IMG/VR virus record: IMGVR_UViG_3300033463_000062
Coordinates: 26,109-90,108 of that record
Strand: one strand, 5' to 3'
Source of the DNA: a virus
Lineage: Duplodnaviria > Heunggongvirae > Uroviricota > Caudoviricetes
DNA length: 64,000 nucleotides
Shown here: in pieces, positions 1 through 64,000 of the stretch
Layout: every line of letters starts with the position of its first letter
Numbering within the stretch: position 1 is the stretch's first letter
Position numbers and translations under genes: made by a program
The notes under the pieces: generated by a model
The model's input: the letters and a program-made list of their open reading frames with translations, nothing else
The model's database searches: none
Told to the model about the DNA's origin: nothing

Positions 1-84
1 AGTTTGGTATTGATGAGGGTGACGACGTCGCAGAGGCGATTTGTATCGGACTTGCATACTTAAAAGATAAGGGAGATAAGGATA

Positions 85-747
85 ATGGCAAAGAAAAAGA
101 GTAATGATACGGTTGGCGTAACCGCGGTTAAAGACTTTCTCAAAAGAGAGAAAACAAAAGAAGTAGAAAGAAACATTCGCTTAAACGGAAGCAAAGAACG
201 CGAGCTGACGATAAAGATAAAGACGGAAATTCCGTTCTCGGAGATATGCAGAATAGGGCTTGACGCTTGCGATCGCGCAGAGGAAGCAAAGCTTACCCAG
301 AACGACGGCTCACCTGTGCGGAAAGTCAGCATTGACGATTATATGCTTTGGTACACAATCATAGCGAATTTCACAAATATAAAAATAGACGGACTCGACG
401 TAGATTCAATATGGGAGCTGATAAATTTTACAGACATTAAGTCTGTGCTCAGAGCAACAATTAACAACAGGGTTCTCGAAGACCTCATAGCGTTCTTTGA
501 AGACACGATGCGCAAGCACGCCGAAGACGACACCTGGAAAAACATAGGCACGAAGCTGAGCAATTTATTAGACAAAGTGGGAAAGTCCGTAGATGAAACT
601 CTCGCGCCTGAAATAAATCAGGTTATAAAGAATTTAGAGCGCGTCGCCAACCTCCACGATGAGAAAATTATAGAGGCGGTATTTGACAATGGCACTAACG
701 GAGCGAGACATAATGCAGCTTCTGAGGGAGTACAGTCGAACTCCTGA
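85..747 (+). CDS. acidic protein directly upstream of tape measure gene; putative tail assembly chaperone by position
   Basis: 220-aa acidic ORF immediately 5' of the 1496-aa tape measure ORF; its 3' end overlaps ORF 683..1369 in the +1 frame. Confidence 0.35.
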   Translation: MAKKKSNDTVGVTAVKDFLKREKTKEVERNIRLNGSKERELTIKIKTEIPFSEICRIGLDACDRAEEAKLTQNDGSPVRKVSIDDYMLWYTIIANFTNIKIDGLDVDSIWELINFTDIKSVLRATINNRVLEDLIAFFEDTMRKHAEDDTWKNIGTKLSNLLDKVGKSVDETLAPEINQVIKNLERVANLHDEKIIEAVFDNGTNGARHNAASEGVQSNS

Positions 748-1369
748 AGGTAAAAAGCTTATAGCAGACCACGGCTATGGTTCCGGCGAAGAAGTCGACA
801 GAACTTGGCTCAAAGAACTTGCCGAAGAACTGCGTTCAGATATCAACGAGGCATTCAAAAGTGTGACCACGTCTCACGCCTATCTTACCGAAAACTTGAA
901 TTTGATAAGAATCACATCAAGGGTTGTCGGTAAAAAAGGCGCAGTTTTTACGTTGGTCTTCCCGCCTGAAGTTCTTGGACGCTTGTCCTTAGAAGGAGAA
1001 AAGAAGGTAGGCAATCACAAATATCAAGCGTATTACACGGGTAGCGTATACCACCGTGAACACGCTGCTTATTTTGACGGTCTTGACGACAGATATGGTG
1101 TTTATGACATTATAGGTTTGTTTACACACGGTTACAAAATAAGCGAAAACGCGGTTGTTCCCAAAGGACATTGGCTTTATGCAGACGCCAGTGGAGAGAT
1201 TATGGGCGAGGCTCGTATATCTTCTTCTAACAATAAAGTTAAAGCCAGAGAGTCATTGGGACAAAGCAACTTCATTCAGGTAACTATAAACAAATTTGTC
1301 CAGAGACACCGCAACGAGTTCCCCGACCTAAGGGTTGAATATCCTGCTTGGTGGGGAGGAACGAAGTAA
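683..1369 (+). CDS. hypothetical protein overlapping 85..747; possible frameshift extension of the chaperone or an independent gene (first ATG at 689)
   Basis: 228-aa ORF overlapping the previous ORF by 65 nt in a different frame, ends 13 nt before the tape measure start. Confidence 0.4.
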   Translation: MTMALTERDIMQLLREYSRTPEGKKLIADHGYGSGEEVDRTWLKELAEELRSDINEAFKSVTTSHAYLTENLNLIRITSRVVGKKGAVFTLVFPPEVLGRLSLEGEKKVGNHKYQAYYTGSVYHREHAAYFDGLDDRYGVYDIIGLFTHGYKISENAVVPKGHWLYADASGEIMGEARISSSNNKVKARESLGQSNFIQVTINKFVQRHRNEFPDLRVEYPAWWGGTK

Positions 1370-1381
1370 CGGAGAGAAGAT

Positions 1382-4300
1382 ATGGCAAAAACTCTTGACA
1401 TTCTGTTTGGCGTCAAAGGCGGGAGCAGCATCAGCGAAGGGTCTGGTAAAATCATTTACGACCAGCTTAAAGGCATTGCAAACGAAATCGCCAGCGGAAA
1501 TAATAAAGATATTTTAATACTTGGGCTAAACAAGTCTGTGACCAAAGACTTAATCACAAAGCAGCTCAACGATATAATAGGGCAAATAAAGACTAATGCC
1601 CTCAACATTGATTTAACCATAAACGGCAAAAAGTGGGACGGGTCGGGTAATGGTGGTAGTGGCGGTGGCAGTAAATACGACGCCACGAGAATGGTCAACG
1701 CTCTTACGAGACAAATGTCGGGATTTACGGCTCAAGGGAAACTGCCCGAAGGTTCCGATATGCGCAAATCGTATGAGCAGCTGTTAAAAGAATTGCAGGC
1801 TCCAAATGCCGACCTCAAACAGCTTTCTGAGCGTTGGAAAGACCTCAATCAGCAGATGAGGAACTTTGGCACGGAGTCTAATGCGGCAGTCAAACAGGCG
1901 AACTTATTGAGAAACGTGACCGACTATCTCAAAGATTACGGTGACGCGCTCAAGACTGCCGACCCCGATGTCTACAAAAAGATATCCGACCTTGCGGACA
2001 AGCTTGGTTCCGGCGCGTTCAATCCTGAAGAACTCAAAAAGTTCATTGTAGAGTTTAAAAATCTCACGTCCGAAGCTAACAATGAAGCACCGAAAATCAT
2101 ACAGTTTCTCGGGACTTTGAGCGAGAGAATCAAGCATTTTGCAATTACTCTTGCGCTCGCTGCGTTGAGAAAAGCAATACACGAGGTTTACACCAACGTC
2201 GTGCAGCTCGACAAAGCCGTGACCGACTTGCAGATCGCCTCGGGCAAAACCAGAGACGAAGTCAAGGGCATGGTCAAAGAATACTCGCAGCTTGCACAGG
2301 AACTCGGCACAACGACAACCGTTGTCGCGCAGGGCGCCGACACTTGGTTGAGGCAGGGCTACGCTGCGGCAGAAGCAACCGAATTGCTTGCCGACAGCAC
2401 GAAGCTTGCAGTCCTCGGTCAGATGGACGCGAAGGAAGCCTCCACCGCACTTACGAGCGCGATGAAGGGTTATAAAAAAGAAGTCAGCGAGGCTATCGGA
2501 ATCGTTGACAAATTCACGGCGGTTGATATGCAAGCCGCCGCAAGCGCAGGCGACATCGCAACCGCTATGGCTGAAACAGCCGTCAGCGCGAATAATACCG
2601 GCGTTTCAATGGACAAACTTATCGGTTATCTTACTGTCGTAAAGGAAGTTACGCAGGACGGAGCCGAGAGCGTGGGTACATTCTATAAAACCCTGTTTGC
2701 ACGTATGGGTAACATCAAAGCGGGAAAGTATGTATCCGACGAAGGCGAGGACTTAAACGATACAGAGAAAGTCCTCAAGAAGAACGGAATACTTCTTCGC
2801 GATTCGACAAACGAATTTCGCAACTTTGGCAGTGTTCTTGACGAGGTTGCTTCCAAATGGCAGAACTTCGACAGCGTAACACAGCACGCAATCGCCACCG
2901 CGTTTGCGGGTACAAGGCAGCAGGAAAAGTTCTTCGTTCTTATGGAGAATTACGGCACCGCACTTGAATATGAAGCGGTTGCGGCTGAGTCTGCGGGAAC
3001 TGCAAACAAGAAATACACCGAGGCGTATCTTGACAGCATAGAAGCAAGAAAGAACGCTATGACTGCGGCATACGAAAGTCTGTCGCAAACGATTTTGAAT
3101 AGCGAAGCGATAAAGACGGCATACGAGTGGATAACAGTGATTATCAACGCGCTTGATTATTTGCTAAACGACCAGTTGGGCGGTGCGCTTGTACGTTCTA
3201 CGGCGTTATTTGCACTGGTGTATAAGGGAATTCCGTTTCTTGTTTCTGGTTTGCAAAACATCAAACAAGCGATATCCGCGATTATACCCAATATACTAAG
3301 TATGACAACGGCAACAGATGGAGCGGCAGTTTCAGCAGCAGCTCTTTCGTCTGCGTGGCAGGGAGTATTTGCGATAGTCGGACTTGCTATAGCGCTTATA
3401 ACCGCTATAACTGGGGCTATTAAACGCTATCAACAAGAGCAACACGATGCGAACCTCGCCGCTATAGAATCGTGGAAACAAGGCAAGGACAACGCAGACC
3501 AGCTTAGAAAGTTATATGACCAGTATAGAAAACTTCGTCCAGAAACGGCAGAATACAAATCTGTCGAAGAAAAACTGTTAGAATTACTTGGAGACAAGAC
3601 CGAGGCACTTGAGGGGTTGACAAAGGGAACCGACGATTATCGCGAGGCAATCCTTAATTTAACCGAAGCCGAGCTCAATGAAGCGATGGTCAGAAGTGCG
3701 AATTCAGCAGAGGCAGCGACTAAGGAAGTTTCCAAGAGACACTATTTTGATTATGCGGGACTTGAGGAATATGGGGATGTTCAGCGCGACATGATGCTGC
3801 TTGGATATTCTGATAGCTCAGATCCGAACTCTACAAGAAGAGCTCTCTCTTCAATGTTCTCGTCAAGTGGCAAATCTGTTTTGCAATATAATCTTGACAC
3901 TTTTAACGCGGTCAATAACGCAAAAGAACAATTGATTAAATCAGCCCGAGAAGACTTGCGCACGGGAAAAATCACTGTATCTGAATATAAGAACAGATTG
4001 CGGTCTCAACTGCTAAAAATGTTTGATACGTATTTAGCCGAGTCTCGCTCATCAATAGAAGACTTCTTTGAGAGCAATGTTGCAGAGTATGTGCAGTCTT
4101 TTCTGCTTGTTAACGACTTATCAGGACTGTATAACAAAGAGGATTTGGATGCTGCTAAGGAGTTTGTAAAAGACAATTTTTACGACTCATTTGACATAAA
4201 AGCTTCAGACTTTGTTACTACAATGTTAACCAGCGCTGTCGACAAGTGGTTTGAGGAAGCGGCGTCAAACAAGACTGAGTCTATTGCTGAAGTGTGGCAA

Positions 4301-5872
4301 ACTCTGTCTGATACGCTTAATAGCGACGAACTCAAAAACGCCACATCAGCAGTTTCCGAGCTCTCGTCCGCCATTGAGGAAATGGATGGATCGGGCAGGA
4401 TCTCTCTCGATACGGCTCAAAAACTTGCAGAACTTGGCGAGGAGTACGTTAACGCTATAACCGTGGAAAACGGAGCCTTGCGTGTAAACACCGACATATT
4501 GAGAAGTCTTACAATTAAAAAGTTGGAAGACGCTCGGGCGACCGCAATACAGAACAACGCTACTGCCGAAACAATTAAGTTGTACGATAAGCTGATTGCT
4601 GACGCAAAGAAACTGGGCTCTGGAGACTATCTCGATAGAGCGTTAAGCTTACGTGAATATAAAGACACGATACTCGAGTTTGCCGGTGGTGCCGACTATG
4701 ACAACATAAGACTTGAAGACTATTATCGGAATATCGTCGATATTCGCAAGCAAATAGAATACTTGCGCAATAACGGAGCGGGTTATGACGACCCCGAGCT
4801 CATGGAAAAATATAAACAGTATATCGAGTATTCGGAAAAGTGGCTTGCACTGCAGAAGGAAATCATCGGCAATGACAACGATGCTTATAAAGAAAGCATA
4901 GAAAAACAAAACGAAGCTTTAGATAAACAGAAAGATTTGCTTGACGACATCCTCGACGCTCGCAAGAAGGCTTTGCAGTTAACAAAAGACGAGAACAGTT
5001 ATCAGAAAGAACTCGCCTCTAAGCAGAAAAAGGTTGCGGACTTACAGACGCAGCTTATAACCGCTCGTCTCGACACGTCTGCATCCGGCAGAGCCCGCGT
5101 TCGTGCTCTTGAATCTGAGTTACAGAAAGCCCAAGAGGAGCTTGACGACTTCAATCTCGAACACGCGATTGATATCGTGAGCGATAAACTTGACGCCGAG
5201 AGAGAAGAAAACGAGTCAATATACCAAAGACAAAAGGCTAATAACGAAGCTCTGCTCAACGCATACATTACAGAGCATGAGGCGGAACTCAAAGACCTTA
5301 AGGACAAACTGCTCGAAGATTATGATATTGTTGGCACAGCTCTTGGCAATTTGGCGACCGAAGAAAACAATGTCGTCAGCGAGCTTCAAGGCATTGATGC
5401 AACAATACAGAAAATCGAGGAGAAAATCGGCAAAGACAACTTAGCATCTCAAGGAACAGAGCATTTCGTAACCGACTATTATTGGAACGGCAAGGGCGAA
5501 GATTACTGGAGGCGTAAGGAAGAACAAGTTTACGGCAAGATAGAGAAACATCACTCTGGCGGCATAGTAAGCGACCTCAAACTCAAGGACAACGAAACCT
5601 TCGCTAAGCTGATGAAGGGCGAATACGTTGCAACACCCGAACAGATGTCGCGTTTCTTAAACAGCACGCTTCCGAAAATGGCGTCTGTTAAGCCCGGAAA
5701 CGAATTCTATGCTCCGCTCGTCTCGATTCAAGTCGATTCGGTCAACAACGAAACGATGCCGAAGCTCGAAGCTCTTGTCAAGAGGGCTGCGGACAAAATC
5801 AAATCCGATATCACCTCGGCATTTGATAAAACAGGTTACAGAGGCACGACCAAAAAGGTCTTATCATATTAA
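1382..5872 (+). CDS. tail tape measure protein
   Basis: 1496 aa, Gly/Ser-rich N-terminal stretch, central hydrophobic TM-like segments, long coiled-coil Glu/Lys/Leu-rich C-terminal half, position before Dit/Tal genes. Confidence 0.85.
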   Translation: MAKTLDILFGVKGGSSISEGSGKIIYDQLKGIANEIASGNNKDILILGLNKSVTKDLITKQLNDIIGQIKTNALNIDLTINGKKWDGSGNGGSGGGSKYDATRMVNALTRQMSGFTAQGKLPEGSDMRKSYEQLLKELQAPNADLKQLSERWKDLNQQMRNFGTESNAAVKQANLLRNVTDYLKDYGDALKTADPDVYKKISDLADKLGSGAFNPEELKKFIVEFKNLTSEANNEAPKIIQFLGTLSERIKHFAITLALAALRKAIHEVYTNVVQLDKAVTDLQIASGKTRDEVKGMVKEYSQLAQELGTTTTVVAQGADTWLRQGYAAAEATELLADSTKLAVLGQMDAKEASTALTSAMKGYKKEVSEAIGIVDKFTAVDMQAAASAGDIATAMAETAVSANNTGVSMDKLIGYLTVVKEVTQDGAESVGTFYKTLFARMGNIKAGKYVSDEGEDLNDTEKVLKKNGILLRDSTNEFRNFGSVLDEVASKWQNFDSVTQHAIATAFAGTRQQEKFFVLMENYGTALEYEAVAAESAGTANKKYTEAYLDSIEARKNAMTAAYESLSQTILNSEAIKTAYEWITVIINALDYLLNDQLGGALVRSTALFALVYKGIPFLVSGLQNIKQAISAIIPNILSMTTATDGAAVSAAALSSAWQGVFAIVGLAIALITAITGAIKRYQQEQHDANLAAIESWKQGKDNADQLRKLYDQYRKLRPETAEYKSVEEKLLELLGDKTEALEGLTKGTDDYREAILNLTEAELNEAMVRSANSAEAATKEVSKRHYFDYAGLEEYGDVQRDMMLLGYSDSSDPNSTRRALSSMFSSSGKSVLQYNLDTFNAVNNAKEQLIKSAREDLRTGKITVSEYKNRLRSQLLKMFDTYLAESRSSIEDFFESNVAEYVQSFLLVNDLSGLYNKEDLDAAKEFVKDNFYDSFDIKASDFVTTMLTSAVDKWFEEAASNKTESIAEVWQTLSDTLNSDELKNATSAVSELSSAIEEMDGSGRISLDTAQKLAELGEEYVNAITVENGALRVNTDILRSLTIKKLEDARATAIQNNATAETIKLYDKLIADAKKLGSGDYLDRALSLREYKDTILEFAGGADYDNIRLEDYYRNIVDIRKQIEYLRNNGAGYDDPELMEKYKQYIEYSEKWLALQKEIIGNDNDAYKESIEKQNEALDKQKDLLDDILDARKKALQLTKDENSYQKELASKQKKVADLQTQLITARLDTSASGRARVRALESELQKAQEELDDFNLEHAIDIVSDKLDAEREENESIYQRQKANNEALLNAYITEHEAELKDLKDKLLEDYDIVGTALGNLATEENNVVSELQGIDATIQKIEEKIGKDNLASQGTEHFVTDYYWNGKGEDYWRRKEEQVYGKIEKHHSGGIVSDLKLKDNETFAKLMKGEYVATPEQMSRFLNSTLPKMASVKPGNEFYAPLVSIQVDSVNNETMPKLEALVKRAADKIKSDITSAFDKTGYRGTTKKVLSY

Positions 5873-5935
5873 CAAACAATGGAGCCGTCTGGCAATGCGG
5901 GCGGCTCCCCACATTAAAAATCAAAGGAAAGTTTT

Positions 5936-6736
5936 ATGTTTAGCGGTTTGAGTTTTTCATACGACGGAGAACTTTCGAGAGATTACGGTATAGCAATCCT
6001 TGATTTCGAGGGAACCGGCAAATTCAATACGAATATACTCTCCGCCACGGTCGGCGCGACCAAGCCTGCGTTATCGCGCAGATTTTTTCACGCTGGCTCA
6101 AAGATTGAAGCTCCGCCTCAGTTTGAACTGACGGTTGTAAGCGAGACGGCGCTTGACGACGAAAGACGCCGCGCAATTCTCGCGTGGTTATATAACCGAG
6201 GCGACTTTAAAATATTCAAAGTCTTCCAACCCGATTTGGAAGGCTATTATTATAAGTGCGTGTTTACAGACGTTTCTGCGATTCAGATAAACGGCAAATA
6301 CTACGGATTCACGTTCACGGGTATGTTTGACTCTCCGTATCAGTACGGTGAGCCTTCAATCGTTGAAACGACGCTGTCCGGCACAAGCACTTCATTTGCG
6401 GTACTGAACGAATCGGATATTCCAGACAGGTTTGTATATCCGAAAATCACACTGACTACCAACACATCAAACTACGGTATCATTGCTATTTATAATAGCG
6501 ATAACGTGCTAACCGCAACCCGAACAATGTATTTGAATTCGGTTGCTCCGCAGGAAACCCTCGCGATAGACTGCGAGCTGAAACTCATAAAGTCCAACAT
6601 AAGGACGTTCCCGATGTCTACGTTCGGCGGTCAATGGGTAAAGTTCAACAAGGGCTTTAACACCGTCGGTATATCGGCACCGGCTAATACAACGATAAGA
6701 GTAGAATGTCCTGAATATTCACTTGTCGGATTCTAA
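5936..6736 (+). CDS. distal tail protein (Dit)-like
   Basis: 266 aa, immediately after TMP and before the large Tal-like gene; order typical of siphovirus tail tip genes. Confidence 0.55.
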   Translation: MFSGLSFSYDGELSRDYGIAILDFEGTGKFNTNILSATVGATKPALSRRFFHAGSKIEAPPQFELTVVSETALDDERRRAILAWLYNRGDFKIFKVFQPDLEGYYYKCVFTDVSAIQINGKYYGFTFTGMFDSPYQYGEPSIVETTLSGTSTSFAVLNESDIPDRFVYPKITLTTNTSNYGIIAIYNSDNVLTATRTMYLNSVAPQETLAIDCELKLIKSNIRTFPMSTFGGQWVKFNKGFNTVGISAPANTTIRVECPEYSLVGF

Positions 6737-6745
6737 GGAGGATAT

Positions 6746-9700
6746 ATGGTAATATCATACGGCAATATAAAAAACATCGACGATATGGACATATATCTGT
6801 GTAAGCCGACAGAGGAACGGGTGGCGTGTATTCTCGCAACCGACAAAGTCTTCTCTGCTTGTTTCAACGACCTCTCGACCTTCACGATGAATGTTCACTA
6901 CGGTAACCACTCCGAAAGCTATTACGACCTGATAGAAACAATGAAACTTCTGGAGGTTACGGGGATCGGATATTTCCAGATTACCGTGGCACAGGAGCAC
7001 GAAGACGGCGCGGATAAATACAAAGAGATAACCGCAGAATCGTTGCAGACTGTGTTTAAACGCTTCGGTATAGATATACAAAACAAAACGTATTGCCTGT
7101 ATAATACCGCAGCGCCTACGGCTACGCTCGCACAGAACCAGAACGACGACACGTTCATACCGTCAATTGTTGCAGAGCTTGTAAGTCAGGTTGGAGTGGC
7201 TCTCGATTTGAACATAGTCGACACTACGCCGACCGTGAAATACGACGAGTGGACTATCACGTATATCTCCGATTCGTTGAAATATGCGACAGGCGGTACC
7301 GGCATTTGTCGCACAATGGACGAGAATGTAGATTTTGCCTATGATTTACTTGTCGGAAAAGTTGAAGAAGCTTTTGGCTGTGTGGTGTCATTCGATTATA
7401 TGTATAAGACGATTAAGTTTTATGATATGACGAATATCGCACAGCAGAAAAATGCTTATTTGTCGTTTGACAATTTTACAACCGATATGCAAGTCGAAGA
7501 AAACGCAGACGATATTGTCACGGTTCTCCGTTGTGAAGGCGACGGGGTAGACATATCTCTCGTTAACCCGACAGGTGCGGGCTATATCACGGACTTCTCG
7601 TACTATAAAGACGCAGTCAATCACAAATGGATGTCAGCAGAATTGATAGCAAAGCTCAACGCGTGGGAAGCGGACATTGCTTCAAATAAGTCCACGTATG
7701 AGGGTTTGGTTTTGTCATACAGAAACGCTCTCGCTGATATTCAGATCTATGAGACAGACTTAACAAACAGAACAAAAATCATACAGGATATGCAAGTCGG
7801 ACGCGACAAATACGCCGAGGCTGCGGCAAGCGACCCCGATACTTCTCTCGCTCATTCCGTTGCAATAGGCGAAACGGTTGATGTCGGGACAAAAAGTTTG
7901 GCAAGCACATCAGATTTCTACAATTCGGCGTTTTCTGCTTCTTCGGTAATAATGGCATATAACACTGCGCCGACTTGGGATTCCGCTCAGGCAAAATTCG
8001 TATTTAGCGGAAGCTCTTATCTGGGGTATGCAAGCCAAGCCTACAACTTGGGCTATTATTATTTCGCAGACGGCGACGCGTCACGCTCATACTGTAAACT
8101 CAAGGCAAAATATAATACATCGACTTCAACATACGATGTTATAGCGTTTGACAGATTTGTGGCTTATAAATATCTCGGAGCATTCACCACGCTTCAAGAA
8201 AAGAAAGCGGCATCTATCAAATCTGCTATGAATGCCAAACAGACCATAGCAGACGGTTATGCTCTCAGTATGAAGACAATATCCAACGCGTTAAACATCG
8301 CTTCGTTCTTCAGCGACACTCCTGACTTATATAAAGAACTCAAGCGTTACTGGATAGAAGGCAATTACAACGATTCGAGCATAGCCGTACACGATACAAC
8401 AACTATCGCCGAGCAGATAGACCTTGCGAACGAACTGCTCGCAAACGGCGCGACAGAGCTTTCGAAAGTCTGTCAACCACGTTTCAAGTTGAGCATTCAA
8501 GGCGTCAACTGCTTCGCAAACGAGGAACTGAGAGACATAGCAGACACGCTTAATCTCGGAGACGTTCTCGTCGTAGAGCGCGACGAGAATACAAAGTATT
8601 ATCCTGTGCTGTTAAAGATTACATTTAACTTTGACGATCCCGAACAGCTTCAGCTTGACTTGGGTAACTCCCTGCGTCTTGACGACTGGGGTTACACAAT
8701 GGCTGACATGATTACAAGCTCGGCGCAAACGTCTCGCGGCGTAAGCTCTAACTGGCAGGAGATTATTGCGTTCTCAAACGAGCGCAGTAAAATGTACGAC
8801 TTGATTGCAAATCCTCTCGATTCAGCTCTCAGGGCGGCAAACAAAAATATGACGAACCAGAATTTCACAGTTGATACGACCGGTATTCTCGGCAGAGTCA
8901 TAACAGAAAATCAAGGAGTTACCGATATTTCCGATAAGCAGATTCGTATTTTGAATAATATGATTCTCTTCACCCGCGACAACTGGGAAACGGCAGCCGC
9001 GGCATTCGGAGAAATCACGCTTCCGGGAACTCAGCAGCAGGCTTACGGTCTTGTAGCTGAAGCTATTATCGGCAAGCTCTTAATGGGCGAATCGCTTTAT
9101 ATCTCCAACGCGAACAGTTCGATAGTTTTAGACGGCTCTGGAATTACGATAACAATTGCCGAGTACAGTTCTACATCGACATACGCGATAGGGGATTATT
9201 GCATTTACAGTGGCTATGTCTACATCTGCAGCACTACGATTTCAACGCCCGAAGCGTTTAATTTGCTTCACTGGACTCTATCGAGCATCAGCTCGGGAAG
9301 CGCTTATGTGTTCCGCGCAGATACAAGAGGAAATCTGACAGCAAGAGGCACGATATATTCTTCGGCAGGACAAATCGGTGGCTTTACCATAGCGTCGTCT
9401 AAACTGTATTCCGGAAAAACGTCGTATAGCAGCAATACAAACGGTGTGTATCTCGGTACAGACGGCATAGGATTAGGCAAGCAAGCTTTCTATGTCACGA
9501 GCGCGGGCAAATTAACTGCAAACGAAGCGGTTATCAGAGGCAAAGTTACGGCAAATGACTTTTCTGTTTCCAACACTTTAAGCGCTAAAAACGGCGTACT
9601 TACAGTCGAGTGTGATGCAGACTTTCAAAATAAAACATTATCTGCGGGCACACTTAACTTGGAAACGAAAGCCAATATCGCTGAAATTCAGGGAACGTCG

Positions 9701-10525
9701 TCTTTAGGTGGTACAACGAGTTCAGCAAGCATAAAAATTACTGGCACGTATTCAAGCGAAAGCACATCTGACGGTACGGTTACACTGGCTTTCACTTATT
9801 CGGATATATCAAACTGGAGCAGCACGAACGGCGAATATGCGGACATGTATATTGTATCTCAGTATAATGACCGTTATGTAAGCGACAAAATCTCAATATT
9901 CGTTGCGCCAACTGCTGGAGCCAGAATATCGTCGGGAACTTATAGGATCAGTGGAATCTCGTTCTGTGGGCTAAGTTCTTCTCCTGTAACAGACCCGTCT
10001 GTTGACCCGAGTTCGGGAAGCCAAACCGTTACAAAAACAGTCACGGCGTCGTATACAAGCGGCGGCACCCTAAACGTACTCAAGATTACATACGGCACGA
10101 CTATAGCTCCTACCGTTACCAGCGGAGCGCCAGGGTTCAGTTCATATTTGGGTTCTGCAAACTACAGGTGGGACACCGTTTATTGCTTACGAGTCGACCA
10201 GTCCTCCTCTCGTGACACTAAAGACAAAATTGAGCTTTTGTCTGATCCGTATGAAAAATTCTTCGATAACCTCAAGCCGAGGTCTTTTTTAATGAAGTCG
10301 GATGAGAGCGGAAGAAGACATTACGGATTTATTGTCGACGAGGTTGTGGCTGCTGCGAAAGACGCAGGAATAGACGACTGCGGTTTGTATTCGCTTATGG
10401 ATGCAAAAGACCCGTACAAGAATGGTTCTCTGTCGTACAGTGAGTTTATTGCTCTCAATACGTGGGAGATACAAAAACTTAAGGCTCGAATTGACGAGCT
10501 TGAAAAATACAATTTAAGGGGATAA
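6746..10525 (+). CDS. tail-associated protein / tail fibre (Tal-like) with C-terminal intramolecular chaperone (peptidase S74-like) domain
   Basis: 1259 aa after Dit; strong RBS AGGAGG; C-terminal ~120 aa contains SSRDTKDKIELL motif resembling the Ser-Lys autoproteolytic chaperone domain of tail fibres/endosialidases; Thr/Ser/Gly-rich fibre-like repeats. Confidence 0.7.
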   Translation: MVISYGNIKNIDDMDIYLCKPTEERVACILATDKVFSACFNDLSTFTMNVHYGNHSESYYDLIETMKLLEVTGIGYFQITVAQEHEDGADKYKEITAESLQTVFKRFGIDIQNKTYCLYNTAAPTATLAQNQNDDTFIPSIVAELVSQVGVALDLNIVDTTPTVKYDEWTITYISDSLKYATGGTGICRTMDENVDFAYDLLVGKVEEAFGCVVSFDYMYKTIKFYDMTNIAQQKNAYLSFDNFTTDMQVEENADDIVTVLRCEGDGVDISLVNPTGAGYITDFSYYKDAVNHKWMSAELIAKLNAWEADIASNKSTYEGLVLSYRNALADIQIYETDLTNRTKIIQDMQVGRDKYAEAAASDPDTSLAHSVAIGETVDVGTKSLASTSDFYNSAFSASSVIMAYNTAPTWDSAQAKFVFSGSSYLGYASQAYNLGYYYFADGDASRSYCKLKAKYNTSTSTYDVIAFDRFVAYKYLGAFTTLQEKKAASIKSAMNAKQTIADGYALSMKTISNALNIASFFSDTPDLYKELKRYWIEGNYNDSSIAVHDTTTIAEQIDLANELLANGATELSKVCQPRFKLSIQGVNCFANEELRDIADTLNLGDVLVVERDENTKYYPVLLKITFNFDDPEQLQLDLGNSLRLDDWGYTMADMITSSAQTSRGVSSNWQEIIAFSNERSKMYDLIANPLDSALRAANKNMTNQNFTVDTTGILGRVITENQGVTDISDKQIRILNNMILFTRDNWETAAAAFGEITLPGTQQQAYGLVAEAIIGKLLMGESLYISNANSSIVLDGSGITITIAEYSSTSTYAIGDYCIYSGYVYICSTTISTPEAFNLLHWTLSSISSGSAYVFRADTRGNLTARGTIYSSAGQIGGFTIASSKLYSGKTSYSSNTNGVYLGTDGIGLGKQAFYVTSAGKLTANEAVIRGKVTANDFSVSNTLSAKNGVLTVECDADFQNKTLSAGTLNLETKANIAEIQGTSSLGGTTSSASIKITGTYSSESTSDGTVTLAFTYSDISNWSSTNGEYADMYIVSQYNDRYVSDKISIFVAPTAGARISSGTYRISGISFCGLSSSPVTDPSVDPSSGSQTVTKTVTASYTSGGTLNVLKITYGTTIAPTVTSGAPGFSSYLGSANYRWDTVYCLRVDQSSSRDTKDKIELLSDPYEKFFDNLKPRSFLMKSDESGRRHYGFIVDEVVAAAKDAGIDDCGLYSLMDAKDPYKNGSLSYSEFIALNTWEIQKLKARIDELEKYNLRG

Positions 10526-10527
10526 GG

Positions 10528-10905
10528 ATGTTATTAAAAGACGTAGTGGAAGCAAGAGACGTTCTCAAGCGGATTTGCACTAAAAATTGCAAGCCGAAGC
10601 TCGCATACACCATAATGAAGATTTTGAAAGAAACAGAAGACAGCGAGAACTTTTACATAGAAAAGTATCGCGCCATTATGGACGAATGTGCGCAGAAGAA
10701 CGAGGACGGCTCTTTCGTACAAAACAACGGATTATTTGTATTGAAGGACGATCACAAAGAATTGTTCGACAAAAAAATGGAGGAGCTTTGTGCGTTAGAA
10801 ATTGACGACATAAACAGAAAAATCAAGCTCTCCGATTTGGACGACTCTTTGAAGCTCTCTCCCGCAGATATGTATAGTCTGGATATACTGATTATGGAGG
10901 AATAA
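10528..10905 (+). CDS. hypothetical protein
   Basis: 125-aa ORF abutting Tal stop, co-directional. Confidence 0.45.
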   Translation: MLLKDVVEARDVLKRICTKNCKPKLAYTIMKILKETEDSENFYIEKYRAIMDECAQKNEDGSFVQNNGLFVLKDDHKELFDKKMEELCALEIDDINRKIKLSDLDDSLKLSPADMYSLDILIMEE

Positions 10906-10907
10906 TA

Positions 10908-11249
10908 ATGCAACCTATTAAAATTGTGAGAGGGACGTCAATGGATATTAACGTCACTATCAGAGACGCGAACGGTGATGTTGTCACTCTCGGTGAAGGA
11001 GAGTTTCTCCGTTTTGGTGTTAAGAAAGACGCGAGCGATACCGCGTATCTCATACAAAAGACGATAGACTCGTCGGCGCAGGTTGGCGACGGATATATAA
11101 TTTCGCTTATACCGAGCGATACGATGTCCTTGAATTTTGGACGCTATAATTACGACATAGGCTTACAGAGCGGCACCGACTACTATATGGTAGTTGATTG
11201 CAGCTGGTTCGACGTGGCGGCTAACATAACGAAATACGCCGCTGTTTAA
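10908..11249 (+). CDS. hypothetical tail-associated protein
   Basis: 113-aa ORF in tail fibre cluster. Confidence 0.45.
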   Translation: MQPIKIVRGTSMDINVTIRDANGDVVTLGEGEFLRFGVKKDASDTAYLIQKTIDSSAQVGDGYIISLIPSDTMSLNFGRYNYDIGLQSGTDYYMVVDCSWFDVAANITKYAAV

Positions 11250-11266
11250 ACAACAAGGAGGTTACT

Positions 11267-11782
11267 ATGCAATTAGAAACTGTAGTTGATACAAGGAACC
11301 TTAACGGTACTGTATCGACCTCCGAGCTTGACGGACGAGTTGTTACCACAAGAAGTCTCGCGGGAATGGCGGGGCTTGTTGTAATAGACGACGCTTTGTC
11401 GACAACGTCGATGAACCCCGTTCAGAACAAAGTTATAACCGACGCACTTGAAGCGGCAAAGGCGTTATGTGCGGCACCTTATAATAGCTCTGCAACGTAT
11501 GCTGTAGGCGATTATTGCATTTACAATAATATATTATATTGCTGCAACACCGCAATAGCAACGCCCGAGGCGTTCAACGGCTCTCATTGGACTGCGACTA
11601 CTGTCAGCGGCGAGCTGAAAACAGTAAAAAGCACGGTGTCCGGTCTTTGGCAGCCGCCCGCTTCTCCTGTAGCGGACGCTACGTACAGTCTTGTAAACGT
11701 GGTATCAGGCGGCACTCCGTCGTACTCGTGGGCAGAAGCTGTTACGTATGCTGAGCTGCTCGCAAACGAATGGGGCAACTAA
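11267..11782 (+). CDS. tail fibre-related protein sharing a conserved module with Tal
   Basis: RBS AAGGAGG; contains YAVGDYCIYNNILYCCNTAIATPEAFNGSHWT, near-identical in pattern to YAIGDYCIYSGYVYICSTTISTPEAFNLLHWT in the Tal ORF; C-terminus ELLANEWGN. Confidence 0.55.
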   Translation: MQLETVVDTRNLNGTVSTSELDGRVVTTRSLAGMAGLVVIDDALSTTSMNPVQNKVITDALEAAKALCAAPYNSSATYAVGDYCIYNNILYCCNTAIATPEAFNGSHWTATTVSGELKTVKSTVSGLWQPPASPVADATYSLVNVVSGGTPSYSWAEAVTYAELLANEWGN

Positions 11783-11797
11783 GAAAGGGAAACAAAC

Positions 11798-12121
11798 ATG
11801 ATTGTTATAAATGAATTTACGTTCTTCGACAACGCCGCAGCGGAAGGTTATAGCCCGGAACTCACCAACAACTATGGCGAAAGTCTGGTTTTAACCGTAA
11901 CCGGCAACTTTGTCGGAACTATCGAAATCTATGGAAAGAAGAACGACACGGCGTTTAAACTCGCTCTCGTTGATTTACAGACCATAACGATAATTGACGA
12001 TATTACCGCGCCCGGCGCATATACCGTTGTAAGTCCGTATGGTTTTTCTGAAATCGGAGCGGTTATATCGAGCTACACGAGCGGATCTGTAACCGTTACC
12101 GGCAGACTCTGCAAAAGCTGA
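11798..12121 (+). CDS. hypothetical tail protein
   Basis: 107-aa ORF in tail fibre cluster. Confidence 0.45.
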   Translation: MIVINEFTFFDNAAAEGYSPELTNNYGESLVLTVTGNFVGTIEIYGKKNDTAFKLALVDLQTITIIDDITAPGAYTVVSPYGFSEIGAVISSYTSGSVTVTGRLCKS

Positions 12122-12135
12122 GAAGGAGGTATAGA

Positions 12136-12324
12136 ATGTTAGACGACGCTTTATATCTCGCAATGATTGCCAAATCGAACGCGGGTGACATCACAATCGA
12201 AACACTGAACGTCTCGGCAGACGGCACATACAATGCCGGTGTCGGCAAAGCTTATAACCCCGTCATAGTAAATGTTGAAGACGGAGTATATGCAGAACTT
12301 TTAACTAAGAATTGGGGGAATTAA
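12136..12324 (+). CDS. small tail fibre-associated protein
   Basis: RBS GAAGGAGG; 62 aa; C-terminus ELLTKNWGN paralogous to end of 11267..11782. Confidence 0.45.
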   Translation: MLDDALYLAMIAKSNAGDITIETLNVSADGTYNAGVGKAYNPVIVNVEDGVYAELLTKNWGN

Positions 12325-12327
12325 CAT

Positions 12328-14256
12328 ATGCCTACAGATAAAGAAATATTTGAAGAAAAAATGGACGCTCTTGCCGACGCAATTAACGCAAAGTCCGGTT
12401 CGACAGGGGCAAAGAATCTTGACGCGCTTAGAACTACCGTTGAAAATATAAGCGTGGTCGACGAGGGAGCGATAGCCCCCGAATATGACGAGACTGTCGC
12501 GTATCAAATTGGCATTTTATTTTCATACGCCGGAAAATTGTATTACACAATAAAGAGCGCGCCTGCAGGGACTTCTCCGACAAACACAACGTATTTCCGC
12601 GAAGCGAGCGTTGCGGGCGACTTTATTTCCATTATAAAGATAACCGACACGGCGATTACGCTTGGCGACGTCAACAGCATTCTTAACGGAACGGGCGGTA
12701 TCAACCCGAGAGGGCTACATATAATGTTTGACGTCGGTGCGCTCGGCGCGTCAATGTATCTCTGCACGATTTATCTTGACACTACGACCAACGTATACAA
12801 GATATTCGACCTCGTTCTCGGCAGAGTTGCAGAAGGAACTTACGACGCCACAAAACTTCTGACGATGTGCATCGCTAACGCTGACGTCATTGCAACACAG
12901 CATCAGATAGACGCTTTGCAGAAAGAAATAAATGACCTCGGCGGCAAAACCGTTGTAGAGGACTGGGACAAGCTCGGCGATATGATTAAAGACGGCACGT
13001 CAACAAACGTCGTGAGCGCAGGCGATATAACTGACATCAACTGGATAGCGACTGTTATAGGTTCTACGACGAACGGTCTGACGGTCTCTTGCTCCAACAT
13101 AGACACGTTTGCTAACGGCATCGGAGAGGCAGAAGCAAAGACCTATCTGTTTGTATACAACGGCAGCGCGTGGACTTACAACGAACAGGCTGTCAACCTC
13201 GCAGATTACGCTATCACCGTGTCGGGAACTCCCGCAACGGGCGAGGTTATGACGATACAGACCACCGTTACGACCCGTTCCTACACCTTTACAGGATACG
13301 ACGACGTCGAAGCAGTCGACGCAAATGTGCCGCACAACTGGCTTATGGAACAGACTTACGCGCCCGATACAAAAACGTATGACGCTATCGAGGCTTGCAT
13401 GGTTCTCGCACAGGGCAAAACGCTTGCCGCGGGCAGCTATTACTGGTCGGCTCATTTGCAAGGCAGCGACAGTTTACAGACGAGATACTTTACGATATCT
13501 GCCGCTATAACCGCAATAAACGCGGACATTCAGTTTGCTCCGACCGCAACGAACTGGACTTCGCCGTATGTACCGACAAGCATGACGCCTTACTACAAAG
13601 GACAGACGACCGCTCTCGGCTCTGCTATCGCATTAAGCGCGGATGAAATATCCGGCGCGGTTGACGTTTCTACTGTCGACGGCGTATCTGTTCACGATTC
13701 GATTTATCAAATGGCATTCGGCTCTAACTGTTGGGCAAACTCCAATATAAGACAATGGCTCAACGATGATACGACAGGCACGTTTGTCGCAAAATCTGCT
13801 TGGGACAGACCGAGCGGATATAACTACGGCGCAGGCTTCCTGTTCGGTATTGATCCGAGAGTAAAGGCGTTGATTCAGCCCGCAAAGGTCAAGTGGACTG
13901 CCGGATATAACGCGGAAGGTTATACACAAGGTACGACGTATACTGCCGAAGATAAAGCGTTTCTGCTTTCGATGAAAGAAATGTCGTTCAATATAAATAC
14001 GGCAGAAGGTGAAATCAGCGATTTGTATGGAGAGTACACCAACAACACCCTTACAAACGATGCGGTTGCCGCCAGAGCGAAGTATAACAAAGCTGGTGGT
14101 ACGTTGAACTCGTATAGATGGTCTCGTTCGGCTAGCACTTCCCTCGCCAACTACGCTGGTATCGTCACATCGACTGGCACTAATGACGGCAGCAACGCGG
14201 GCCTCGCGCTCTACGTCGCTCCCGCTTTCATCATAGGCAAATCGACTAATCCGTAA
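12328..14256 (+). CDS. DGR target protein (putative receptor-binding tail fibre) with C-terminal variable repeat
   Basis: 642-aa ORF whose last ~38 codons (14121..14234) are the VR copy of the adenine-rich TR at 14829..14942; located in tail fibre cluster. Confidence 0.8.
   Translation: MPTDKEIFEEKMDALADAINAKSGSTGAKNLDALRTTVENISVVDEGAIAPEYDETVAYQIGILFSYAGKLYYTIKSAPAGTSPTNTTYFREASVAGDFISIIKITDTAITLGDVNSILNGTGGINPRGLHIMFDVGALGASMYLCTIYLDTTTNVYKIFDLVLGRVAEGTYDATKLLTMCIANADVIATQHQIDALQKEINDLGGKTVVEDWDKLGDMIKDGTSTNVVSAGDITDINWIATVIGSTTNGLTVSCSNIDTFANGIGEAEAKTYLFVYNGSAWTYNEQAVNLADYAITVSGTPATGEVMTIQTTVTTRSYTFTGYDDVEAVDANVPHNWLMEQTYAPDTKTYDAIEACMVLAQGKTLAAGSYYWSAHLQGSDSLQTRYFTISAAITAINADIQFAPTATNWTSPYVPTSMTPYYKGQTTALGSAIALSADEISGAVDVSTVDGVSVHDSIYQMAFGSNCWANSNIRQWLNDDTTGTFVAKSAWDRPSGYNYGAGFLFGIDPRVKALIQPAKVKWTAGYNAEGYTQGTTYTAEDKAFLLSMKEMSFNINTAEGEISDLYGEYTNNTLTNDAVAARAKYNKAGGTLNSYRWSRSASTSLANYAGIVTSTGTNDGSNAGLALYVAPAFIIGKSTNP
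14121..14234 (+). repeat. DGR variable repeat (VR)
   Basis: 114-nt gapless match to TR; 19 mismatches of which 17 correspond to adenines in TR (TR AAC codons become AGC, CTC, TAC, GGC, ATC etc. in VR). Confidence 0.85.
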
Positions 14257-14281
14257 TCGGGAGGGCATTCAGCCCTCCCCC
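14257..14281 (+). promoter_or_regulatory. GC-rich inverted repeat (GGGAGGGC-ATTC-AGCCCTCCC) immediately 3' of VR; candidate DGR target-recognition hairpin/cruciform
   Basis: perfect 8-bp GC stem with 4-nt loop starting 1 nt after target gene stop; no T-tract so not a typical terminator; analogous elements flank VR in characterised DGRs. Confidence 0.5.
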
Positions 14282-14296
14282 AACGAGGAATAAACT

Positions 14297-14773
14297 ATGG
14301 CTCAAAGAGTTGATGAAAGAGACCCAACAAGGGTAGAGTTAGACTGCTATAACAAAATATTAAAATTAAACGATCATGTGATGAGCGTTTGTAAACCGAA
14401 AGACAAAAATGTCAACAATCATCACATACCGAAAAAGAATACTGGCATCGGTAAAATACTTATGGAAACGTGCGTTGAGTGCGGCGCGGATATACTTGAA
14501 GCGAACGAGAACTTTTACGTAGGCAAGAATATTGACCGCAAAACGAGACTTGCAAACTATGAAGAAAGAATAAAGCTCCAAAAACACGCTATCCGCTTAA
14601 CGTATCGTATGGAACATATAGTACGGGTTCTCCATTTTAATCAGCCGTTCGCGGAAAGTACGATAAAGTATTTAATGGACTTGCTTTGCGAAGCAAGAGC
14701 GATGTTGATTAACTGGAGAGATTCGGATATTAAAATGTCAAAGCAACTCGCTGACGAAATAAAAGGCGAGTGA
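14297..14773 (+). CDS. DGR accessory variability determinant (Avd)-like protein
   Basis: 158-aa basic, predicted helical ORF located between VR and TR, the canonical position of avd in target-avd-TR-RT cassettes. Confidence 0.5.
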   Translation: MAQRVDERDPTRVELDCYNKILKLNDHVMSVCKPKDKNVNNHHIPKKNTGIGKILMETCVECGADILEANENFYVGKNIDRKTRLANYEERIKLQKHAIRLTYRMEHIVRVLHFNQPFAESTIKYLMDLLCEARAMLINWRDSDIKMSKQLADEIKGE

Positions 14774-14828
14774 TTTGAAGGCTCATTGTTGATGATGTGA
14801 GTGGGGCAAGTTGTTTGCATTTCTCTGT

Positions 14829-14942
14829 GTCTCGTTCGGCTAACACTTCCAACGCCAACAACGCAAGGAACGTCACATCTACTGGCACTAATGACAACAA
14901 CAACGCGAACAACGCGAACTACGTCGCTCCCGATTTTATTTC
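14829..14942 (+). repeat. DGR template repeat (TR)
   Basis: non-coding copy of VR, contains 9 AAC triplets in the VR reading frame; lies 54 nt upstream of RT start. Confidence 0.85.
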
Positions 14943-14995
14943 CATATATTCGTATGACCTGATGTTAGTAGCCGCAAATTATAAGGTGAAAACCC

Positions 14996-16051
14996 GTGTC
15001 GATAAATGAAAATAAAAGGAACAATGAACCTGCCGAAAGGCAAATAGAAGCCGCGGACGAACGATCCGTGTGCGGGCTTAACGCCCTGTTGGCTGCGGAA
15101 ACGAGAGCGCATCGCCACGTAGGCTATAAAAACAGCGTCTCCCGTTTCCATATGCTGACAATGTCTAAATGCAACGCTCTGTCGAACAGTTTGAAGGATA
15201 GAACATATCAGCCGAAGAAGGGCGAAATGCACGAAGTGTTTGAGCCTAAATACAGGATGACAATATCTTCCAAATATTGCGACAGGGTGCCGCAATCCAG
15301 TTTTGTAATCAATTACTTTTATCCCAAAGTCGTGAGCCAACTCATTCCGCATAATTGTGCTTGCATGAAAAACAAGGGTGTTGACTATGCGAGAAACGAG
15401 TTTAAGAAAATGCTCCGTAATGCGTCTTATGACGATTATTGTCTTAAAGCGGATATGAAAAGTTACTTTGCTTCTATTCGTCACGACAAACTTACAGAAG
15501 AACTCGGAGAGTTTATAACTGACGATTTTGCCATGTGGTTCTTTCTGAAAACGGTTGATAATACCAATAAACCAACCGGGCTTGATTTGGGCAGCGAGGT
15601 TTATCAGTTATCGGCTACAAGTTTTCTCAACAAGTTAGACCACGCGATAGGAAACGAACAGTATATTCGCTATCAAGACGACCTTGTATTTATAGGCACA
15701 CACGAGCAATGTCTGCAAATTCTGTCGATGATAGAGCAGGAGACGGAAAGGCTGAACCTTACAATTTCAAGAAAGAAAACGTATATTCAGTCGGTGTCAA
15801 GACCTATACACTTTTTGGGGTTTAGTTTTTGGAAACATGAAACAGGAAAGATCACAGTCAAAAGACTGCCGCAGAAAATTCGCAACGAGCGGAGAAAACT
15901 GCGCCATATGGTGAACAAAAATGTTCCCATAGAAAATGTAAAAATCCATTATCAATCGGTTAGAGCGTGTTTAAAATACGGAGCAAGAGCCGACTTGACT
16001 AAAATGGACAACTATATCAATAAATTATTCGGAGGAATAAAAAATGGTTGA
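14996..16051 (+). CDS. DGR reverse transcriptase
   Basis: 351 aa; RT motifs including GLDLGSEVYQLSA (DGR-type LGxxxSQ-like motif 4) and YQDD catalytic box; adjacent to TR. Confidence 0.85.
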   Translation: MSINENKRNNEPAERQIEAADERSVCGLNALLAAETRAHRHVGYKNSVSRFHMLTMSKCNALSNSLKDRTYQPKKGEMHEVFEPKYRMTISSKYCDRVPQSSFVINYFYPKVVSQLIPHNCACMKNKGVDYARNEFKKMLRNASYDDYCLKADMKSYFASIRHDKLTEELGEFITDDFAMWFFLKTVDNTNKPTGLDLGSEVYQLSATSFLNKLDHAIGNEQYIRYQDDLVFIGTHEQCLQILSMIEQETERLNLTISRKKTYIQSVSRPIHFLGFSFWKHETGKITVKRLPQKIRNERRKLRHMVNKNVPIENVKIHYQSVRACLKYGARADLTKMDNYINKLFGGIKNG

Positions 16052-16304
16052 AATCAGAAAAGGCGATTGGGCTAACGAACAAATCCAGAAGTCAAAGGAT
16101 TTGAAGCTCGGTCTTGTTTCGGAAGCGTCGCAGGAAGAAACGGAAATAGAACTGCTTATCCGTGAAAACTATTCTCTGTCACAGGAACTCGCCCTCCATC
16201 GTAAAAAGGCTATGGGTATTGTTGACGAAGCCGAGTGGGACACATACGTTGCCTACGTGCAGGCTTGCATTGACAGAGTAAGAGACAAAGACGAGCAGAG
16301 ATAA
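16044..16304 (+). CDS. hypothetical protein
   Basis: 86-aa ORF overlapping RT stop by 8 nt. Confidence 0.4.
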   Translation: MVEIRKGDWANEQIQKSKDLKLGLVSEASQEETEIELLIRENYSLSQELALHRKKAMGIVDEAEWDTYVAYVQACIDRVRDKDEQR

Positions 16305-16435
16305 GCCGCAATAAAAGCTGGCTTTTATAATGTGTGAATAAGTAATGCTAATTCGCAGTAGTGACTTTTTCGGTGTAGCGAGGGCAATTCGCCAAAGTAA
16401 TAAACCGAAACACCAAAGAAATGAGGTAAAACAAC

Positions 16436-16675
16436 GTGGAAAAAATACAGTTGAAAAACGGCTTCATTGAGCTCAAGTCGCCCGGTGGAGTCAAAGACAC
16501 GAGAACAGGCGTGGTTCACCCTGCTGTAATTTGCGACAAATCTAAGGAAGAGTTCTTCGTAGACGCAGTAGAACAGCAGCCCGCTGAAGAAGTGGTCGAC
16601 GATCCGGTCGAAGAAGCAGCCGAAGAGCCTGTTGAGCAGCCCAAGAAGGGCAAGAAGAAAGCGAGTGCGAAATAA
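16436..16675 (+). CDS. hypothetical acidic Pro/Glu-rich protein
   Basis: 79-aa ORF ending at start of the peptidase gene (ATGA overlap). Confidence 0.4.
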   Translation: MEKIQLKNGFIELKSPGGVKDTRTGVVHPAVICDKSKEEFFVDAVEQQPAEEVVDDPVEEAAEEPVEQPKKGKKKASAK

Positions 16676-17277
16676 TGGGACGCGCATTAGGATTAGACCA
16701 GTGCCCGGTGTTTGTGGAAAAAGGTGATGCATACGTCACCACCGAGTTTGGTAAAGACATACCTAATTATCCAACGACAGGCAAAACCGGAGACCACTGG
16801 GGACTTGATATTGTCCGTAGAGTAAACAACTCCAACACCACTGCAACGGTTTGCGCTCTTGCTGACGGTATAATATATGCCCAGAGAAAGTATGTTAAGG
16901 ACGGCGAGAAAACCCCGTCTGGCGGCAACTGCGTGTATATAAGACACAGTAATGGCAAAGTCACAAAATATTTGCACTTCAAGCAGGATTCAGTTCCGTC
17001 TTGGGTAAAAGACAATGTCCCCGTCAAAAAGGGACAGGTCATAGGATATATGGGGAACACAGGCAATTCTTACGGAGCCCACTTGCATTTTCAGGTAGAA
17101 GACAAAGACGGGAATCCGATTGACCCTGAACCGTATTTGACCGGCAAAAAAATTATAGACAAAGACGAAGATTTGTACGAGGTGCATATCGGAGAATTCA
17201 AGACTGAAGCAGCAGCAAAAAGCATGCAGTCGGCTTTGAAAGTCTTGGGTACGCAGAGTACAATCGTTAAAAAGTAA
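16675..17277 (+). CDS. M23 family metallopeptidase (putative endolysin) with C-terminal SPOR-like region
   Basis: HxxxD (GDHWGLDI) and HxH (GAHLHFQV) zinc-binding motifs of LytM/M23 peptidases; followed by holin-like ORFs. Confidence 0.75.
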   Translation: MGRALGLDQCPVFVEKGDAYVTTEFGKDIPNYPTTGKTGDHWGLDIVRRVNNSNTTATVCALADGIIYAQRKYVKDGEKTPSGGNCVYIRHSNGKVTKYLHFKQDSVPSWVKDNVPVKKGQVIGYMGNTGNSYGAHLHFQVEDKDGNPIDPEPYLTGKKIIDKDEDLYEVHIGEFKTEAAAKSMQSALKVLGTQSTIVKK

Positions 17278-17292
17278 GAAAGGTGTGAATCT

Positions 17293-17637
17293 ATGAAGAA
17301 ATATCTTACGGGTATTGACTGGAAAGATTTAGCCGAAAGAGCCTTGTGGACATTCGTCGAAGCAGCGCTCGCATCTCTGCCCATAACCCTTTCGTTGGAA
17401 ATGGACGGCGCCGCGTGGAAATCAATTCTGTTTTCAGCAGCCGTCAGCGGTTTGTCTGCATTAAAGACGTTCATCATTGACATTGCGAGACAGCGTCTTG
17501 AGCAGAAGAAGGCAGAAGCTCTTGAGGAGGAGCAGGAAGCGGAAGAAGAAAGCCGCTTACATCTTGAAGAGCTTAAACGCAAAGATGCACTTAACGCTAT
17601 CAATTACGACGGAGAAAACGAGGCTGAAGGCAAATGA
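17293..17637 (+). CDS. holin-like membrane protein
   Basis: 114 aa with two hydrophobic segments and charged C-terminal tail, directly after endolysin-like gene. Confidence 0.5.
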   Translation: MKKYLTGIDWKDLAERALWTFVEAALASLPITLSLEMDGAAWKSILFSAAVSGLSALKTFIIDIARQRLEQKKAEALEEEQEAEEESRLHLEELKRKDALNAINYDGENEAEGK

Positions 17638-18041
17638 ATGAAGGGACACTGATAACTATACTACTTGCATTTCTGTCAGGTGGCGGTGTAGGTGTTGCTG
17701 TTATTGGTCTCTTCAAAGACAGGTTCGATTTCAAGCGTAAGCGCAAAGCTGCCATTGAAGACCGCGAATATAACAAAATCATCGAGCAGCAACAGCTCAT
17801 ACTTGACCAACAGAAGCTTCAGGGAGAAGAACTGAAGGCTCAAGGCGAGGGCGTGAGATTTCTGTTATACGACAAGATTAAATACTTAGGACAGGAATAC
17901 GTCAAAAAGAATGAGGTCTCGTTCGAAGACAGAAAGAATTTACATAAAGCCCATAACGTATATCACAACGGACTACACGGTAATGGGGATTTAGACGGTA
18001 TAATGAAAAACGTCGACGACCTTCCGTTGAAAGTAAAATAA
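17634..18041 (+). CDS. membrane-anchored protein (holin/spanin-like)
   Basis: 135 aa, N-terminal TM helix (ITILLAFLSGGGVGVAVIGLF), coiled-coil middle; last + strand gene before terminator. Confidence 0.45.
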   Translation: MNEGTLITILLAFLSGGGVGVAVIGLFKDRFDFKRKRKAAIEDREYNKIIEQQQLILDQQKLQGEELKAQGEGVRFLLYDKIKYLGQEYVKKNEVSFEDRKNLHKAHNVYHNGLHGNGDLDGIMKNVDDLPLKVK

Positions 18042-18043
18042 AA

Positions 18044-18078
18044 AAAGGCACTCCGATCGGAGTGCCTAAATTTTTGCC
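18044..18078. terminator. bidirectional rho-independent terminator between convergent modules
   Basis: AAAAAAAGGCACTCCGATCGGAGTGCCTAAATTTTTG: 8-bp GC-rich hairpin flanked by A-run and T-run, sits between + strand stop (18041) and - strand stop (18084). Confidence 0.75.
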
Positions 18079-18083
18079 CTAAA

Positions 18084-19292
18084 TCATTCGCCGTCGGTAT
18101 TTTTGTAGTTATATACAGGACGTATTTTCTTTAGGATTTCCACGGTTGGTTCGATATTATCTACGATATCTGACATTGATTTGTATGCCATTGGCGATTC
18201 ATCTAACGTGTTAAAGCACACAGACGTGCTATACACTTTTGACATTCTTTCCTTGTATTCGTCAAGTGAAAGAGACTGCTTCGCGCTGCTCCTGCTTAAA
18301 ATCCTTCCGGCGCCATGTGGTGCCGAGCAGTTCCAATCGGGATTTCCTTTGCCTCGGCAAATCAGACTACCTTCTGCCATATTTATGGGTATAAGCAGAA
18401 TCTCTCCATTGTGTGCAGATACGGCTCCTTTGCGTAATACGTTGTCGTGAATATAATTGTGTCTCGTGGTGAATATGCTTATAGGATCAAACCCCATGTG
18501 GCTTCTGATTATTTCAAACATATCGTATCTATTTTCGTCAGCATAGTCCTGCACAATTTCCATATCGTGTAGATAATCGCGCATATCGTTTCCTGTAAGA
18601 TATGCCAACTCTCGTTGTACTTTTGGCTTTTCTGAATGATAACGCTTAAGCGTGCCTTCAATTTCAGATTGACGCCCCTCTTTCTTGAGCTGTTCGATAA
18701 TTGCTTTGATTTCGTTATATTTGACATCGTCATTAAGGCGTCTATACGCCAAATCCTGATAGTATTCGCACACCTGTTTCCCGAGATATCTGCTGCCAGA
18801 GTGTATAACGAGATATTTTGCTCCATTGTCGTCTTCGTCAACTTCGATAAAGTGGTTTCCGCCGCCTAAGGTTCCGAGTGATAGCATCGCACGGTCGAGA
18901 TTTATGCTATCTTTGCATATTAAATTTTCAAGTATCTTTCTGAAGTGTTGAGAGCGTTCGTAAACTTCGTTTCTGATGTTCATACCTGACGGAATATGTT
19001 GTCTGATCGTCTCGTCGAGTTTTTTAAAGTAGATTTCAGTTGTGTTTAACCCAACTGTCAGCATACCGCATCCGATATCAACTCCGACTAAGTTGGGGAC
19101 AACGTAGTCGTGTATTGTCATAGTTGTTCCTATCGTGCAGCCTGCCCCTGCGTGAATGTCGGGCATCATTCGAATTTTTGAATCTTTAACGAACGGCTGA
19201 TTCAGCAAATTCAGCACCTGTTTTATAGACTCCTCATCAACGCAGTCTGTAAAGATTTTTGCGTTGTTGTATTTTCCTGTAAGTTCTAACAT
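18084..19292 (-). CDS. rtcB: RtcB-family RNA 3'-phosphate/5'-OH ligase
   Basis: 402 aa with MPDIHAGAGC, GGNHF and HGAGR motifs characteristic of RtcB metal/GMP-binding sites. Confidence 0.8.
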   Translation of the reverse strand: MLELTGKYNNAKIFTDCVDEESIKQVLNLLNQPFVKDSKIRMMPDIHAGAGCTIGTTMTIHDYVVPNLVGVDIGCGMLTVGLNTTEIYFKKLDETIRQHIPSGMNIRNEVYERSQHFRKILENLICKDSINLDRAMLSLGTLGGGNHFIEVDEDDNGAKYLVIHSGSRYLGKQVCEYYQDLAYRRLNDDVKYNEIKAIIEQLKKEGRQSEIEGTLKRYHSEKPKVQRELAYLTGNDMRDYLHDMEIVQDYADENRYDMFEIIRSHMGFDPISIFTTRHNYIHDNVLRKGAVSAHNGEILLIPINMAEGSLICRGKGNPDWNCSAPHGAGRILSRSSAKQSLSLDEYKERMSKVYSTSVCFNTLDESPMAYKSMSDIVDNIEPTVEILKKIRPVYNYKNTDGE

Positions 19293-19488
19293 TAGAAGCC
19301 TCCGGTTCTATTTGATTTGAGCGAACAACGCGGATGCTGCGGCTTGCCGCGACCCCTTTGTTTATTAAACTTGCCTGATTGCAAGTTTAATGAAAATTTT
19401 CCTACGTCACATTGCTATAGTTCCGATAAAACCGAAACCAGACTTTCGTCTAATCATTTGCCATTCGCGTTGTCGCTCATTTACCTAC

Positions 19489-19788
19489 TTATTCGGTAGG
19501 TATTTTTTCTATCTCGTGTTTGAGATAAAACATTGCTTTGCTTAAATCTTCTTTCTTCTTTTTGGGGTCTTTCTTCCCTGCTCTCGAGATATATTTCGCA
19601 ACATTCCCGAGGCAGAAGTCCAGTCCCCAAGCGTCAATAACTTTGATTGCTTCATACGGATTGTCCTCCCCGCCGTAATATGACGGGTGATCAACCGCGT
19701 TGGATGTTCCGAACATCGGTGTTTCATAAATCGTTCCCACATTGGGCTCGTCTATAGTCGCGTTGTCCGATAATACTCCGTTATCCAT
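19489..19788 (-). CDS. DUF3310-like small phage protein
   Basis: 99 aa with HPSYYGG...IDAWGLDFCLGNVAKYISRAGKK signature typical of this conserved phage family; start may be internal Met (19716). Confidence 0.5.
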   Translation of the reverse strand: MDNGVLSDNATIDEPNVGTIYETPMFGTSNAVDHPSYYGGEDNPYEAIKVIDAWGLDFCLGNVAKYISRAGKKDPKKKKEDLSKAMFYLKHEIEKIPTE

Positions 19789-22700
19789 TTCTCATACTCT
19801 CCTTCGATTGGTAAGTATTTTCCATTGTTTTGTCTTTCAGACTTTTGTTTTCGCTCAAAATCTGAGATGTGAATTATGTCTCCGACCGCAACAGGGTAGT
19901 CTTCGAACGCCGTGTGAACTCTGCTATATGTACCTTTTCGCGCCCTGTGAATTCTGAAATCCTCTTGTTTGCCGGACTTCAAACTGTAGAGCTTCACGGT
20001 TGGCGAATACATTGTTTTGTCGGCATTACTGTCAACTATCAGAGCGTCGCGTGGGTCTGCGTCTTTGTCGGAGTACAGGACGAACCCGAGGATATCAAGC
20101 TGCGTATGTATTACGTCCACGGGGTCTAAATCCTGAACTTTCAGCATCGAGCAGAGGAACCCAAACAACCCTTCGCCGTCGATGTTCCTGAACTGCTTGG
20201 CGGTCTCCTTTGAAAATCGTATCATTATCTCCGGCGGATAAGGGCATTTCTCTTTGTCGAACTGTGAGCGTTTACGGATGTCCATAAGCTCCATTATCTT
20301 CAGGAGCGTCCAGGACTTTCCGTACTCGCTGAACATTCCGAGCGTAATCATTGTCTTTACCTGCGGCTCGCTGATTCCATTTTCAAAACATAATTCAATG
20401 CACTCAATGAGTGTGCTTGGCTGCTTATCTGCAACTATTTTTAGTGCAGTTGCCACGCCGGTGCCGAAACCTTTGAACGCTGATAAGCCGATGTGAATTT
20501 GTCCGTCTTTGTAGTACGTTCTATCCTTTGCGGTTCTCCAGTCGTCCAGTACGACGCTCACGCCCATTCGTCTCGCCTCTTTAACTGTCTTTGCGATATC
20601 CTCAACCTTTTCATAGGAGTTTATCATTCCCGTGAAGAATTCGCCAGTATGATGAACTTTGAGATACATCGCTATATATGCGGTCAGAGCGTATGCGGTG
20701 GAGTGGGAGTTACAGACAAGCAGTCCCGTGCCGGTGACGAAGTTGTGAGCAGGAGCGCTCATCTCAACGTCGTATGTCATTTCCATTGTCTCGTACTTTA
20801 TCGAGGCAACTCTCGAGAGTTTATACCTACCGTCTTCAGTGCGGTAAGTATATAGGATGTCTCCTACAGACAACTCGTCGGCGCGTTTGATTCCGTTGAT
20901 AGTCGGTATCTTGTGGTTTGGCGTACAATCGACGTAGCATCCGTTGTTTGTCGTTATACGGTAGAGATAGCGGACACCAGATTCCGTGATATTTACAACC
21001 TTATTCGGTTTCACTTTGCCTGCACGGAATTTTGACAAAGCGAATTCAGGAATTTTACTGTTGTCTGCGCACATCTCTTCGACCGTTGCCGACAGACTTC
21101 CGTCGGGTAACATCAATCGTGTGTCGCCTCTTACGCATTTATTGAACGAATATTTCGCGAAATCAATTATGTTGTCCCACAATGTATCGACCTGTTCCTG
21201 CGTCCAACCGCGAGCCATTAAACCGTTCTTCAGTTCTGGTTCGATTTTCGCCATAAGGTCTTTCTTCTTCTTGGCGGTGGCTTTTCTCAATTCGTCAGGA
21301 TTGCGCAGCTTTGCAAGCCTACCGATTTCTATGAGCTGCTCTTGGAACACTATGACGCCGTATGTATTTGAAAGTATCGGCTTGAGATCGTCGTGTAAAT
21401 ACGTGATTTTCTCTTTGCCATTCTTTCTGTTTACGAAGTCTGGGATGTAACTGTTGGAGCCGGGGCGGTACAATGCGTTCGCTGCTGAGAGCGTTTCTAT
21501 CGAATCGCAGTGCATGTCGCGCAATGTACGCTTCATTCCGCTTGACTCAAACTGGAAGATACAGTCGGTATTGCCTTGTTCAAATTCGTTCCACACGTCT
21601 TTGTCGTGCAGGTCAAGTTTGGTAGGCGTTATGTAACTGTAGTCTTTTCCTATCATTTCCAGAGTATCATAAATAGCATCGAGTGTTCTTAAACCGAGCA
21701 GGTCGATTTTAACGAGCCCGAGATCTTCTGCCGAGTGCATATCGCCTTGCAAAACCCAAGTGTCTTTGTCTTCGTTATATTCAATCGCATTGTAATACTC
21801 TGCCGGTTGAATACAGACGCAGACTCCGCACGGGTGTACTCCGAACGATTTAGGCAGTCCTGATAGAGCAGATGCGTATCTGAACAGTTCGGGATATTTG
21901 TCTTTATACTTGTCGAATATACCGAGTTCAAGCGCTTCTTCTATCGTGGCGTTGCTGTTGACTTGGTCGAGTGTCTTCGTCATTTCGTTCGTCACATCGA
22001 ATGGAATGTTCAGAACTCTGCCTATGTCTTTAATCGCACCTTTCGCCCAGATGTACGAGAACTGCCCGAGGTTTACAACTCGTTCGTTACCGTATCTGCC
22101 TACAATAAATTGCAGGACTTTATCTCTTTCGCTTGGACTAAAGTCCAAATCAAAATCCGGGACTTTGAGTTCTTTTTTCGTTATCGAGCCCTCGTGCAAC
22201 AAGTCGAGAGCTCCAACGTCAATAAATCGCTCGAAGTATAGTTTGTACTTGACAGGGTCGACGTCCACTATGTTGCATAAATATGCAAGCAAGCTCCCTG
22301 CGCCGCTACCTCTCGCAAGCCCTCGACGTTTCACAGAATTTCCGTAGCTATATACCAAGAGATAATAGCCAATGAAGCCCATTTCGTCAATAGCGTTCAT
22401 TTCATATTTAGCTCTTTGGATATAGATATTGCGGTAATCTTTTGCAGTCTTGCAATCCGGCGGGATAACGTCCGAGCCTTCGGGAAGATCGCTGAAGTAG
22501 TTCTGCCATTGCTCAATCGTCCAATTTTTAAAACCTTTCTTCTCGAAGCCCTTGTTGCAGAGGTCTTGCAGATACGCTTTCTCGGATTTATACCCGTCAG
22601 GAATATCTACGTGAGGCATTATCGGAGCAGACAGAGGTATCGTGTTTGTGCATTTGTCAGCGATTTTGTGGGTATTTTGTATTGCAATGTCGTTATATTT

Positions 22701-23438
22701 TCGTGTCATCCAACACAACTCTTTGACTTCGTCTTCGGACTGTATATAACAGTCGTCGTAAGTCTCGCCCGCTTCCCGCTGAGTTCCTATCTGCACGAAC
22801 ATATCGTGATACTTCTGGTCTTCTTTATTCAGGTAGTGTGCGTCTGCCGTAACCACGTATTCGATGCCGAGTTCTGTTGCAAGCTCTATTACGGCTTTGT
22901 TCAGCCTCTGTTGTTCGTCGTTCCGGTGCGATTGATATTCCAAATAATAATCATCTTGGAAGAGATTTTTGTATTTAGTTGCAATTATCTTCGCTCCAGA
23001 GACGTCTCCAACTGCAAGCGCTCTTTGTACTTCTCCCGCCATACAAGCCGACAAGCAAATCAGCCCTTCGTGATGTTCTGTCAACATATTGAAGTCTATT
23101 CTCGGCTTGCCATAGTATTTGTGCTTGCTCGACTCGCTTACAAGCCAGTTAAGGTTTTGTCTGCCGGTCTCGTTCTTTGCGAGGAGGATAAGGTGATAAT
23201 ATTTGTTGTCTTTGTCGTTTACGTTTGCATCGGTGCAGATATAAACTTCACTTCCGTTTATCACCTTAATCCCCTCTTTGCCGAGGACTGACAGAGCTTC
23301 AACGGCGGCATATAGGTTGCCGTGGTCTGTTATGGCTATTGTGTCCTGCCCGAGCTCCTTCAGTTTTTCAGCGAGAGCCGGAAACTTTATCATTGCGTCG
23401 AGCAGGCTATATATCGAGTGAACGTGCAGATGTATCAT
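19752..23438 (-). CDS. dnaE: DNA polymerase III alpha subunit (DnaE-type replicative polymerase) containing a mini-intein
   Basis: 1228 aa; N-terminal PHP domain (HLHVHSIYSLLD); conserved DnaE motif YSFNK...SHSTAYA split by a 143-aa insert. Confidence 0.85.
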   Translation of the reverse strand: MIHLHVHSIYSLLDAMIKFPALAEKLKELGQDTIAITDHGNLYAAVEALSVLGKEGIKVINGSEVYICTDANVNDKDNKYYHLILLAKNETGRQNLNWLVSESSKHKYYGKPRIDFNMLTEHHEGLICLSACMAGEVQRALAVGDVSGAKIIATKYKNLFQDDYYLEYQSHRNDEQQRLNKAVIELATELGIEYVVTADAHYLNKEDQKYHDMFVQIGTQREAGETYDDCYIQSEDEVKELCWMTRKYNDIAIQNTHKIADKCTNTIPLSAPIMPHVDIPDGYKSEKAYLQDLCNKGFEKKGFKNWTIEQWQNYFSDLPEGSDVIPPDCKTAKDYRNIYIQRAKYEMNAIDEMGFIGYYLLVYSYGNSVKRRGLARGSGAGSLLAYLCNIVDVDPVKYKLYFERFIDVGALDLLHEGSITKKELKVPDFDLDFSPSERDKVLQFIVGRYGNERVVNLGQFSYIWAKGAIKDIGRVLNIPFDVTNEMTKTLDQVNSNATIEEALELGIFDKYKDKYPELFRYASALSGLPKSFGVHPCGVCVCIQPAEYYNAIEYNEDKDTWVLQGDMHSAEDLGLVKIDLLGLRTLDAIYDTLEMIGKDYSYITPTKLDLHDKDVWNEFEQGNTDCIFQFESSGMKRTLRDMHCDSIETLSAANALYRPGSNSYIPDFVNRKNGKEKITYLHDDLKPILSNTYGVIVFQEQLIEIGRLAKLRNPDELRKATAKKKKDLMAKIEPELKNGLMARGWTQEQVDTLWDNIIDFAKYSFNKCVRGDTRLMLPDGSLSATVEEMCADNSKIPEFALSKFRAGKVKPNKVVNITESGVRYLYRITTNNGCYVDCTPNHKIPTINGIKRADELSVGDILYTYRTEDGRYKLSRVASIKYETMEMTYDVEMSAPAHNFVTGTGLLVCNSHSTAYALTAYIAMYLKVHHTGEFFTGMINSYEKVEDIAKTVKEARRMGVSVVLDDWRTAKDRTYYKDGQIHIGLSAFKGFGTGVATALKIVADKQPSTLIECIELCFENGISEPQVKTMITLGMFSEYGKSWTLLKIMELMDIRKRSQFDKEKCPYPPEIMIRFSKETAKQFRNIDGEGLFGFLCSMLKVQDLDPVDVIHTQLDILGFVLYSDKDADPRDALIVDSNADKTMYSPTVKLYSLKSGKQEDFRIHRARKGTYSRVHTAFEDYPVAVGDIIHISDFERKQKSERQNNGKYLPIEGEYEKWITEYYRTTRL
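20709..21137 (-). other. mini-intein inserted in DnaE (residues 768-910)
   Basis: insert begins CVRGDTRLML (block A), has TPNH (block B), ends ...APAHNFVTGTGLLVCN with +1 Ser (blocks F/G); flanks restore the canonical FNK|SHS DnaE motif; no homing endonuclease domain. Confidence 0.75.
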
Positions 23439-24219
23439 CGCTCTCGTCCTCGTCTTTCATAAGTTTGTATTCGCAAGAATCTCTGTAATCACAAAGATTT
23501 TTGCAGTAGAAGAAATCTTCTTTCGAGTCAAACGCTTTGTCTTTTTTGATTTGAGAAATGAGATTCTTTGCCCATTCTTGGCTTTTTGAAATTTTTTCTT
23601 CGTCGAACGGTATTGAATACCATTTTCCTTCGCGGAAATAGTTCCACGTAAGCTGAACAGGATAGACTCCGAATTTCTGCTTTACCGCTTCTGCATAGAA
23701 GTAAAGTTGAGTTTCATAATGCTCTACTTGATTCAAGCAGGCTTTTAGCGGTTGCCCGTTCTTGCCGAACGGATATCGCGAAGATTTGTGGTCAATGATT
23801 ACGTATGCGCCGGACTCTTTGTTCTTCAACAGAAGGTCGATTACTCCGACGAACTCATACTCGTCAATCTTGAAATAAAGTTCTTCTTCAACCCCGACGA
23901 TTTCAAATTCATCATCGAGCCAGTCGAAGTTGACCTCGGACAGATAAATCAATCCTCTGTCAAAGAACTTTTCTATCGTGTCTTTCGGAGCGTCTTTCAA
24001 CACAACATCGTCAAAGCTGTAGGTGTAATATTCAATTGCCTCGTCGTAGGTCATTTCTTTTTTCAAGATTTTTTCTAAGAGCTCGTGTATGAGGGAGCCG
24101 AAGGTGGAGTAGAAGTTGTCCGCTCCACCTCTTTTCTCTCTATACTTGAGATAGAACTGATATGGGCATTGTTCGTAAGCAGATAGCTTCGTAAATGACC
24201 ACGTCTCTTTTTTAGGCAT
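23407..24219 (-). CDS. PD-(D/E)XK nuclease, Cas4/RecB-like exonuclease with C-terminal Cys cluster
   Basis: 270 aa; N-terminal CPYQFYLKY motif, central D...IDHK-like core, C-terminal C-x-NLC-x5-C pattern typical of Fe-S Cas4-like phage exonucleases. Confidence 0.65.
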   Translation of the reverse strand: MPKKETWSFTKLSAYEQCPYQFYLKYREKRGGADNFYSTFGSLIHELLEKILKKEMTYDEAIEYYTYSFDDVVLKDAPKDTIEKFFDRGLIYLSEVNFDWLDDEFEIVGVEEELYFKIDEYEFVGVIDLLLKNKESGAYVIIDHKSSRYPFGKNGQPLKACLNQVEHYETQLYFYAEAVKQKFGVYPVQLTWNYFREGKWYSIPFDEEKISKSQEWAKNLISQIKKDKAFDSKEDFFYCKNLCDYRDSCEYKLMKDEDESDDTSARSLDI

Positions 24220-24526
24220 CCGCGGTCTCCGTGAGAACGTCGTACAACGCTTCGGGCGAATCTATGCAGAACGTCTTATCCTTCACAACGAAGGTTCTGT
24301 CGTCCTCTCTTTCGCCATAGTTCGCATCGTATATGAACGATACAATCAGGTCGGTGTCGTCGCCCATAACGTCTATCAGAATATCCAGCGCAAGCCCGAG
24401 ACCGTTGTTGTATGTCGTTATAGGCTCTCCGTAGTAGTCTGATAAAGCGTCGTTGAGCCGCATCTCTTTGTTGTCTAACTCTTTATACTTCTTGATGAAT
24501 TTGCAAAATTGTTCTTTTGTTAACAT
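24212..24526 (-). CDS. hypothetical protein
   Basis: 104-aa ORF, start/stop overlaps with neighbours. Confidence 0.45.
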   Translation of the reverse strand: MLTKEQFCKFIKKYKELDNKEMRLNDALSDYYGEPITTYNNGLGLALDILIDVMGDDTDLIVSFIYDANYGEREDDRTFVVKDKTFCIDSPEALYDVLTETADA

Positions 24527-24527
24527 C

Positions 24528-25556
24528 TTAAACCTTTTTCTTGTCGGCGTACAGCTTGAGCCATACGTCTTTTCCGCAATCTACCGGCGCATTTTTCGCT
24601 TCCGCGCCGCCGAGCAGATTGTCTTTGTCTTCTACAATATAGACATTAACGAAATGTTGTAGCATTTTTATGTTCTCTTGTATCTTTTTATCGCTGTATG
24701 GAACGTCAGAATCGTAGCAAAATACGACATCAAATCCAAGTTTTATCAGCAGGCGAATTTGCTCGTCTGTGAGCGAATGTTTCTCGGCGGATACACAATT
24801 CTTCGTTCCGTACCCAAACGCCTTCATTACGGACTTGATTCCCTCGAAAATTATCACTTCTTTTTTCTCTTTGATGTATGGAAGCGTGGTTTCAAGGCAT
24901 TGTAAATAGTCCATAGTGCCGAGCGAGTAGTAGAATACGTACTTTGGAATGCCGAGTTTTTTGTACTCAGGGTTCCTCGTTCTGCCTTTGATGTTAATGA
25001 GATTTCCGTTTGTGTCCCGCACCGGATACACTATTCTGTTCGTCTCTTCGTCTATGCGAATGTCAAACAGTTTCATAGCCTCCACGGAAATCCCTTCATC
25101 AATCCACTCTTGCGGAAACTCTTTGCTGAACTTTGAATATTCAGAATACTCAAGAATTTTTCTTTCGCTCGCATCTGCCTTTGTCCGTCCGCTCCTCAAC
25201 TGTTTGTTGAAGATAACGGTCGGAGATTGGCAGGCTTTTTGAACGTCGAGCTTTGCAAGTATGGCAGCTTTTTTTACGGCTTCGTCGTAGTCGAGATTTT
25301 CAACCTTTTGGAGCCATTGAATTATTGTTCCGCCTATCCCACACGACAGGCAGTGAAATTGTCCTGTCCGTGGGTCTATCGCCAAAGAAGGAGTTTTGTC
25401 TATGTGCAGCGGGCAGTGAGTGTAAAACTCTTGCCCACGCTTTTTGAAAGGATATTCGGTTTCTGCGTAATCAAGCAAATCAACCGTTCCCACGACTTGC
25501 TTTATAAAGTCGGGATCGTACTTTGTTTTTAACATAACCGAAACTCCTTTCTTCAA
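24528..25556 (-). CDS. DNA primase (DnaG-like, zinc-binding + TOPRIM)
   Basis: CHC2 zinc finger CPLH...HCLSCGIGG at N-terminus, TOPRIM-like EG...D..D region. Confidence 0.7.
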   Translation of the reverse strand: MKKGVSVMLKTKYDPDFIKQVVGTVDLLDYAETEYPFKKRGQEFYTHCPLHIDKTPSLAIDPRTGQFHCLSCGIGGTIIQWLQKVENLDYDEAVKKAAILAKLDVQKACQSPTVIFNKQLRSGRTKADASERKILEYSEYSKFSKEFPQEWIDEGISVEAMKLFDIRIDEETNRIVYPVRDTNGNLINIKGRTRNPEYKKLGIPKYVFYYSLGTMDYLQCLETTLPYIKEKKEVIIFEGIKSVMKAFGYGTKNCVSAEKHSLTDEQIRLLIKLGFDVVFCYDSDVPYSDKKIQENIKMLQHFVNVYIVEDKDNLLGGAEAKNAPVDCGKDVWLKLYADKKKV

Positions 25557-25561
25557 GCTTG

Positions 25562-26908
25562 TTAATCGAACGGCTCGTCGGGTTTATGTTGAGTGGCTTG
25601 CACGATTCCTATTCGGTCTCTGAGCCACATCATGTCGATATACTCGTCGTCTCCATTGTGCTGGATACCGAGCCTGTTCAATTTTACTGTGATTTTGTGC
25701 GTACCGCACTCTCTACCGTCTCGCTCAATTTCTTCGGGCGTCTTTTCTTCCCATTTGCACATTGTCGAGCAGTAGCGTTCTATCGCATCGGACTCCGCAA
25801 CTTCGCCGCTTCTATTCAATTGACAGAAGGCGAGCACCGACAGATTTAGTTCTCCTGCTATTGTGTTTTTAAGGAAGTTTGTCATACCGCCCATATATGC
25901 GCTTCGTGCTGCTGCATCGAGCAGGCTGTCATCAGATTTGATGTAGTCGAATACTACAAACTGAAGACCGGCGCTGATTTTCAGCTGAGCACACATAGAG
26001 TAAAACTTCTCTTTGTTGAACACCGGCATATAGACGTGGAATATATTGTACGATTTCAGCTTGTCGTTACACTCTTTTATGAGTTGTTCTTCCTCGTCGG
26101 ACAGAATGTCGTTCTTTATTCTCTTTACTCGGATGCCAGACAGATACGATAGTGCACGGATATACCATTGTTCGTCGGACATCTCGGTATCTAAGACCAG
26201 AACGCACACTCCGTTTTCCGCTTTGTGCAACGCTTCGAACATCGCCAACCAACTCTTACCTTTTTTCATTCGCGCCGAGAACATTATAAGTTCGGACGGC
26301 TCATAACTGTAAAATTCGTTAAGAGCGGGGTAGCAGGAGGGTAAACCGTAGCTTTCTCCTCGTTCTTTCTTTTGCTTTATCCGTTGATATATTTCGTCAA
26401 TTTCGTCACCGATGACTCTTGTTTCGCGGTCGAGCACGAATGATGCCGTTAGATTGTTGAGGTCGCGGTAGACTCCGCTTGATATTTCTGACAGTTCGAT
26501 GTCGGAATTCTCGCAGATCCGCTGCCACGAGTCGCACTTCTTGAAAAGGCTTCTCTTAAAGGCATACTCAACAACCTTTTTCGACAGGATTATGTACTCG
26601 TTTACGTTGTCCGTTTTCGCTTCTTGACAGAGGTCTATATATTCCTGCATTTTCGGAATATTGAACTCCTCAATCTTTCTACGGACTGCCGCGTTTGTAT
26701 TGATTGTTTGTTCCAGATTTAGGGCGGTTATCGTCGTTATGCCCTGTTGGACAAGCACTCCGATAGCCCAGTAGATACAAGAGTTGTCTGTATTGTAGAA
26801 GTGTCTTTCTTTCAAATACGGACTGTGAAATATGAATGTCGGATTGTAAATCAGAGTTGATATTACTCGTCCTTCAATCTTATTGTCACACATTTGCGAT
26901 AAGTCCAT
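25562..26908 (-). CDS. replicative DNA helicase (DnaB-like)
   Basis: 448 aa; N-terminal DnaB-like domain, Walker A-like ARMKKGKS, C-terminal RecA-fold; adjacent to primase. Confidence 0.7.
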   Translation of the reverse strand: MDLSQMCDNKIEGRVISTLIYNPTFIFHSPYLKERHFYNTDNSCIYWAIGVLVQQGITTITALNLEQTINTNAAVRRKIEEFNIPKMQEYIDLCQEAKTDNVNEYIILSKKVVEYAFKRSLFKKCDSWQRICENSDIELSEISSGVYRDLNNLTASFVLDRETRVIGDEIDEIYQRIKQKKERGESYGLPSCYPALNEFYSYEPSELIMFSARMKKGKSWLAMFEALHKAENGVCVLVLDTEMSDEQWYIRALSYLSGIRVKRIKNDILSDEEEQLIKECNDKLKSYNIFHVYMPVFNKEKFYSMCAQLKISAGLQFVVFDYIKSDDSLLDAAARSAYMGGMTNFLKNTIAGELNLSVLAFCQLNRSGEVAESDAIERYCSTMCKWEEKTPEEIERDGRECGTHKITVKLNRLGIQHNGDDEYIDMMWLRDRIGIVQATQHKPDEPFD

Positions 26909-27375
26909 TACTGCCCTCCGAATATTGCGTCAAAGCCTTCGGGTTTGCCGGTGCTTCGTTTGAATTTCGGAGCCTGTAACGCACTCTCATCGGCAACACT
27001 GTTTTCTCTGGCTTCTCGTCCAAGTTTCGCGGCGTTTCTTCTTTGCCACTCGTTTTTGATTGCGTAATCGTCAATGATGTACTGCAATGAGTAAGGCGCT
27101 TTGATTACCGTTCCTTTTTGGATCGCCATTTTGAGCGCAAACAGAAGATACTTGGCATCTATCTGTTTGACAAAAACAATGTTGTTTATTGTTGCGAGCA
27201 ATGTCTTCATTACTACGGTCTTGCTGACCTCGTTATAGTAAAGGTCGACGATTGCTTGAATTGTTTCGGCGGTTTCTAAGCACCGTTTGTGATAATGACG
27301 TTTGTTTTTTACTACGTCGTCATAATCAGGAATATCTCTTGTTTGGTATAAACAGTGTTTGTACGTGCATTGCAC
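26908..27375 (-). CDS. hypothetical replication-module protein
   Basis: 155-aa ORF between helicase and SSB. Confidence 0.4.
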   Translation of the reverse strand: MQCTYKHCLYQTRDIPDYDDVVKNKRHYHKRCLETAETIQAIVDLYYNEVSKTVVMKTLLATINNIVFVKQIDAKYLLFALKMAIQKGTVIKAPYSLQYIIDDYAIKNEWQRRNAAKLGREARENSVADESALQAPKFKRSTGKPEGFDAIFGGQ

Positions 27376-27389
27376 CGCTTATCACCGCC

Positions 27390-27740
27390 TTAATCAAAAG
27401 GGAGTTCTTCGTCCTCCGACGTCGCGGCAGGCTTTTCTTCTTTTTTCTTTTCTTCTTCCTGCCCCCTTATGGTAAGGGTGTGGATGATGTAGTTCGTATA
27501 CTCTTTGCCTTTCTCTTTGTCGTAATGATTTCTCACTTCAAAGTCGCCGATAGTAACGATATCACCCGATTTTACGCCAGCTTCGTGCGCCGCTCCGGAA
27601 AGGAGAACGCTTTTGCAAGCCCATTCTGTTTTGAACTTACCGTCTTTGTCTTTTGATGAAACAGACATTTCTGCAAGCGTGTATTTTTCTTTGGGGTCAA
27701 CTGACCACACTTTGGCTTTCCAGCCTGTTCTGAGTCCCAT
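27390..27740 (-). CDS. ssb: single-stranded DNA-binding protein (SSB)
   Basis: 116 aa OB-fold-like, acidic C-terminal tail ending DEELPFD (canonical SSB D-D-D-I-P-F type tip). Confidence 0.7.
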   Translation of the reverse strand: MGLRTGWKAKVWSVDPKEKYTLAEMSVSSKDKDGKFKTEWACKSVLLSGAAHEAGVKSGDIVTIGDFEVRNHYDKEKGKEYTNYIIHTLTIRGQEEEKKKEEKPAATSEDEELPFD

Positions 27741-28390
27741 TATTTTCTCACTCCCATTAACTGTTTCTTGAGAAGCTTCAGCTTCTCTGTGTCGCTTATA
27801 AGCCTCGGGTCGCCGTTTGCGTCGGGGTCAGCCGTCTTGCAAAGTTCTTCAACTTTCTTTTTCGCGGCATCCGACAACGCGCTCTTTGTCTTTATAAGGC
27901 TCATACATTCTTCCACGAGTTTGGCGGCTTCTGCCAGCACTTCAGGCTGGTCGTCTATGCCCTCATAGATATACAGGGCTACGCCAAACATCGCAGCATT
28001 TTTCGCAAGGCATCTCATCAGCGCCGTGTTAATATCGAACACCGTCGCACCTTCGATTATCGGCTTGTTCTTGTAGTCGATAACGGGATAGTGCATTGTC
28101 TGTTTGAAACCTTTTACGGTTATGCTCGTCCATACCAGATATCCCATGCCCGGGAAAAACTGGAACGGAGCGTCATCCTCGAATCGCTCGATTTCAAATG
28201 TTGCAAGCGGGTCTTTCTTTTTGATTTCAGCCCACGCTACAGCCCACGGAATGTAATCAAGATTGTTCTTTTTCTTAATTTTCGGTCTCAGGTCTGTGTC
28301 GTACATCTCTTTGAAATCTGTACTTGAAAATTCGGGAACTGATAAGACTTGCCCCTGCGGAACAACTCCGAATTCAATGTTGTCTTCCAT
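27740..28390 (-). CDS. Sak/Rad52-like single-strand annealing protein (DUF1071-like)
   Basis: LDYIPWAVAWAEIKKKDP ... NAAMFGVALYIYEG signature matching phage Sak recombinases; next to SSB. Confidence 0.65.
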   Translation of the reverse strand: MEDNIEFGVVPQGQVLSVPEFSSTDFKEMYDTDLRPKIKKKNNLDYIPWAVAWAEIKKKDPLATFEIERFEDDAPFQFFPGMGYLVWTSITVKGFKQTMHYPVIDYKNKPIIEGATVFDINTALMRCLAKNAAMFGVALYIYEGIDDQPEVLAEAAKLVEECMSLIKTKSALSDAAKKKVEELCKTADPDANGDPRLISDTEKLKLLKKQLMGVRK

Positions 28391-28402
28391 ATTATCCTCC
28401 TT

Positions 28403-28972
28403 TCATTGGTCGTTTGTATATTGTAATCCGTTTCCGGCAATAGTAAGCTCCCCGTCTTCTGCTCTTCGTGTTGTGCCGTGCAAATAACCTCTTATTGTGT
28501 TGGTTAAACGCTCTTGCCCTGCGTCGTTCAGCGCTCTTATCACGTCATGTATCATCGCTTCGGGCAGCTGCCCCAAAGCGTCCCGCGGTCTGACCACATC
28601 AACCTCTGCTGCTGTCCACCCCAAGTCAATCGTTGTTGGTACCAGATCGGTTGGTACATCTATCTCTACCGGGTCATACTCCTGCGTTCTCGGGTTGTAA
28701 TTAAAGATACCAGTACCGTACCACTCGCCCAAACCGGATATTTCCACAATATCGTCAATGTGGATTATCACCGAATTGTTCTCGTGCAGATTCAAATGCA
28801 CAAGATTTTCTGCAAGGATTTTGCAACTATCGGCACGAACGCAACAACAAGCTTGGTAGCTGCTTGAGTTTAGAGCAGGCACAAGTCCAACAACGTGATC
28901 TTTATATTTAACTAACGCAGGTAGCCGAGATATAAGCAAATCTATCGTTCGTTGTCTTGATAACGGCGGCAT
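28403..28972 (-). CDS. hypothetical protein
   Basis: 189-aa ORF in co-directional array. Confidence 0.45.
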   Translation of the reverse strand: MPPLSRQRTIDLLISRLPALVKYKDHVVGLVPALNSSSYQACCCVRADSCKILAENLVHLNLHENNSVIIHIDDIVEISGLGEWYGTGIFNYNPRTQEYDPVEIDVPTDLVPTTIDLGWTAAEVDVVRPRDALGQLPEAMIHDVIRALNDAGQERLTNTIRGYLHGTTRRAEDGELTIAGNGLQYTNDQ

Positions 28973-28974
28973 AT

Positions 28975-29397
28975 TTAAAACTCCTTATATCCTATCATAC
29001 AGATCTCACCATCGCACAATTCCGTTAAAGATTCATACGAATCCCCGAAATATATCTTACGGCATTTTTCGTCGGGTATTATTGCGGAGAACGAATCGTC
29101 CCAGTATTTTCCTGTGTCAACTTTGAGGTACGCTATACAAGGAACTCTGCGTTTTACGAAATCGTTTCGGCAGTATGGAGAATTGTCATAATGCCAGTCG
29201 TCTTTTGGTTCACAAACAATGTAGTCATAAGGAAACGCAATATCGACTGCTGCCTTTACGAAATCGTCATAGGCTCCGCCGCAGTTGTGTTCATACGGCG
29301 TATCGTCCCAGTCGTCGCCGTACCATTCCTTGAGGTTGTCGTTTCCGAGATAAAAACGGACTACATTGCCTTTCTTCTCGCAGTCGATTATTTTCAT
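28975..29397 (-). CDS. hypothetical Trp/Asp-rich protein
   Basis: ORF 28975..29499 trimmed to Met MKIID at 29397 which abuts stop of next gene. Confidence 0.4.
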   Translation of the reverse strand: MKIIDCEKKGNVVRFYLGNDNLKEWYGDDWDDTPYEHNCGGAYDDFVKAAVDIAFPYDYIVCEPKDDWHYDNSPYCRNDFVKRRVPCIAYLKVDTGKYWDDSFSAIIPDEKCRKIYFGDSYESLTELCDGEICMIGYKEF

Positions 29398-29591
29398 TCT
29401 GAATTCCTTTCCCACGCTATATCTATTTTGCCGCACTTCTTGCACCGCGATATATATACCGTGCAATTTTCTACGACCTCGATTTCTTCGTATTCGCAAG
29501 GATCAATTTCAATATCGCCTATTGAAATGAACACATCGGAATTATTGTCTCCGAACGAACATTCTTTATTCTTCTTTTCCGGTGATTCCAT
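29394..29591 (-). CDS. small Cys-containing protein
   Basis: 65 aa with C-x2-C (CKKCGK). Confidence 0.4.
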   Translation of the reverse strand: MESPEKKNKECSFGDNNSDVFISIGDIEIDPCEYEEIEVVENCTVYISRCKKCGKIDIAWERNSE

Positions 29592-29814
29592 ATTCTCTCC
29601 TTACCTTGTTTATTCGTCCGAGAAGGCGAACCGTAGTTGCGATTATGCCGTCTCTGTATCCCGCCCAGTAGTTGTAGTCTATCGGGGAGTCTTTCTTTTC
29701 TTTCGCCATTTTGTCGGCTTCCTTATATTCTTTGCTTAGGTCTCCAAACACAAGCGATACATCTCTGATTATGTTTTGCTTGATTGTTTGCAGCTTTTTT
29801 ACTGACAAAATCAT
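29566..29814 (-). CDS. hypothetical protein
   Basis: ORF 29566..29946 trimmed to Met MILSVKK at 29814, whose ATG overlaps the TAA of the upstream Zn-ribbon gene. Confidence 0.4.
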   Translation of the reverse strand: MILSVKKLQTIKQNIIRDVSLVFGDLSKEYKEADKMAKEKKDSPIDYNYWAGYRDGIIATTVRLLGRINKVRREYGITGKEE

Positions 29815-30026
29815 TACTGCACCCCCATATAGGCTAATTTGTTGCCGTTCAACACTCGGATTTTCTTTTTGCCGCTCGTTTTTCTCTGCCTCTTGCCGAG
29901 AACCTCGAGCTCCTCTGTGTAGAAAACGTATCCGCAGGACTCGCATTTGCGACGTCTTTTGGTGTACCCTTCTTTGTCTCTGCTATCGAGGGTTTTTGTT
30001 TTACCTCCGCACAATGGACAAATCAT
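29814..30026 (-). CDS. Zn-ribbon protein
   Basis: 70 aa, CPLCGG...CESCG two CxxC pairs. Confidence 0.5.
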   Translation of the reverse strand: MICPLCGGKTKTLDSRDKEGYTKRRRKCESCGYVFYTEELEVLGKRQRKTSGKKKIRVLNGNKLAYMGVQ

Positions 30027-30037
30027 TTTGACCTCCG

Positions 30038-30454
30038 TTATCTTCCGCTGCTTCCAAATCCGTTCGCACCGCGTTCCGTTTCTTCAAGAGCTCCTACGAG
30101 TTCAACATCCGGCGTGATTATCGGATGTATGACAAGTTGTGTAATCTTGTCTCCCATCATAACCGTATAGTCAGTGTTCCCATTATTGTAAAGTTTTACA
30201 ACAATTGCACCCGTATATCCTGCGTCTATCGTTCCGAAACTCGTCAGATTGTGTTTTACGTTCAGTCCGCTCTTTGATTCAAGCGAACCTACGAACCCCA
30301 CGGGAATCTCCAGATGAACACCAGTGTTGATAACCGCGCTGCTATGTGCCGGTATTGTTACAGTTTCGGGAGACTTTAAGTCCATTCCCGCGTCGTTTGC
30401 ATGAGCCCTTACCGGCATATATGCTCCTGCATCAAGCATTACCTTGATTGTCAT
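30038..30454 (-). CDS. dut: dUTP diphosphatase (trimeric dUTPase family)
   Basis: motifs AGMDL, GTIDAGYTG and conserved C-terminal region of dUTPases. Confidence 0.8.
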   Translation of the reverse strand: MTIKVMLDAGAYMPVRAHANDAGMDLKSPETVTIPAHSSAVINTGVHLEIPVGFVGSLESKSGLNVKHNLTSFGTIDAGYTGAIVVKLYNNGNTDYTVMMGDKITQLVIHPIITPDVELVGALEETERGANGFGSSGR

Positions 30455-30598
30455 TCAGATTTACCCTCCCCGTAATCGCCCTGCATATATGCAAAGGCTT
30501 TAACAGCTTCTTTCATACCTTCTTTGGTTCCCGCCTCGTATCCGTCGAGATAACCTTTGGTATAACCGCGTTTGTAGGCTTCAGTAGCCTCGTCGACT

Positions 30599-30898
30599 TC
30601 AGTTTTCTTCTTTGGCATATAAGACCTCCTGCGGAATAGAGTTGTCGTAGAACATAAATATTGAGCCGCATTCGTCGCAAGTATAAGTGTATCTTGGGTT
30701 TTCAAAATACGCTCTTGCAACTGATATTGCGTGGCACTTGCCGTCGCATTTTTGTGCGTGTTCCAAGAGCTCAACTTTTGCAGCCTCGTCTTTCTTGAGC
30801 TCAAAGCGCACCTCTAAGGCACCCATTCCGAGAACGAGTCCGACTGTAATTGTAATTGCAATCAGAAGTGCAAGTAATATTCGTAGAGCCGTCTTCAT
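30599..30898 (-). CDS. small membrane protein
   Basis: ORF 30599..31015, likely start MKTALRILL; single TM helix then Cys pairs (CDGKCH, CDECG). Confidence 0.4.
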   Translation of the reverse strand: MKTALRILLALLIAITITVGLVLGMGALEVRFELKKDEAAKVELLEHAQKCDGKCHAISVARAYFENPRYTYTCDECGSIFMFYDNSIPQEVLYAKEEN

Positions 30899-30908
30899 AT
30901 ATACCTCC

Positions 30909-32090
30909 TTAAAATTTATGTTTTGTATAGATTTTAACATCTTCCGCGTATTTTGTATTTGACAAATATATATTATCAAAGTTGCGAGCCACGTCGCGGA
31001 CGGTGCAATTTCCAAATATCTCTTGGTTGGTGTAATTCAAGTGGGTTATAAACCCTGAAAATTTCACATTTGTATTTGTCGATTTCGCTTGGCTTTTGTC
31101 GTGCGCTATTCGTTTGTAAAACTCCTCATAATCAAAACGACCGTATCTGATGGTGCCTTGAAATTCGTTTGGTACATTCGTTTTGTCTTCAATTTCAGGA
31201 TTTATACCATTTTTATTACACTCTGTCTGAAAAAACCCTTCTCCGTGTCTTGTAAAATACGATCGGGTTACGTAACAGACCTCAACATTTGCGTTACAAT
31301 ATACCGTTTCATTAACAGGAAGTCGTGACGTTGTATCGCTTGCCGTAACGTATGGATAACATAACGTATTGTCGTCGCTCAGCGCAAGTCCCTGTGCGCC
31401 TTCGTAAACCACAGTGTCGTAGTTCGCGATTACTTCAAAAGGTCTTGTCTCTACGATATCTTGCATTAACATCAAGTCTTCCGAAAATCTTTCCGCTAAC
31501 GATTCTGAATACACGAGGTCTTTATATTCTGCGGGAATCTCGTATATGCCGTATTCTCGCAACCTTGCCGGTAAGTATTCGTGAGATATTACGCGAAGTT
31601 CTGTCATTATGTTGCCTTTTGACATCTTCTGGTAGTCGTTCCAACGCTGAGCATGAGTGTTAAAATATCTCATTCTCGTTTCCCATACACCGCAACCGCA
31701 CGACCCGTGCCGGTTGTCTCCGCGTGATTTCTCAACGATCTGATTTATAAACACATCATACGGCGTTGTAACCCTACACATAGGAGATATTTTGCACTTA
31801 GGAACATAGCCCATACCAACAAGACTTTGATATTCTTTTACAAAAACCGCGGGGTTTATCATAAAATCTCGGTCAAAGTAGTTGTCTGCACCAGAGAAGG
31901 TGCCGCTTCCTAAGTGGTGAAATATATGACGAACGCCGTTTTTTAGTTCAACAGTATGCCCTCTTTGACAACCGCCATTGAACAATACGTTTAAGACGTT
32001 GCCTTTGGCTTTGTCGCAGAAATATCTTGTCGCCAAGCCTTTTCCTTCGTCACCATAATTGGCACCGATTACTACTTTGACCTCAATCAT
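30909..32090 (-). CDS. adenylosuccinate synthetase (PurA) family protein; candidate PurZ-type enzyme
   Basis: 393 aa with GDEGKGL P-loop, GGCQRGHT, YEGAQGLALSDDNTLCYPYVTASDTT and YVTRSYFTRHGEGFFQTE blocks aligning to PurA [53 protein letters not shown]; the TTGRRRR aspartate/IMP loop of PurA is replaced (GTIRYGRFD). Confidence 0.8.
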   Translation of the reverse strand: MIEVKVVIGANYGDEGKGLATRYFCDKAKGNVLNVLFNGGCQRGHTVELKNGVRHIFHHLGSGTFSGADNYFDRDFMINPAVFVKEYQSLVGMGYVPKCKISPMCRVTTPYDVFINQIVEKSRGDNRHGSCGCGVWETRMRYFNTHAQRWNDYQKMSKGNIMTELRVISHEYLPARLREYGIYEIPAEYKDLVYSESLAERFSEDLMLMQDIVETRPFEVIANYDTVVYEGAQGLALSDDNTLCYPYVTASDTTSRLPVNETVYCNANVEVCYVTRSYFTRHGEGFFQTECNKNGINPEIEDKTNVPNEFQGTIRYGRFDYEEFYKRIAHDKSQAKSTNTNVKFSGFITHLNYTNQEIFGNCTVRDVARNFDNIYLSNTKYAEDVKIYTKHKF

Positions 32091-32094
32091 GTTT

Positions 32095-32961
32095 TCACCA
32101 CGATATTTCTGTATTCGAAGTTGTTTCTGTGTCTTTGTTTGAACCCGTCACTATCTGTATAATGACGTTTGCTATATCGTTCAGCCCCACAGTTTTCAAA
32201 TGTTCTGCGTCAAGATATTTGCCGAACGTCTCTTTTATGCGGGAAGCGTAGTGGCTATATGATGTCGCGTTGTCTTTTACTGCCAGATGATAAATGTTAA
32301 ATTTTTCTGTCACCGCTTTGTAAAGTTCTTCCGTTTCGACATGAGCTTGCACGTTGTCTCCAAACACCCTTCGTATCCCGTCTTTCGGCAAGTACGGGTT
32401 CAGCGTTTCGTCACCCATTGTAATTATTATGCCTTTTTCTCCGCGCTTCCAGCAATCAAGATCTGTGTGATTTAAGCCGAAATACCACGCCGCCGTATAA
32501 GACTCGTAAGCATTCCCGCCGCCGCCGAACTCGAAATATACCTTATCGAGCTGTTCAGCTATTCTTATGTCGGACTCGAACTGAGACGCTTGGACAGGAG
32601 CGCCGTCATATACCATATCGCCTATTCCCATTACAAGAAACTCGACGTCTGTAACTTTGCTATACAGCTCGGTCATTATTTCGTTCAGTTTCTTTGCAAC
32701 TTCTACGGCAGCTTTTCCCATACTCCCCGTAACGTCAAGAGCGAGAATTACAGGCTTTGTGTTCGGATGTTCTGCAGTGTCTTTGCACTCTCTCGTCACG
32801 TTAAGAGGGTTTAACGCAGGCTGAAGATATGTGGATTTGAAAATGTCCTGCGCTGTGTATAACCCGTCAAGCGTTACATGTCCGCCTTTTGTAACAGTGC
32901 TTCTGCCTACGCTTGTTGAATACTTCACGTAATCAGATGTTGTCCACGAACCGCCGCCCAT
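32095..32961 (-). CDS. von Willebrand factor A (vWA) domain protein
   Basis: MIDAS-like DVTGSMG motif followed by conserved T and D positions. Confidence 0.55.
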   Translation of the reverse strand: MGGGSWTTSDYVKYSTSVGRSTVTKGGHVTLDGLYTAQDIFKSTYLQPALNPLNVTRECKDTAEHPNTKPVILALDVTGSMGKAAVEVAKKLNEIMTELYSKVTDVEFLVMGIGDMVYDGAPVQASQFESDIRIAEQLDKVYFEFGGGGNAYESYTAAWYFGLNHTDLDCWKRGEKGIIITMGDETLNPYLPKDGIRRVFGDNVQAHVETEELYKAVTEKFNIYHLAVKDNATSYSHYASRIKETFGKYLDAEHLKTVGLNDIANVIIQIVTGSNKDTETTSNTEISW

Positions 32962-33563
32962 TACTCTGCCTCCTTATCCTTTTTGTCTGTTGTCGAGTCT
33001 TCTTCTTCGTCGTCTGTGTCAAAGTCAAACATTCCTTCGAACATATTGGATACGTTGCCGCCGCCCATAAGCATAAACGGGAGCAGCGACGACATGTTGT
33101 TCCCGTTCACAGAGTTGCCGCCCTTAACCATTTCAGACATGAGCATATAGGTCATCATTTTGTCCATGCCCTTTTTGCCTGTTAAGACGTCGTTGCCGAA
33201 CATTGATACGATTTTGCCGTAGAAGTACGTGTTGCCCATGAAAACGTGGCGCTCGGGCAATATGTCTTCGACCGTCGAGTCTTCATAGTTAATCACTTTG
33301 ATTGTGTCTTTTCCGGCAGACACAACGCATTTGGGCTTTCCACCGACGAGTATGACGTCGCCCGGTTTGACCTTACTTGTAGGTATCAAGAAGAAAAATT
33401 CTTCGCCTATATTGAAAACAAAGTCGCTGCAATTTGTCAGCCTATTTGTTTTGAGGTTATAGGTTTTATACCCGTCGTTTGTTTTGACCGCAAGACCTCC
33501 GTTCATCGAAAGTCTGCACATTCCGTTGGCAATTTTGCCAAACATTCCGTTGAGCATATTCAT
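32961..33563 (-). CDS. hypothetical protein (partner of vWA protein), Met/Gly/Asn-rich with acidic tail
   Basis: 200-aa ORF whose stop overlaps vWA start. Confidence 0.45.
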   Translation of the reverse strand: MNMLNGMFGKIANGMCRLSMNGGLAVKTNDGYKTYNLKTNRLTNCSDFVFNIGEEFFFLIPTSKVKPGDVILVGGKPKCVVSAGKDTIKVINYEDSTVEDILPERHVFMGNTYFYGKIVSMFGNDVLTGKKGMDKMMTYMLMSEMVKGGNSVNGNNMSSLLPFMLMGGGNVSNMFEGMFDFDTDDEEEDSTTDKKDKEAE

Positions 33564-33590
33564 TTGTGTGCCTCCTTATTTATTTATGTT

Positions 33591-33818
33591 TTATTGTTTG
33601 TCGTTTGTTTTTCCTGCCGCAATAACGCTTATCCCGAACGGTCTTAATTTCGGGTCGTGCGTTTGCATAAGTTCTTTCACCTCGTCATACGCTTTGCTTT
33701 TCGCTTCTTCGAGCGTTTCTGCCTCGATCTCCTCCGTGTAATAATCAAAATTTGCTCTTACAGACGCCCAATATTTCATTATGTTCCTCCTTCGCTCCAA
33801 TCTAACGCTTGACCGCAA
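33591..33818 (-). CDS. hypothetical small protein
   Basis: 75-aa ORF, probable start at internal Met MKYWASV. Confidence 0.35.
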   Translation of the reverse strand: MRSSVRLERRRNIMKYWASVRANFDYYTEEIEAETLEEAKSKAYDEVKELMQTHDPKLRPFGISVIAAGKTNDKQ

Positions 33819-34087
33819 TTATAGCAATAGTTTATATTAACTGATAATAACGAAATAATTTCATTCTCACACTTCGGACATTTATATGCGTCATAAGTAT
33901 TTATAGACTTTTTTGGTATCTGCTTTTCAAGAGCTTGTATAGCCACTCTATATGCTTCCTTGAATTGTTCTTGATGTTCTTCTTTCATAAACCTAAAACC
34001 GTCTTTAATAAAAGTTGTGCAGTTTATTAAAACCGTTTTTGCTTCTTCGTTTGTCATTCTTCCCCTCCGTCCATACGTGCGCCGCAC
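33779..34087 (-). CDS. Zn-ribbon small protein (paralog A)
   Basis: MTNEEAK...AIQALEKQIP...CPKC...CYNCGQALDW; paralogous to 34401..34691. Confidence 0.5.
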   Translation of the reverse strand: MRRTYGRRGRMTNEEAKTVLINCTTFIKDGFRFMKEEHQEQFKEAYRVAIQALEKQIPKKSINTYDAYKCPKCENEIISLLSVNINYCYNCGQALDWSEGGT

Positions 34088-34470
34088 TTACTACAATATT
34101 TCGGAAGTTTTTGCGTTTTTCGTAAAAAATTTTTATTTCGTTTGCACTCGGAACATTTATATTCTATCTCCGGGTTCTTTGTTCCGTAGCCTCCCTTTTG
34201 CCAGCCAGTTCTTATCCATTCGCCGTGCTTTACTTCTTCAAGGTCGGCGGTAGGCTGGTCGAAAATTAAGTCTAATACTTGAAATTTTCCTATCAAAGTG
34301 TCTTCGTTGTTGATACAAAAGTGGTTGCTTGCACTATCTCCGTCAAGATATAGCTCTTCGATTTGTTTGCTTAATTTATCTGCATCAATAAATCTTGACA
34401 TTATTTGTCGCCCCAATCTAATGCCTGACCGCAAGCATGACAATATCTGCTTTTGTTTCCTGCCGTCCAT
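34054..34470 (-). CDS. Zn-ribbon protein
   Basis: 138 aa with CSEC...CSKCG. Confidence 0.45.
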   Translation of the reverse strand: MDGRKQKQILSCLRSGIRLGRQIMSRFIDADKLSKQIEELYLDGDSASNHFCINNEDTLIGKFQVLDLIFDQPTADLEEVKHGEWIRTGWQKGGYGTKNPEIEYKCSECKRNKNFLRKTQKLPKYCSKCGARMDGGEE

Positions 34471-34691
34471 TTGCCGTCTACTTTTATTATTATACGCGCT
34501 CTACAACGCGGACAATCGTAATCAACAGCTAATGCAAACACTTCGTTAGTAATCGCCTTTTGGGGTATCTGCTTTTCAAGAGCTTGTATCGCCATATCGT
34601 AGGCTTCAGATATACCGCTGTAATCAATACATTCCTCAAGAAATTGCAACTTTTGATTTTCAATTTTCCGTTTTGCTTCTTCGTTTGTCAT
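34401..34691 (-). CDS. Zn-ribbon small protein (paralog B)
   Basis: MTNEEAK...AIQALEKQIP...CPRC...CHACGQALDW. Confidence 0.5.
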   Translation of the reverse strand: MTNEEAKRKIENQKLQFLEECIDYSGISEAYDMAIQALEKQIPQKAITNEVFALAVDYDCPRCRARIIIKVDGKWTAGNKSRYCHACGQALDWGDK

Positions 34692-34883
34692 TTCTTTTTC
34701 CCTTTCTTATCTGCAAATATAATATGATACGTTTTCCCGAACAAAATGACTCGAATATCTCGGTTAAATATTTTTTTACCGAACTTATCATATACGGGCG
34801 GATAATGCACAATAGAAATAATCGGCGTTATCTTTTTCGTATGACGGAAAAAAGCGATAATCTTAATTTTGCAACGGCTCATT

Positions 34884-35162
34884 TCATTCTCCCCTTTTTT
34901 CGATTTCATTTGTTAAAATCAAAAACCAATCTTTTTTTATAACATCGCCTAATAATCTGCTAATGGCGTTTCCTTTTTGATTAAATTCTTTTTTAACATT
35001 TGCGAGACCCGACAATGTAGATATATGACGGGCTTTAATCACAACGCACATTTCGTTAAGCATTTCTCTGAAAAGATAGCGTACATTTTCAACAAATTCC
35101 GCGTCTTGAATTTTTGGTTCTGAAAGTGACTTATACTTTTCTGCGTATTCTTTCGCTGTCAT
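34884..35162 (-). CDS. hypothetical protein
   Basis: 92-aa ORF in array. Confidence 0.4.
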   Translation of the reverse strand: MTAKEYAEKYKSLSEPKIQDAEFVENVRYLFREMLNEMCVVIKARHISTLSGLANVKKEFNQKGNAISRLLGDVIKKDWFLILTNEIEKRGE

Positions 35163-35413
35163 CCTTTCCCTCCGTCTGTTCCTTGCTCATTTCCAATCAC
35201 TTCTATCCAAATATAGGAAGAAGGCTCAAAACCTACATTAAAATCTATCACTGTCCAGTTTTGATATTGCATCACAAGCTCATCCATTTCGTCTCCATCG
35301 CCCTCGGTAATTTCGTGCGGCACGTAGTGACCGTTATCACGTGTGTATATTACAAGCGTTTCTGGATAATCGTTAAATTTATTAAAAAAATCAGCAAGGT
35401 TAATTTCTTTCAT
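35159..35413 (-). CDS. hypothetical acidic protein
   Basis: 84-aa ORF, start/stop overlaps. Confidence 0.4.
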   Translation of the reverse strand: MKEINLADFFNKFNDYPETLVIYTRDNGHYVPHEITEGDGDEMDELVMQYQNWTVIDFNVGFEPSSYIWIEVIGNEQGTDGGKG

Positions 35414-35691
35414 TTTGCACCTCCGTCCATTTTTGCGCTACAGTTGTTGTCGTCCCTTACGGTTAAACGGAGTTCTACGATCATTCCATCTTTACGATCC
35501 CACTCGTAACCGAATGTGTTTTGTCCTTCTGGTATCATTCCAGCAAGATAGTCTCTGACTGCGCACAAAGCTTCATCGGTGCAATCTCTTTTTTCGAGCC
35601 ATAAAGTTTCTTTTGCGTTTACTCTGCCGATATAAATTGTGTTAGTCAAAGCAGATGTTGCAATCTTAATTTTATCAACCGTGTAACTCAT
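35410..35691 (-). CDS. hypothetical protein
   Basis: 93-aa ORF. Confidence 0.4.
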   Translation of the reverse strand: MSYTVDKIKIATSALTNTIYIGRVNAKETLWLEKRDCTDEALCAVRDYLAGMIPEGQNTFGYEWDRKDGMIVELRLTVRDDNNCSAKMDGGAK

Positions 35692-36098
35692 TTGTTATTC
35701 CCCCTTATCCCGTGTCCGCAGCAATCATCAGGATTAACTATTCCCTTCCAAGCTTTAGCACACGTCGCATATCCTCCGGACTCGGCGTCGAGATACTTGC
35801 ACTCTATACAACGAACCGGGCTTGCGCCTTTATCGGAGTCGTGCCCGAGCAGCTTGTAGGTAAGTTCAATCGAGTTAAACAAGTCTTTGCGCATCTTGTC
35901 GTCCTCAAGGGCTTCTCCTACTTCGGATTTGTTCATAAGCGCAAAAGCAGTTAACCCTAAGCTATAACCTGTTTGTATCGCTTTGCATGTAGCAGCGTCA
36001 ACTTCTGAACAAAAGCCGCAAGTTGCCCAGCAAATGTCGAAATCCTCGTACCTCATCCTACAATTTTTGGGGTCTTTTTTCGGACTTTTTTTGGTCAT
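35688..36098 (-). CDS. Cys-rich hypothetical protein
   Basis: 136 aa with multiple Cys pairs (CWATCGFC, CIEC, CCGHG). Confidence 0.4.
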   Translation of the reverse strand: MTKKSPKKDPKNCRMRYEDFDICWATCGFCSEVDAATCKAIQTGYSLGLTAFALMNKSEVGEALEDDKMRKDLFNSIELTYKLLGHDSDKGASPVRCIECKYLDAESGGYATCAKAWKGIVNPDDCCGHGIRGNNK

Positions 36099-36114
36099 AA
36101 AGCCTTCCTTTTAA

Positions 36115-36297
36115 CTAATCGTCGAGATAGGTTTTGAATATTACCAACACAATGATGAAAATTACGGCAATTATCGCGCTTATCCAGATCGGTGATAACA
36201 CCCATATCCAAGACCATTTAATCACATTGCAGAGCTTTAAAACGATAAACGCTATTGCTAAAAGCCCCGCAAATCCTATTCCTGCACCTTTTTTCAT
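36115..36297 (-). CDS. small membrane protein
   Basis: 60 aa, two hydrophobic helices. Confidence 0.4.
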   Translation of the reverse strand: MKKGAGIGFAGLLAIAFIVLKLCNVIKWSWIWVLSPIWISAIIAVIFIIVLVIFKTYLDD

Positions 36298-36308
36298 ATT
36301 GTTTCTCC

Positions 36309-37103
36309 TTACTTAAAACTTTCCGCGTATGCTCTAACGCTCCGCGAATATCCGTTTTCTGTTATGCTTCTTTCTTTTGCCCACTGGGCGTATCCTCCTC
36401 CTCCGTTGTACGCCATTAACGCAAGGTCGATTGTTCCGAACCTGTCGTACTGTGCTCGTAGCAGCCAGCAGATGCCTTCGACGTTGCCTTCAAGTGTGTA
36501 AATGTCGATTCCTTTGTTCGCAAGATTTTGCGCATGATATTCTTCGTTTATGCATCCGATGCCTATGTACTTGGCTCCGCTGTGGATTTCCGTGTGGTCG
36601 GGATTTTCATTCCACGTCGTTTCAACTCCGAGCAACGCAAGGACTGTTCGGTATGGCAAGTCATATTTTTCTGCGTACTTATGAACGATATGCTGTAATC
36701 GTTCGCTTGCCGGTAGCGGTTTTCTTCTTCCGCCGTAAACGTAAGTCTCAAAGATTTGGAACTCGTCTTCCGGTGCTGCGAGACAAAGTTCTTCGGGCTC
36801 TTCTGTTTCAAACTCAATTACGATAACGTATTCGGTTACATAAATCGCTCGTCTATAGTGTTCTGCGCCGTCGTATTCTTCGTACTCGAGTTCGTCAAGC
36901 TCGTCTTCCGTTTCCGGAGGCTCTGTTTGAATTGTTGTTGTCTCTACGATGGTTGTCGTGTCAACGACGTATATCGCCTCTGCTTTTTCGTCCTTTGACG
37001 TTGTGAATGCAATTATCAGGATTGCTGCAAACAACGCCACAAAAAAACACAGAGCGTATTTCGGAAAATCTTTCATAGCAGCTTCTGTCCGCATTGTTCG
37101 CAA
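36309..37103 (-). CDS. membrane-anchored lytic transglycosylase (SLT domain)
   Basis: N-terminal TM helix; C-terminal LALLGVETTW (catalytic Glu-Thr) and AYNGGGGY motif of SLT/lysozyme-like transglycosylases. Confidence 0.6.
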   Translation of the reverse strand: MRTMRTEAAMKDFPKYALCFFVALFAAILIIAFTTSKDEKAEAIYVVDTTTIVETTTIQTEPPETEDELDELEYEEYDGAEHYRRAIYVTEYVIVIEFETEEPEELCLAAPEDEFQIFETYVYGGRRKPLPASERLQHIVHKYAEKYDLPYRTVLALLGVETTWNENPDHTEIHSGAKYIGIGCINEEYHAQNLANKGIDIYTLEGNVEGICWLLRAQYDRFGTIDLALMAYNGGGGYAQWAKERSITENGYSRSVRAYAESFK

Positions 37104-37291
37104 AACTTCGCATTGTCGCCGACCATTGCGCTACATTCGGGGCAAAACCTATGAAAGCCTCTGTGAATTGCGGATTGTCCTTCGCGCTTATCCATGTCCT
37201 CAATGGCGATTGCAAGCGCCTCTTTTGTCTGACTGTTGCTGTTTACACTCATCAAAAACAGAAGCTTGTTCTTGGCTTCTCTGTGTGTCAC
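37073..37291 (-). CDS. Zn-ribbon small protein
   Basis: CPECS...CEQCG. Confidence 0.45.
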   Translation of the reverse strand: MTHREAKNKLLFLMSVNSNSQTKEALAIAIEDMDKREGQSAIHRGFHRFCPECSAMVGDNAKFCEQCGQKLL

Positions 37292-37491
37292 GAACTCACC
37301 TCGTTTATAATCAGGTCGCCGTTCGCAATCGCTGCTTGTTTTCTGCGATATTCACACAAGCAGTTCCACGAACAGAACGGAACCCTTTTTTTGTTTACTC
37401 GTTCTTTATACACTGTGCGAGGCATTAAAACGAACTCTTTTCCACATTCGGGACACACTGCTTTATGAAAATCTGCATAATAATTAGGCAT
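37288..37491 (-). CDS. Zn-ribbon small protein
   Basis: CPECG...CSWNC. Confidence 0.45.
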   Translation of the reverse strand: MPNYYADFHKAVCPECGKEFVLMPRTVYKERVNKKRVPFCSWNCLCEYRRKQAAIANGDLIINEVSS

Positions 37492-37523
37492 TTAAACACT
37501 CCATTTCCCGAACATTTGTTCGT

Positions 37524-37727
37524 TTATTTTTTACTCGGCGATGCGAACTGAGTCGGCATCTTTGCCGTCTCTTTCTTTGTCGCTACGCCGTTTTTAACCT
37601 CGTAAAAAAAATACTTGGTTCTCGCTTGATCGCTCGTCACAAAACCCTTAAGGTTGTGCTCTTTGTCATAATAGCTCGCCCAAAGTGTTTGATTTTTCGG
37701 AACAAGCTTCTTTTCGTTATCAGTCAT
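37524..37727 (-). CDS. hypothetical protein
   Basis: ORF 37524..37835 trimmed to Met MTDNEKK. Confidence 0.35.
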   Translation of the reverse strand: MTDNEKKLVPKNQTLWASYYDKEHNLKGFVTSDQARTKYFFYEVKNGVATKKETAKMPTQFASPSKK

Positions 37728-37974
37728 AGTGAACTGCTGCTCCGGTGTTGTCAGTCGCCCACTTTGCAACTCCGCCGTAATACTTCTCGGCAATCTCGAG
37801 CTGTCTCTTTGTCGGCAGCGAACGGAGTCTCTCATTCGCTTTCTTGAGCCTCTTAACAGACTCAGCGGCGGTAGAATAGAAACTGCATCCTACGCAAGAT
37901 TTTCTCTCAAGAACTTTGCAGGCGTTGCAACCATAATCATAGTTTACGCAGCCTGTTTTTGCGGTGTTTCTCAA
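37720..37974 (-). CDS. Cys-rich hypothetical protein
   Basis: 84 aa, CVNYDYGCNAC...CVGC. Confidence 0.4.
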   Translation of the reverse strand: MRNTAKTGCVNYDYGCNACKVLERKSCVGCSFYSTAAESVKRLKKANERLRSLPTKRQLEIAEKYYGGVAKWATDNTGAAVHYD

Positions 37975-38090
37975 TATATAGTCCTCCTTTATCGAACATT
38001 TGTTCGTTTTTCTATATTATATCACGGCAAAGCCTCTTTGTCAAGACCTTGCCGTGATTTTGTGTTTATGAATTTTTACGCAGTTTTTTG

Positions 38091-38405
38091 TTAACTGATT
38101 ACGTCGTCAGCGTCGTTCAACAAATCCTCGATTTTGCTTATTAGATCGTTGCAATCGCTTGTTATTGTTGTCGCCGACGCCCAGATATCTGTAAGTAAAT
38201 CCGCTTTGTCTGCACGTTCATCATACGTAAGCGAATTCTTAAGATTGTCGGGTGTATTGTCGAGGTTGAAGTGTTCGTCAGACTCAAGCCTTCCGAGCTT
38301 TGCATCCAGTTCGTTCAGCTTCTCCTCGGTTGCTTTGAGCTTATCTCTTATCTGACGGTAGCTCAGCATTATGTCTCTTAAGGTGTCGCGTGATTTTTTG
38401 TTCAA
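38091..38405 (-). CDS. coiled-coil hypothetical protein
   Basis: 104 aa. Confidence 0.4.
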   Translation of the reverse strand: MNKKSRDTLRDIMLSYRQIRDKLKATEEKLNELDAKLGRLESDEHFNLDNTPDNLKNSLTYDERADKADLLTDIWASATTITSDCNDLISKIEDLLNDADDVIS

Positions 38406-38420
38406 ATTTCCCCTCCTGTT

Positions 38421-39074
38421 TTAGGCTCTCCCGTGAAATCCGTATTTCTCCATTAGGGTTTCATAGTTTACAAACGGACAATAGATCTCCGGTCTCGATA
38501 GCCTATTTGTTGAAAAATGTACCGATATGCCGTTCTCAGGAGTCATATGAACGGGATAGCCTATATCAATGTTGTGTACTTTTTTATAGCCGTCACATTT
38601 CAGCGAAATGTTTGTGGAAAACCACTTTTTCAAATCTTGCTTCATTTTCTCGGCTTCTTCCGGTTTCCCCCACATCCAGTTCGTCTTCATGCCTTTGTCG
38701 AGGATTTCTCTGCAAGTAAGATAATAAGCAAGCTGATTGCGGGTTAAATAGTCATATCCGACTATCTTTGTTGACACGATTTTCGTTGCTTTTCTTTTCA
38801 GCAAATAATCGTCTGCCCACTCGATGCCGCCACAGTTTCTGTCTTTTTCGTCTTCCTCTGTCAGCTCAAGCTTTGATTCTTCTTCCTTAATCATCGCCTC
38901 GACTTTGGCGACATTGCTACAATTCAAGCAATACTCTTTGTACCCGTCGGGGAACACTCCGCCGCCGCTAAGTCGTCTGGCTCTCTCGTCGGCATAGTTT
39001 ATTCTTTCGCCTTTTTCTTTAAGACTGAAGAATCCGAATATCAAGAAACAAACTATTGATAAGATTAACCACAT
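38421..39074 (-). CDS. N-terminally membrane-anchored hypothetical protein
   Basis: 217 aa with N-terminal TM helix. Confidence 0.45.
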   Translation of the reverse strand: MWLILSIVCFLIFGFFSLKEKGERINYADERARRLSGGGVFPDGYKEYCLNCSNVAKVEAMIKEEESKLELTEEDEKDRNCGGIEWADDYLLKRKATKIVSTKIVGYDYLTRNQLAYYLTCREILDKGMKTNWMWGKPEEAEKMKQDLKKWFSTNISLKCDGYKKVHNIDIGYPVHMTPENGISVHFSTNRLSRPEIYCPFVNYETLMEKYGFHGRA

Positions 39075-39124
39075 AGTTCACACCCCCTTTACTATATATA
39101 TTATACATTATATGTTGCGTTTTG

Positions 39125-39367
39125 TCAAGACTTTTCGCTCGGATTATCCTGCGTATTGTCGGGTTTGAAAATTGCCTTTTCGTTTATGTGTTTGTAAAGA
39201 ATGTTTTCCGATTCTACATAGATGTCGTAGCTTACGTCCGAGTTGTCTTCAAATGTCCCGAAACGGTCAATGATTTCGATTGTTCCTTCAATCGTTCGAG
39301 GATTTCCGTCCCAGTTGACATTGAAACAAACCTTTTCTCCGTAATCATATTTGGGTTTTCCGATCAT
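39125..39367 (-). CDS. hypothetical protein
   Basis: 80 aa. Confidence 0.4.
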   Translation of the reverse strand: MIGKPKYDYGEKVCFNVNWDGNPRTIEGTIEIIDRFGTFEDNSDVSYDIYVESENILYKHINEKAIFKPDNTQDNPSEKS

Positions 39368-39376
39368 ATTGTCCTC

Positions 39377-40339
39377 TTATTCCGACTGAATGTCTATAAG
39401 TGTGCTCACGTCGCCGTTGCCGCCCATATATGTAATGGGGTATTTTCCGTCCCACTGCTGAATGAGATAATATTTAAGCAGATCGGGAGTGAGATATTCC
39501 GATACAGCTTTATTCTTCGCAGCTTCTTTTAAGCCTGCATATTCGGCGGCATCCGCCTGTATTTTCGTTACTTCGAGTTCTGCCTGAGCAGCTATTTTTG
39601 CAACTTCAGCCTGTGCGGTCGCTTCTATCTGAGCGCGTTCCGCAGCCTGTGCCGCTTCCATTGTTTTCTGCTCCTGCTCCGTCTGCGCCTTGAGTTTATT
39701 CTGCACGGCAACCTGTTTTGCTTCAACCGCGTTGGTAAATTCGTCCGTGAAGTCCATATCCTCAATCGCCGTTGACGTAACCTTTATATTGTATTTATGT
39801 AACTGTTCGCTCAAAAGCGCCTCGATCTCAGAGGCAAGACTATCTCTTTTACCTATCAGGTTTTCTGCCGTATAGTGTGCCATTATCGTTTTCACACATT
39901 CGGCAACATTCGGTGTAATTACCGTGTCAAAATAATCTGTTCCTATGCTTCTGTATATTTCGGAAGCGTTAACCTTGTCTATCTGATAGTTTATCGTGTA
40001 AACGCACGAGACTTCCTGAATGTCAGAACTGAAGCACGCAAGGTCTATCGTAGCCTTCTGAATACGGTTATCCATTTTGACTATTCTTGCCCACGGCGCT
40101 TTTGTGTTAATACCAGCGTCAAGAGTTGTGTCTTCAACCTTTCCGAATATCGTTACTATTCCCGTGTGTCCTGTCGGTATCGAAGTAAAGAAACTTCCGA
40201 CGAACAATCCTATTGCTAAAAATATAGCAACAGCGGATGAAATTATCAAGACTTTTCTATAGTCCTCGTTGAACGCCCCGACAATCAGAAGGATAACCGC
40301 TATAATTGCGATTATGATGCTAAAAACAAATGCTACCAT
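39377..40339 (-). CDS. SPFH/band-7 (prohibitin/stomatin-like) membrane protein
   Basis: N-terminal TM helices, SPFH core, long Ala/Glu/Gln coiled-coil C-terminal region typical of HflK/C-like proteins. Confidence 0.65.
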   Translation of the reverse strand: MVAFVFSIIIAIIAVILLIVGAFNEDYRKVLIISSAVAIFLAIGLFVGSFFTSIPTGHTGIVTIFGKVEDTTLDAGINTKAPWARIVKMDNRIQKATIDLACFSSDIQEVSCVYTINYQIDKVNASEIYRSIGTDYFDTVITPNVAECVKTIMAHYTAENLIGKRDSLASEIEALLSEQLHKYNIKVTSTAIEDMDFTDEFTNAVEAKQVAVQNKLKAQTEQEQKTMEAAQAAERAQIEATAQAEVAKIAAQAELEVTKIQADAAEYAGLKEAAKNKAVSEYLTPDLLKYYLIQQWDGKYPITYMGGNGDVSTLIDIQSE

Positions 40340-40365
40340 TATTATTCTCCTTTTTATTTATTGTT

Positions 40366-41001
40366 TTATTGGTTGTTGTTGCCTGTAATAAGCTCGCTGT
40401 GCGGCAGAGTTTCAATCCACTTGCAGAACTCTCTCCACTCGGGGAGCCGGTGGTTCTTTCTCTGCGCATAAATCGTCTTGAGCTGCCTGTAGTTTGTCGT
40501 CATTCCCGCCGTCAAAATGAAACCCGCAGGATTGCTGTAAAGGATTTCGAGATATTTAACTTTCTGAATATCACTATTCTCGGGAATTAACCCTGCTTCG
40601 ACACGACCAGCAAATTCGTTATACTCTTTAACCTTTTCTTTCATGATCTCAATTATGCGTTTATCGACGTACTCGTTGTACGCTTTGTTGAGATCGAATT
40701 TTGTTATGCGGTGCATTGTGCTTTGCGAGCTGACAAAATCAAGAAAGTGATACCGCTCCGCCTCGACCCACGCTTTGTTTGAAAACGAGAAATCGAACTG
40801 AACGATTATTCCGGTCAAAAATTGGTCATGACCAGAGCCACGTTCAGATTGTGCCAGAGCCTTTATCCCTTCGGTTAATTCTTCTGTCGGTTTGTTTATA
40901 TCAACCGACATCGGAAACTTTGCTCGGCGAATGCTCTCTTTAAGACCATACACAACTGCGTTTGATACCACGCCACAGCCTTCTACTGTAATGTAACTCA
41001 T
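40366..41001 (-). CDS. ThyX-like (flavin-dependent thymidylate synthase fold) protein, diverged
   Basis: SERGSGHDQF...FDFSFS...W..AER(x)7S aligns with ThyX HGHE...FTFH...WFRHR(x)7S but the RHR motif is AER. Confidence 0.4.
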   Translation of the reverse strand: MSYITVEGCGVVSNAVVYGLKESIRRAKFPMSVDINKPTEELTEGIKALAQSERGSGHDQFLTGIIVQFDFSFSNKAWVEAERYHFLDFVSSQSTMHRITKFDLNKAYNEYVDKRIIEIMKEKVKEYNEFAGRVEAGLIPENSDIQKVKYLEILYSNPAGFILTAGMTTNYRQLKTIYAQRKNHRLPEWREFCKWIETLPHSELITGNNNQ

Positions 41002-41016
41002 TTAAACCTCCTGTTA

Positions 41017-41403
41017 CTATTTTACGTAAACACAAAAGTCAGAGCCTATGAAATTGTCTGTGGTTAATTCGTTGCTTGAAAACAGCCTCATACACCCGCT
41101 TTTCGGCAAACAGTCTATACGCCAATCAACATATTTCGGATGCTGAAAATCTATTCCATTGCCGCCGATACCGTTTAAATGTATGACATCTGACCAACCA
41201 GATACAACTCCCACGATTTTTCCACGCTTGGCGAGAATAAACTTAATACTTCTATATCCGCTGTCGTGTTTTTTAGAGGTTGGAACCAGTATGATTTCAG
41301 AAAACGAATCGCATGGTTCAAAATTCTCCATATCCAAGAATTCTTTTTTTGAATAAGAATTGATGTCTCTGTCCATAAAGCCTCCTTTTATAAAGACGCG
41401 CAA
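41017..41403 (-). CDS. hypothetical protein
   Basis: 128 aa. Confidence 0.4.
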   Translation of the reverse strand: MRVFIKGGFMDRDINSYSKKEFLDMENFEPCDSFSEIILVPTSKKHDSGYRSIKFILAKRGKIVGVVSGWSDVIHLNGIGGNGIDFQHPKYVDWRIDCLPKSGCMRLFSSNELTTDNFIGSDFCVYVK

Positions 41404-41666
41404 AACGCGCCGAGCTTATTCCACAATACGAGAGTCTCAGGTGATATCAGGATATCGTCGGGAACTCCAGTTACGCAGTGCCACAGATAAGCTTTCTTCC
41501 ATAACTGTGCGGCATACTGCCTTTCCTTAATGGTGAAGTACTGGAGCCATAATCGTCTGCGTTTGCCGGTGTTCCACCGCATTCCGTAAACCGTTTCTGC
41601 GATCAGTTCGTATGGGATTTTCTCTTTTATTTGCTTGTCAGTCAGCTGAATAAGAGTTCTTTTCAT
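41388..41666 (-). CDS. hypothetical protein
   Basis: 92 aa. Confidence 0.4.
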   Translation of the reverse strand: MKRTLIQLTDKQIKEKIPYELIAETVYGMRWNTGKRRRLWLQYFTIKERQYAAQLWKKAYLWHCVTGVPDDILISPETLVLWNKLGAFCASL

Positions 41667-41968
41667 TCAGCCTCCCAGTACGTATATCCGCATTTAAGCG
41701 AATAGTAGTCTTTGCCGTTTCTGAATTTGATAGGATGTTTAGTGATGAATGTGCCGTAGAAATTGCAGACCACGTTGTTCTCAACGGTAATCGGGTTACC
41801 GCCGTCATCGCTATGCCTTATCTCATACACGTACCACCCGTCGGGAACCGTGCTTCGGTCAACGCGTTCAGATGTAAGCACGCCGACGTTCTCGGTCGTC
41901 TTGCCCGGCGCAAGCATAAAATTATCGCCGATTGCAATCGCCGCGTCGAAACTAATTCCGTTTCTCAT
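41663..41968 (-). CDS. hypothetical protein
   Basis: 101 aa. Confidence 0.4.
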   Translation of the reverse strand: MRNGISFDAAIAIGDNFMLAPGKTTENVGVLTSERVDRSTVPDGWYVYEIRHSDDGGNPITVENNVVCNFYGTFITKHPIKFRNGKDYYSLKCGYTYWEAE

Positions 41969-41980
41969 TTCGTTCTCCTT

Positions 41981-42316
41981 TCAGAATCTTATTTCAAGAG
42001 CGTTTATTGCTCCGTTCTCGTCTTTTGCTGCGAACACGGGGTACCAACCGTCGCCATATCCAGACTCCGTACAGAAACCCTCTTTTGTAATGAGATAGTT
42101 GTGCTCATTTATCTTTTCGCAAAATTCATCCCATTCATCGTCATTATAATCGGGCTTGTTTTGAAAGAAGCCCGCGAGACCCGCATCAACAGCCAGTTCT
42201 CCGATTTCTTCAAAGTCCTCGTAGTCATGCATTGTGTCGCCTTTATAATATATTCCGCATATGAACGTGCGACTGTACTTTCTTCTTTTCTGGGTTATGC
42301 TGTCTATATAACTCAA
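41981..42316 (-). CDS. hypothetical acidic protein
   Basis: 111 aa. Confidence 0.4.
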   Translation of the reverse strand: MSYIDSITQKRRKYSRTFICGIYYKGDTMHDYEDFEEIGELAVDAGLAGFFQNKPDYNDDEWDEFCEKINEHNYLITKEGFCTESGYGDGWYPVFAAKDENGAINALEIRF

Positions 42317-42741
42317 TTGTCATTTCCAAGCAACACAGCGATACTCCCCCGGTTTGACTCTAATTCCGCTTTTGACACACGAGGTGTCCGCATCATAACA
42401 AGGGTCTGTTGCTGTAACCGGCGTTTCGTCGTAATATCTTGTTCCGACTTCTATAGGTTTTAGCTTCATTTTGTTCTCCTTTGCATAAATTCGTTTATCA
42501 TAATCCTGTTTGTAATAAGCGGGGATGCGCCACTGCTTCCAGCGATGTTCTACCGCTACTTTGTCTTCACTCCCAACTGTTTCTCTGATGTCTTGCGTGT
42601 CTTTCTTGTGTTTTTTACCTCTTTTTCCACCATGATTGGTGTCATTTTTGCACCTTTTCCCCCTTTTTTAACGCGATTTCTTACCCGAAGCTTACTTTGC
42701 AACGCGCGTGCCAGACAGCTGGTCTTCCCGGGGTGTTCTTT

Positions 42742-42805
42742 TCGTCCTAACATTTTTATACGTCCGATAATACCGAACGCTTGGTTTCACCAAAATGCGA
42801 TTATG
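42742..42805 (-). repeat. conserved two-hairpin intergenic element, copy A
   Basis: 12 nt after stop of 42814..43116; minus-strand form AATCGCATTTTGG-UGAAA-CCAAGCGTTCGGTATTATCGGACGTATAAAAATGTTAGGACGA. Confidence 0.7.
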
Positions 42806-42813
42806 ATTTTAAA

Positions 42814-43116
42814 TTAAAGCGCGTTTAACGCTGCTATATCTTCGGCAGAAAGTTTGCTGACGTCGAACATCGGCTCCTTCTGCATCGCTTTTATTTCGTT
42901 AAGCGTGTAACCCTCGAGAAGCATCTTCTTCTCGACGCAGAGTTTTGAGACCGAATTATACAGACAGCGTTTGTTGTTTACGACGGTGTCCCATATCGAC
43001 GTGTCGTCCTCTTTGAAAGCTTCGTAGCTTATGTCGTCCACCTCTTTTTCCGTTGTGGCATTTTTGATTTTTGCTTTATAGTATTTAAGTCTTTCGTTGT
43101 AAACTTCTTTTGTCAT
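42814..43116 (-). CDS. hypothetical protein
   Basis: 100 aa. Confidence 0.4.
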   Translation of the reverse strand: MTKEVYNERLKYYKAKIKNATTEKEVDDISYEAFKEDDTSIWDTVVNNKRCLYNSVSKLCVEKKMLLEGYTLNEIKAMQKEPMFDVSKLSAEDIAALNAL

Positions 43117-43301
43117 ATTATTTTCCCTTCCTGTTTGAGTTTTCTGCGAATGTTCAATCGCTCGGTCAAATCCAGATTTGTATAATCAGGATATAACCTG
43201 TAGATTGTCTCATAGTTTTTTGCCTGAATTCTGTCGTACTCCGCAAGGTTCGCTCGTGTAACCTCTTCGCGGATTGAGAATAGCTCACGCGGATACGTCA
43301 A
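43113..43301 (-). CDS. hypothetical protein
   Basis: 62 aa. Confidence 0.35.
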   Translation of the reverse strand: MTYPRELFSIREEVTRANLAEYDRIQAKNYETIYRLYPDYTNLDLTERLNIRRKLKQEGKII

Positions 43302-43501
43302 TCTTGCTCACCTCTTATTTTCGAGTCGAGTTCGTCAAACTTTTCCAAAGCTGAAGCAAGTTCGTTTGCAGAATACACATATCTTGCCGAGCCGTCTTTA
43401 AGGTAAGAACTAACTTCAACTGTAATCTCCTTCTTTTCCCAGTCAATATTCAGACTTAAAGATACGGAATGATATCCTTTGTTTGAAGCCTTAATGACCA
43501 T
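43298..43501 (-). CDS. hypothetical protein
   Basis: 67 aa. Confidence 0.35.
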   Translation of the reverse strand: MVIKASNKGYHSVSLSLNIDWEKKEITVEVSSYLKDGSARYVYSANELASALEKFDELDSKIRGEQD

Positions 43502-43979
43502 TCTTTATCGCCTCCTTCGCCCACCTTACGAGGAAGTTCATCTCCTCGTCAAATCCTCCGTCGCGTCCTACAATGAAATCAGCGTTGAAATACTCGTTGA
43601 CCCACCAATCAAACTCCCCTTTGGTTTCGGGGATGTTGTCGACGTATCCCCACTCGCCCTGAAACTCGTCGGGCATATATTCAAAAAACTTCATGGTGTC
43701 TCCGTCTACTTCTTCGTACAATTTCAAAATGCGCTCTGCATCGAGGATTTCAATTTCAAAACTGCCGTTGCCGTTGTTTGCGCATTCGTTTGCGTAAATG
43801 ATATATACACGATCTTTGGCTCCGTATACTTTGCCCGACGCAAACACCGCGTCCATTCCGGGCACGATATTCTCGTATGTTCTTTCTGTGGACTCGAGGC
43901 AAACGTATCCTTCATAGTCTTGGTCATATCCGTAGAACTGACAACCTTTGCACGAGCCTTTATTACAAATATGCGCCAT
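43491..43979 (-). CDS. hypothetical acidic protein
   Basis: 162 aa. Confidence 0.4.
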   Translation of the reverse strand: MAHICNKGSCKGCQFYGYDQDYEGYVCLESTERTYENIVPGMDAVFASGKVYGAKDRVYIIYANECANNGNGSFEIEILDAERILKLYEEVDGDTMKFFEYMPDEFQGEWGYVDNIPETKGEFDWWVNEYFNADFIVGRDGGFDEEMNFLVRWAKEAIKNGH

Positions 43980-43991
43980 AGCGTTCTCCTT

Positions 43992-44468
43992 TCAGGTTTT
44001 TATGATTGTATTCTTTATGAACTCTTTTTCGTCAATCCCATTTACAGCGTCCCAAGCCGAGACGTCTGCAAAATATTCTGTGCGGTATTCGTCGTATAAA
44101 TCGTATGGTTGAATAACTCTTGCTATAGCTCTTAACGTAACTGTTGTGCTACCAACCCATTCGACGAACGACCATAATATTCCGTCTTTCTCAAATAATA
44201 CGCCATGCTCGTTTAAATCAGAGATATCGTAATAATTTGATATAATGCCACTTTCGAGGAAGTGAAATCCGTGTTGAAGCGCAAGATCTATACAGCTACT
44301 TGCCCATACTCTTGCGGTTATATTGCAAAAGCGGGAGGTGTTTGTAAGCCGTTCGACTTTCATCCCGTCACCCCGTTTATCGCGTCCCAAGCGGACACTG
44401 CGTCGAATTCCGGTTCGAACACGTTTCCGACTTCTCGCAGGATTATGCCGGATGAATCGTTGAGCCAA
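43992..44468 (-). CDS. hypothetical protein (paralog of 44360..44698)
   Basis: shares ...SAWDAVNGI... block with neighbour. Confidence 0.4.
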   Translation of the reverse strand: MAQRFIRHNPARSRKRVRTGIRRSVRLGRDKRGDGMKVERLTNTSRFCNITARVWASSCIDLALQHGFHFLESGIISNYYDISDLNEHGVLFEKDGILWSFVEWVGSTTVTLRAIARVIQPYDLYDEYRTEYFADVSAWDAVNGIDEKEFIKNTIIKT

Positions 44469-44698
44469 CGTATAAACACATACAATTTGTTGTCTTTTAC
44501 GTACATTGTGCTGAAATCGTTAACCAATTCTCCATCGGAAATATCGACAAGATTCGATATGCTTATAGCGTATACTCTTTCATATCCGAGGCGCTTGGCA
44601 ACTGTTTCGCACCACTCTTCGCCTCCCTCGCGTGGAAGAAAAACGTCGACCGGTGTGTATGGATTGTAAGTTTTTTCTACTATCATATCACACCTCAA
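44360..44698 (-). CDS. hypothetical protein (paralog of 43992..44468)
   Basis: ...VSAWDAINGV... block. Confidence 0.4.
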   Translation of the reverse strand: MRCDMIVEKTYNPYTPVDVFLPREGGEEWCETVAKRLGYERVYAISISNLVDISDGELVNDFSTMYVKDNKLYVFIRWLNDSSGIILREVGNVFEPEFDAVSAWDAINGVTG

Positions 44699-44913
44699 AC
44701 GTCGAATTCGTACAGCCAGTCTGAGAAATGTTCGAGAATGTTGCCGTCAACATTCATCCACTGTGCACAGAACTCGTCCTCGGAGTATCTTCTATAGAAA
44801 TCCTCAATGACACCCGCCGATACATATACAGTTCCGTGCGCCCTTAGGTAATCCATAATCTTTTTCATATCGTCGGGAAACTCAAAGTGTTCGTATTTTT
44901 CGTAAATTTTCAT
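44695..44913 (-). CDS. hypothetical protein
   Basis: 72 aa, RBS GAGGAGAACGATATG. Confidence 0.4.
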   Translation of the reverse strand: MKIYEKYEHFEFPDDMKKIMDYLRAHGTVYVSAGVIEDFYRRYSEDEFCAQWMNVDGNILEHFSDWLYEFDV

Positions 44914-45186
44914 ATCGTTCTCCTCTAATGTAATCCAATAAAAGTGTGCTACAGCAGTTACTACCGATGTATTGGACTCAATTAACTCCGCCTACACCGC
45001 TCTGTGTGTTTCGTTTGTCAAAGTTTCTCGAATCTTTTTTTCCTTTTTTCTTTTCAAAGTCTTGATTTCTTGTACTCATTGTCGGTATTTCTTCTGCGTT
45101 TTAGCCAATTCTGACAGTTCTTTGCGATTTCTGTATCTATTTTGGCAACTGTTGCTATGTGCCCATAGTCTCCTCAGCTCGATCTG

Positions 45187-45250
45187 TCGTCCTAACATTG
45201 CGGTGCGTCCGATAAAACCGAACGCTCAACTTGCGTTGAAATACGATTAC
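45187..45250 (-). repeat. conserved two-hairpin intergenic element, copy B
   Basis: begins at stop of 45263..45784; hairpin 1 is CAAC-GCAA-GTTG. Confidence 0.7.
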
Positions 45251-45262
45251 ATTATAAAATGG

Positions 45263-45784
45263 TTATTTGTTTTTCGTTTTCTTCTCGCTGAAATCTAAGC
45301 GATAAAGCCCCGACTGAACCCGCCAGATTCCATCGGTACCACGGACAACGTGGTCTATTTGGTGTACGGATTTTTCCCAGCAGTTCAACTTCCACTTGTA
45401 AAAGATTTCTACGGCAAAAACTCCAGAAGAGTTTTGTTCGGTGAACCCGATTTTTATATCATAATCACCCTTTTCTTCGTGTACCTTTTTTACCATAGAT
45501 ATAGCTTCATCGACCGTTATTCTGATTGCTTTCCCACCTGACGCCGACCAGTGCGGGCACCAGTGCTCAAACACATCCGCATAATGCATATACTGCGGAG
45601 GCTGTATATATGTGCAAAAATCGCTTGCTCCCCTCATTTCGCGATGCTTGCAATTAAGGCACACACGCTTTCTCTCTTCGCCCATATTTTCATCAAACTC
45701 CTTTCTGATTACCCTCATTTTGCCAATAATCCGTAGTAAACACAGGGCGGTTTTCTGTCTTTTACGTTCGGTTCCTTCCAACAT
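45263..45784 (-). CDS. hypothetical Cys/His-containing protein
   Basis: 173 aa. Confidence 0.4.
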   Translation of the reverse strand: MLEGTERKRQKTALCLLRIIGKMRVIRKEFDENMGEERKRVCLNCKHREMRGASDFCTYIQPPQYMHYADVFEHWCPHWSASGGKAIRITVDEAISMVKKVHEEKGDYDIKIGFTEQNSSGVFAVEIFYKWKLNCWEKSVHQIDHVVRGTDGIWRVQSGLYRLDFSEKKTKNK

Positions 45785-45942
45785 TTGTCGCTAACGCATC
45801 TCTTTTTCATCTCATCGTTTGGACATTTGTAACAGCCGGGACTTTTTAAGCAGTATTCGGCAAGCTCTTTTTCTGTCGGTGTAAGTTCTGTTTGATTCTT
45901 CATGTCATATTCATATCCTCTCCGACAATATTTATCTGGCAA
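45715..45942 (-). CDS. Cys-rich small protein
   Basis: 75 aa. Confidence 0.35.
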   Translation of the reverse strand: MPDKYCRRGYEYDMKNQTELTPTEKELAEYCLKSPGCYKCPNDEMKKRCVSDKCWKEPNVKDRKPPCVYYGLLAK

Positions 45943-46436
45943 CTCTTCATCACCTCGAGCGCCGCCTTGTGTCTTTCCGGCGTCGAACCGGCGCAGCAGG
46001 ACGCGTCAACCGTAATTTCAACTTCGGGGCACGTTGCCTTGATGAGAAGTGCGTTTGAAATAACGCAGATATCGGTACACAGACCGACGATTTCGATGCG
46101 GTCATATTTTTTGCATTTGTTGGCAAGCTCTAAACTGCCAAATGTCTTTTTGTTGACAACTTCGCTTTTGTCGTCTTCAACATTCAACAGAGCGTCACGC
46201 ACCTTGACGTCGAATGTCCACCCTTCCGTTCCGTAGATACAGTGCTTTACGGGCAAATGTTTGCCTTCTGTGGTTTCAAGATAGTCTTCCTCATGTTCAT
46301 CCTTGGTCGCAAAAACAAAGCCGTCCCAGTTGTGGATTTTCTCAACGACTTTCGGAACGATTGCCCGCGCTTCTGCGGAGCCGAGCGAGCCGTCGATGAA
46401 ATCTTTTTGCATATCGACCACGATCAGCGCTTTCAT
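45900..46436 (-). CDS. isochorismatase-family cysteine hydrolase (nicotinamidase PncA-like)
   Basis: ORF 45900..46541 trimmed to MKALIVVDMQKDF; Asp (VVDMQ), Lys and Cys (GLCTDICV) catalytic triad pattern. Confidence 0.65.
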   Translation of the reverse strand: MKALIVVDMQKDFIDGSLGSAEARAIVPKVVEKIHNWDGFVFATKDEHEEDYLETTEGKHLPVKHCIYGTEGWTFDVKVRDALLNVEDDKSEVVNKKTFGSLELANKCKKYDRIEIVGLCTDICVISNALLIKATCPEVEITVDASCCAGSTPERHKAALEVMKSCQINIVGEDMNMT

Positions 46437-46777
46437 ATTTCGTTCCTTTCCTTTCTCAAGTGGTACTTTATCGTCTGTCGAAGCCATTCTGTCATTGTAT
46501 TCCAGTTGAGGTTCAGTGCGCTGACGCTGTCGTCGAGCCATTCGGCGAATAAGAAGTTAAGCAGATCATCTTTCTTGACAAGCCATTCTGCCTCGAATTC
46601 GAGGAACTTGTCCTGAATATAATCTGCCATTAGCATTTCCGCATAATTCTCGAAGAAGCAGATTTCGTAAAATCTGTCGTAAACCTCAGGCGTTTCTTTC
46701 TTGAGCATTTTACTGCGGAACTTGCAAAGTTCGTTTGACACCTTGTCGACAAGATTAAAATATAATTCGTCAGTCAT
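46433..46777 (-). CDS. hypothetical protein
   Basis: 114 aa. Confidence 0.4.
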   Translation of the reverse strand: MTDELYFNLVDKVSNELCKFRSKMLKKETPEVYDRFYEICFFENYAEMLMADYIQDKFLEFEAEWLVKKDDLLNFLFAEWLDDSVSALNLNWNTMTEWLRQTIKYHLRKERNEI

Positions 46778-46789
46778 TTTAGTCCTCCT

Positions 46790-47170
46790 TCATAAAAGAT
46801 TAGTTTGATTTTCCCACGGCGCTGTGACAAGATATGACGGCGAACCGTTATAGGATACGTAGCCGTTCTCCTCATACCAGTTGTCGTTTTTGTATATAAA
46901 ATGCCACATCTCGTTGTCTTCGCCAACGAATTCTATCTCGCCGGCGGAAATTTTATATTCTTTGTTAAGCTCGACTAACGCTTTTTTGACATCATCTTCG
47001 TAGTAGATCGAGTCGTCGCTGATCTCCACAGATAACGGGTGTGCTCTTGATATATACACATCATAAAAAACTTCTTCAAGAATTGTTTTTACATCCTCGT
47101 TGACCTCCGCCCAGTTTTCTTCGGTGGTCAAAAAATCAATATACCCTTTTGCTTGCGCGCTGTATCCCAT
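46790..47170 (-). CDS. hypothetical acidic protein
   Basis: 126 aa. Confidence 0.4.
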   Translation of the reverse strand: MGYSAQAKGYIDFLTTEENWAEVNEDVKTILEEVFYDVYISRAHPLSVEISDDSIYYEDDVKKALVELNKEYKISAGEIEFVGEDNEMWHFIYKNDNWYEENGYVSYNGSPSYLVTAPWENQTNLL

Positions 47171-47188
47171 ATTTCCCTCCTTACATAG

Positions 47189-47974
47189 TTATACTTCTGT
47201 ATAATAAACGCGTTCTTCTATCAACTCTCGTTGTTCAGTAAATATCGGTGGTTCTTCGTCTATCACCCACACGTTGGGAGTTTTAAATACGCAAACTCCG
47301 CGTTTAAAGGCTGCTGGTTGTTTATTGAAGTTTATATTATGCTGCGAAAATAGCATTTCCTGAATATCATTGCAAGATTTTTTATTCAGTTCTTTATGCG
47401 AAAAATAACATTGTCCGAGCATTTGTATGGCGTTTCTGGTTGCATCTTGCTGACGCCAAATAAAGTAGTTTGTGACTTCCTCTTTCGGCAGATTAAACAC
47501 TCTTGCATCGAATATAGCGCCCGTGGCGTTCCGGTATGCGTTAGCAAGTGAGTCTTCTTCCGCAGACGTGTGCCACGCTTCATCGTAATCGTCGAACCAC
47601 TTACCGGCTTCCTCGTCAAAAAACTTGGCGAAGGCGCTCGTTGCTATTGACGCAGCGACAGAACACATTTTTTGTATTCTGTAGTCGAACCAAGCGCTTG
47701 TCGAAAGCGTGTCATAATCAGTCAGAAGAAGAGATATTTCGTCACTTTGCGTGTATCCGAATTTGCATCCTTGAATATTCTGGCACAGATACTGAGTAGT
47801 GCGATTCATTGCATTATGAAAAACGCGATCATATGGCTTCGTAAAGTGTTTGGTGAAAGTGTGAAATGCTTTGCCGTCTATTCGGACTATCACAGGTGTT
47901 CTTCTTGATAAACGAGTTTCAGATCGTTCTTCATAAAACGACTTCATTCTATCCCCGAGCGAATCTTTTTTCAT
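47189..47974 (-). CDS. Thg1-like protein (tRNA 3'-5' nucleotidyltransferase family, TLP)
   Basis: ORF trimmed to MKKDSL preceded by GGGAGG RBS; motifs VIVRIDGKAFHTFT, GYTQSDEISLL, NYFIWRQQDA, FSQHNINFN align with Thg1 RLDGRNFHRF, GQSDEYSFV, YLSWRQADCH, FSEFNINYN. Confidence 0.75.
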   Translation of the reverse strand: MKKDSLGDRMKSFYEERSETRLSRRTPVIVRIDGKAFHTFTKHFTKPYDRVFHNAMNRTTQYLCQNIQGCKFGYTQSDEISLLLTDYDTLSTSAWFDYRIQKMCSVAASIATSAFAKFFDEEAGKWFDDYDEAWHTSAEEDSLANAYRNATGAIFDARVFNLPKEEVTNYFIWRQQDATRNAIQMLGQCYFSHKELNKKSCNDIQEMLFSQHNINFNKQPAAFKRGVCVFKTPNVWVIDEEPPIFTEQRELIEERVYYTEV

Positions 47975-48000
47975 ATATTCCTCCCTTTTGTATGTATCAA

Positions 48001-49116
48001 TCAGTAAAATATTTCCGGTATTGCCTCCGACGGCACCTCGTGAAGCATCGCAGCCGTCCACACAACGGATTTCTGCATACTTGTCGGCTTCCAACGGTCG
48101 TTTACATCGAACTTTGATTTGTAGGACAAATAATATCCTGTTCCGTAGAGATAATGATTTGCGACGTACCCCATATCGACAAGAGTGTCGAGCGCTTTGC
48201 CGTATTCTCCGCCCCACGTCTTTTCTCCGTTAGAAAAAGCCATCACGGGCTTCAGCCCTTCTTCTTGCGATTTATAGCAAAGGATCCTGTAAGCAAGCTC
48301 CTCGTGACCGGCGAAATCGCATGGGTAAAAATCTCCATTCGGAGCGATAATGCCTGTCCAGCCCGGGATTGAATTATCAATAACCGGCTCAAGCCCGAAC
48401 TCGCATCTGGCGTTGTTCCGTTTTGAAAACTTTTCCGGTTCGCGGGTTTCGACTTGGATCTCGCGATCTGCCGACAAGCGGTATTTAGCGTTGCGCATTT
48501 CGAATCCCGGAGAACTTTTCGTTGCTTCATATATATTCTCCCAGAATTCATCATCTGTCACCGGTATTCTGCACTGGTTGGAGCAGATATAAATGAGCTC
48601 CGGATCTTCGAGCAACCATAAACCAGCCTTTGTCGGGTCTTGTGCGGCGGGCAGAGGTTCAATATATTCCCCGAGCCGAACCTTATCTTGATCCTTATCG
48701 CTATATTGGAACCATATCGAACATTCCTCGGCGGTGTGGACGTTCATTTCTCTCGCTTTTCGGTAAGATTTCACCGTACTCCACTTGTCTACATAGTATA
48801 TGCCGTTACGCTGAATATCCGCTTGAATTTTCGCTATTTCATGCTTCTTGCTGACTTCTTGAAGTTTGTCGGTTATAGGGCGATAACGAGCGTTGTCATC
48901 GACAAGCTCAAACGTATTCACACCGACGAACTTTTTGCGACCCTCAAGAATGTCGTTAACTGTCTTGGTTATCTCATCTTCGGAATACCCAACCATACAA
49001 GAACCAATCAGTTCGCGAACGACCGGGTATGGCTTGTCCTCGTCCCAGAACCAAGAACGTGCGAATTCGGTAAGCCACTCGCCGTCTACCGAAAAATGTA
49101 AAACCTCAGTTTCCAT
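48001..49116 (-). CDS. hypothetical protein
   Basis: 371 aa. Confidence 0.45.
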   Translation of the reverse strand: METEVLHFSVDGEWLTEFARSWFWDEDKPYPVVRELIGSCMVGYSEDEITKTVNDILEGRKKFVGVNTFELVDDNARYRPITDKLQEVSKKHEIAKIQADIQRNGIYYVDKWSTVKSYRKAREMNVHTAEECSIWFQYSDKDQDKVRLGEYIEPLPAAQDPTKAGLWLLEDPELIYICSNQCRIPVTDDEFWENIYEATKSSPGFEMRNAKYRLSADREIQVETREPEKFSKRNNARCEFGLEPVIDNSIPGWTGIIAPNGDFYPCDFAGHEELAYRILCYKSQEEGLKPVMAFSNGEKTWGGEYGKALDTLVDMGYVANHYLYGTGYYLSYKSKFDVNDRWKPTSMQKSVVWTAAMLHEVPSEAIPEIFY

Positions 49117-49452
49117 TGTACCTCCTAATTTTATTTATAGTTATCGAGCCATAGGACTTTCACCTATAGGAGCAAAGGTTGGATTCGGGTGCGCATCCAC
49201 TACCAACGGTTTCTAACCACTTTCTACTATTGTTGACTTTGCTTTTTCGTGCTTCATATTTTTAAGAGACTTTCTTTTTGGTCGGGATATTGTGGGATTC
49301 GAACCCCTCCTCCGCCTCCTCTGGCGGTATGCTGCCTCCACTTACACCATCACCCTAATCTCTGCCACGCTTTACCGAGCTGTACGGGCTCTTACGTAAA
49401 GCTTGTACGTGTGGCATACTACACACGGCTTTATTACTCACTACTCGATTTT

Positions 49453-49731
49453 TTATATCGACATTACGTTTTCGGTTATTTCTTTCGGTTTGCCATACAA
49501 GAAGTTTCCGACATCGTGAATATTTGTTATCTTGTCAATCGACCAACCATTATACAACTCAATTGCGCTCTCAAGACTCACTGCAATCAAAGCTTCGAGT
49601 TGTGCCCCTGCGAAGCCGTAGTATTTGCTGAATTCTATAAGTGCATCTTTTGCGCTCTGCGCCTTGACCCAGTAAACATAGCGCAAACTCCCCGTTTCGT
49701 TAACTCTGATTACAAATTCGTATAACCTCAT
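49453..49731 (-). CDS. hypothetical protein
   Basis: 92 aa. Confidence 0.4.
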   Translation of the reverse strand: MRLYEFVIRVNETGSLRYVYWVKAQSAKDALIEFSKYYGFAGAQLEALIAVSLESAIELYNGWSIDKITNIHDVGNFLYGKPKEITENVMSI

Positions 49732-49742
49732 ATATAATCTCC

Positions 49743-50276
49743 TTATTCAATATACATTGGATCAGTCGGTTTTGTTTCGTCTTTTTCATAGTGTGAACAT
49801 TTCCGAAGATATTTAAAGTTATCGCCAGAACGCTCTCTTGTTGACTGCATCCAATTTCCTTTATATTCACAAGCTATATAAGTTCCGTATCCCGTGTCAC
49901 AACAATTGTAATATTTGCACTGTTGTAAACATTTGTATTTTTTAAGAGCCTCTTGTTTTCTTTTTTGATATCTCTCTTCGGCTTCTTTACGATATTCGTC
50001 ATACTCTTTTTGCAACATTTTCTCCGTCCACGGAGAAAGATTAAAAAACTTCCAGACCGGCATTCCATCTAATATGTCTTCTGTTACGCCTTTTGCAACT
50101 TCCTCTGGCGAACAATTCATAAATCTGACCATGACTCTGTTGCTGTTTATAAATGCAACAAGCGCCTCAACGTTTATATCATCTGTGCCATATTCGATTT
50201 GACCATGGATCTTCAACATTTCAACCAGTTCGTAAAATCTGGCGTATGGCATATCGTCTATATATTCGCCAAACAT
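49743..50276 (-). CDS. hypothetical Cys-rich protein
   Basis: 177 aa. Confidence 0.4.
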   Translation of the reverse strand: MFGEYIDDMPYARFYELVEMLKIHGQIEYGTDDINVEALVAFINSNRVMVRFMNCSPEEVAKGVTEDILDGMPVWKFFNLSPWTEKMLQKEYDEYRKEAEERYQKRKQEALKKYKCLQQCKYYNCCDTGYGTYIACEYKGNWMQSTRERSGDNFKYLRKCSHYEKDETKPTDPMYIE

Positions 50277-50639
50277 TTATATATCTTCCTTGAAATCTTC
50301 TGCGCGGAATCCGTTTCTATACTCTCCGCTATCACCTCTGACTATACAAAGCACCATAGCCGTTAACATATAGTCGTAGACGTTGGTTTTAAATGCACCG
50401 TAACTTGCTATTCTGGCGCTTTCCTGCATTTGCCTTAGCTGCATTGACGGTTTATCTGCGTGATCGATAAAATCGCAGAATACTTCAAATATGATGCCTT
50501 CTATGACTCCATCGGTGTAAACATTGCGATCACAGCCGCTGTATTTCATCATATATGCAATGGCGGCTTCGCGATACGAAGGATATTCGCCGCCGTGATG
50601 TTTCAAATAGCGGATCATTCCTACTGTCTTTTTTTCCAT
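50277..50639 (-). CDS. hypothetical protein
   Basis: 120 aa. Confidence 0.4.
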   Translation of the reverse strand: MEKKTVGMIRYLKHHGGEYPSYREAAIAYMMKYSGCDRNVYTDGVIEGIIFEVFCDFIDHADKPSMQLRQMQESARIASYGAFKTNVYDYMLTAMVLCIVRGDSGEYRNGFRAEDFKEDI

Positions 50640-50651
50640 AAAGCCTCCATT

Positions 50652-51032
50652 TTATCCGCCGAACACGATTTCATCAAACAGCGCGAACTGAATGATTGCG
50701 TCTGCGGTTCCGGCGTCATACTCGCTGGAATCGAAATCTCCGTCGAAATAGCCCTCTTCAAAGGCTTTTTTTATGCCGTTGAGTAATTTGTCGAGCGTGA
50801 GGCTCCACTTGTCGTCACTTTCTGCATCGTACAGGATAAGCTCTCCGCCTCTCGAAATCTGATCTGAGGCATATTCGCCGAGATAATCGCCCACGACATC
50901 GACTCTGTCGCACCAGTACGTGATGCCGCCTTCAAGAGCGTCGCACATAAGGTCGTCTATGTTTTCGTCTGTTACTTTTATCGTCTTTTTGACTGTCAAA
51001 TTATGCATACCATTCTCCTTCTGGGAACTCAA
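50652..51032 (-). CDS. hypothetical acidic protein
   Basis: 126 aa. Confidence 0.4.
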   Translation of the reverse strand: MSSQKENGMHNLTVKKTIKVTDENIDDLMCDALEGGITYWCDRVDVVGDYLGEYASDQISRGGELILYDAESDDKWSLTLDKLLNGIKKAFEEGYFDGDFDSSEYDAGTADAIIQFALFDEIVFGG

Positions 51033-51303
51033 TCCCTACTGTTTTATAAAGCGTTTCTAACGCTTCGATTTCTGATTTTGATAACCTCACAGGATTTCCG
51101 TCGATTGCTTCTCCGAGCTGGCTCAAAGCGTCGTTCCACGACATATCCCTTGCGTTTTCCAAGTCGTACACGGCGTAGTACGGCTCGTCAATCCACGTCT
51201 TTTCGTAAACAAGAAACCAACAGTCTGTTTTTGTATTTCTTGTCGCGTGTTCCAACGCGGTGTACTGTTCGTCTGATAATGTCATTGAATGAATTTTGTT
51301 CAT
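51001..51303 (-). CDS. hypothetical protein
   Basis: 100 aa, RBS AAGGAGGAGAACGATG. Confidence 0.4.
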   Translation of the reverse strand: MNKIHSMTLSDEQYTALEHATRNTKTDCWFLVYEKTWIDEPYYAVYDLENARDMSWNDALSQLGEAIDGNPVRLSKSEIEALETLYKTVGIEFPEGEWYA

Positions 51304-51529
51304 CGTTCTCCTCCTTTTTATTTTTACACAATCCTAAGTTATAGATGGCGCCTTGACCAAGGAGTCCTCCTCGTCATCGAGATGCCTCGGTAATCACGTT
51401 TTTATACCTCTTTAGGGGGTCGTTTTTCACATTTTTTCAATTTATATACCCTTAATTTGAGGTTTCACCATCAGGATTACTTCCATCTCGGACTGCAGCA
51501 TCCTTCGGATCCTGATACCTGCTCCTTCT

Positions 51530-51593
51530 TCGTTCTAACATTTTTATACGTTCGATAAGACCGAACGCTTGCGTTTCCGCAAAATACGATTGT
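51530..51593 (-). repeat. conserved two-hairpin intergenic element, copy C (directly after recombinase stop)
   Basis: minus-strand form CACAATCGTATTTTGCG-GAAA-CGCAAGCGTTCGGTCTTATCGAACGTATAAAAATGTTAGAACGA. Confidence 0.75.
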
Positions 51594-51598
51594 GTTTC

Positions 51599-52585
51599 TT
51601 ATTTGTTAAGCTCATTCAAGAGCTCGTCTTTCGTTTGTAGTAATAATTCGTACAGCTCGTTGTTTGATACAACCTTAGGAGCCACAAGTTCATCGCCGTC
51701 CCACTTTCCAAGCGTAAAGTTGGACACCGCTTTCCTCGCTTCGTCGCACTGTTCTTTCATAATGCCAAGATACCGGCTCGTTGTCGTTGCGTTCTCGTGA
51801 TTTAACAACGTCTGAATTACCGCAAAATTCTTCTCGTTGATTGACGCGTCGTAAGTGCACTCAATAACCTTGACGAAAGTCTTTCTCATAGAGTGCGTTC
51901 CGAGGTGGGCTTCAATCCCGAGCGCTTTCTGCGCTGCAGTTAATATCTTGTAATACGCTTTCTCCGTGATGTGCTCGCCGCTTCTCTTGGTCTGGAATAC
52001 ATAGTCATTCAGGATTATTCCCTCGGGAAACAACTCGTTGACATATTCTTCCATAGCGGTCTTTATCGCCTCGGTTATCAGCGCATTGTTAATCTTTGTC
52101 GTTTTTTTCTCGAGCACCGGTATTCTCTCGCGGAACTCGTAGTCGTTGTTGTAAATGTGATAGAATTTCAAGCGAACGATGTCTGACGCTCTGACGCCGA
52201 GGTTACAACCGACCATCCACATTGTAGCGTTACGGATACCCTCAGGAGTTTTTTCCTTGAGCCAGTCATAAACACGCTTGAAGTCCGTGTATGAATTGAT
52301 TGCCTCAGATGCGGATGCAAGTTTCCGTCCGTTGACGTTAACACCGCTCAACATTCGTTCAGTTTTTTCTGCGTTCTCCTTGTCTCTTTTACCCTGACGT
52401 TCTTCTTTCGTCAAGACTTTTTTGTATTGACCGTTGTCGATTGCGTCAACCAACTCCTGATACTTTAACTCATAAGTCAGCTGCTTTCTCTTAGCTTTTT
52501 CGAGTTCTTTTTCGAGGTAGTCGATTTGTATCTGGCGTTCCATTGCAATCTGCTGCCAGTCAACCATTACCCTTGTTTCTTCCAT
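51599..52585 (-). CDS. tyrosine recombinase / integrase family protein
   Basis: C-terminal catalytic region with HSMRKTF (HxxR) and NATTTSRYLG (catalytic Tyr); R...K...HxxR...Y pattern. Confidence 0.65.
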   Translation of the reverse strand: MEETRVMVDWQQIAMERQIQIDYLEKELEKAKRKQLTYELKYQELVDAIDNGQYKKVLTKEERQGKRDKENAEKTERMLSGVNVNGRKLASASEAINSYTDFKRVYDWLKEKTPEGIRNATMWMVGCNLGVRASDIVRLKFYHIYNNDYEFRERIPVLEKKTTKINNALITEAIKTAMEEYVNELFPEGIILNDYVFQTKRSGEHITEKAYYKILTAAQKALGIEAHLGTHSMRKTFVKVIECTYDASINEKNFAVIQTLLNHENATTTSRYLGIMKEQCDEARKAVSNFTLGKWDGDELVAPKVVSNNELYELLLQTKDELLNELNK

Positions 52586-52970
52586 TTCGATCCCTCCGTA
52601 TTCCTTTGTACTAAAACATTTCTTCTGTGCCCTCTTGCGTCTAATATAATCAAACGCGTCTTGCCGACCATATTTAGTCTGCTTAGGTATCTTTTCAATA
52701 CTTAAGGGAAGACTATGAATTGTTCACACAATCCTATGAGAATAAAAACGGTTCTGCCCACAGGGTGCCGGCATCCAACTTTGTTTGGACATTGTTCGAT
52801 TGTGTCCATTTCCTACGCTTAATTGGGAAATCTTTTTTAACTTTTTACTTCTTTGAGGTTCGTTTTTCTTGATTTCCACCCTTTCTTCATTGCGACGGTT
52901 GCTCTCGAATCTTCATTCCCCGTGTGACCCCAGACGACGTTCTTGAGATCCTGATCTGCCTCCTGATCTC

Positions 52971-53035
52971 TCGTCCTAACATTTTTGTACGTTCGATAAG
53001 ACCGAACGCTCAGCTCTTGCTGAAATACGATTGTG
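52971..53035 (-). repeat. conserved two-hairpin intergenic element, copy D (upstream of recombinase, after stop of 53039..53266)
   Basis: hairpin 1 CAGC-AAGA-GCTG, hairpin 2 CGTTCGGTCTTATCGAACG. Confidence 0.75.
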
Positions 53036-53038
53036 CTT

Positions 53039-53266
53039 TTATCTTTGGACAAACTCGCAAATCTCACCCGTCTCAGGATTGTAAAGCTCTCCCGAGAACA
53101 TAAGCGGGACGTTGTATGCAAGTCTGCATTCTTTCCTGATACGATATTTTAAATTGGCGACTGCTTTTCGCGGCGTTTCCGCAAGTGTTGTTGCAACGTA
53201 GTTGTTACGCGTAATCAATGTTCCGTCACGCTCAACTCGTCCTGTAAACACCCATTTTTCTTTCAT
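53039..53266 (-). CDS. hypothetical protein
   Basis: 75 aa. Confidence 0.4.
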   Translation of the reverse strand: MKEKWVFTGRVERDGTLITRNNYVATTLAETPRKAVANLKYRIRKECRLAYNVPLMFSGELYNPETGEICEFVQR

Positions 53267-53362
53267 AAGTTACCTCCAATTGTGGTTCGAAAACTTAATC
53301 TCATGAGAAACTTCCATTCTGGAAGTTTCGCATCTGATTAAGTTTTGAACGATATTTGTTGT

Positions 53363-53412
53363 GTTTTACGTTCGGTAAAACCAAACGCCCGTTTTCTAAA
53401 CGAAATATTCGT
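53363..53412 (-). repeat. diverged copy F of the two-hairpin element (directly after RT stop)
   Basis: retains ACGTTCGGTAAAACCAAACG (hairpin 2 analogue) and CGTTT-AGA-AAACG (hairpin 1 analogue). Confidence 0.5.
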
Positions 53413-53418
53413 AACTTT

Positions 53419-54558
53419 TTATGCGCTCTTTATTGCGCTTATTATCGTGTCGTACACATTCTTGTTGAACTTCAACGACAGCTTATTCAGAATCTGTTCT
53501 ACGGCTTCCTTTTCAACCATTCTACAATAGTTCAGGTTGCCGAGCATTTCCTGCAACTCTCCGAGTTCCCATTTTTCTTCCTTTGCATCGGACATCATAA
53601 ACGAGAACAGCGTTGCTTTCAGGATCTTCTTTCTCTTATAGCCGACCGTAATGTTACCGTCTTTATTCAGCATAAGACCAAGGTTCCAGTTGCGACCTGC
53701 CGATGAACCGTATCTCGTCTTTTCTGCGTTCAGACTGAACGGCGTTTCCCATTTCGCAAGCGTGTTCTTGAGAAACGTCTGAACTTCCGTCCACTTAAAA
53801 TCATACTCGGAAGTTATTGTGATATCGTCTGCATATCTCGTATAGACGAGGTGCGGCGTGTGTTCGCGGCACCAACGCGCTATCTCGAGGTCGAGCGGTA
53901 TCATCATGATGTTAGTTATCATCGGGCTAATCGGACTGCCCTGCGGAAGTCTGCCCTGATACATACATATATCCAGAGCCTTCTCGAAATACTCTTTGCC
54001 TTTTACAGAAGTTAATATCTCGTTGTACGGATATATCATTGAAAACATTTTCAAAACAAATTCTTTCGTGGTGTTCGGGAAGAACTTGGAGAAGTCAAAC
54101 TTAGCAAACCACCTCGAGTGGTTGCTCTGATGACGTTGCATCGCGTATAGACAACATCTATGCGGAACGTATGCAAAGGCACAAGTATGATACGGTGCGC
54201 CGATTATATTCTCGAATATAAACTTGAGTTGACGCTGCGCGTTCTTCAGTTCTTCGTCAGGCTTATCTATCTGTCTGTGTCCACCAGACTTCTTCGGTAT
54301 ATTGTACGGATGATAATGACTGTCGATTCCGCTCTCGAACAGTTCTTTGTGGTTTTCGATGAAGTTGTGGAGCGCGTCCACCATCTTTGTCAACTTCAGA
54401 TTCGCTAACATTCTTATCGGAATTTCTTCCGTCGTGAATGTTACTGTGTCGTATGTGTTTCTGTCGGGCATTAGAGCCGACTCTGTGACGCCGTTGATTA
54501 CGTCCCAAGCAGTTATCTGCTTTTCGCGCTGCTTTTTTGCATAAGTGATATAATACAT
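53419..54558 (-). CDS. reverse transcriptase (non-DGR; retron/group-II-like RT domain without maturase or RNase H)
   Basis: 379 aa; motifs SGGHRQIDKP, RLPQGSPISPMITN, YTRYADDITI (YADD box). Confidence 0.8.
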   Translation of the reverse strand: MYYITYAKKQREKQITAWDVINGVTESALMPDRNTYDTVTFTTEEIPIRMLANLKLTKMVDALHNFIENHKELFESGIDSHYHPYNIPKKSGGHRQIDKPDEELKNAQRQLKFIFENIIGAPYHTCAFAYVPHRCCLYAMQRHQSNHSRWFAKFDFSKFFPNTTKEFVLKMFSMIYPYNEILTSVKGKEYFEKALDICMYQGRLPQGSPISPMITNIMMIPLDLEIARWCREHTPHLVYTRYADDITITSEYDFKWTEVQTFLKNTLAKWETPFSLNAEKTRYGSSAGRNWNLGLMLNKDGNITVGYKRKKILKATLFSFMMSDAKEEKWELGELQEMLGNLNYCRMVEKEAVEQILNKLSLKFNKNVYDTIISAIKSA

Positions 54559-54811
54559 TTTCCCTTTTCCTTTCTTTACCTATCCTATGAGGTTTTGAAT
54601 GCCCCTTCAAGCTTCTGAAGTTGATGTCTGGCACTCGTGTCGAGATAAATTTTTATTAAAATTAGAACTTTTTTGGATTATCTTCGCCAACTTTATTTTT
54701 TTAATTGGGAATCTAACTTCACTTTCTGGTTTTGTTTTGCCATTTTTTCTTGCGCAATGCCTCTGCACCTGTTGCTGCGTCACCAGCTCTGACTCCTCGT
54801 CCCAGTCCTCT

Positions 54812-54875
54812 TCGTTCTAACTTTGTGTTGCATCCGATAAGACCGAATGCTTTGCTTTCGCAAAAATGCGATAGG
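54812..54875 (-). repeat. conserved two-hairpin intergenic element, copy E (between RNase H and RT)
   Basis: hairpin 1 TTTGC-GAAA-GCAAA; hairpin 2 GCATTCGGTCTTATCGGATGC with a compensatory G-C to A-T change relative to other copies. Confidence 0.7.
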
Positions 54876-54876
54876 T

Positions 54877-55305
54877 TTATAATGTTTGTCCTGTTGCGAG
54901 GAAATCGCATCTTTCGTTGTACTGATTTCCCGCGTGTCCCTTCGTCCATTCAAACGTCACATTGTGAATGTCGAGGATATTCAAAAGTTCTTCCCACAAA
55001 TCTGCGTTCGCTGCGGGTTTGTTGTCTTTTTTGTACCAGCCGCGTTCTTTCCACGACTGTACCCAGCCCTTTCCGATTCCGTCAACAACGTACTTACTGT
55101 CCGTTATCAGCTTGACCGAACACGGTCTGTTCAGAGCGTTCAGCGCGTTGATGACCGCCGCGAGTTCCATACGGTTATTCGTCGTGTCTTCTTCGGCTCC
55201 GAAGATCTCCTTGACTTTATCTCCATATTTCAGTACGGCTGCCCAACCGCCCTTGCCGGGATTTCCCGAGCAGGCTCCGTCGGTATAAATCTCCACGTTT
55301 GTCAT
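54877..55305 (-). CDS. rnhA: ribonuclease HI
   Basis: 142 aa; [10 protein letters not shown]...E...D...[11 protein letters not shown] catalytic DEDD-type RNase H signature. Confidence 0.8.
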
Positions 55306-56042
55306 AACTCGTCAATCCTGAACTGGAATGGGTTTACGTAAATCATTCTTTTCAGTTCTCCTTTCTTTACAAAATTTATAAAGTTGCAAACTCCTACGTT
55401 GCAAACTTCTCTCACCGTTGGTGCGACTCCGAGAACAACTCCGCACGCAGACACCGGTGTTGCTTCCGCAGCTTCTTCGTGAGAATAGTTCATCGTCTTG
55501 AGATAGTTTATGACGTCTTTCATCTTGCCCCACTCGGAAGCGTAATGCATAGCGTCCTCAAGCCGTGTTCTGAAATCAAACACCGCTTTTATTTCTGTGT
55601 TATATTTGTTTGCCTCGCAAATTTCTCTGCGCAGGTCTATATTGTCAACCGCAAGGAACACATATCCGTTGAGCGGTTGTTCTGTATACTTGCCCAGAAC
55701 TTCAACCTCGACCTCGGGGTTGATGTCTTCAAGCATTTTCTTCACCTCTGTCGCTTTGTCCTCTCCGACCGAATGCGAGAAGAACATCTGATTGGCGATA
55801 TTGTGTTCTTCCACAAGGTCGAAATCATACAGAGAAAATTTCCTTACTCCGAGCCTCGCAAGATTTTCTGCGAGCGTTGAGCCAACGGAACCGCATCCGA
55901 TTATGTGACACGTTCCGTCAACTTTTTCAGGGGCAAAGTATTCGTAGCTCTTCTGTAAGTTCATAACCTTCGTCCTCCCATTCTCTTTCGCGCAGATACC
56001 ATAACTCTGCGTGCGCCGTCTCAGCTTCTTCTTCGTCGCCAT
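55302..56042 (-). CDS. E1-like (ThiF/MoeB family) adenylating enzyme
   Basis: Rossmann GxGxxG (IIGCGSVGS), [14 protein letters not shown] motif of ThiF/MoeB/E1, downstream Cys (VSACGVV); likely start at internal Met MNLQK (55964), overlapping JAB gene. Confidence 0.7.
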
Positions 56043-56634
56043 ATAACAGGATTGGCAGGAGTTTCACTGCTTTTTCATACGGCGACATTTCTATCATTTC
56101 TATCGTTCGCTTCGGTATAAACGGTTTGACAAGTTCTTTGGCGTTCTTTAAGAACTCTGTCGTATCATATTCTCCGGTCGTGTCGAACTCCACGTCAACC
56201 TCTTTGTTCACGTAGAGTTTGCCGTTCTTTATGTCGTTTATCTGAACTGTAAACTTACCGCTTTTGTTGAATATCATAAAGACGTAGAACACGTCGTCAA
56301 CAAACTCGGCTTTCGGAAGATTTTTCAAAATGTTCTCCCGATATGTCATATCAAAACCCGAGGGGGTTGGCGTCATGTTCACATGAGAATGACCGTGCAT
56401 TCTCAATGCGTTGAACTGTTCATCCGGTAGAGTGTCGAGCCACGCTTCGTACTCTTTCTGGTCGCTCTCTACGTAGGCTCCGGAAGCCTTGTGTGGAAAA
56501 ACAAGTATGTCTTCCACAACAAAACCGTCATCAGTTCTGTTAACAATACCGTGCCATTCGACCTCGGTATCGAATCCCGCAAGCAGTGCGGCAGTCTTTT
56601 TAAATGCTTTTGCATTAAATTTAAGACTCGGCAT
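55927..56634 (-). CDS. JAB/JAMM-family metalloprotease (deubiquitinase-like)
   Basis: exact JAMM motif H-x-H-x7-S-x2-D in MHGHSHVNMTPTPSGFD, preceded by conserved Glu. Confidence 0.7.
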   Translation of the reverse strand: MPSLKFNAKAFKKTAALLAGFDTEVEWHGIVNRTDDGFVVEDILVFPHKASGAYVESDQKEYEAWLDTLPDEQFNALRMHGHSHVNMTPTPSGFDMTYRENILKNLPKAEFVDDVFYVFMIFNKSGKFTVQINDIKNGKLYVNKEVDVEFDTTGEYDTTEFLKNAKELVKPFIPKRTIEMIEMSPYEKAVKLLPILLYGDEEEAETAHAELWYLREREWEDEGYELTEELRILCP

Positions 56635-57904
56635 TGGATTGTTCCTCCTTGTTTATTATTTTCACGAGCTCGCCCGGAGTGATGATTGAACCGTCGGGCA
56701 TTAAAATACACCTCTTATTGCTTCTCATACTCGTTATGAACTGCCTCATCGCCGCGCTGTCGTCAATGTTGATGTTTCTCGTTGCAGCGATTGCCTGTTC
56801 AATTCCCATGTCCCATTCTCCGGCGGCATTATAGTTGTTGAGCTCCGCCGCATTTGTTCCGAGGCATCCGAAGGCTATCAAGTGCGGATGCGAAATTGCG
56901 TTCATGTCGTCTTCAGCCGCGCCTTGTACCACTCTTACGACACCTTCTTTGGTTATCAAAAACCTCGAATACACTTTGATTTTTGCCTTTTTATTTACCA
57001 AGCAATACTTGAGAACTTTTCTCAATTCGGGGCTTGCGCTGCCGAGAATGGTGTTCGGATTGTCTATATAGCGTCCTATTTTGTCGCTATAGTTCTGGAT
57101 AGTTTCGCTTATCGTGAACGTGATGTCATCAGAACTGTATGTTGATATCCGCAACTGTTTATGTTGCTTGAAGAATTTAGCCAGATCTGAGCTATCTCCG
57201 TGAGAACCGAGAGATATCGCTCTGACGGCTTCCTGAAGAGACCGGAGGTTTTCATACTTGGCAGTCAATTGTGATGTCAATTCATAAATCTCGTCATTCA
57301 GATTGGCAATCTGACTCTCGAGATGATTGTATGTTGTCAAACTTGGGTCGATTTTGAATGCCGCAAATGCCTGATTCGCGACCTTTTCCTCAAGATTTCC
57401 GAGCTTTCTGTCAACCAGAGCATTCGTTATCTCGATGATTTTTCCCTCATCTTTTGCAATCAGGGCGTTGATGAACGCCTTGTCTTCTTCGTCGAGAGGG
57501 GTGGGGGAGAGCCACGGAACTAACTGCGGATACACGGTGATTAAGTCCATCGCAGCCTTGTTGTCGCGGTGGTTATAATGATCGCCCGTCATGAATATCT
57601 GTGTCTGTTGCTGATCATTGTTGCGGAGAACGACTACGTTATTCCCGCAGAATTTCCTAAGATATTGCTCTATAGGCGCACTTGCGGTATTCAGCCTCTC
57701 CCAGCCGTCGTAAACGCCAGTCGGCGCTTGCATATACCTGAATTGAATGTATCCGCTGTAATTGTCGGATACCAGCGATTTTGTTGGCTTGATGTCGTTT
57801 TTGATATATAAATACCTACCGACAATCGTATAAACATTGCTTAAACTCGAGCGTGCTGCATAGTCTCTATCAAGCAAATGACTTAAGATTTTTATGTCCA
57901 TCAA
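56621..57904 (-). CDS. hypothetical protein with possible C-terminal E2-like motif
   Basis: 427 aa; C-terminal SHPHLIAFGCLG resembles E2 HPN-x8-Cys active-site signature; first gene pair of operon with Ubl-like ORF. Confidence 0.4.
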   Translation of the reverse strand: MMDIKILSHLLDRDYAARSSLSNVYTIVGRYLYIKNDIKPTKSLVSDNYSGYIQFRYMQAPTGVYDGWERLNTASAPIEQYLRKFCGNNVVVLRNNDQQQTQIFMTGDHYNHRDNKAAMDLITVYPQLVPWLSPTPLDEEDKAFINALIAKDEGKIIEITNALVDRKLGNLEEKVANQAFAAFKIDPSLTTYNHLESQIANLNDEIYELTSQLTAKYENLRSLQEAVRAISLGSHGDSSDLAKFFKQHKQLRISTYSSDDITFTISETIQNYSDKIGRYIDNPNTILGSASPELRKVLKYCLVNKKAKIKVYSRFLITKEGVVRVVQGAAEDDMNAISHPHLIAFGCLGTNAAELNNYNAAGEWDMGIEQAIAATRNINIDDSAAMRQFITSMRSNKRCILMPDGSIITPGELVKIINKEEQSNAES

Positions 57905-57935
57905 CTCTCCTCCTTTCTGTTTTATTTATCTCGTC

Positions 57936-58172
57936 TCAGGCTCCGTCGCCCTTAACGACTGATGCGAGAACCACGTCCTCGTCTTCTTCTACGCCGAGTT
58001 CGGCGAATGTCTTGTCGAAATCTCCGTCATCGAGAACCACGCCGCAAAGCGTTACCTGATTTCTCGTGGACGGTGTGATACCGAAACCAGCGAATACGCT
58101 GCTCGGCGTTGAATTTATATCCTCAACGATCTGCTTACGGATATTGTTTGTTTTAAACGTGATCGAAATCAT
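57936..58172 (-). CDS. small beta-grasp/ubiquitin-like candidate protein
   Basis: 78 aa, MISITFKT... start and acidic region resembling ubiquitin-fold proteins; C-terminus KGDGA (no free GG). Confidence 0.3.
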   Translation of the reverse strand: MISITFKTNNIRKQIVEDINSTPSSVFAGFGITPSTRNQVTLCGVVLDDGDFDKTFAELGVEEDEDVVLASVVKGDGA

Positions 58173-58250
58173 TTTTCATTCTCCTTTTTTGTTTTTTAGA
58201 ATTGGGCTCCGTCGCATTCTGTCACGCGGCGGAGCCGCTTTGTGTTTCGC

Positions 58251-58676
58251 TTATAAAATGTTGATCGAGTTTATAAGCGTCGTTCTTGCCTCGCGAACTT
58301 CTGCGAGTTTCGCGGGGGCTGCCTGCTCGACCGCTGCGAGCTTTACGGGGATTTCCCCAAGTATGTCTGCAACGGTCTCTTTGAGAGCGTCTGCAGTCAT
58401 ACCCTCAGTTCCCTCGAGCGTTACGGAGAGGGTCGCGAAGCCGCCGTTTGAAGTTGCTCCGAAAGTTACACCCTTTTTCGTGAGATTGCCGTTGCCCGAA
58501 GAATAACCGACACCGAATGTCTGGTTGCCGTCAGCGTCGAATAACTTCAACGCGTCCGGATCGTACTTCTTCAGCATTTCAATCTCCTCTACCGTGAGGG
58601 AGCTTGTGACGACGAGAGCGTCACCGAGAACAGTAATGCGCATTCTTTTTTCCTCCTTAAATATATATTTAGGCAC
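58251..58676 (-). CDS. hypothetical protein
   Basis: 141 aa, possible start at MRITVLG. Confidence 0.4.
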   Translation of the reverse strand: MPKYIFKEEKRMRITVLGDALVVTSSLTVEEIEMLKKYDPDALKLFDADGNQTFGVGYSSGNGNLTKKGVTFGATSNGGFATLSVTLEGTEGMTADALKETVADILGEIPVKLAAVEQAAPAKLAEVREARTTLINSINIL

Positions 58677-59087
58677 TTAACCTACTCTTATTAGTCCACC
58701 AAAGGACGGTTTTATTGCGATGCTTCCGAACTCCGAAAACGTCGGCTCCGTGCAATTATACACGTAAGACATGGCGTAGCCGTCCGAAATATCATCGTTA
58801 TCGAGCCTCCATTCTTCTTCATCTCCACTTACGTAGAGAATTGAGTAAAGCTCACCGAATTCTGTGTTATTGTGGATTGCGTGATAGGGCAACAAATCGG
58901 GATAGCTTTTCTTGAACTCGTCGAGAATTTTCGTGAGTTTTTCGTCTGCCCAATACAAGGCGCCTATCCATTCTGAGAAATTGATTTTGCCTTCTTTGTC
59001 GAATTCTTTGATTGCGTTCTTGTGAAGCTTAAGCTTCCTCATACGGCTTATCGCTTCAGCCTTTTGGCGTTCCTGAAACGTGGTCAT
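58677..59087 (-). CDS. hypothetical protein
   Basis: 136 aa. Confidence 0.4.
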   Translation of the reverse strand: MTTFQERQKAEAISRMRKLKLHKNAIKEFDKEGKINFSEWIGALYWADEKLTKILDEFKKSYPDLLPYHAIHNNTEFGELYSILYVSGDEEEWRLDNDDISDGYAMSYVYNCTEPTFSEFGSIAIKPSFGGLIRVG

Positions 59088-59232
59088 TTTTGTTCTCCTT
59101 TTTTATAAAATTTTGAAACACCTTTCTGAAACGAGTGCGCGTTGCCGAGAGGTCAAAGCAAGAGGCTGTTTCTGTCTCCGTAGTGTTTCGTGAGAGCTCG
59201 TACTCAACGTGGTAGCCCCGGGTGACTACATG

Positions 59233-59318
59233 TTGGCAGGAGTTGCAGGATTTGAACCTGCGAATCTTCGGACAAAGCCGGAGTGTTTCCGAATGTGTTA
59301 ACCGCTTCACCAAACTCC
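59233..59318 (-). tRNA. tRNA-like element 1 (86 nt, perfect acceptor and T-arm, encoded CCA, non-canonical anticodon region)
   Basis: minus strand AGGAGTT/AACTCCT 7-bp acceptor, D-arm GTG-AAGCGGTTAA-CAC, T-arm GCAGG-TTCAAAT-CCTGC, then G-CCA; central region forms CGGA-AACAC-TCCG hairpin rather than a 7-nt anticodon loop. Confidence 0.4.
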
Positions 59319-59493
59319 TATATGGCGGGCTTAAGGTCACCCGAATCCGCACATCCGATTATGCACAATGTGATAACGGTGCACCTCCACATCGTGCGCT
59401 GACCCAATCGGCGTGACGTCAGTTTGTACTGTCCTCTGAATAGCTAATTCAGAAACTGCATACACTTTTCGTCAGTTTTGCTCGTAACGGCAC

Positions 59494-59566
59494 TGGTGCA
59501 CCCTACAGGACTCGAACCTGTCACTTCTGACTAATCACAGCACTCTCCCAACTGAGTTAAGGATGC
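59494..59566 (-). tRNA. tRNA-like element 2 (73 nt with CCA)
   Basis: acceptor GCATCCT/AGGGTGC, D-arm ACTC-AGTTGGGA-GAGT, T-arm ACAGG-TTCGAGT-CCTGT, A-CCA; anticodon arm 3 nt short of canonical by eye. Confidence 0.4.
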
Positions 59567-59752
59567 ATAGGAAGCGAGCGACAAGGGCGTCCCCCTGCCG
59601 CCGCCCGACTTTATTAGACAATTGCGGTGTTCGCCCCGCTACTTCTTAAGCAGATTGTCGACTACTTGGCACGAACTTCTTAAGGTGAGTTTGTGTCCTA
59701 TCATACCTATTTACAAACCTCGCGTTTTGCGCTGCGGTGCGTGTTGCCGCGT

Positions 59753-59815
59753 TGCTCCTCAGGGGTTGAACCTGTCACCTGAATCAAGTCAGTGCTCTCC
59801 GCGAGCTCAGGAGCC
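59753..59815 (-). tRNA. tRNA-like element 3 (shortened, related to element 2)
   Basis: acceptor GGCTCCT/AGGAGCA, D-arm GCTC-GCGGA-GAGC, CAGG-TTCAACC-CCTG T-arm; shares GTGACAGGTTC block with element 2. Confidence 0.3.
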
Positions 59816-59940
59816 ATATCTAACCGGCTTTAACGGGAGGGTTGAATGCCTGCTTGAATTTCACAGTATGAAGGAGAACGCTCCGGCTGTCACGGAAGAG
59901 CCGCCAACTCTGCGTGAATTTCACATGTGGTATGGTATGG

Positions 59941-60510
59941 TTAATGCTGCTTAAACACCACCGCTTCTCCTATGCGGAGGTTCCAGCAATTCTGTAAGCC
60001 TGATACACATTCGCCGCAGTATCCGCTGCAGCGGAGGGCTTTCGACGGGATTTTTGCGCTCCCGTCGCGGAGTTCAACGTAACTCATCGGCAGGCGATAC
60101 GGATTTAGCGGTATCCATTCGCCCCACGCCGACAAGACGATTGTCAAATTTCTTGGGAGTTCTTTATGCTCGTCAATGTATTCGTTGACGAGTTCGTACT
60201 TTTTTGTAAACACCAAGAACTTTACTTCGCGATGCTTGATTGCGAGCTCGACCATTTTCTCGAGATAATACTCATCGACAATATCGCCGCTCGAGTGATA
60301 ACGGAAGTATCTCACGGGGTTGAGATGCAACCACGCTTCGATATCGGCAAAATATCCATCAGGATCCTCAAGATATCGCTCAAGATTCTGGTGATATTTC
60401 GCTCGCGTTTTCGGGAACGCCATTCTTCCTTTGCGAGCGTAACACCCTATGTGGCAGGGCGCGTCCGTTCTGCAAGTCTCTCCGACAGGCAGATTCACGC
60501 TCGGTATCAT
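59941..60510 (-). CDS. Cys-rich hypothetical protein
   Basis: ORF 59941..60636, contains C-x5-C-x3-C and C-x2-C-x2-C clusters. Confidence 0.4.
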   Translation of the reverse strand: MIPSVNLPVGETCRTDAPCHIGCYARKGRMAFPKTRAKYHQNLERYLEDPDGYFADIEAWLHLNPVRYFRYHSSGDIVDEYYLEKMVELAIKHREVKFLVFTKKYELVNEYIDEHKELPRNLTIVLSAWGEWIPLNPYRLPMSYVELRDGSAKIPSKALRCSGYCGECVSGLQNCWNLRIGEAVVFKQH

Positions 60511-60692
60511 TGCGCCGAGCTTGCTGACGTCTGTCGAAATATACGCTCTTTTATCTCTGACTTGTACCGTGAAATCGCCTCCTTTTTTGTGTAATAGTAA
60601 TACTGTTTTATTCCAAGCACGCCGTACACCACCCACGCTCCGTGGATGTTTTGTTCGACGAGCCAGATGTCGTTGTCCGTTATCTTTCTCAT
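60507..60692 (-). CDS. hypothetical small protein
   Basis: ORF 60507..60740 trimmed to MRKITDND. Confidence 0.35.
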   Translation of the reverse strand: MRKITDNDIWLVEQNIHGAWVVYGVLGIKQYYYYTKKEAISRYKSEIKERIFRQTSASSAQ

Positions 60693-61030
60693 GACGTCAA
60701 CCTCATTGCCGTTTCGACTATGTCTTCGACCGGCAACCATTGGTTACGACCGCCGGTGTAGTCTCTGTTTGATTTTGCCGTGCGCATCATTACCGCATTT
60801 CTCGGGTTGCCGAATAAGCCGTTGCCCTCGCCGTAATCGAAGAACGGTTCGGTCGTTATGTAGCAGTATTTGCCCGTTTCGGGGTTGAGTATGAAACCCG
60901 AACAACCTCTTGTCTGTCCGTTTATATTTATGTTCTTTATTTCAGGTTCGAGGATCGTGTTCCGCAGCATATTGCGGATGTGAATTGAGCCGATGTAATT
61001 ATTAAACTTAAGACCGGCGCTTGTTTTCAT
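60689..61030 (-). CDS. hypothetical protein
   Basis: 113 aa. Confidence 0.4.
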   Translation of the reverse strand: MKTSAGLKFNNYIGSIHIRNMLRNTILEPEIKNININGQTRGCSGFILNPETGKYCYITTEPFFDYGEGNGLFGNPRNAVMMRTAKSNRDYTGGRNQWLPVEDIVETAMRLTS

Positions 61031-61413
61031 TTCTTGCCTCCAATCTGCTTGAGTATCGTTGTTTTCTTGTGCTGCAATTCGATGAGTTCGTTTTCAAGCC
61101 GAGCCATTTTGTCGTCTATATCGACAAAATTGTCGACCAGCGTGTCATACATCCACAGTCCTTCGTGGGAAATGTTGTCGGAATAAACTCCGACATAGTT
61201 GCTCAAAAAGTCGCGGGTTTCTTCGACGTCTTTTTCGTTTTCAATGTAAACATAGTAGACATCTTCGCAATCCTTGAACTCTTTTATTCGTTTTAAACCG
61301 TTGTCGAAAAACGTGTGCTTGCCATTGTCAAGATTGCGCTCTTGCTCGTAAGCAAAACAATCGTCTTCATCGTCGAATTCTGTGCCGTCATCTGCTATAT
61401 AAACCGTTCTCAT
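61027..61413 (-). CDS. hypothetical acidic protein
   Basis: 128 aa. Confidence 0.4.
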   Translation of the reverse strand: MRTVYIADDGTEFDDEDDCFAYEQERNLDNGKHTFFDNGLKRIKEFKDCEDVYYVYIENEKDVEETRDFLSNYVGVYSDNISHEGLWMYDTLVDNFVDIDDKMARLENELIELQHKKTTILKQIGGKK

Positions 61414-61539
61414 TTTTCTCTCCTTTGACCTTCTTGCCGTCGCACAAACCTCTCACATAAAAGGTGCATTTTCTGCACTGTTCCTGCGGTGTTTTCTGAC
61501 AAAAATTCATCACTTTGAATAAGTCAGATATGTTCATGT

Positions 61540-62328
61540 TTAAAGATTGCATATCGCCCTCACCGCCTTGTTTATATCGCTCGGAACGCCGGGCAAGCAA
61601 TTTGTTTTTTCGTACCCATAACCGGAAGGTTCTTTGACGTAAAACTCTCCGTCAACAACTCTGAAATAATACGACTTTCGGCAATTTCTGATGTAGAAGT
61701 TTTCTACGCCGATTTTCTTTCCGTCCACATACTTGCAGTTCGCGTCGAGCCTATAAGACCCAAGTTTTCCGATGTATCTTCCGTTCAAGCACCCTTGCTC
61801 GAATACAAATCCGCGGATAACGAGTCTGTCGAAATCGGTTATATCGTCAAAACCGTTCGGGTATTTCAGGAAAAATGTGTTATCCGACGTGAACCAGAAT
61901 ATCCCTGCTCTGCGGCACTCTTTGTAAGTGCAGTCGGTTCGATTGGCTTGAGCAGCGTCGTTGTACGTACATCTCGGCTTATAAGTTTCAACTATTGTCT
62001 TTGTAGTTGTCACGATTTTCTCGCCTTTTTCGTTTGTGGAGTCTGTCTTCTTTTGGTCGACTTTTCTGTCCAACAATCTGTCTCTGTAGTACCAGCACCC
62101 TACGCAACTCTTTGCTTCCTGTTCAGCGAAATGTTTTTCTTCTTCGCCGCGCTTAACCATCGCTCCGCAGTATTCGCATCTGCCCATACCGACGCGGGCA
62201 TCGTTCCTGATTGCTTTAATATCGCGGTCAAATATCCTGCGACCGTCGACTGTGTTGTACTGGTTGTCAAACAGATAATTGGTTTCGATTTCTATCCACT
62301 TATTTGTGGACTTTTCGAGGGCTTCCAT
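61540..62328 (-). CDS. Cys-rich hypothetical protein
   Basis: 262 aa. Confidence 0.45.
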   Translation of the reverse strand: MEALEKSTNKWIEIETNYLFDNQYNTVDGRRIFDRDIKAIRNDARVGMGRCEYCGAMVKRGEEEKHFAEQEAKSCVGCWYYRDRLLDRKVDQKKTDSTNEKGEKIVTTTKTIVETYKPRCTYNDAAQANRTDCTYKECRRAGIFWFTSDNTFFLKYPNGFDDITDFDRLVIRGFVFEQGCLNGRYIGKLGSYRLDANCKYVDGKKIGVENFYIRNCRKSYYFRVVDGEFYVKEPSGYGYEKTNCLPGVPSDINKAVRAICNL

Positions 62329-62329
62329 A

Positions 62330-62557
62330 TCAACACCCCCAAAACTTTATTATCTGTTCGGTTATCTTTGCGGCTCCGAGGCTGAGCACGGCGCCTATGC
62401 AGTAGGCAATTACTGTTCGGGTATAATATCCGAACATTGAGTCAGAACTTGATTCAATTTTACCTACAGAACCTACGATGGCAATTATGCAAAGAATGCA
62501 TATTGCAATCATCAAAATTCTTGCGATTTTTAATAATACGGTTGCTGTTTTCCCCAT
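62330..62557 (-). CDS. small membrane protein
   Basis: 75 aa, two TM helices. Confidence 0.4.
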   Translation of the reverse strand: MGKTATVLLKIARILMIAICILCIIAIVGSVGKIESSSDSMFGYYTRTVIAYCIGAVLSLGAAKITEQIIKFWGC

Positions 62558-62664
62558 ACCACTTTTCTCCTTTTTGGCGATTAGATTTTAGAACAGATGT
62601 TCGTTTTTGTCAATTGACATATCGAACAAATGTTCGTGTAAAATTTCTACGGTTTGCACAAATT

Positions 62665-63255
62665 TTAGGCGAGTGCCGCCTGAAGCGATGTCTTGAGCTG
62701 CAGAGAACTGAGCATATCCACGAAAGTTTTACTACGCTCAACGAACTCTTCTGTTGTCAGGTCTGAATTCAGATATAATTTTGAAATTGCCATTGAAGTT
62801 TCGACATCGTTTCCGACATACAATGGAACTGATCCGTTCTCGTACATCGAGTCTGATTCAAGCGTTAGATATGCCTCCGATACGCCGGTAAAATCGCTAA
62901 GAGTTTTTATAAATCTCGGCGAACAGAAGTGCGTTCCAGCTTCGATGTTGGCTACATAGCTTGAAGCATAACCCATAGAGACGCTTAATGTCTGCTGAGT
63001 AAGACCTAAGAATTCCCTCACCTTTTTAACTCTGAGCCCTCTTTCGAGACCGTTTTCAACTCTTTGCGTCAAAACTCTTCTTCTTTCTTCGACAGACAAA
63101 TTCTTGAGAGCTCTAAGGTCAACGTCGCCAGACGCTCTTTTTGCCTTTTCTGCTCCGTCAGGTTCGTCAATGATTGCGTATACCTTGTACGTTTCATTGT
63201 CTTTTTCGATCTGGACTTTGCGATTGTCCTTCGAAAACTGGTTTAAAATTGCCAT
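62665..63255 (-). CDS. XRE-type HTH transcriptional regulator
   Basis: ORF trimmed to MAILNQ preceded by AAGGAGGAG; HTH block VREFLGLTQQTLSVSMGYASSYVANIEAG. Confidence 0.55.
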   Translation of the reverse strand: MAILNQFSKDNRKVQIEKDNETYKVYAIIDEPDGAEKAKRASGDVDLRALKNLSVEERRRVLTQRVENGLERGLRVKKVREFLGLTQQTLSVSMGYASSYVANIEAGTHFCSPRFIKTLSDFTGVSEAYLTLESDSMYENGSVPLYVGNDVETSMAISKLYLNSDLTTEEFVERSKTFVDMLSSLQLKTSLQAALA

Positions 63256-63282
63256 TGATTTTCTCCTCCTTAATCTTGGCAT

Positions 63283-63310
63283 TAAAAAAAGAACCCGTTT
63301 GGGTTCTGGC
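63283..63310 (-). terminator. rho-independent terminator (minus strand)
   Basis: minus-strand GAACCCAAACGGGTTC hairpin followed by TTTTTTT. Confidence 0.6.
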
Positions 63311-63435
63311 GGTTTATTTAAAACTCGGCTTTTATTGCGTACCGAGTACGATGGCTCGCGTGCAGCTTAGCTGCCGGACGGATTAGAGCCGGGGCTGGCT
63401 CATTGACCCTACGCCCGCCAAACGCTTATATATTA

Positions 63436-63472
63436 GCCGTGACGGAGATTCGAACTCCGATATCACTTTGGC
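63436..63472 (-). other. tRNA 3'-fragment-like sequence (T-arm CGGAG-TTCGAAT-CTCCG plus acceptor 3' strand); possible att core remnant
   Basis: perfect T-arm with canonical TTCGAAT loop but no matching 5' acceptor/D/anticodon arms nearby. Confidence 0.35.
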
Positions 63473-63738
63473 GTAATTTTCATATTAGGTGGTCAAACAC
63501 GATTTACCATATCATATTTGACTAATTACGGTTTCAGCGTTTTTAATGTTTTCACCGGTTCGGTGAAAGTGAAACTTGCTTTATTTAATCTTGCAAAAAG
63601 TTTAAGCAAGTTTTAAGTAAAGATTTGTGAATAATTATGCAGGATTTATGCATAACGAATTTCCTCAAGGATTTCCTCGAGTTCTTGTGAGTCAAGTGCC
63701 TCGCCCCGTTCGGGTATAATTTGCTGTTCCATATCTGA

Positions 63739-63993
63739 TTATGCACCTGATTTCTTGGGGAGTTTTCTACCGTTTCTGAAAAACGAATTCAGCTCCATTG
63801 CCAAATCGTATGCTTCTTCTTCGGTGAGTGTTATGCCTTTGAGCGGTACTCCTGCATCCCAACGCCTTATATCAAAGCGCGGGTCTAAATCGTCGCCCCA
63901 TTGGACTATGTTTAGTTCTTTGGTTATCGGAGCATTTTTGTTGCCGAGCGTTGCGAGCTTCTCTATAATTTCAAAATCTGCGTCGTAGTACAT
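63739..63993 (-). CDS. hypothetical protein
   Basis: 84-aa ORF at window edge. Confidence 0.4.
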   Translation of the reverse strand: MYYDADFEIIEKLATLGNKNAPITKELNIVQWGDDLDPRFDIRRWDAGVPLKGITLTEEEAYDLAMELNSFFRNGRKLPKKSGA

Positions 63994-64000
63994 ATCGCAC

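Follow-up and report, generated by a model that had tools for sequence, protein, structure and literature searches.

A phage-borne putative ubiquitin-like conjugation operon that probably forms one conserved block with a retron-type reverse transcriptase and RNA

In a 64,000-nucleotide stretch of phage DNA (hereafter the window), a putative ubiquitin-like (Ubl) conjugation operon lies beside a retron-like reverse transcriptase (RT) and retron-type RNA, and we conclude that together these probably make up one conserved functional block. Its genes run in the order p141-Ubl-E2-like-JAB-E1-RT, an arrangement that recurs in hundreds of related phages. Directly observed are the gene content, the folds or motifs of the products, the invariant residues, the conserved linkage and the structure of the RNA. 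All 75 IMG/VR phage loci that were found with the RT as seed and have upstream sequence carry the block (75/75); likewise, the RT is present in 50/51 JAB-seeded loci with room downstream.

The first-pass annotation had read four minus-strand ORFs, at 55302-58172, as a Ubl, a candidate E2, a JAB peptidase and an E1, set beside an RT and a recombinase. The four ORFs and their motifs are indeed where it placed them (Table 1). The span holds for these genes but is too narrow: p141 stands before the Ubl gene, and an RNase HI gene, RNA unit A and the RT gene follow E1. Of the two neighbors, the RT proved to be a conserved member of the block, whereas the tyrosine recombinase does not share this conservation. 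An operon structure is plausible because the Ubl, E2-like, JAB and E1 genes abut or overlap. In 52500-59400, a scan for promoters and terminators was uninformative; its one minus-strand terminator-like site, a weak one within the JAB gene, has a 6-bp stem, and overall such sites were not clearly more numerous than in shuffled sequence. No recognisable target, E3 or toxin-like effector was found. The source is a gut phage, and none of 50,697 INPHARED phages matched the region by megablast.

Table 1. Genes of the block, its neighbors and the retron-type RNA units, in positions of the window
Feature	Coordinates	Strand	Remarks
p141, 130 aa	58251..58643	-	conserved partner gene 5' of Ubl
Ubl, beta-grasp protein (predicted fold), 78 aa	57936..58172	-	C-terminus K74-G-D76-G77-A78 (...VVKGDGA)
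E2-like protein, 426/427 aa	ORF 56621-57904; gene-caller CDS 56621..57901	-	HPHLIAFGC; gene caller picks the ATG at 57901, giving 426 aa
JAB, putative JAMM/MPN+ metallopeptidase, 235 aa	55927..56634	-	E24, H82, H84, S92, D95
E1-superfamily adenylating enzyme (putative), 220 aa	55302..55964 (ORF 55302-56042)	-	C174
RNase HI, 142 aa	54877..55305	-	NCBIfam ribonuclease HI
Retron-type RNA unit A, 299 nt	54578..54876	-	directly upstream of RT
Retron-like RT, 379 aa	53419..54558	-	NCBIfam/PADLOC
Retron-type RNA unit B, 309 nt	52727..53035	-	covariance-model match 38.3 bits; a1/a2 CACAATC/GATTGTG, both flanking G
Retron-type RNA unit C, 270 nt	51326..51595	-	immediately 3' of recombinase stop codon
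Retron-type RNA unit D, 329 nt	44926..45254	-	co-oriented with other units
Retron-type RNA unit E, 311 nt	42497..42807	-	co-oriented with other units

The linkage would mean less if the Ubl operon worked alone and the RT and RNA units together were a separate module, the two being adjacent only through common descent of one phage lineage. The sampled loci may all belong to a single broad phage lineage, so that shared ancestry could account for some of the linkage. Three loci (L017, L018 and L147) have the block without the RT, and in 33 loci extra genes lie between E1 and RT; moreover, an RNA unit stands between E1 and RT in most loci, and such units are not RT-specific, being found after other, unrelated genes as well, sometimes in tandem. 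Set against these exceptions, the linkage persists at 75/75 and 50/51 while the flanks turn over: the block genes are present in 72-89 of 89 loci, as opposed to at most 52/89 for any flanking family. In about 25 loci the distance from the E1 stop codon to the RT start is only 13-14 nt, and the block genes are the only genes that the window shares with the related GTDB/IMG loci. We consider two independent modules an unlikely explanation.

The 78-aa protein had been proposed as a possible beta-grasp protein, and its predicted structure agrees: it is a beta-grasp fold (pLDDT 83) with a flexible C-terminal tail, resembling ubiquitin, SUMO, FAT10 and BilA, with the first three as top fold matches. 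Pfam and NCBIfam Ubl models did not match it, and a PDB sequence-profile search with its family returned noise only. Its KGDGA ending had been seen as a difficulty that called for processing or for a different Ubl. That difficulty disappears, as K-x-D-[GN]-[AG] is the family's own end, followed by 0-3 additional residues or by a fused whole domain (8 loci); the window Ubl already has the trimmed form. Instead of a Gly-Gly ending, 175 sequences mostly close this motif with Ala (about 95%; Gly about 4%), and about 18% of members have Asn at the position before. In the 8 fused relatives the Ubl C-terminus is joined to p141, implying that the JAB would cleave fused or tailed relatives at the conserved K-x-D-[GN]-[AG] end. 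These variable tails and Ubl-p141 fusions parallel the cleavage of BubAB by its JAB, which has been demonstrated experimentally (PMC11601596), and the processing of BilA by BilC (PMC10557695).

The candidate peptidase carries the exact JAMM motif attributed to it, H82-S-H84-x7-S92-x2-D95, with E24 upstream, and all of these residues are invariant in 9 relatives at 36-41% identity. By our own estimate, such a pattern is expected by chance at about 4e-4 in a protein of this length. The arrangement E...H-x-H-x7-S-x2-D would constitute a JAMM/MPN+ zinc site. Consistent with this, hhalign aligned the JAB with Rpn11/CSN5/BRCC36 (P 0.0019, 87 columns), the catalytic residues lining up, and in PADLOC only JAB models matched, the best E among relatives being 0.0011. 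The family gave no match to Pfam and NCBIfam JAB models and noise only in a PDB sequence-profile search.

The gene caller starts E1 at M27 (55964), giving 220 aa, and every relative opens with MNLxKS, so this is almost certainly the real start. The motifs expected of a ThiF/MoeB/E1-like adenylating enzyme, with its ATP/Mg residues, are in place (G23-C-G25-S-V-G28, D47-F-D49, H54-N55 and D107-N108...R112), Pfam ThiF matches with E 2.6e-20, and C174 is invariant; the Arg of the canonical N-L-x-R-Q motif is replaced by Asn family-wide (HNLANQ). Alignment to any E1 is limited to residues ~15-120, a single Rossmann adenylation domain, and PADLOC Cap2 E1-E2 models (up to E 3e-18) likewise cover the Rossmann half only (residues 41-126). 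The first-pass annotation had raised the possibility that the enzyme groups with MoeB or ThiF alongside cofactor partners. A PDB profile search instead placed UBA5 (1.4e-14) and UBA1 best, then MoeB, MccB, TcdA, ThiF and Cap2, with BubCD also matched; NCBIfam ThiF and MoeB models scored far under their cut-offs, as did the PRTRC ThiF model (E 9.5e-7, 28 bits; cut-off 145), and no cofactor-pathway genes lie nearby. Its sequence marks the protein as a minimal adenylating domain of the E1 superfamily that shows no particular kinship with MoeB/ThiF.

The 427-aa protein has three parts: an N-terminal domain, a coiled coil in the middle and a putative UBC/RWD-like domain at the C-terminus. Its HPHLIAFGC (residues 339-347) belongs to the motif [HN]-P340-H341-x5-C347-x-G349-x-N351; all 54 family members compared share H341, C347, G349 and D382, and almost all have P340 and N351. 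A single-sequence homologue search returned 3 matches and a search with the 54-sequence alignment at least 4, and the family counts 1289 cluster representatives. The motif, with its near-invariant residues and invariant C347, argues for the E2-like assignment; the UBC/RWD-fold matches of the C-terminal domain are weak to moderate. Comparison of the 427-aa model with the PDB by Foldseek gave no match, nor did a single-sequence viral scan; the family matched none of the Pfam and NCBIfam E2 models, PHROGs gave nothing useful, and a PDB sequence-profile search yielded noise or coiled-coil matches only. The protein might be an effector or scaffold rather than an E2, with E1 handing the Ubl over directly, as in archaeal SAMP/UbaA. 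We find this improbable.

The remaining protein of the Ubl operon, p141, adjoins Ubl on the upstream side in nearly all related loci. Profile searches gave it no family match, and it has no conserved Cys or His. When it was aligned by hhalign with E2, JAB, Ubl and each half of the 427-aa protein, no signal emerged (P 0.1-0.6).

The RT appears retron-like: it matches the NCBIfam retron St85 RT model with E 1.1e-56 (192 bits, below the cut-off of 235) and PADLOC RT_II-A with E 2.2e-53. The region X His and the region Y Gly, which are the best-conserved positions, are kept, with NAxxH changed to xAxxxH and VTG to NLG. At least 557 relatives are present in IMG/VR. The adjacent RNase HI exceeds its NCBIfam ribonuclease HI cut-off (206.8 bits versus 160), and its start codon abuts the E1 stop codon; such a gene adjoins the block in a minority of relatives (12/89 loci).

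Retrons are characterized by a1/a2 inverted repeats, two opposing G residues and 1-3 msr hairpins (PMC7736814). These msr-msd features are found in the RNA upstream of the RT. In unit A, a1 is ACCTATC and a2 is GATAGGT, with one G following a1 and another preceding a2; the unit also contains a conserved box and two hairpins that show covariation. We had taken this RNA for a single retron ncRNA, a view that was dropped when a covariance model found co-oriented copies elsewhere: the window holds five units (A-E), each of about 300 nt, and related phages also have several per genome. In the hairpins 94.8% of positions are paired, compared with 31-53% in slid controls, and compensatory changes occur in 11/14 pairs. 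Complements of a1/a2 of at least 8 nt lie 230-380 nt downstream in 44/69 units and in 1/69 control windows, and a G is found on both flanks of the a1/a2 stem in 48/51 units. It is because of these distance and double-G tests that we retain the retron-type reading. A single long msd hairpin is not evident in the units, Rfam returned no family, and their variable parts have no other match within the window. Terminators were rejected, since the 3' T-run is missing; MITEs, since every copy is on the coding strand and a1/a2 vary among copies; and attC-like sites, since the match to GTTRRRY is imperfect.

What follows on the chemical steps, on which way RT and Ubl are coupled, on the target and on the role is inferred from these data. 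The JAB would expose the Ubl end at K-x-D-[GN]-[AG], clipping 1-3 trailing residues or freeing p141 from the fusions; the window Ubl would be made already trimmed. Probably acting as a homodimer, as do UBA5, MoeB and BubCD, the 220-aa E1 would adenylate the Ubl C-terminus and accept Ubl as a thioester on Cys174, from where it would move to Cys347 of the 427-aa E2-like protein. Target choice would probably fall to the N-terminal domain and coiled coil of that protein, and Ubl would be joined to a target lysine, a step that the JAB could possibly reverse. The RT would copy part of the ~300-nt RNA units into RT-DNA, assisted here by the phage's own RNase HI. The resulting RT/RNA/DNA complex may be a sensor, regulator or substrate that works jointly with the Ubl machinery, as other retrons pair with an effector. 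As to its role, our reading leans towards virus-host or virus-virus conflict; the system might, as the first-pass annotation suggested, modify proteins of phage or host or counter a Ubl-based defence of the host.

Two other chemistries deserve consideration. The Ubl could be a sulfur carrier of the ThiS/MoaD, QbsCDE or TtuB type, whose thiocarboxylated form gives sulfur to a nucleic-acid or cofactor modification. Known systems of this kind (ThiS/ThiF, MoaD/MoeB, QbsCDE) have a Gly-Gly end and sulfur or cofactor genes, and both are missing here: the Ubl ends D-[GN]-A, and genes for rhodanese, cysteine desulfurase, ThiG/ThiH/MoaE-type proteins or thiouridylase were found in no locus. The fold of the Ubl is closest to ubiquitin, SUMO and FAT10, and the conserved E2-like protein with its invariant Cys occupies the E2 slot of the Bil gene order. 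A sulfur carrier is thus very unlikely. In the other scheme, Ubl machinery and retron would act on each other directly; in one version, Ubl or Ubl-p141 would be attached to the complex of RT and RT-DNA, or to nucleic acid itself. MccB and TcdA, members of the E1 superfamily, activate carboxylates for non-protein acceptors. We consider such direct action a long shot; if true, the RNA units 3' of operons would give rise to a set of protein-tagged RT-DNAs during infection, and the phage would possess a protein-nucleic-acid tagging system for use against hosts or rival phages.

To our knowledge, the bacterial Ubl conjugation systems described so far (CBASS Cap2/3, Bil, Bub) serve the host as antiphage immunity. 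Retrons are known as single-RNA bacterial defence elements whose effectors are of the nuclease, NDT, protease or TIR type. If we are right that the Ubl operon and the retron-type genes form one block, it would be a widespread phage-encoded Ubl cascade, a novel kind of retron partnership, one with a conjugation cascade, and an instance in which a single genome supplies its retron-type RT with several template RNAs. It would also provide a testable system for the relation of an RT product to protein tagging, and with its 78-aa Ubl and 220-aa E1 it would offer very small parts for mechanism and engineering.

Among known systems, Bil has the identical gene order, Ubl-E2-JAB DUB-E1 (PMC10557695). 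Its E1 is an IAD-AAD-CYS tandem (PMC10557695, PMC11601596), whereas the block has a single 220-aa adenylation domain; its DUB exposes a C-terminal glycine, whereas here the residue is mostly Ala, although the trimming logic, with 0-3 extra residues or fusions, would be the same. The block further differs in p141, in the 427-aa E2-like protein with its added N-terminal domain and coiled coil, and in being phage-encoded and RT-linked, where BilABCD (types I and II) are antiphage systems of defence islands. Beyond the E1 Rossmann and weak JAB matches, Pfam, NCBIfam and PADLOC gave no sequence homology to Bil families, and BilA, BilB, BilC and BilD were absent from the PDB profile-search matches listed for the Ubl, E2-like, JAB and E1 families. 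Bub (6E/DUF6527; BubAB, BubCD, BubE) has a minimal homodimer-type E1, and the E1 here is probably of this kind; the Bub Ubl fusion, cut by the JAB at a conserved C-terminal residue (PMC11601596), resembles the Ubl-p141 fusions. Bub, however, forms Ser/Tyr oxyesters and has no catalytic Cys (PMC11601596), in contrast to the invariant C174 (E1) and C347 (E2-like) here; the block has no JAB-E1 fusion, its fusion partner p141 lacks E2 similarity, and no DUF6527/BubE match was found in the window or related loci. Unlike type II CBASS (Cap2/Cap3), the block has no CD-NTase and no effector, its E1 and E2 are separate genes, it has a dedicated Ubl, and the Cap2 match is confined to the Rossmann half of E1.

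On the retron side, a Ubl cascade is absent as accessory from all 13 types of Mestre et al. 2020 (neither 'ThiF' nor 'ubiquitin' occurs in PMC7736814), and a literature search for retrons combined with ThiF, JAB or ubiquitin-like genes found no description of a Ubl operon-retron pairing. Retrons normally have one RNA unit, whereas here there are several per genome, in phage genomes, and the RT lies below the curated cut-off with NAxxH/VTG altered. Nevertheless, the RT appears nearest to retron RTs (the St85 and type II-A models), and adjacent accessory genes and RNA with retron hallmarks are found here as in retrons. Finally, class 6d (PRTRC-type) of Iyer, Burroughs & Aravind 2006 has its His C-terminal to the Cys, as opposed to upstream here, and, apart from the sub-cut-off PRTRC ThiF match, PRTRC, Prok-E2, Prok_Ub and Prok-JAB models gave no match and ParB is absent. 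Its composition is nonetheless like that of the block: a mobile-element Ubl, a JAB, a small E1 and an E2-like protein together with an extra protein, which in class 6d is alpha-helical (PMC1779556).

In the window we found all four minus-strand ORFs that the first-pass annotation had assembled into a ubiquitin-like (Ubl) conjugation operon, with every motif quoted for them. The E1 ORF was correctly placed but drawn too long at its 5' end; translation almost certainly begins at M27 (55964), for a protein of 220 aa. For the 427-aa protein, the ATG at 57901 is the probable start. Neighbouring genes either touch or overlap, and the RNase HI start codon (55305) lies directly after the E1 stop codon.

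The conserved block extends beyond the span originally annotated. When ORFs of related loci in GTDB and IMG/VR contigs were searched with the window proteins, the whole series p141-Ubl-E2-like-JAB-E1-RT recurred. By ORF clustering of 89 loci, block genes are present in 72-89 and any flanking family in at most 52; RNase H sometimes accompanies the block, before or after the RT (12 of 89). No other window gene is shared with related loci, except two small ORFs, each found in two. The window's 75-aa ORF between the RT and RNA unit B has counterparts only in L011 and L012 (33% identity). An RT-seeded search of IMG/VR gave at least 557 matches, and among the best 80 of these the block lies immediately upstream in all 75 that have upstream sequence. 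Conversely, 50 of 51 JAB-seeded loci with E1 and room downstream carry the RT, which in about 25 JAB-seeded loci follows the E1 stop codon at a distance of 13-14 nt. Two loci of this clade (L122, L130) were searched with the covariance model described below, and neither gave an RNA unit. In L017/L018 (a 499-kb contig) and in L147 the five-gene core is found without the RT; E1 of L017 is nonetheless followed by an RNA unit and then by genes for NAPRTase and NAD synthase. In 33 loci E1 and RT are separated by an inserted gene of about 268 aa, whose product resembles, by eye, the DUF6273 proteins annotated next to the block in L019-L022.

Coordinates of block genes, RNA units and neighbouring features in the window and in related loci (L numbers)
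Feature	Source	Coordinates	Strand
p141	window	58251-58643	-
Ubl	window	57936-58172	-
E2-like protein	window	56621-57901	-
JAB	window	55927-56634	-
E1	window	55302-55964	-
RNase HI	window	54877-55305	-
RT (379 aa)	window	53419-54558	-
RNA unit A	window	54578-54876	-
RNA unit B	window	52727-53035	-
RNA unit C	window	51326-51595	-
RNA unit D	window	44926-45254	-
RNA unit E	window	42497-42807	-
75-aa ORF	window	53039-53266	-
Tyrosine recombinase	window	51599-52585	-
PurZ-type protein (393 aa)	window	30909-32090	-
RtcB	window	18084-19292	
Thg1-like	window	47189-47974	
tRNA-Arg CCG	window	59234-59319	
Ubl-p141 fusion (also L065, L068, L071, L078, L100, L103, L105)	L073	1726-2346	
thiF, 13-14 nt gap clade (L122-L146, L157, L158)	L122	6795-7463	
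RT, same clade	L122	7477-8622	
Core without RT	L017	9475-13129	
RNA unit after E1	L017	13128-13197	
Inserted ~268-aa gene	L084	5816-6622	
RT with fingers insertion	L006	8102-9496	
RT with fingers insertion	L019	13554-14927	
Three tandem RNA units	L109	7302-8095	
Fourth RNA unit, after RT	L109	9535-9611	
JAB with extension and tail	L005	6112-7050	

The 78-aa protein, put forward as a possible beta-grasp protein, is predicted to be ubiquitin-like. A profile search returned 203 relatives, all of 78-80 aa and none annotated, and an AlphaFold model built with 55 of them in the alignment (pLDDT 83) has the order beta(2-7), beta(12-17), helix(23-29), beta(39-42), beta(45-47), helix(49-53), beta(66-72), with a disordered tail at 75-78. 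The conserved C-terminal end reads KADGA in 116 of 175 distinct sequences, KADNA in 28, KGDGG in 5 and a close variant in the others; it is followed by no residue in 27 (the window included), one in 45, two in 83 and three in 10. Eight IMG/VR loci encode the Ubl fused to p141 through ...VVKADNAA and have no p141 gene of their own. Ubl precursors that are cleaved by their peptidase are classically recognized by such a pattern, a conserved end with expendable residues or a further protein attached behind it. Such cleavage has been shown for BilA/BilC (PMC10557695) and BubAB/BubCD (PMC11601596). The fusion points to a precursor that must be cleaved, like BubAB. The p141 protein is always found beside the Ubl or joined to it; conserved Cys and His residues are lacking, no similarity to anything was detected, and it may be an adaptor, a chaperone or a substrate.

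The JAMM motif reported for the putative protease held up: E24, H82, H84, S92 and D95 are invariant across relatives 36-41% identical. In sequence libraries only PADLOC JAB models matched (E 0.016 for the window protein, 0.0011 for a relative). Profile-profile comparison with Rpn11, CSN5 and BRCC36 aligned 87 columns with all catalytic residues in register (P 0.0019, against 0.1-0.6 in unrelated control comparisons). The window JAB lacks the N-terminal extension of about 90 aa and the Gly/Ser/Tyr-rich acidic C-terminal tail of most relatives; its different C-terminal segment overlaps the E1 start by 38 nt.

The adenylating enzyme was likewise recognizable as E1-like, with Pfam ThiF at 2.6e-20 and Cap2 models at up to 3e-18, all known-family matches covering the Rossmann half only. 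GxGxxG, DFD, Lys70, D107-N108, R112 and C174 (in TPVTAC) are invariant, and one canonical E1 Arg is Asn throughout the family. From its position, C174 could be the crossover-loop cysteine. The annotation had raised the alternative that the enzyme groups with biosynthetic MoeB or ThiF. The family profile matched UBA5 (1.4e-14) ahead of MoeB (1.3e-12) and ThiF (1.4e-9), and also UBA1, UBA6, MccB, TcdA, Cap2 (1.4e-9) and BubCD (2.7e-6); biosynthetic NCBIfam models scored far below their cut-offs. The enzyme is thus a divergent superfamily member and not a MoeB/ThiF orthologue.

The 427-aa protein has few close relatives (3 matches in 5.8 billion sequences), and a profile from these reached 1289 cluster representatives, about 450-490 aa long, none of which falls in a Pfam or PHROG family. 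Invariant residues cluster C-terminally: [HN]-P340-H341-x5-C347-x-G349-x-N351 ... W364 ... Q370 ... D382. In the AlphaFold model (pLDDT 91), helix 239-247 and strands 251-256, 260-268, 308-318 and 323-325 precede the His/Cys loop, and helices 349-361, 364-376 and 383-393 follow it; as modeled, this is the element order of the UBC fold. Weak to moderate matches of the C-terminal domain to UBC/RWD folds comprise RWD domains, FANCL and kinetochore RWDs; Ube2C/S, Ubc12, Ubc13 and Ube2W; and the UEV proteins Tsg101 and Mms2. Foldseek against the PDB returned no match for the model. With hhalign, six eukaryotic E2s gave a single alignment, to UBE2D2 (P 0.056), placing HPH...C347L...W364 on HPN...C85L...W93. 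An E2-like assignment is probable.

The best matches of the RT are retron models (St85 family, E 1.1e-56, below cut-off; PADLOC RT_II-A, 2.2e-53), and the residues that are most strongly conserved in retron regions X (His) and Y (Gly) are retained. In L006 and L019 the RT has about 80 extra aa inserted in the fingers region, directly ahead of IPKxxGG. Upstream of the RT, the spacer of about 300 nt includes two strongly covarying hairpins: 94.8% of hairpin positions are paired, versus 31-53% in slid-partner controls, with compensatory changes in 11 of 14 pairs. A covariance model recovered 80 copies from 67 sources; every copy lies on the coding strand, and individual phages carry several. Five confident units in the window are co-oriented, about 300 nt long, and share an a1/a2 stem with a G on either side, a pair of covarying 5' hairpins and the conserved box AAAUGUUAGGACGA; no more than 10 nt separate the start of each from the stop codon of its upstream gene, a different gene every time. 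L109 has three units in tandem between E1 and RT, spaced about 340-380 nt, and RNA units can therefore form arrays; a fourth follows the RT. The stretch of 8-13 nt immediately 5' to the first hairpin (a1) has an exact complement (a2) 230-380 nt downstream in 44 of 69 units, versus 1 of 69 in either of two control windows, and these paired sequences differ widely between units. G follows a1 and precedes a2 in 48 of 51 units (background G frequency 21%). Median length is 306 nt; the interiors are unconserved and match nothing elsewhere within the window, and Rfam has no family for the units. A retron msr-msd transcript is described as bounded by inverted repeats, with two G residues opposing each other and one to three hairpins on its 5' side (PMC7736814). 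From the RT matches and these RNA hallmarks we conclude that these phages carry a putative retron-type RT and several candidate template RNAs.

The window belongs to a tailed-phage contig of about 90 kb, recovered again as L003 (90,043 bp). Its genes include those for a tape-measure protein, minor tail protein, large DNA polymerase, DnaB-like helicase, primase, RtcB and PurZ-like enzyme, and none of 50,697 deposited phage genomes is closely related to it. The contigs with related loci are IMG/VR viral contigs of 45-140 kb and MAG contigs labelled Christensenella, Clostridia, Eubacteriales, Lachnospiraceae and Bacillota, plus one Bacteroidales bin. The PurZ-like protein matches PHROG 1211 (adenylosuccinate-synthetase-like, E 2.8e-61), a hint that the phage DNA may contain 2-aminoadenine in place of adenine. 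The tyrosine recombinase lies between two RNA units, B on its upstream side and C directly downstream of it; in other loci it is not conserved along with the block. RtcB, a Thg1-like protein and tRNA-Arg form an RNA-repair and tRNA toolkit in the window; related loci also carry RNA ligase and KTI12/AAA_33 (KTI12-like) genes, and a DUF2828/DUF7788 gene (511 aa) just upstream of the block.

From these parts and from Bil and Bub biochemistry, we infer that the Ubl would be trimmed, adenylated, carried as a thioester on E1 and then on the E2-like protein, and finally joined to lysine. Because the known relatives of both halves, Ubl machinery and retron RT, are conflict systems, and because the surroundings of some loci are rich in RNA-repair and tRNA genes, we lean towards a function in virus-host or virus-virus conflict. 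This could be either superinfection exclusion by a temperate phage or counter-defence.

None of 13 retron types is listed with a ThiF or ubiquitin-like partner (PMC7736814), and in full text outside subscription journals we found no literature linking retrons or phage RTs to E1, JAB or Ubl genes. Among conjugation systems, CBASS was rejected because CD-NTase and a fused Cap2 are absent, and a sulfur-carrier pathway because partner genes and a GG end are absent. Bil has the same gene order and activities. However, the Bil E1 has an IAD-AAD-CYS architecture that is lacking here, the Ubl here ends in Ala and sequence homology is undetectable, so that the phage block is not a member of Bil. Bub differs in that the invariant cysteines are kept here and BubE is absent; its likeness to the phage block lies in a minimal E1 and a cleavable Ubl fusion.
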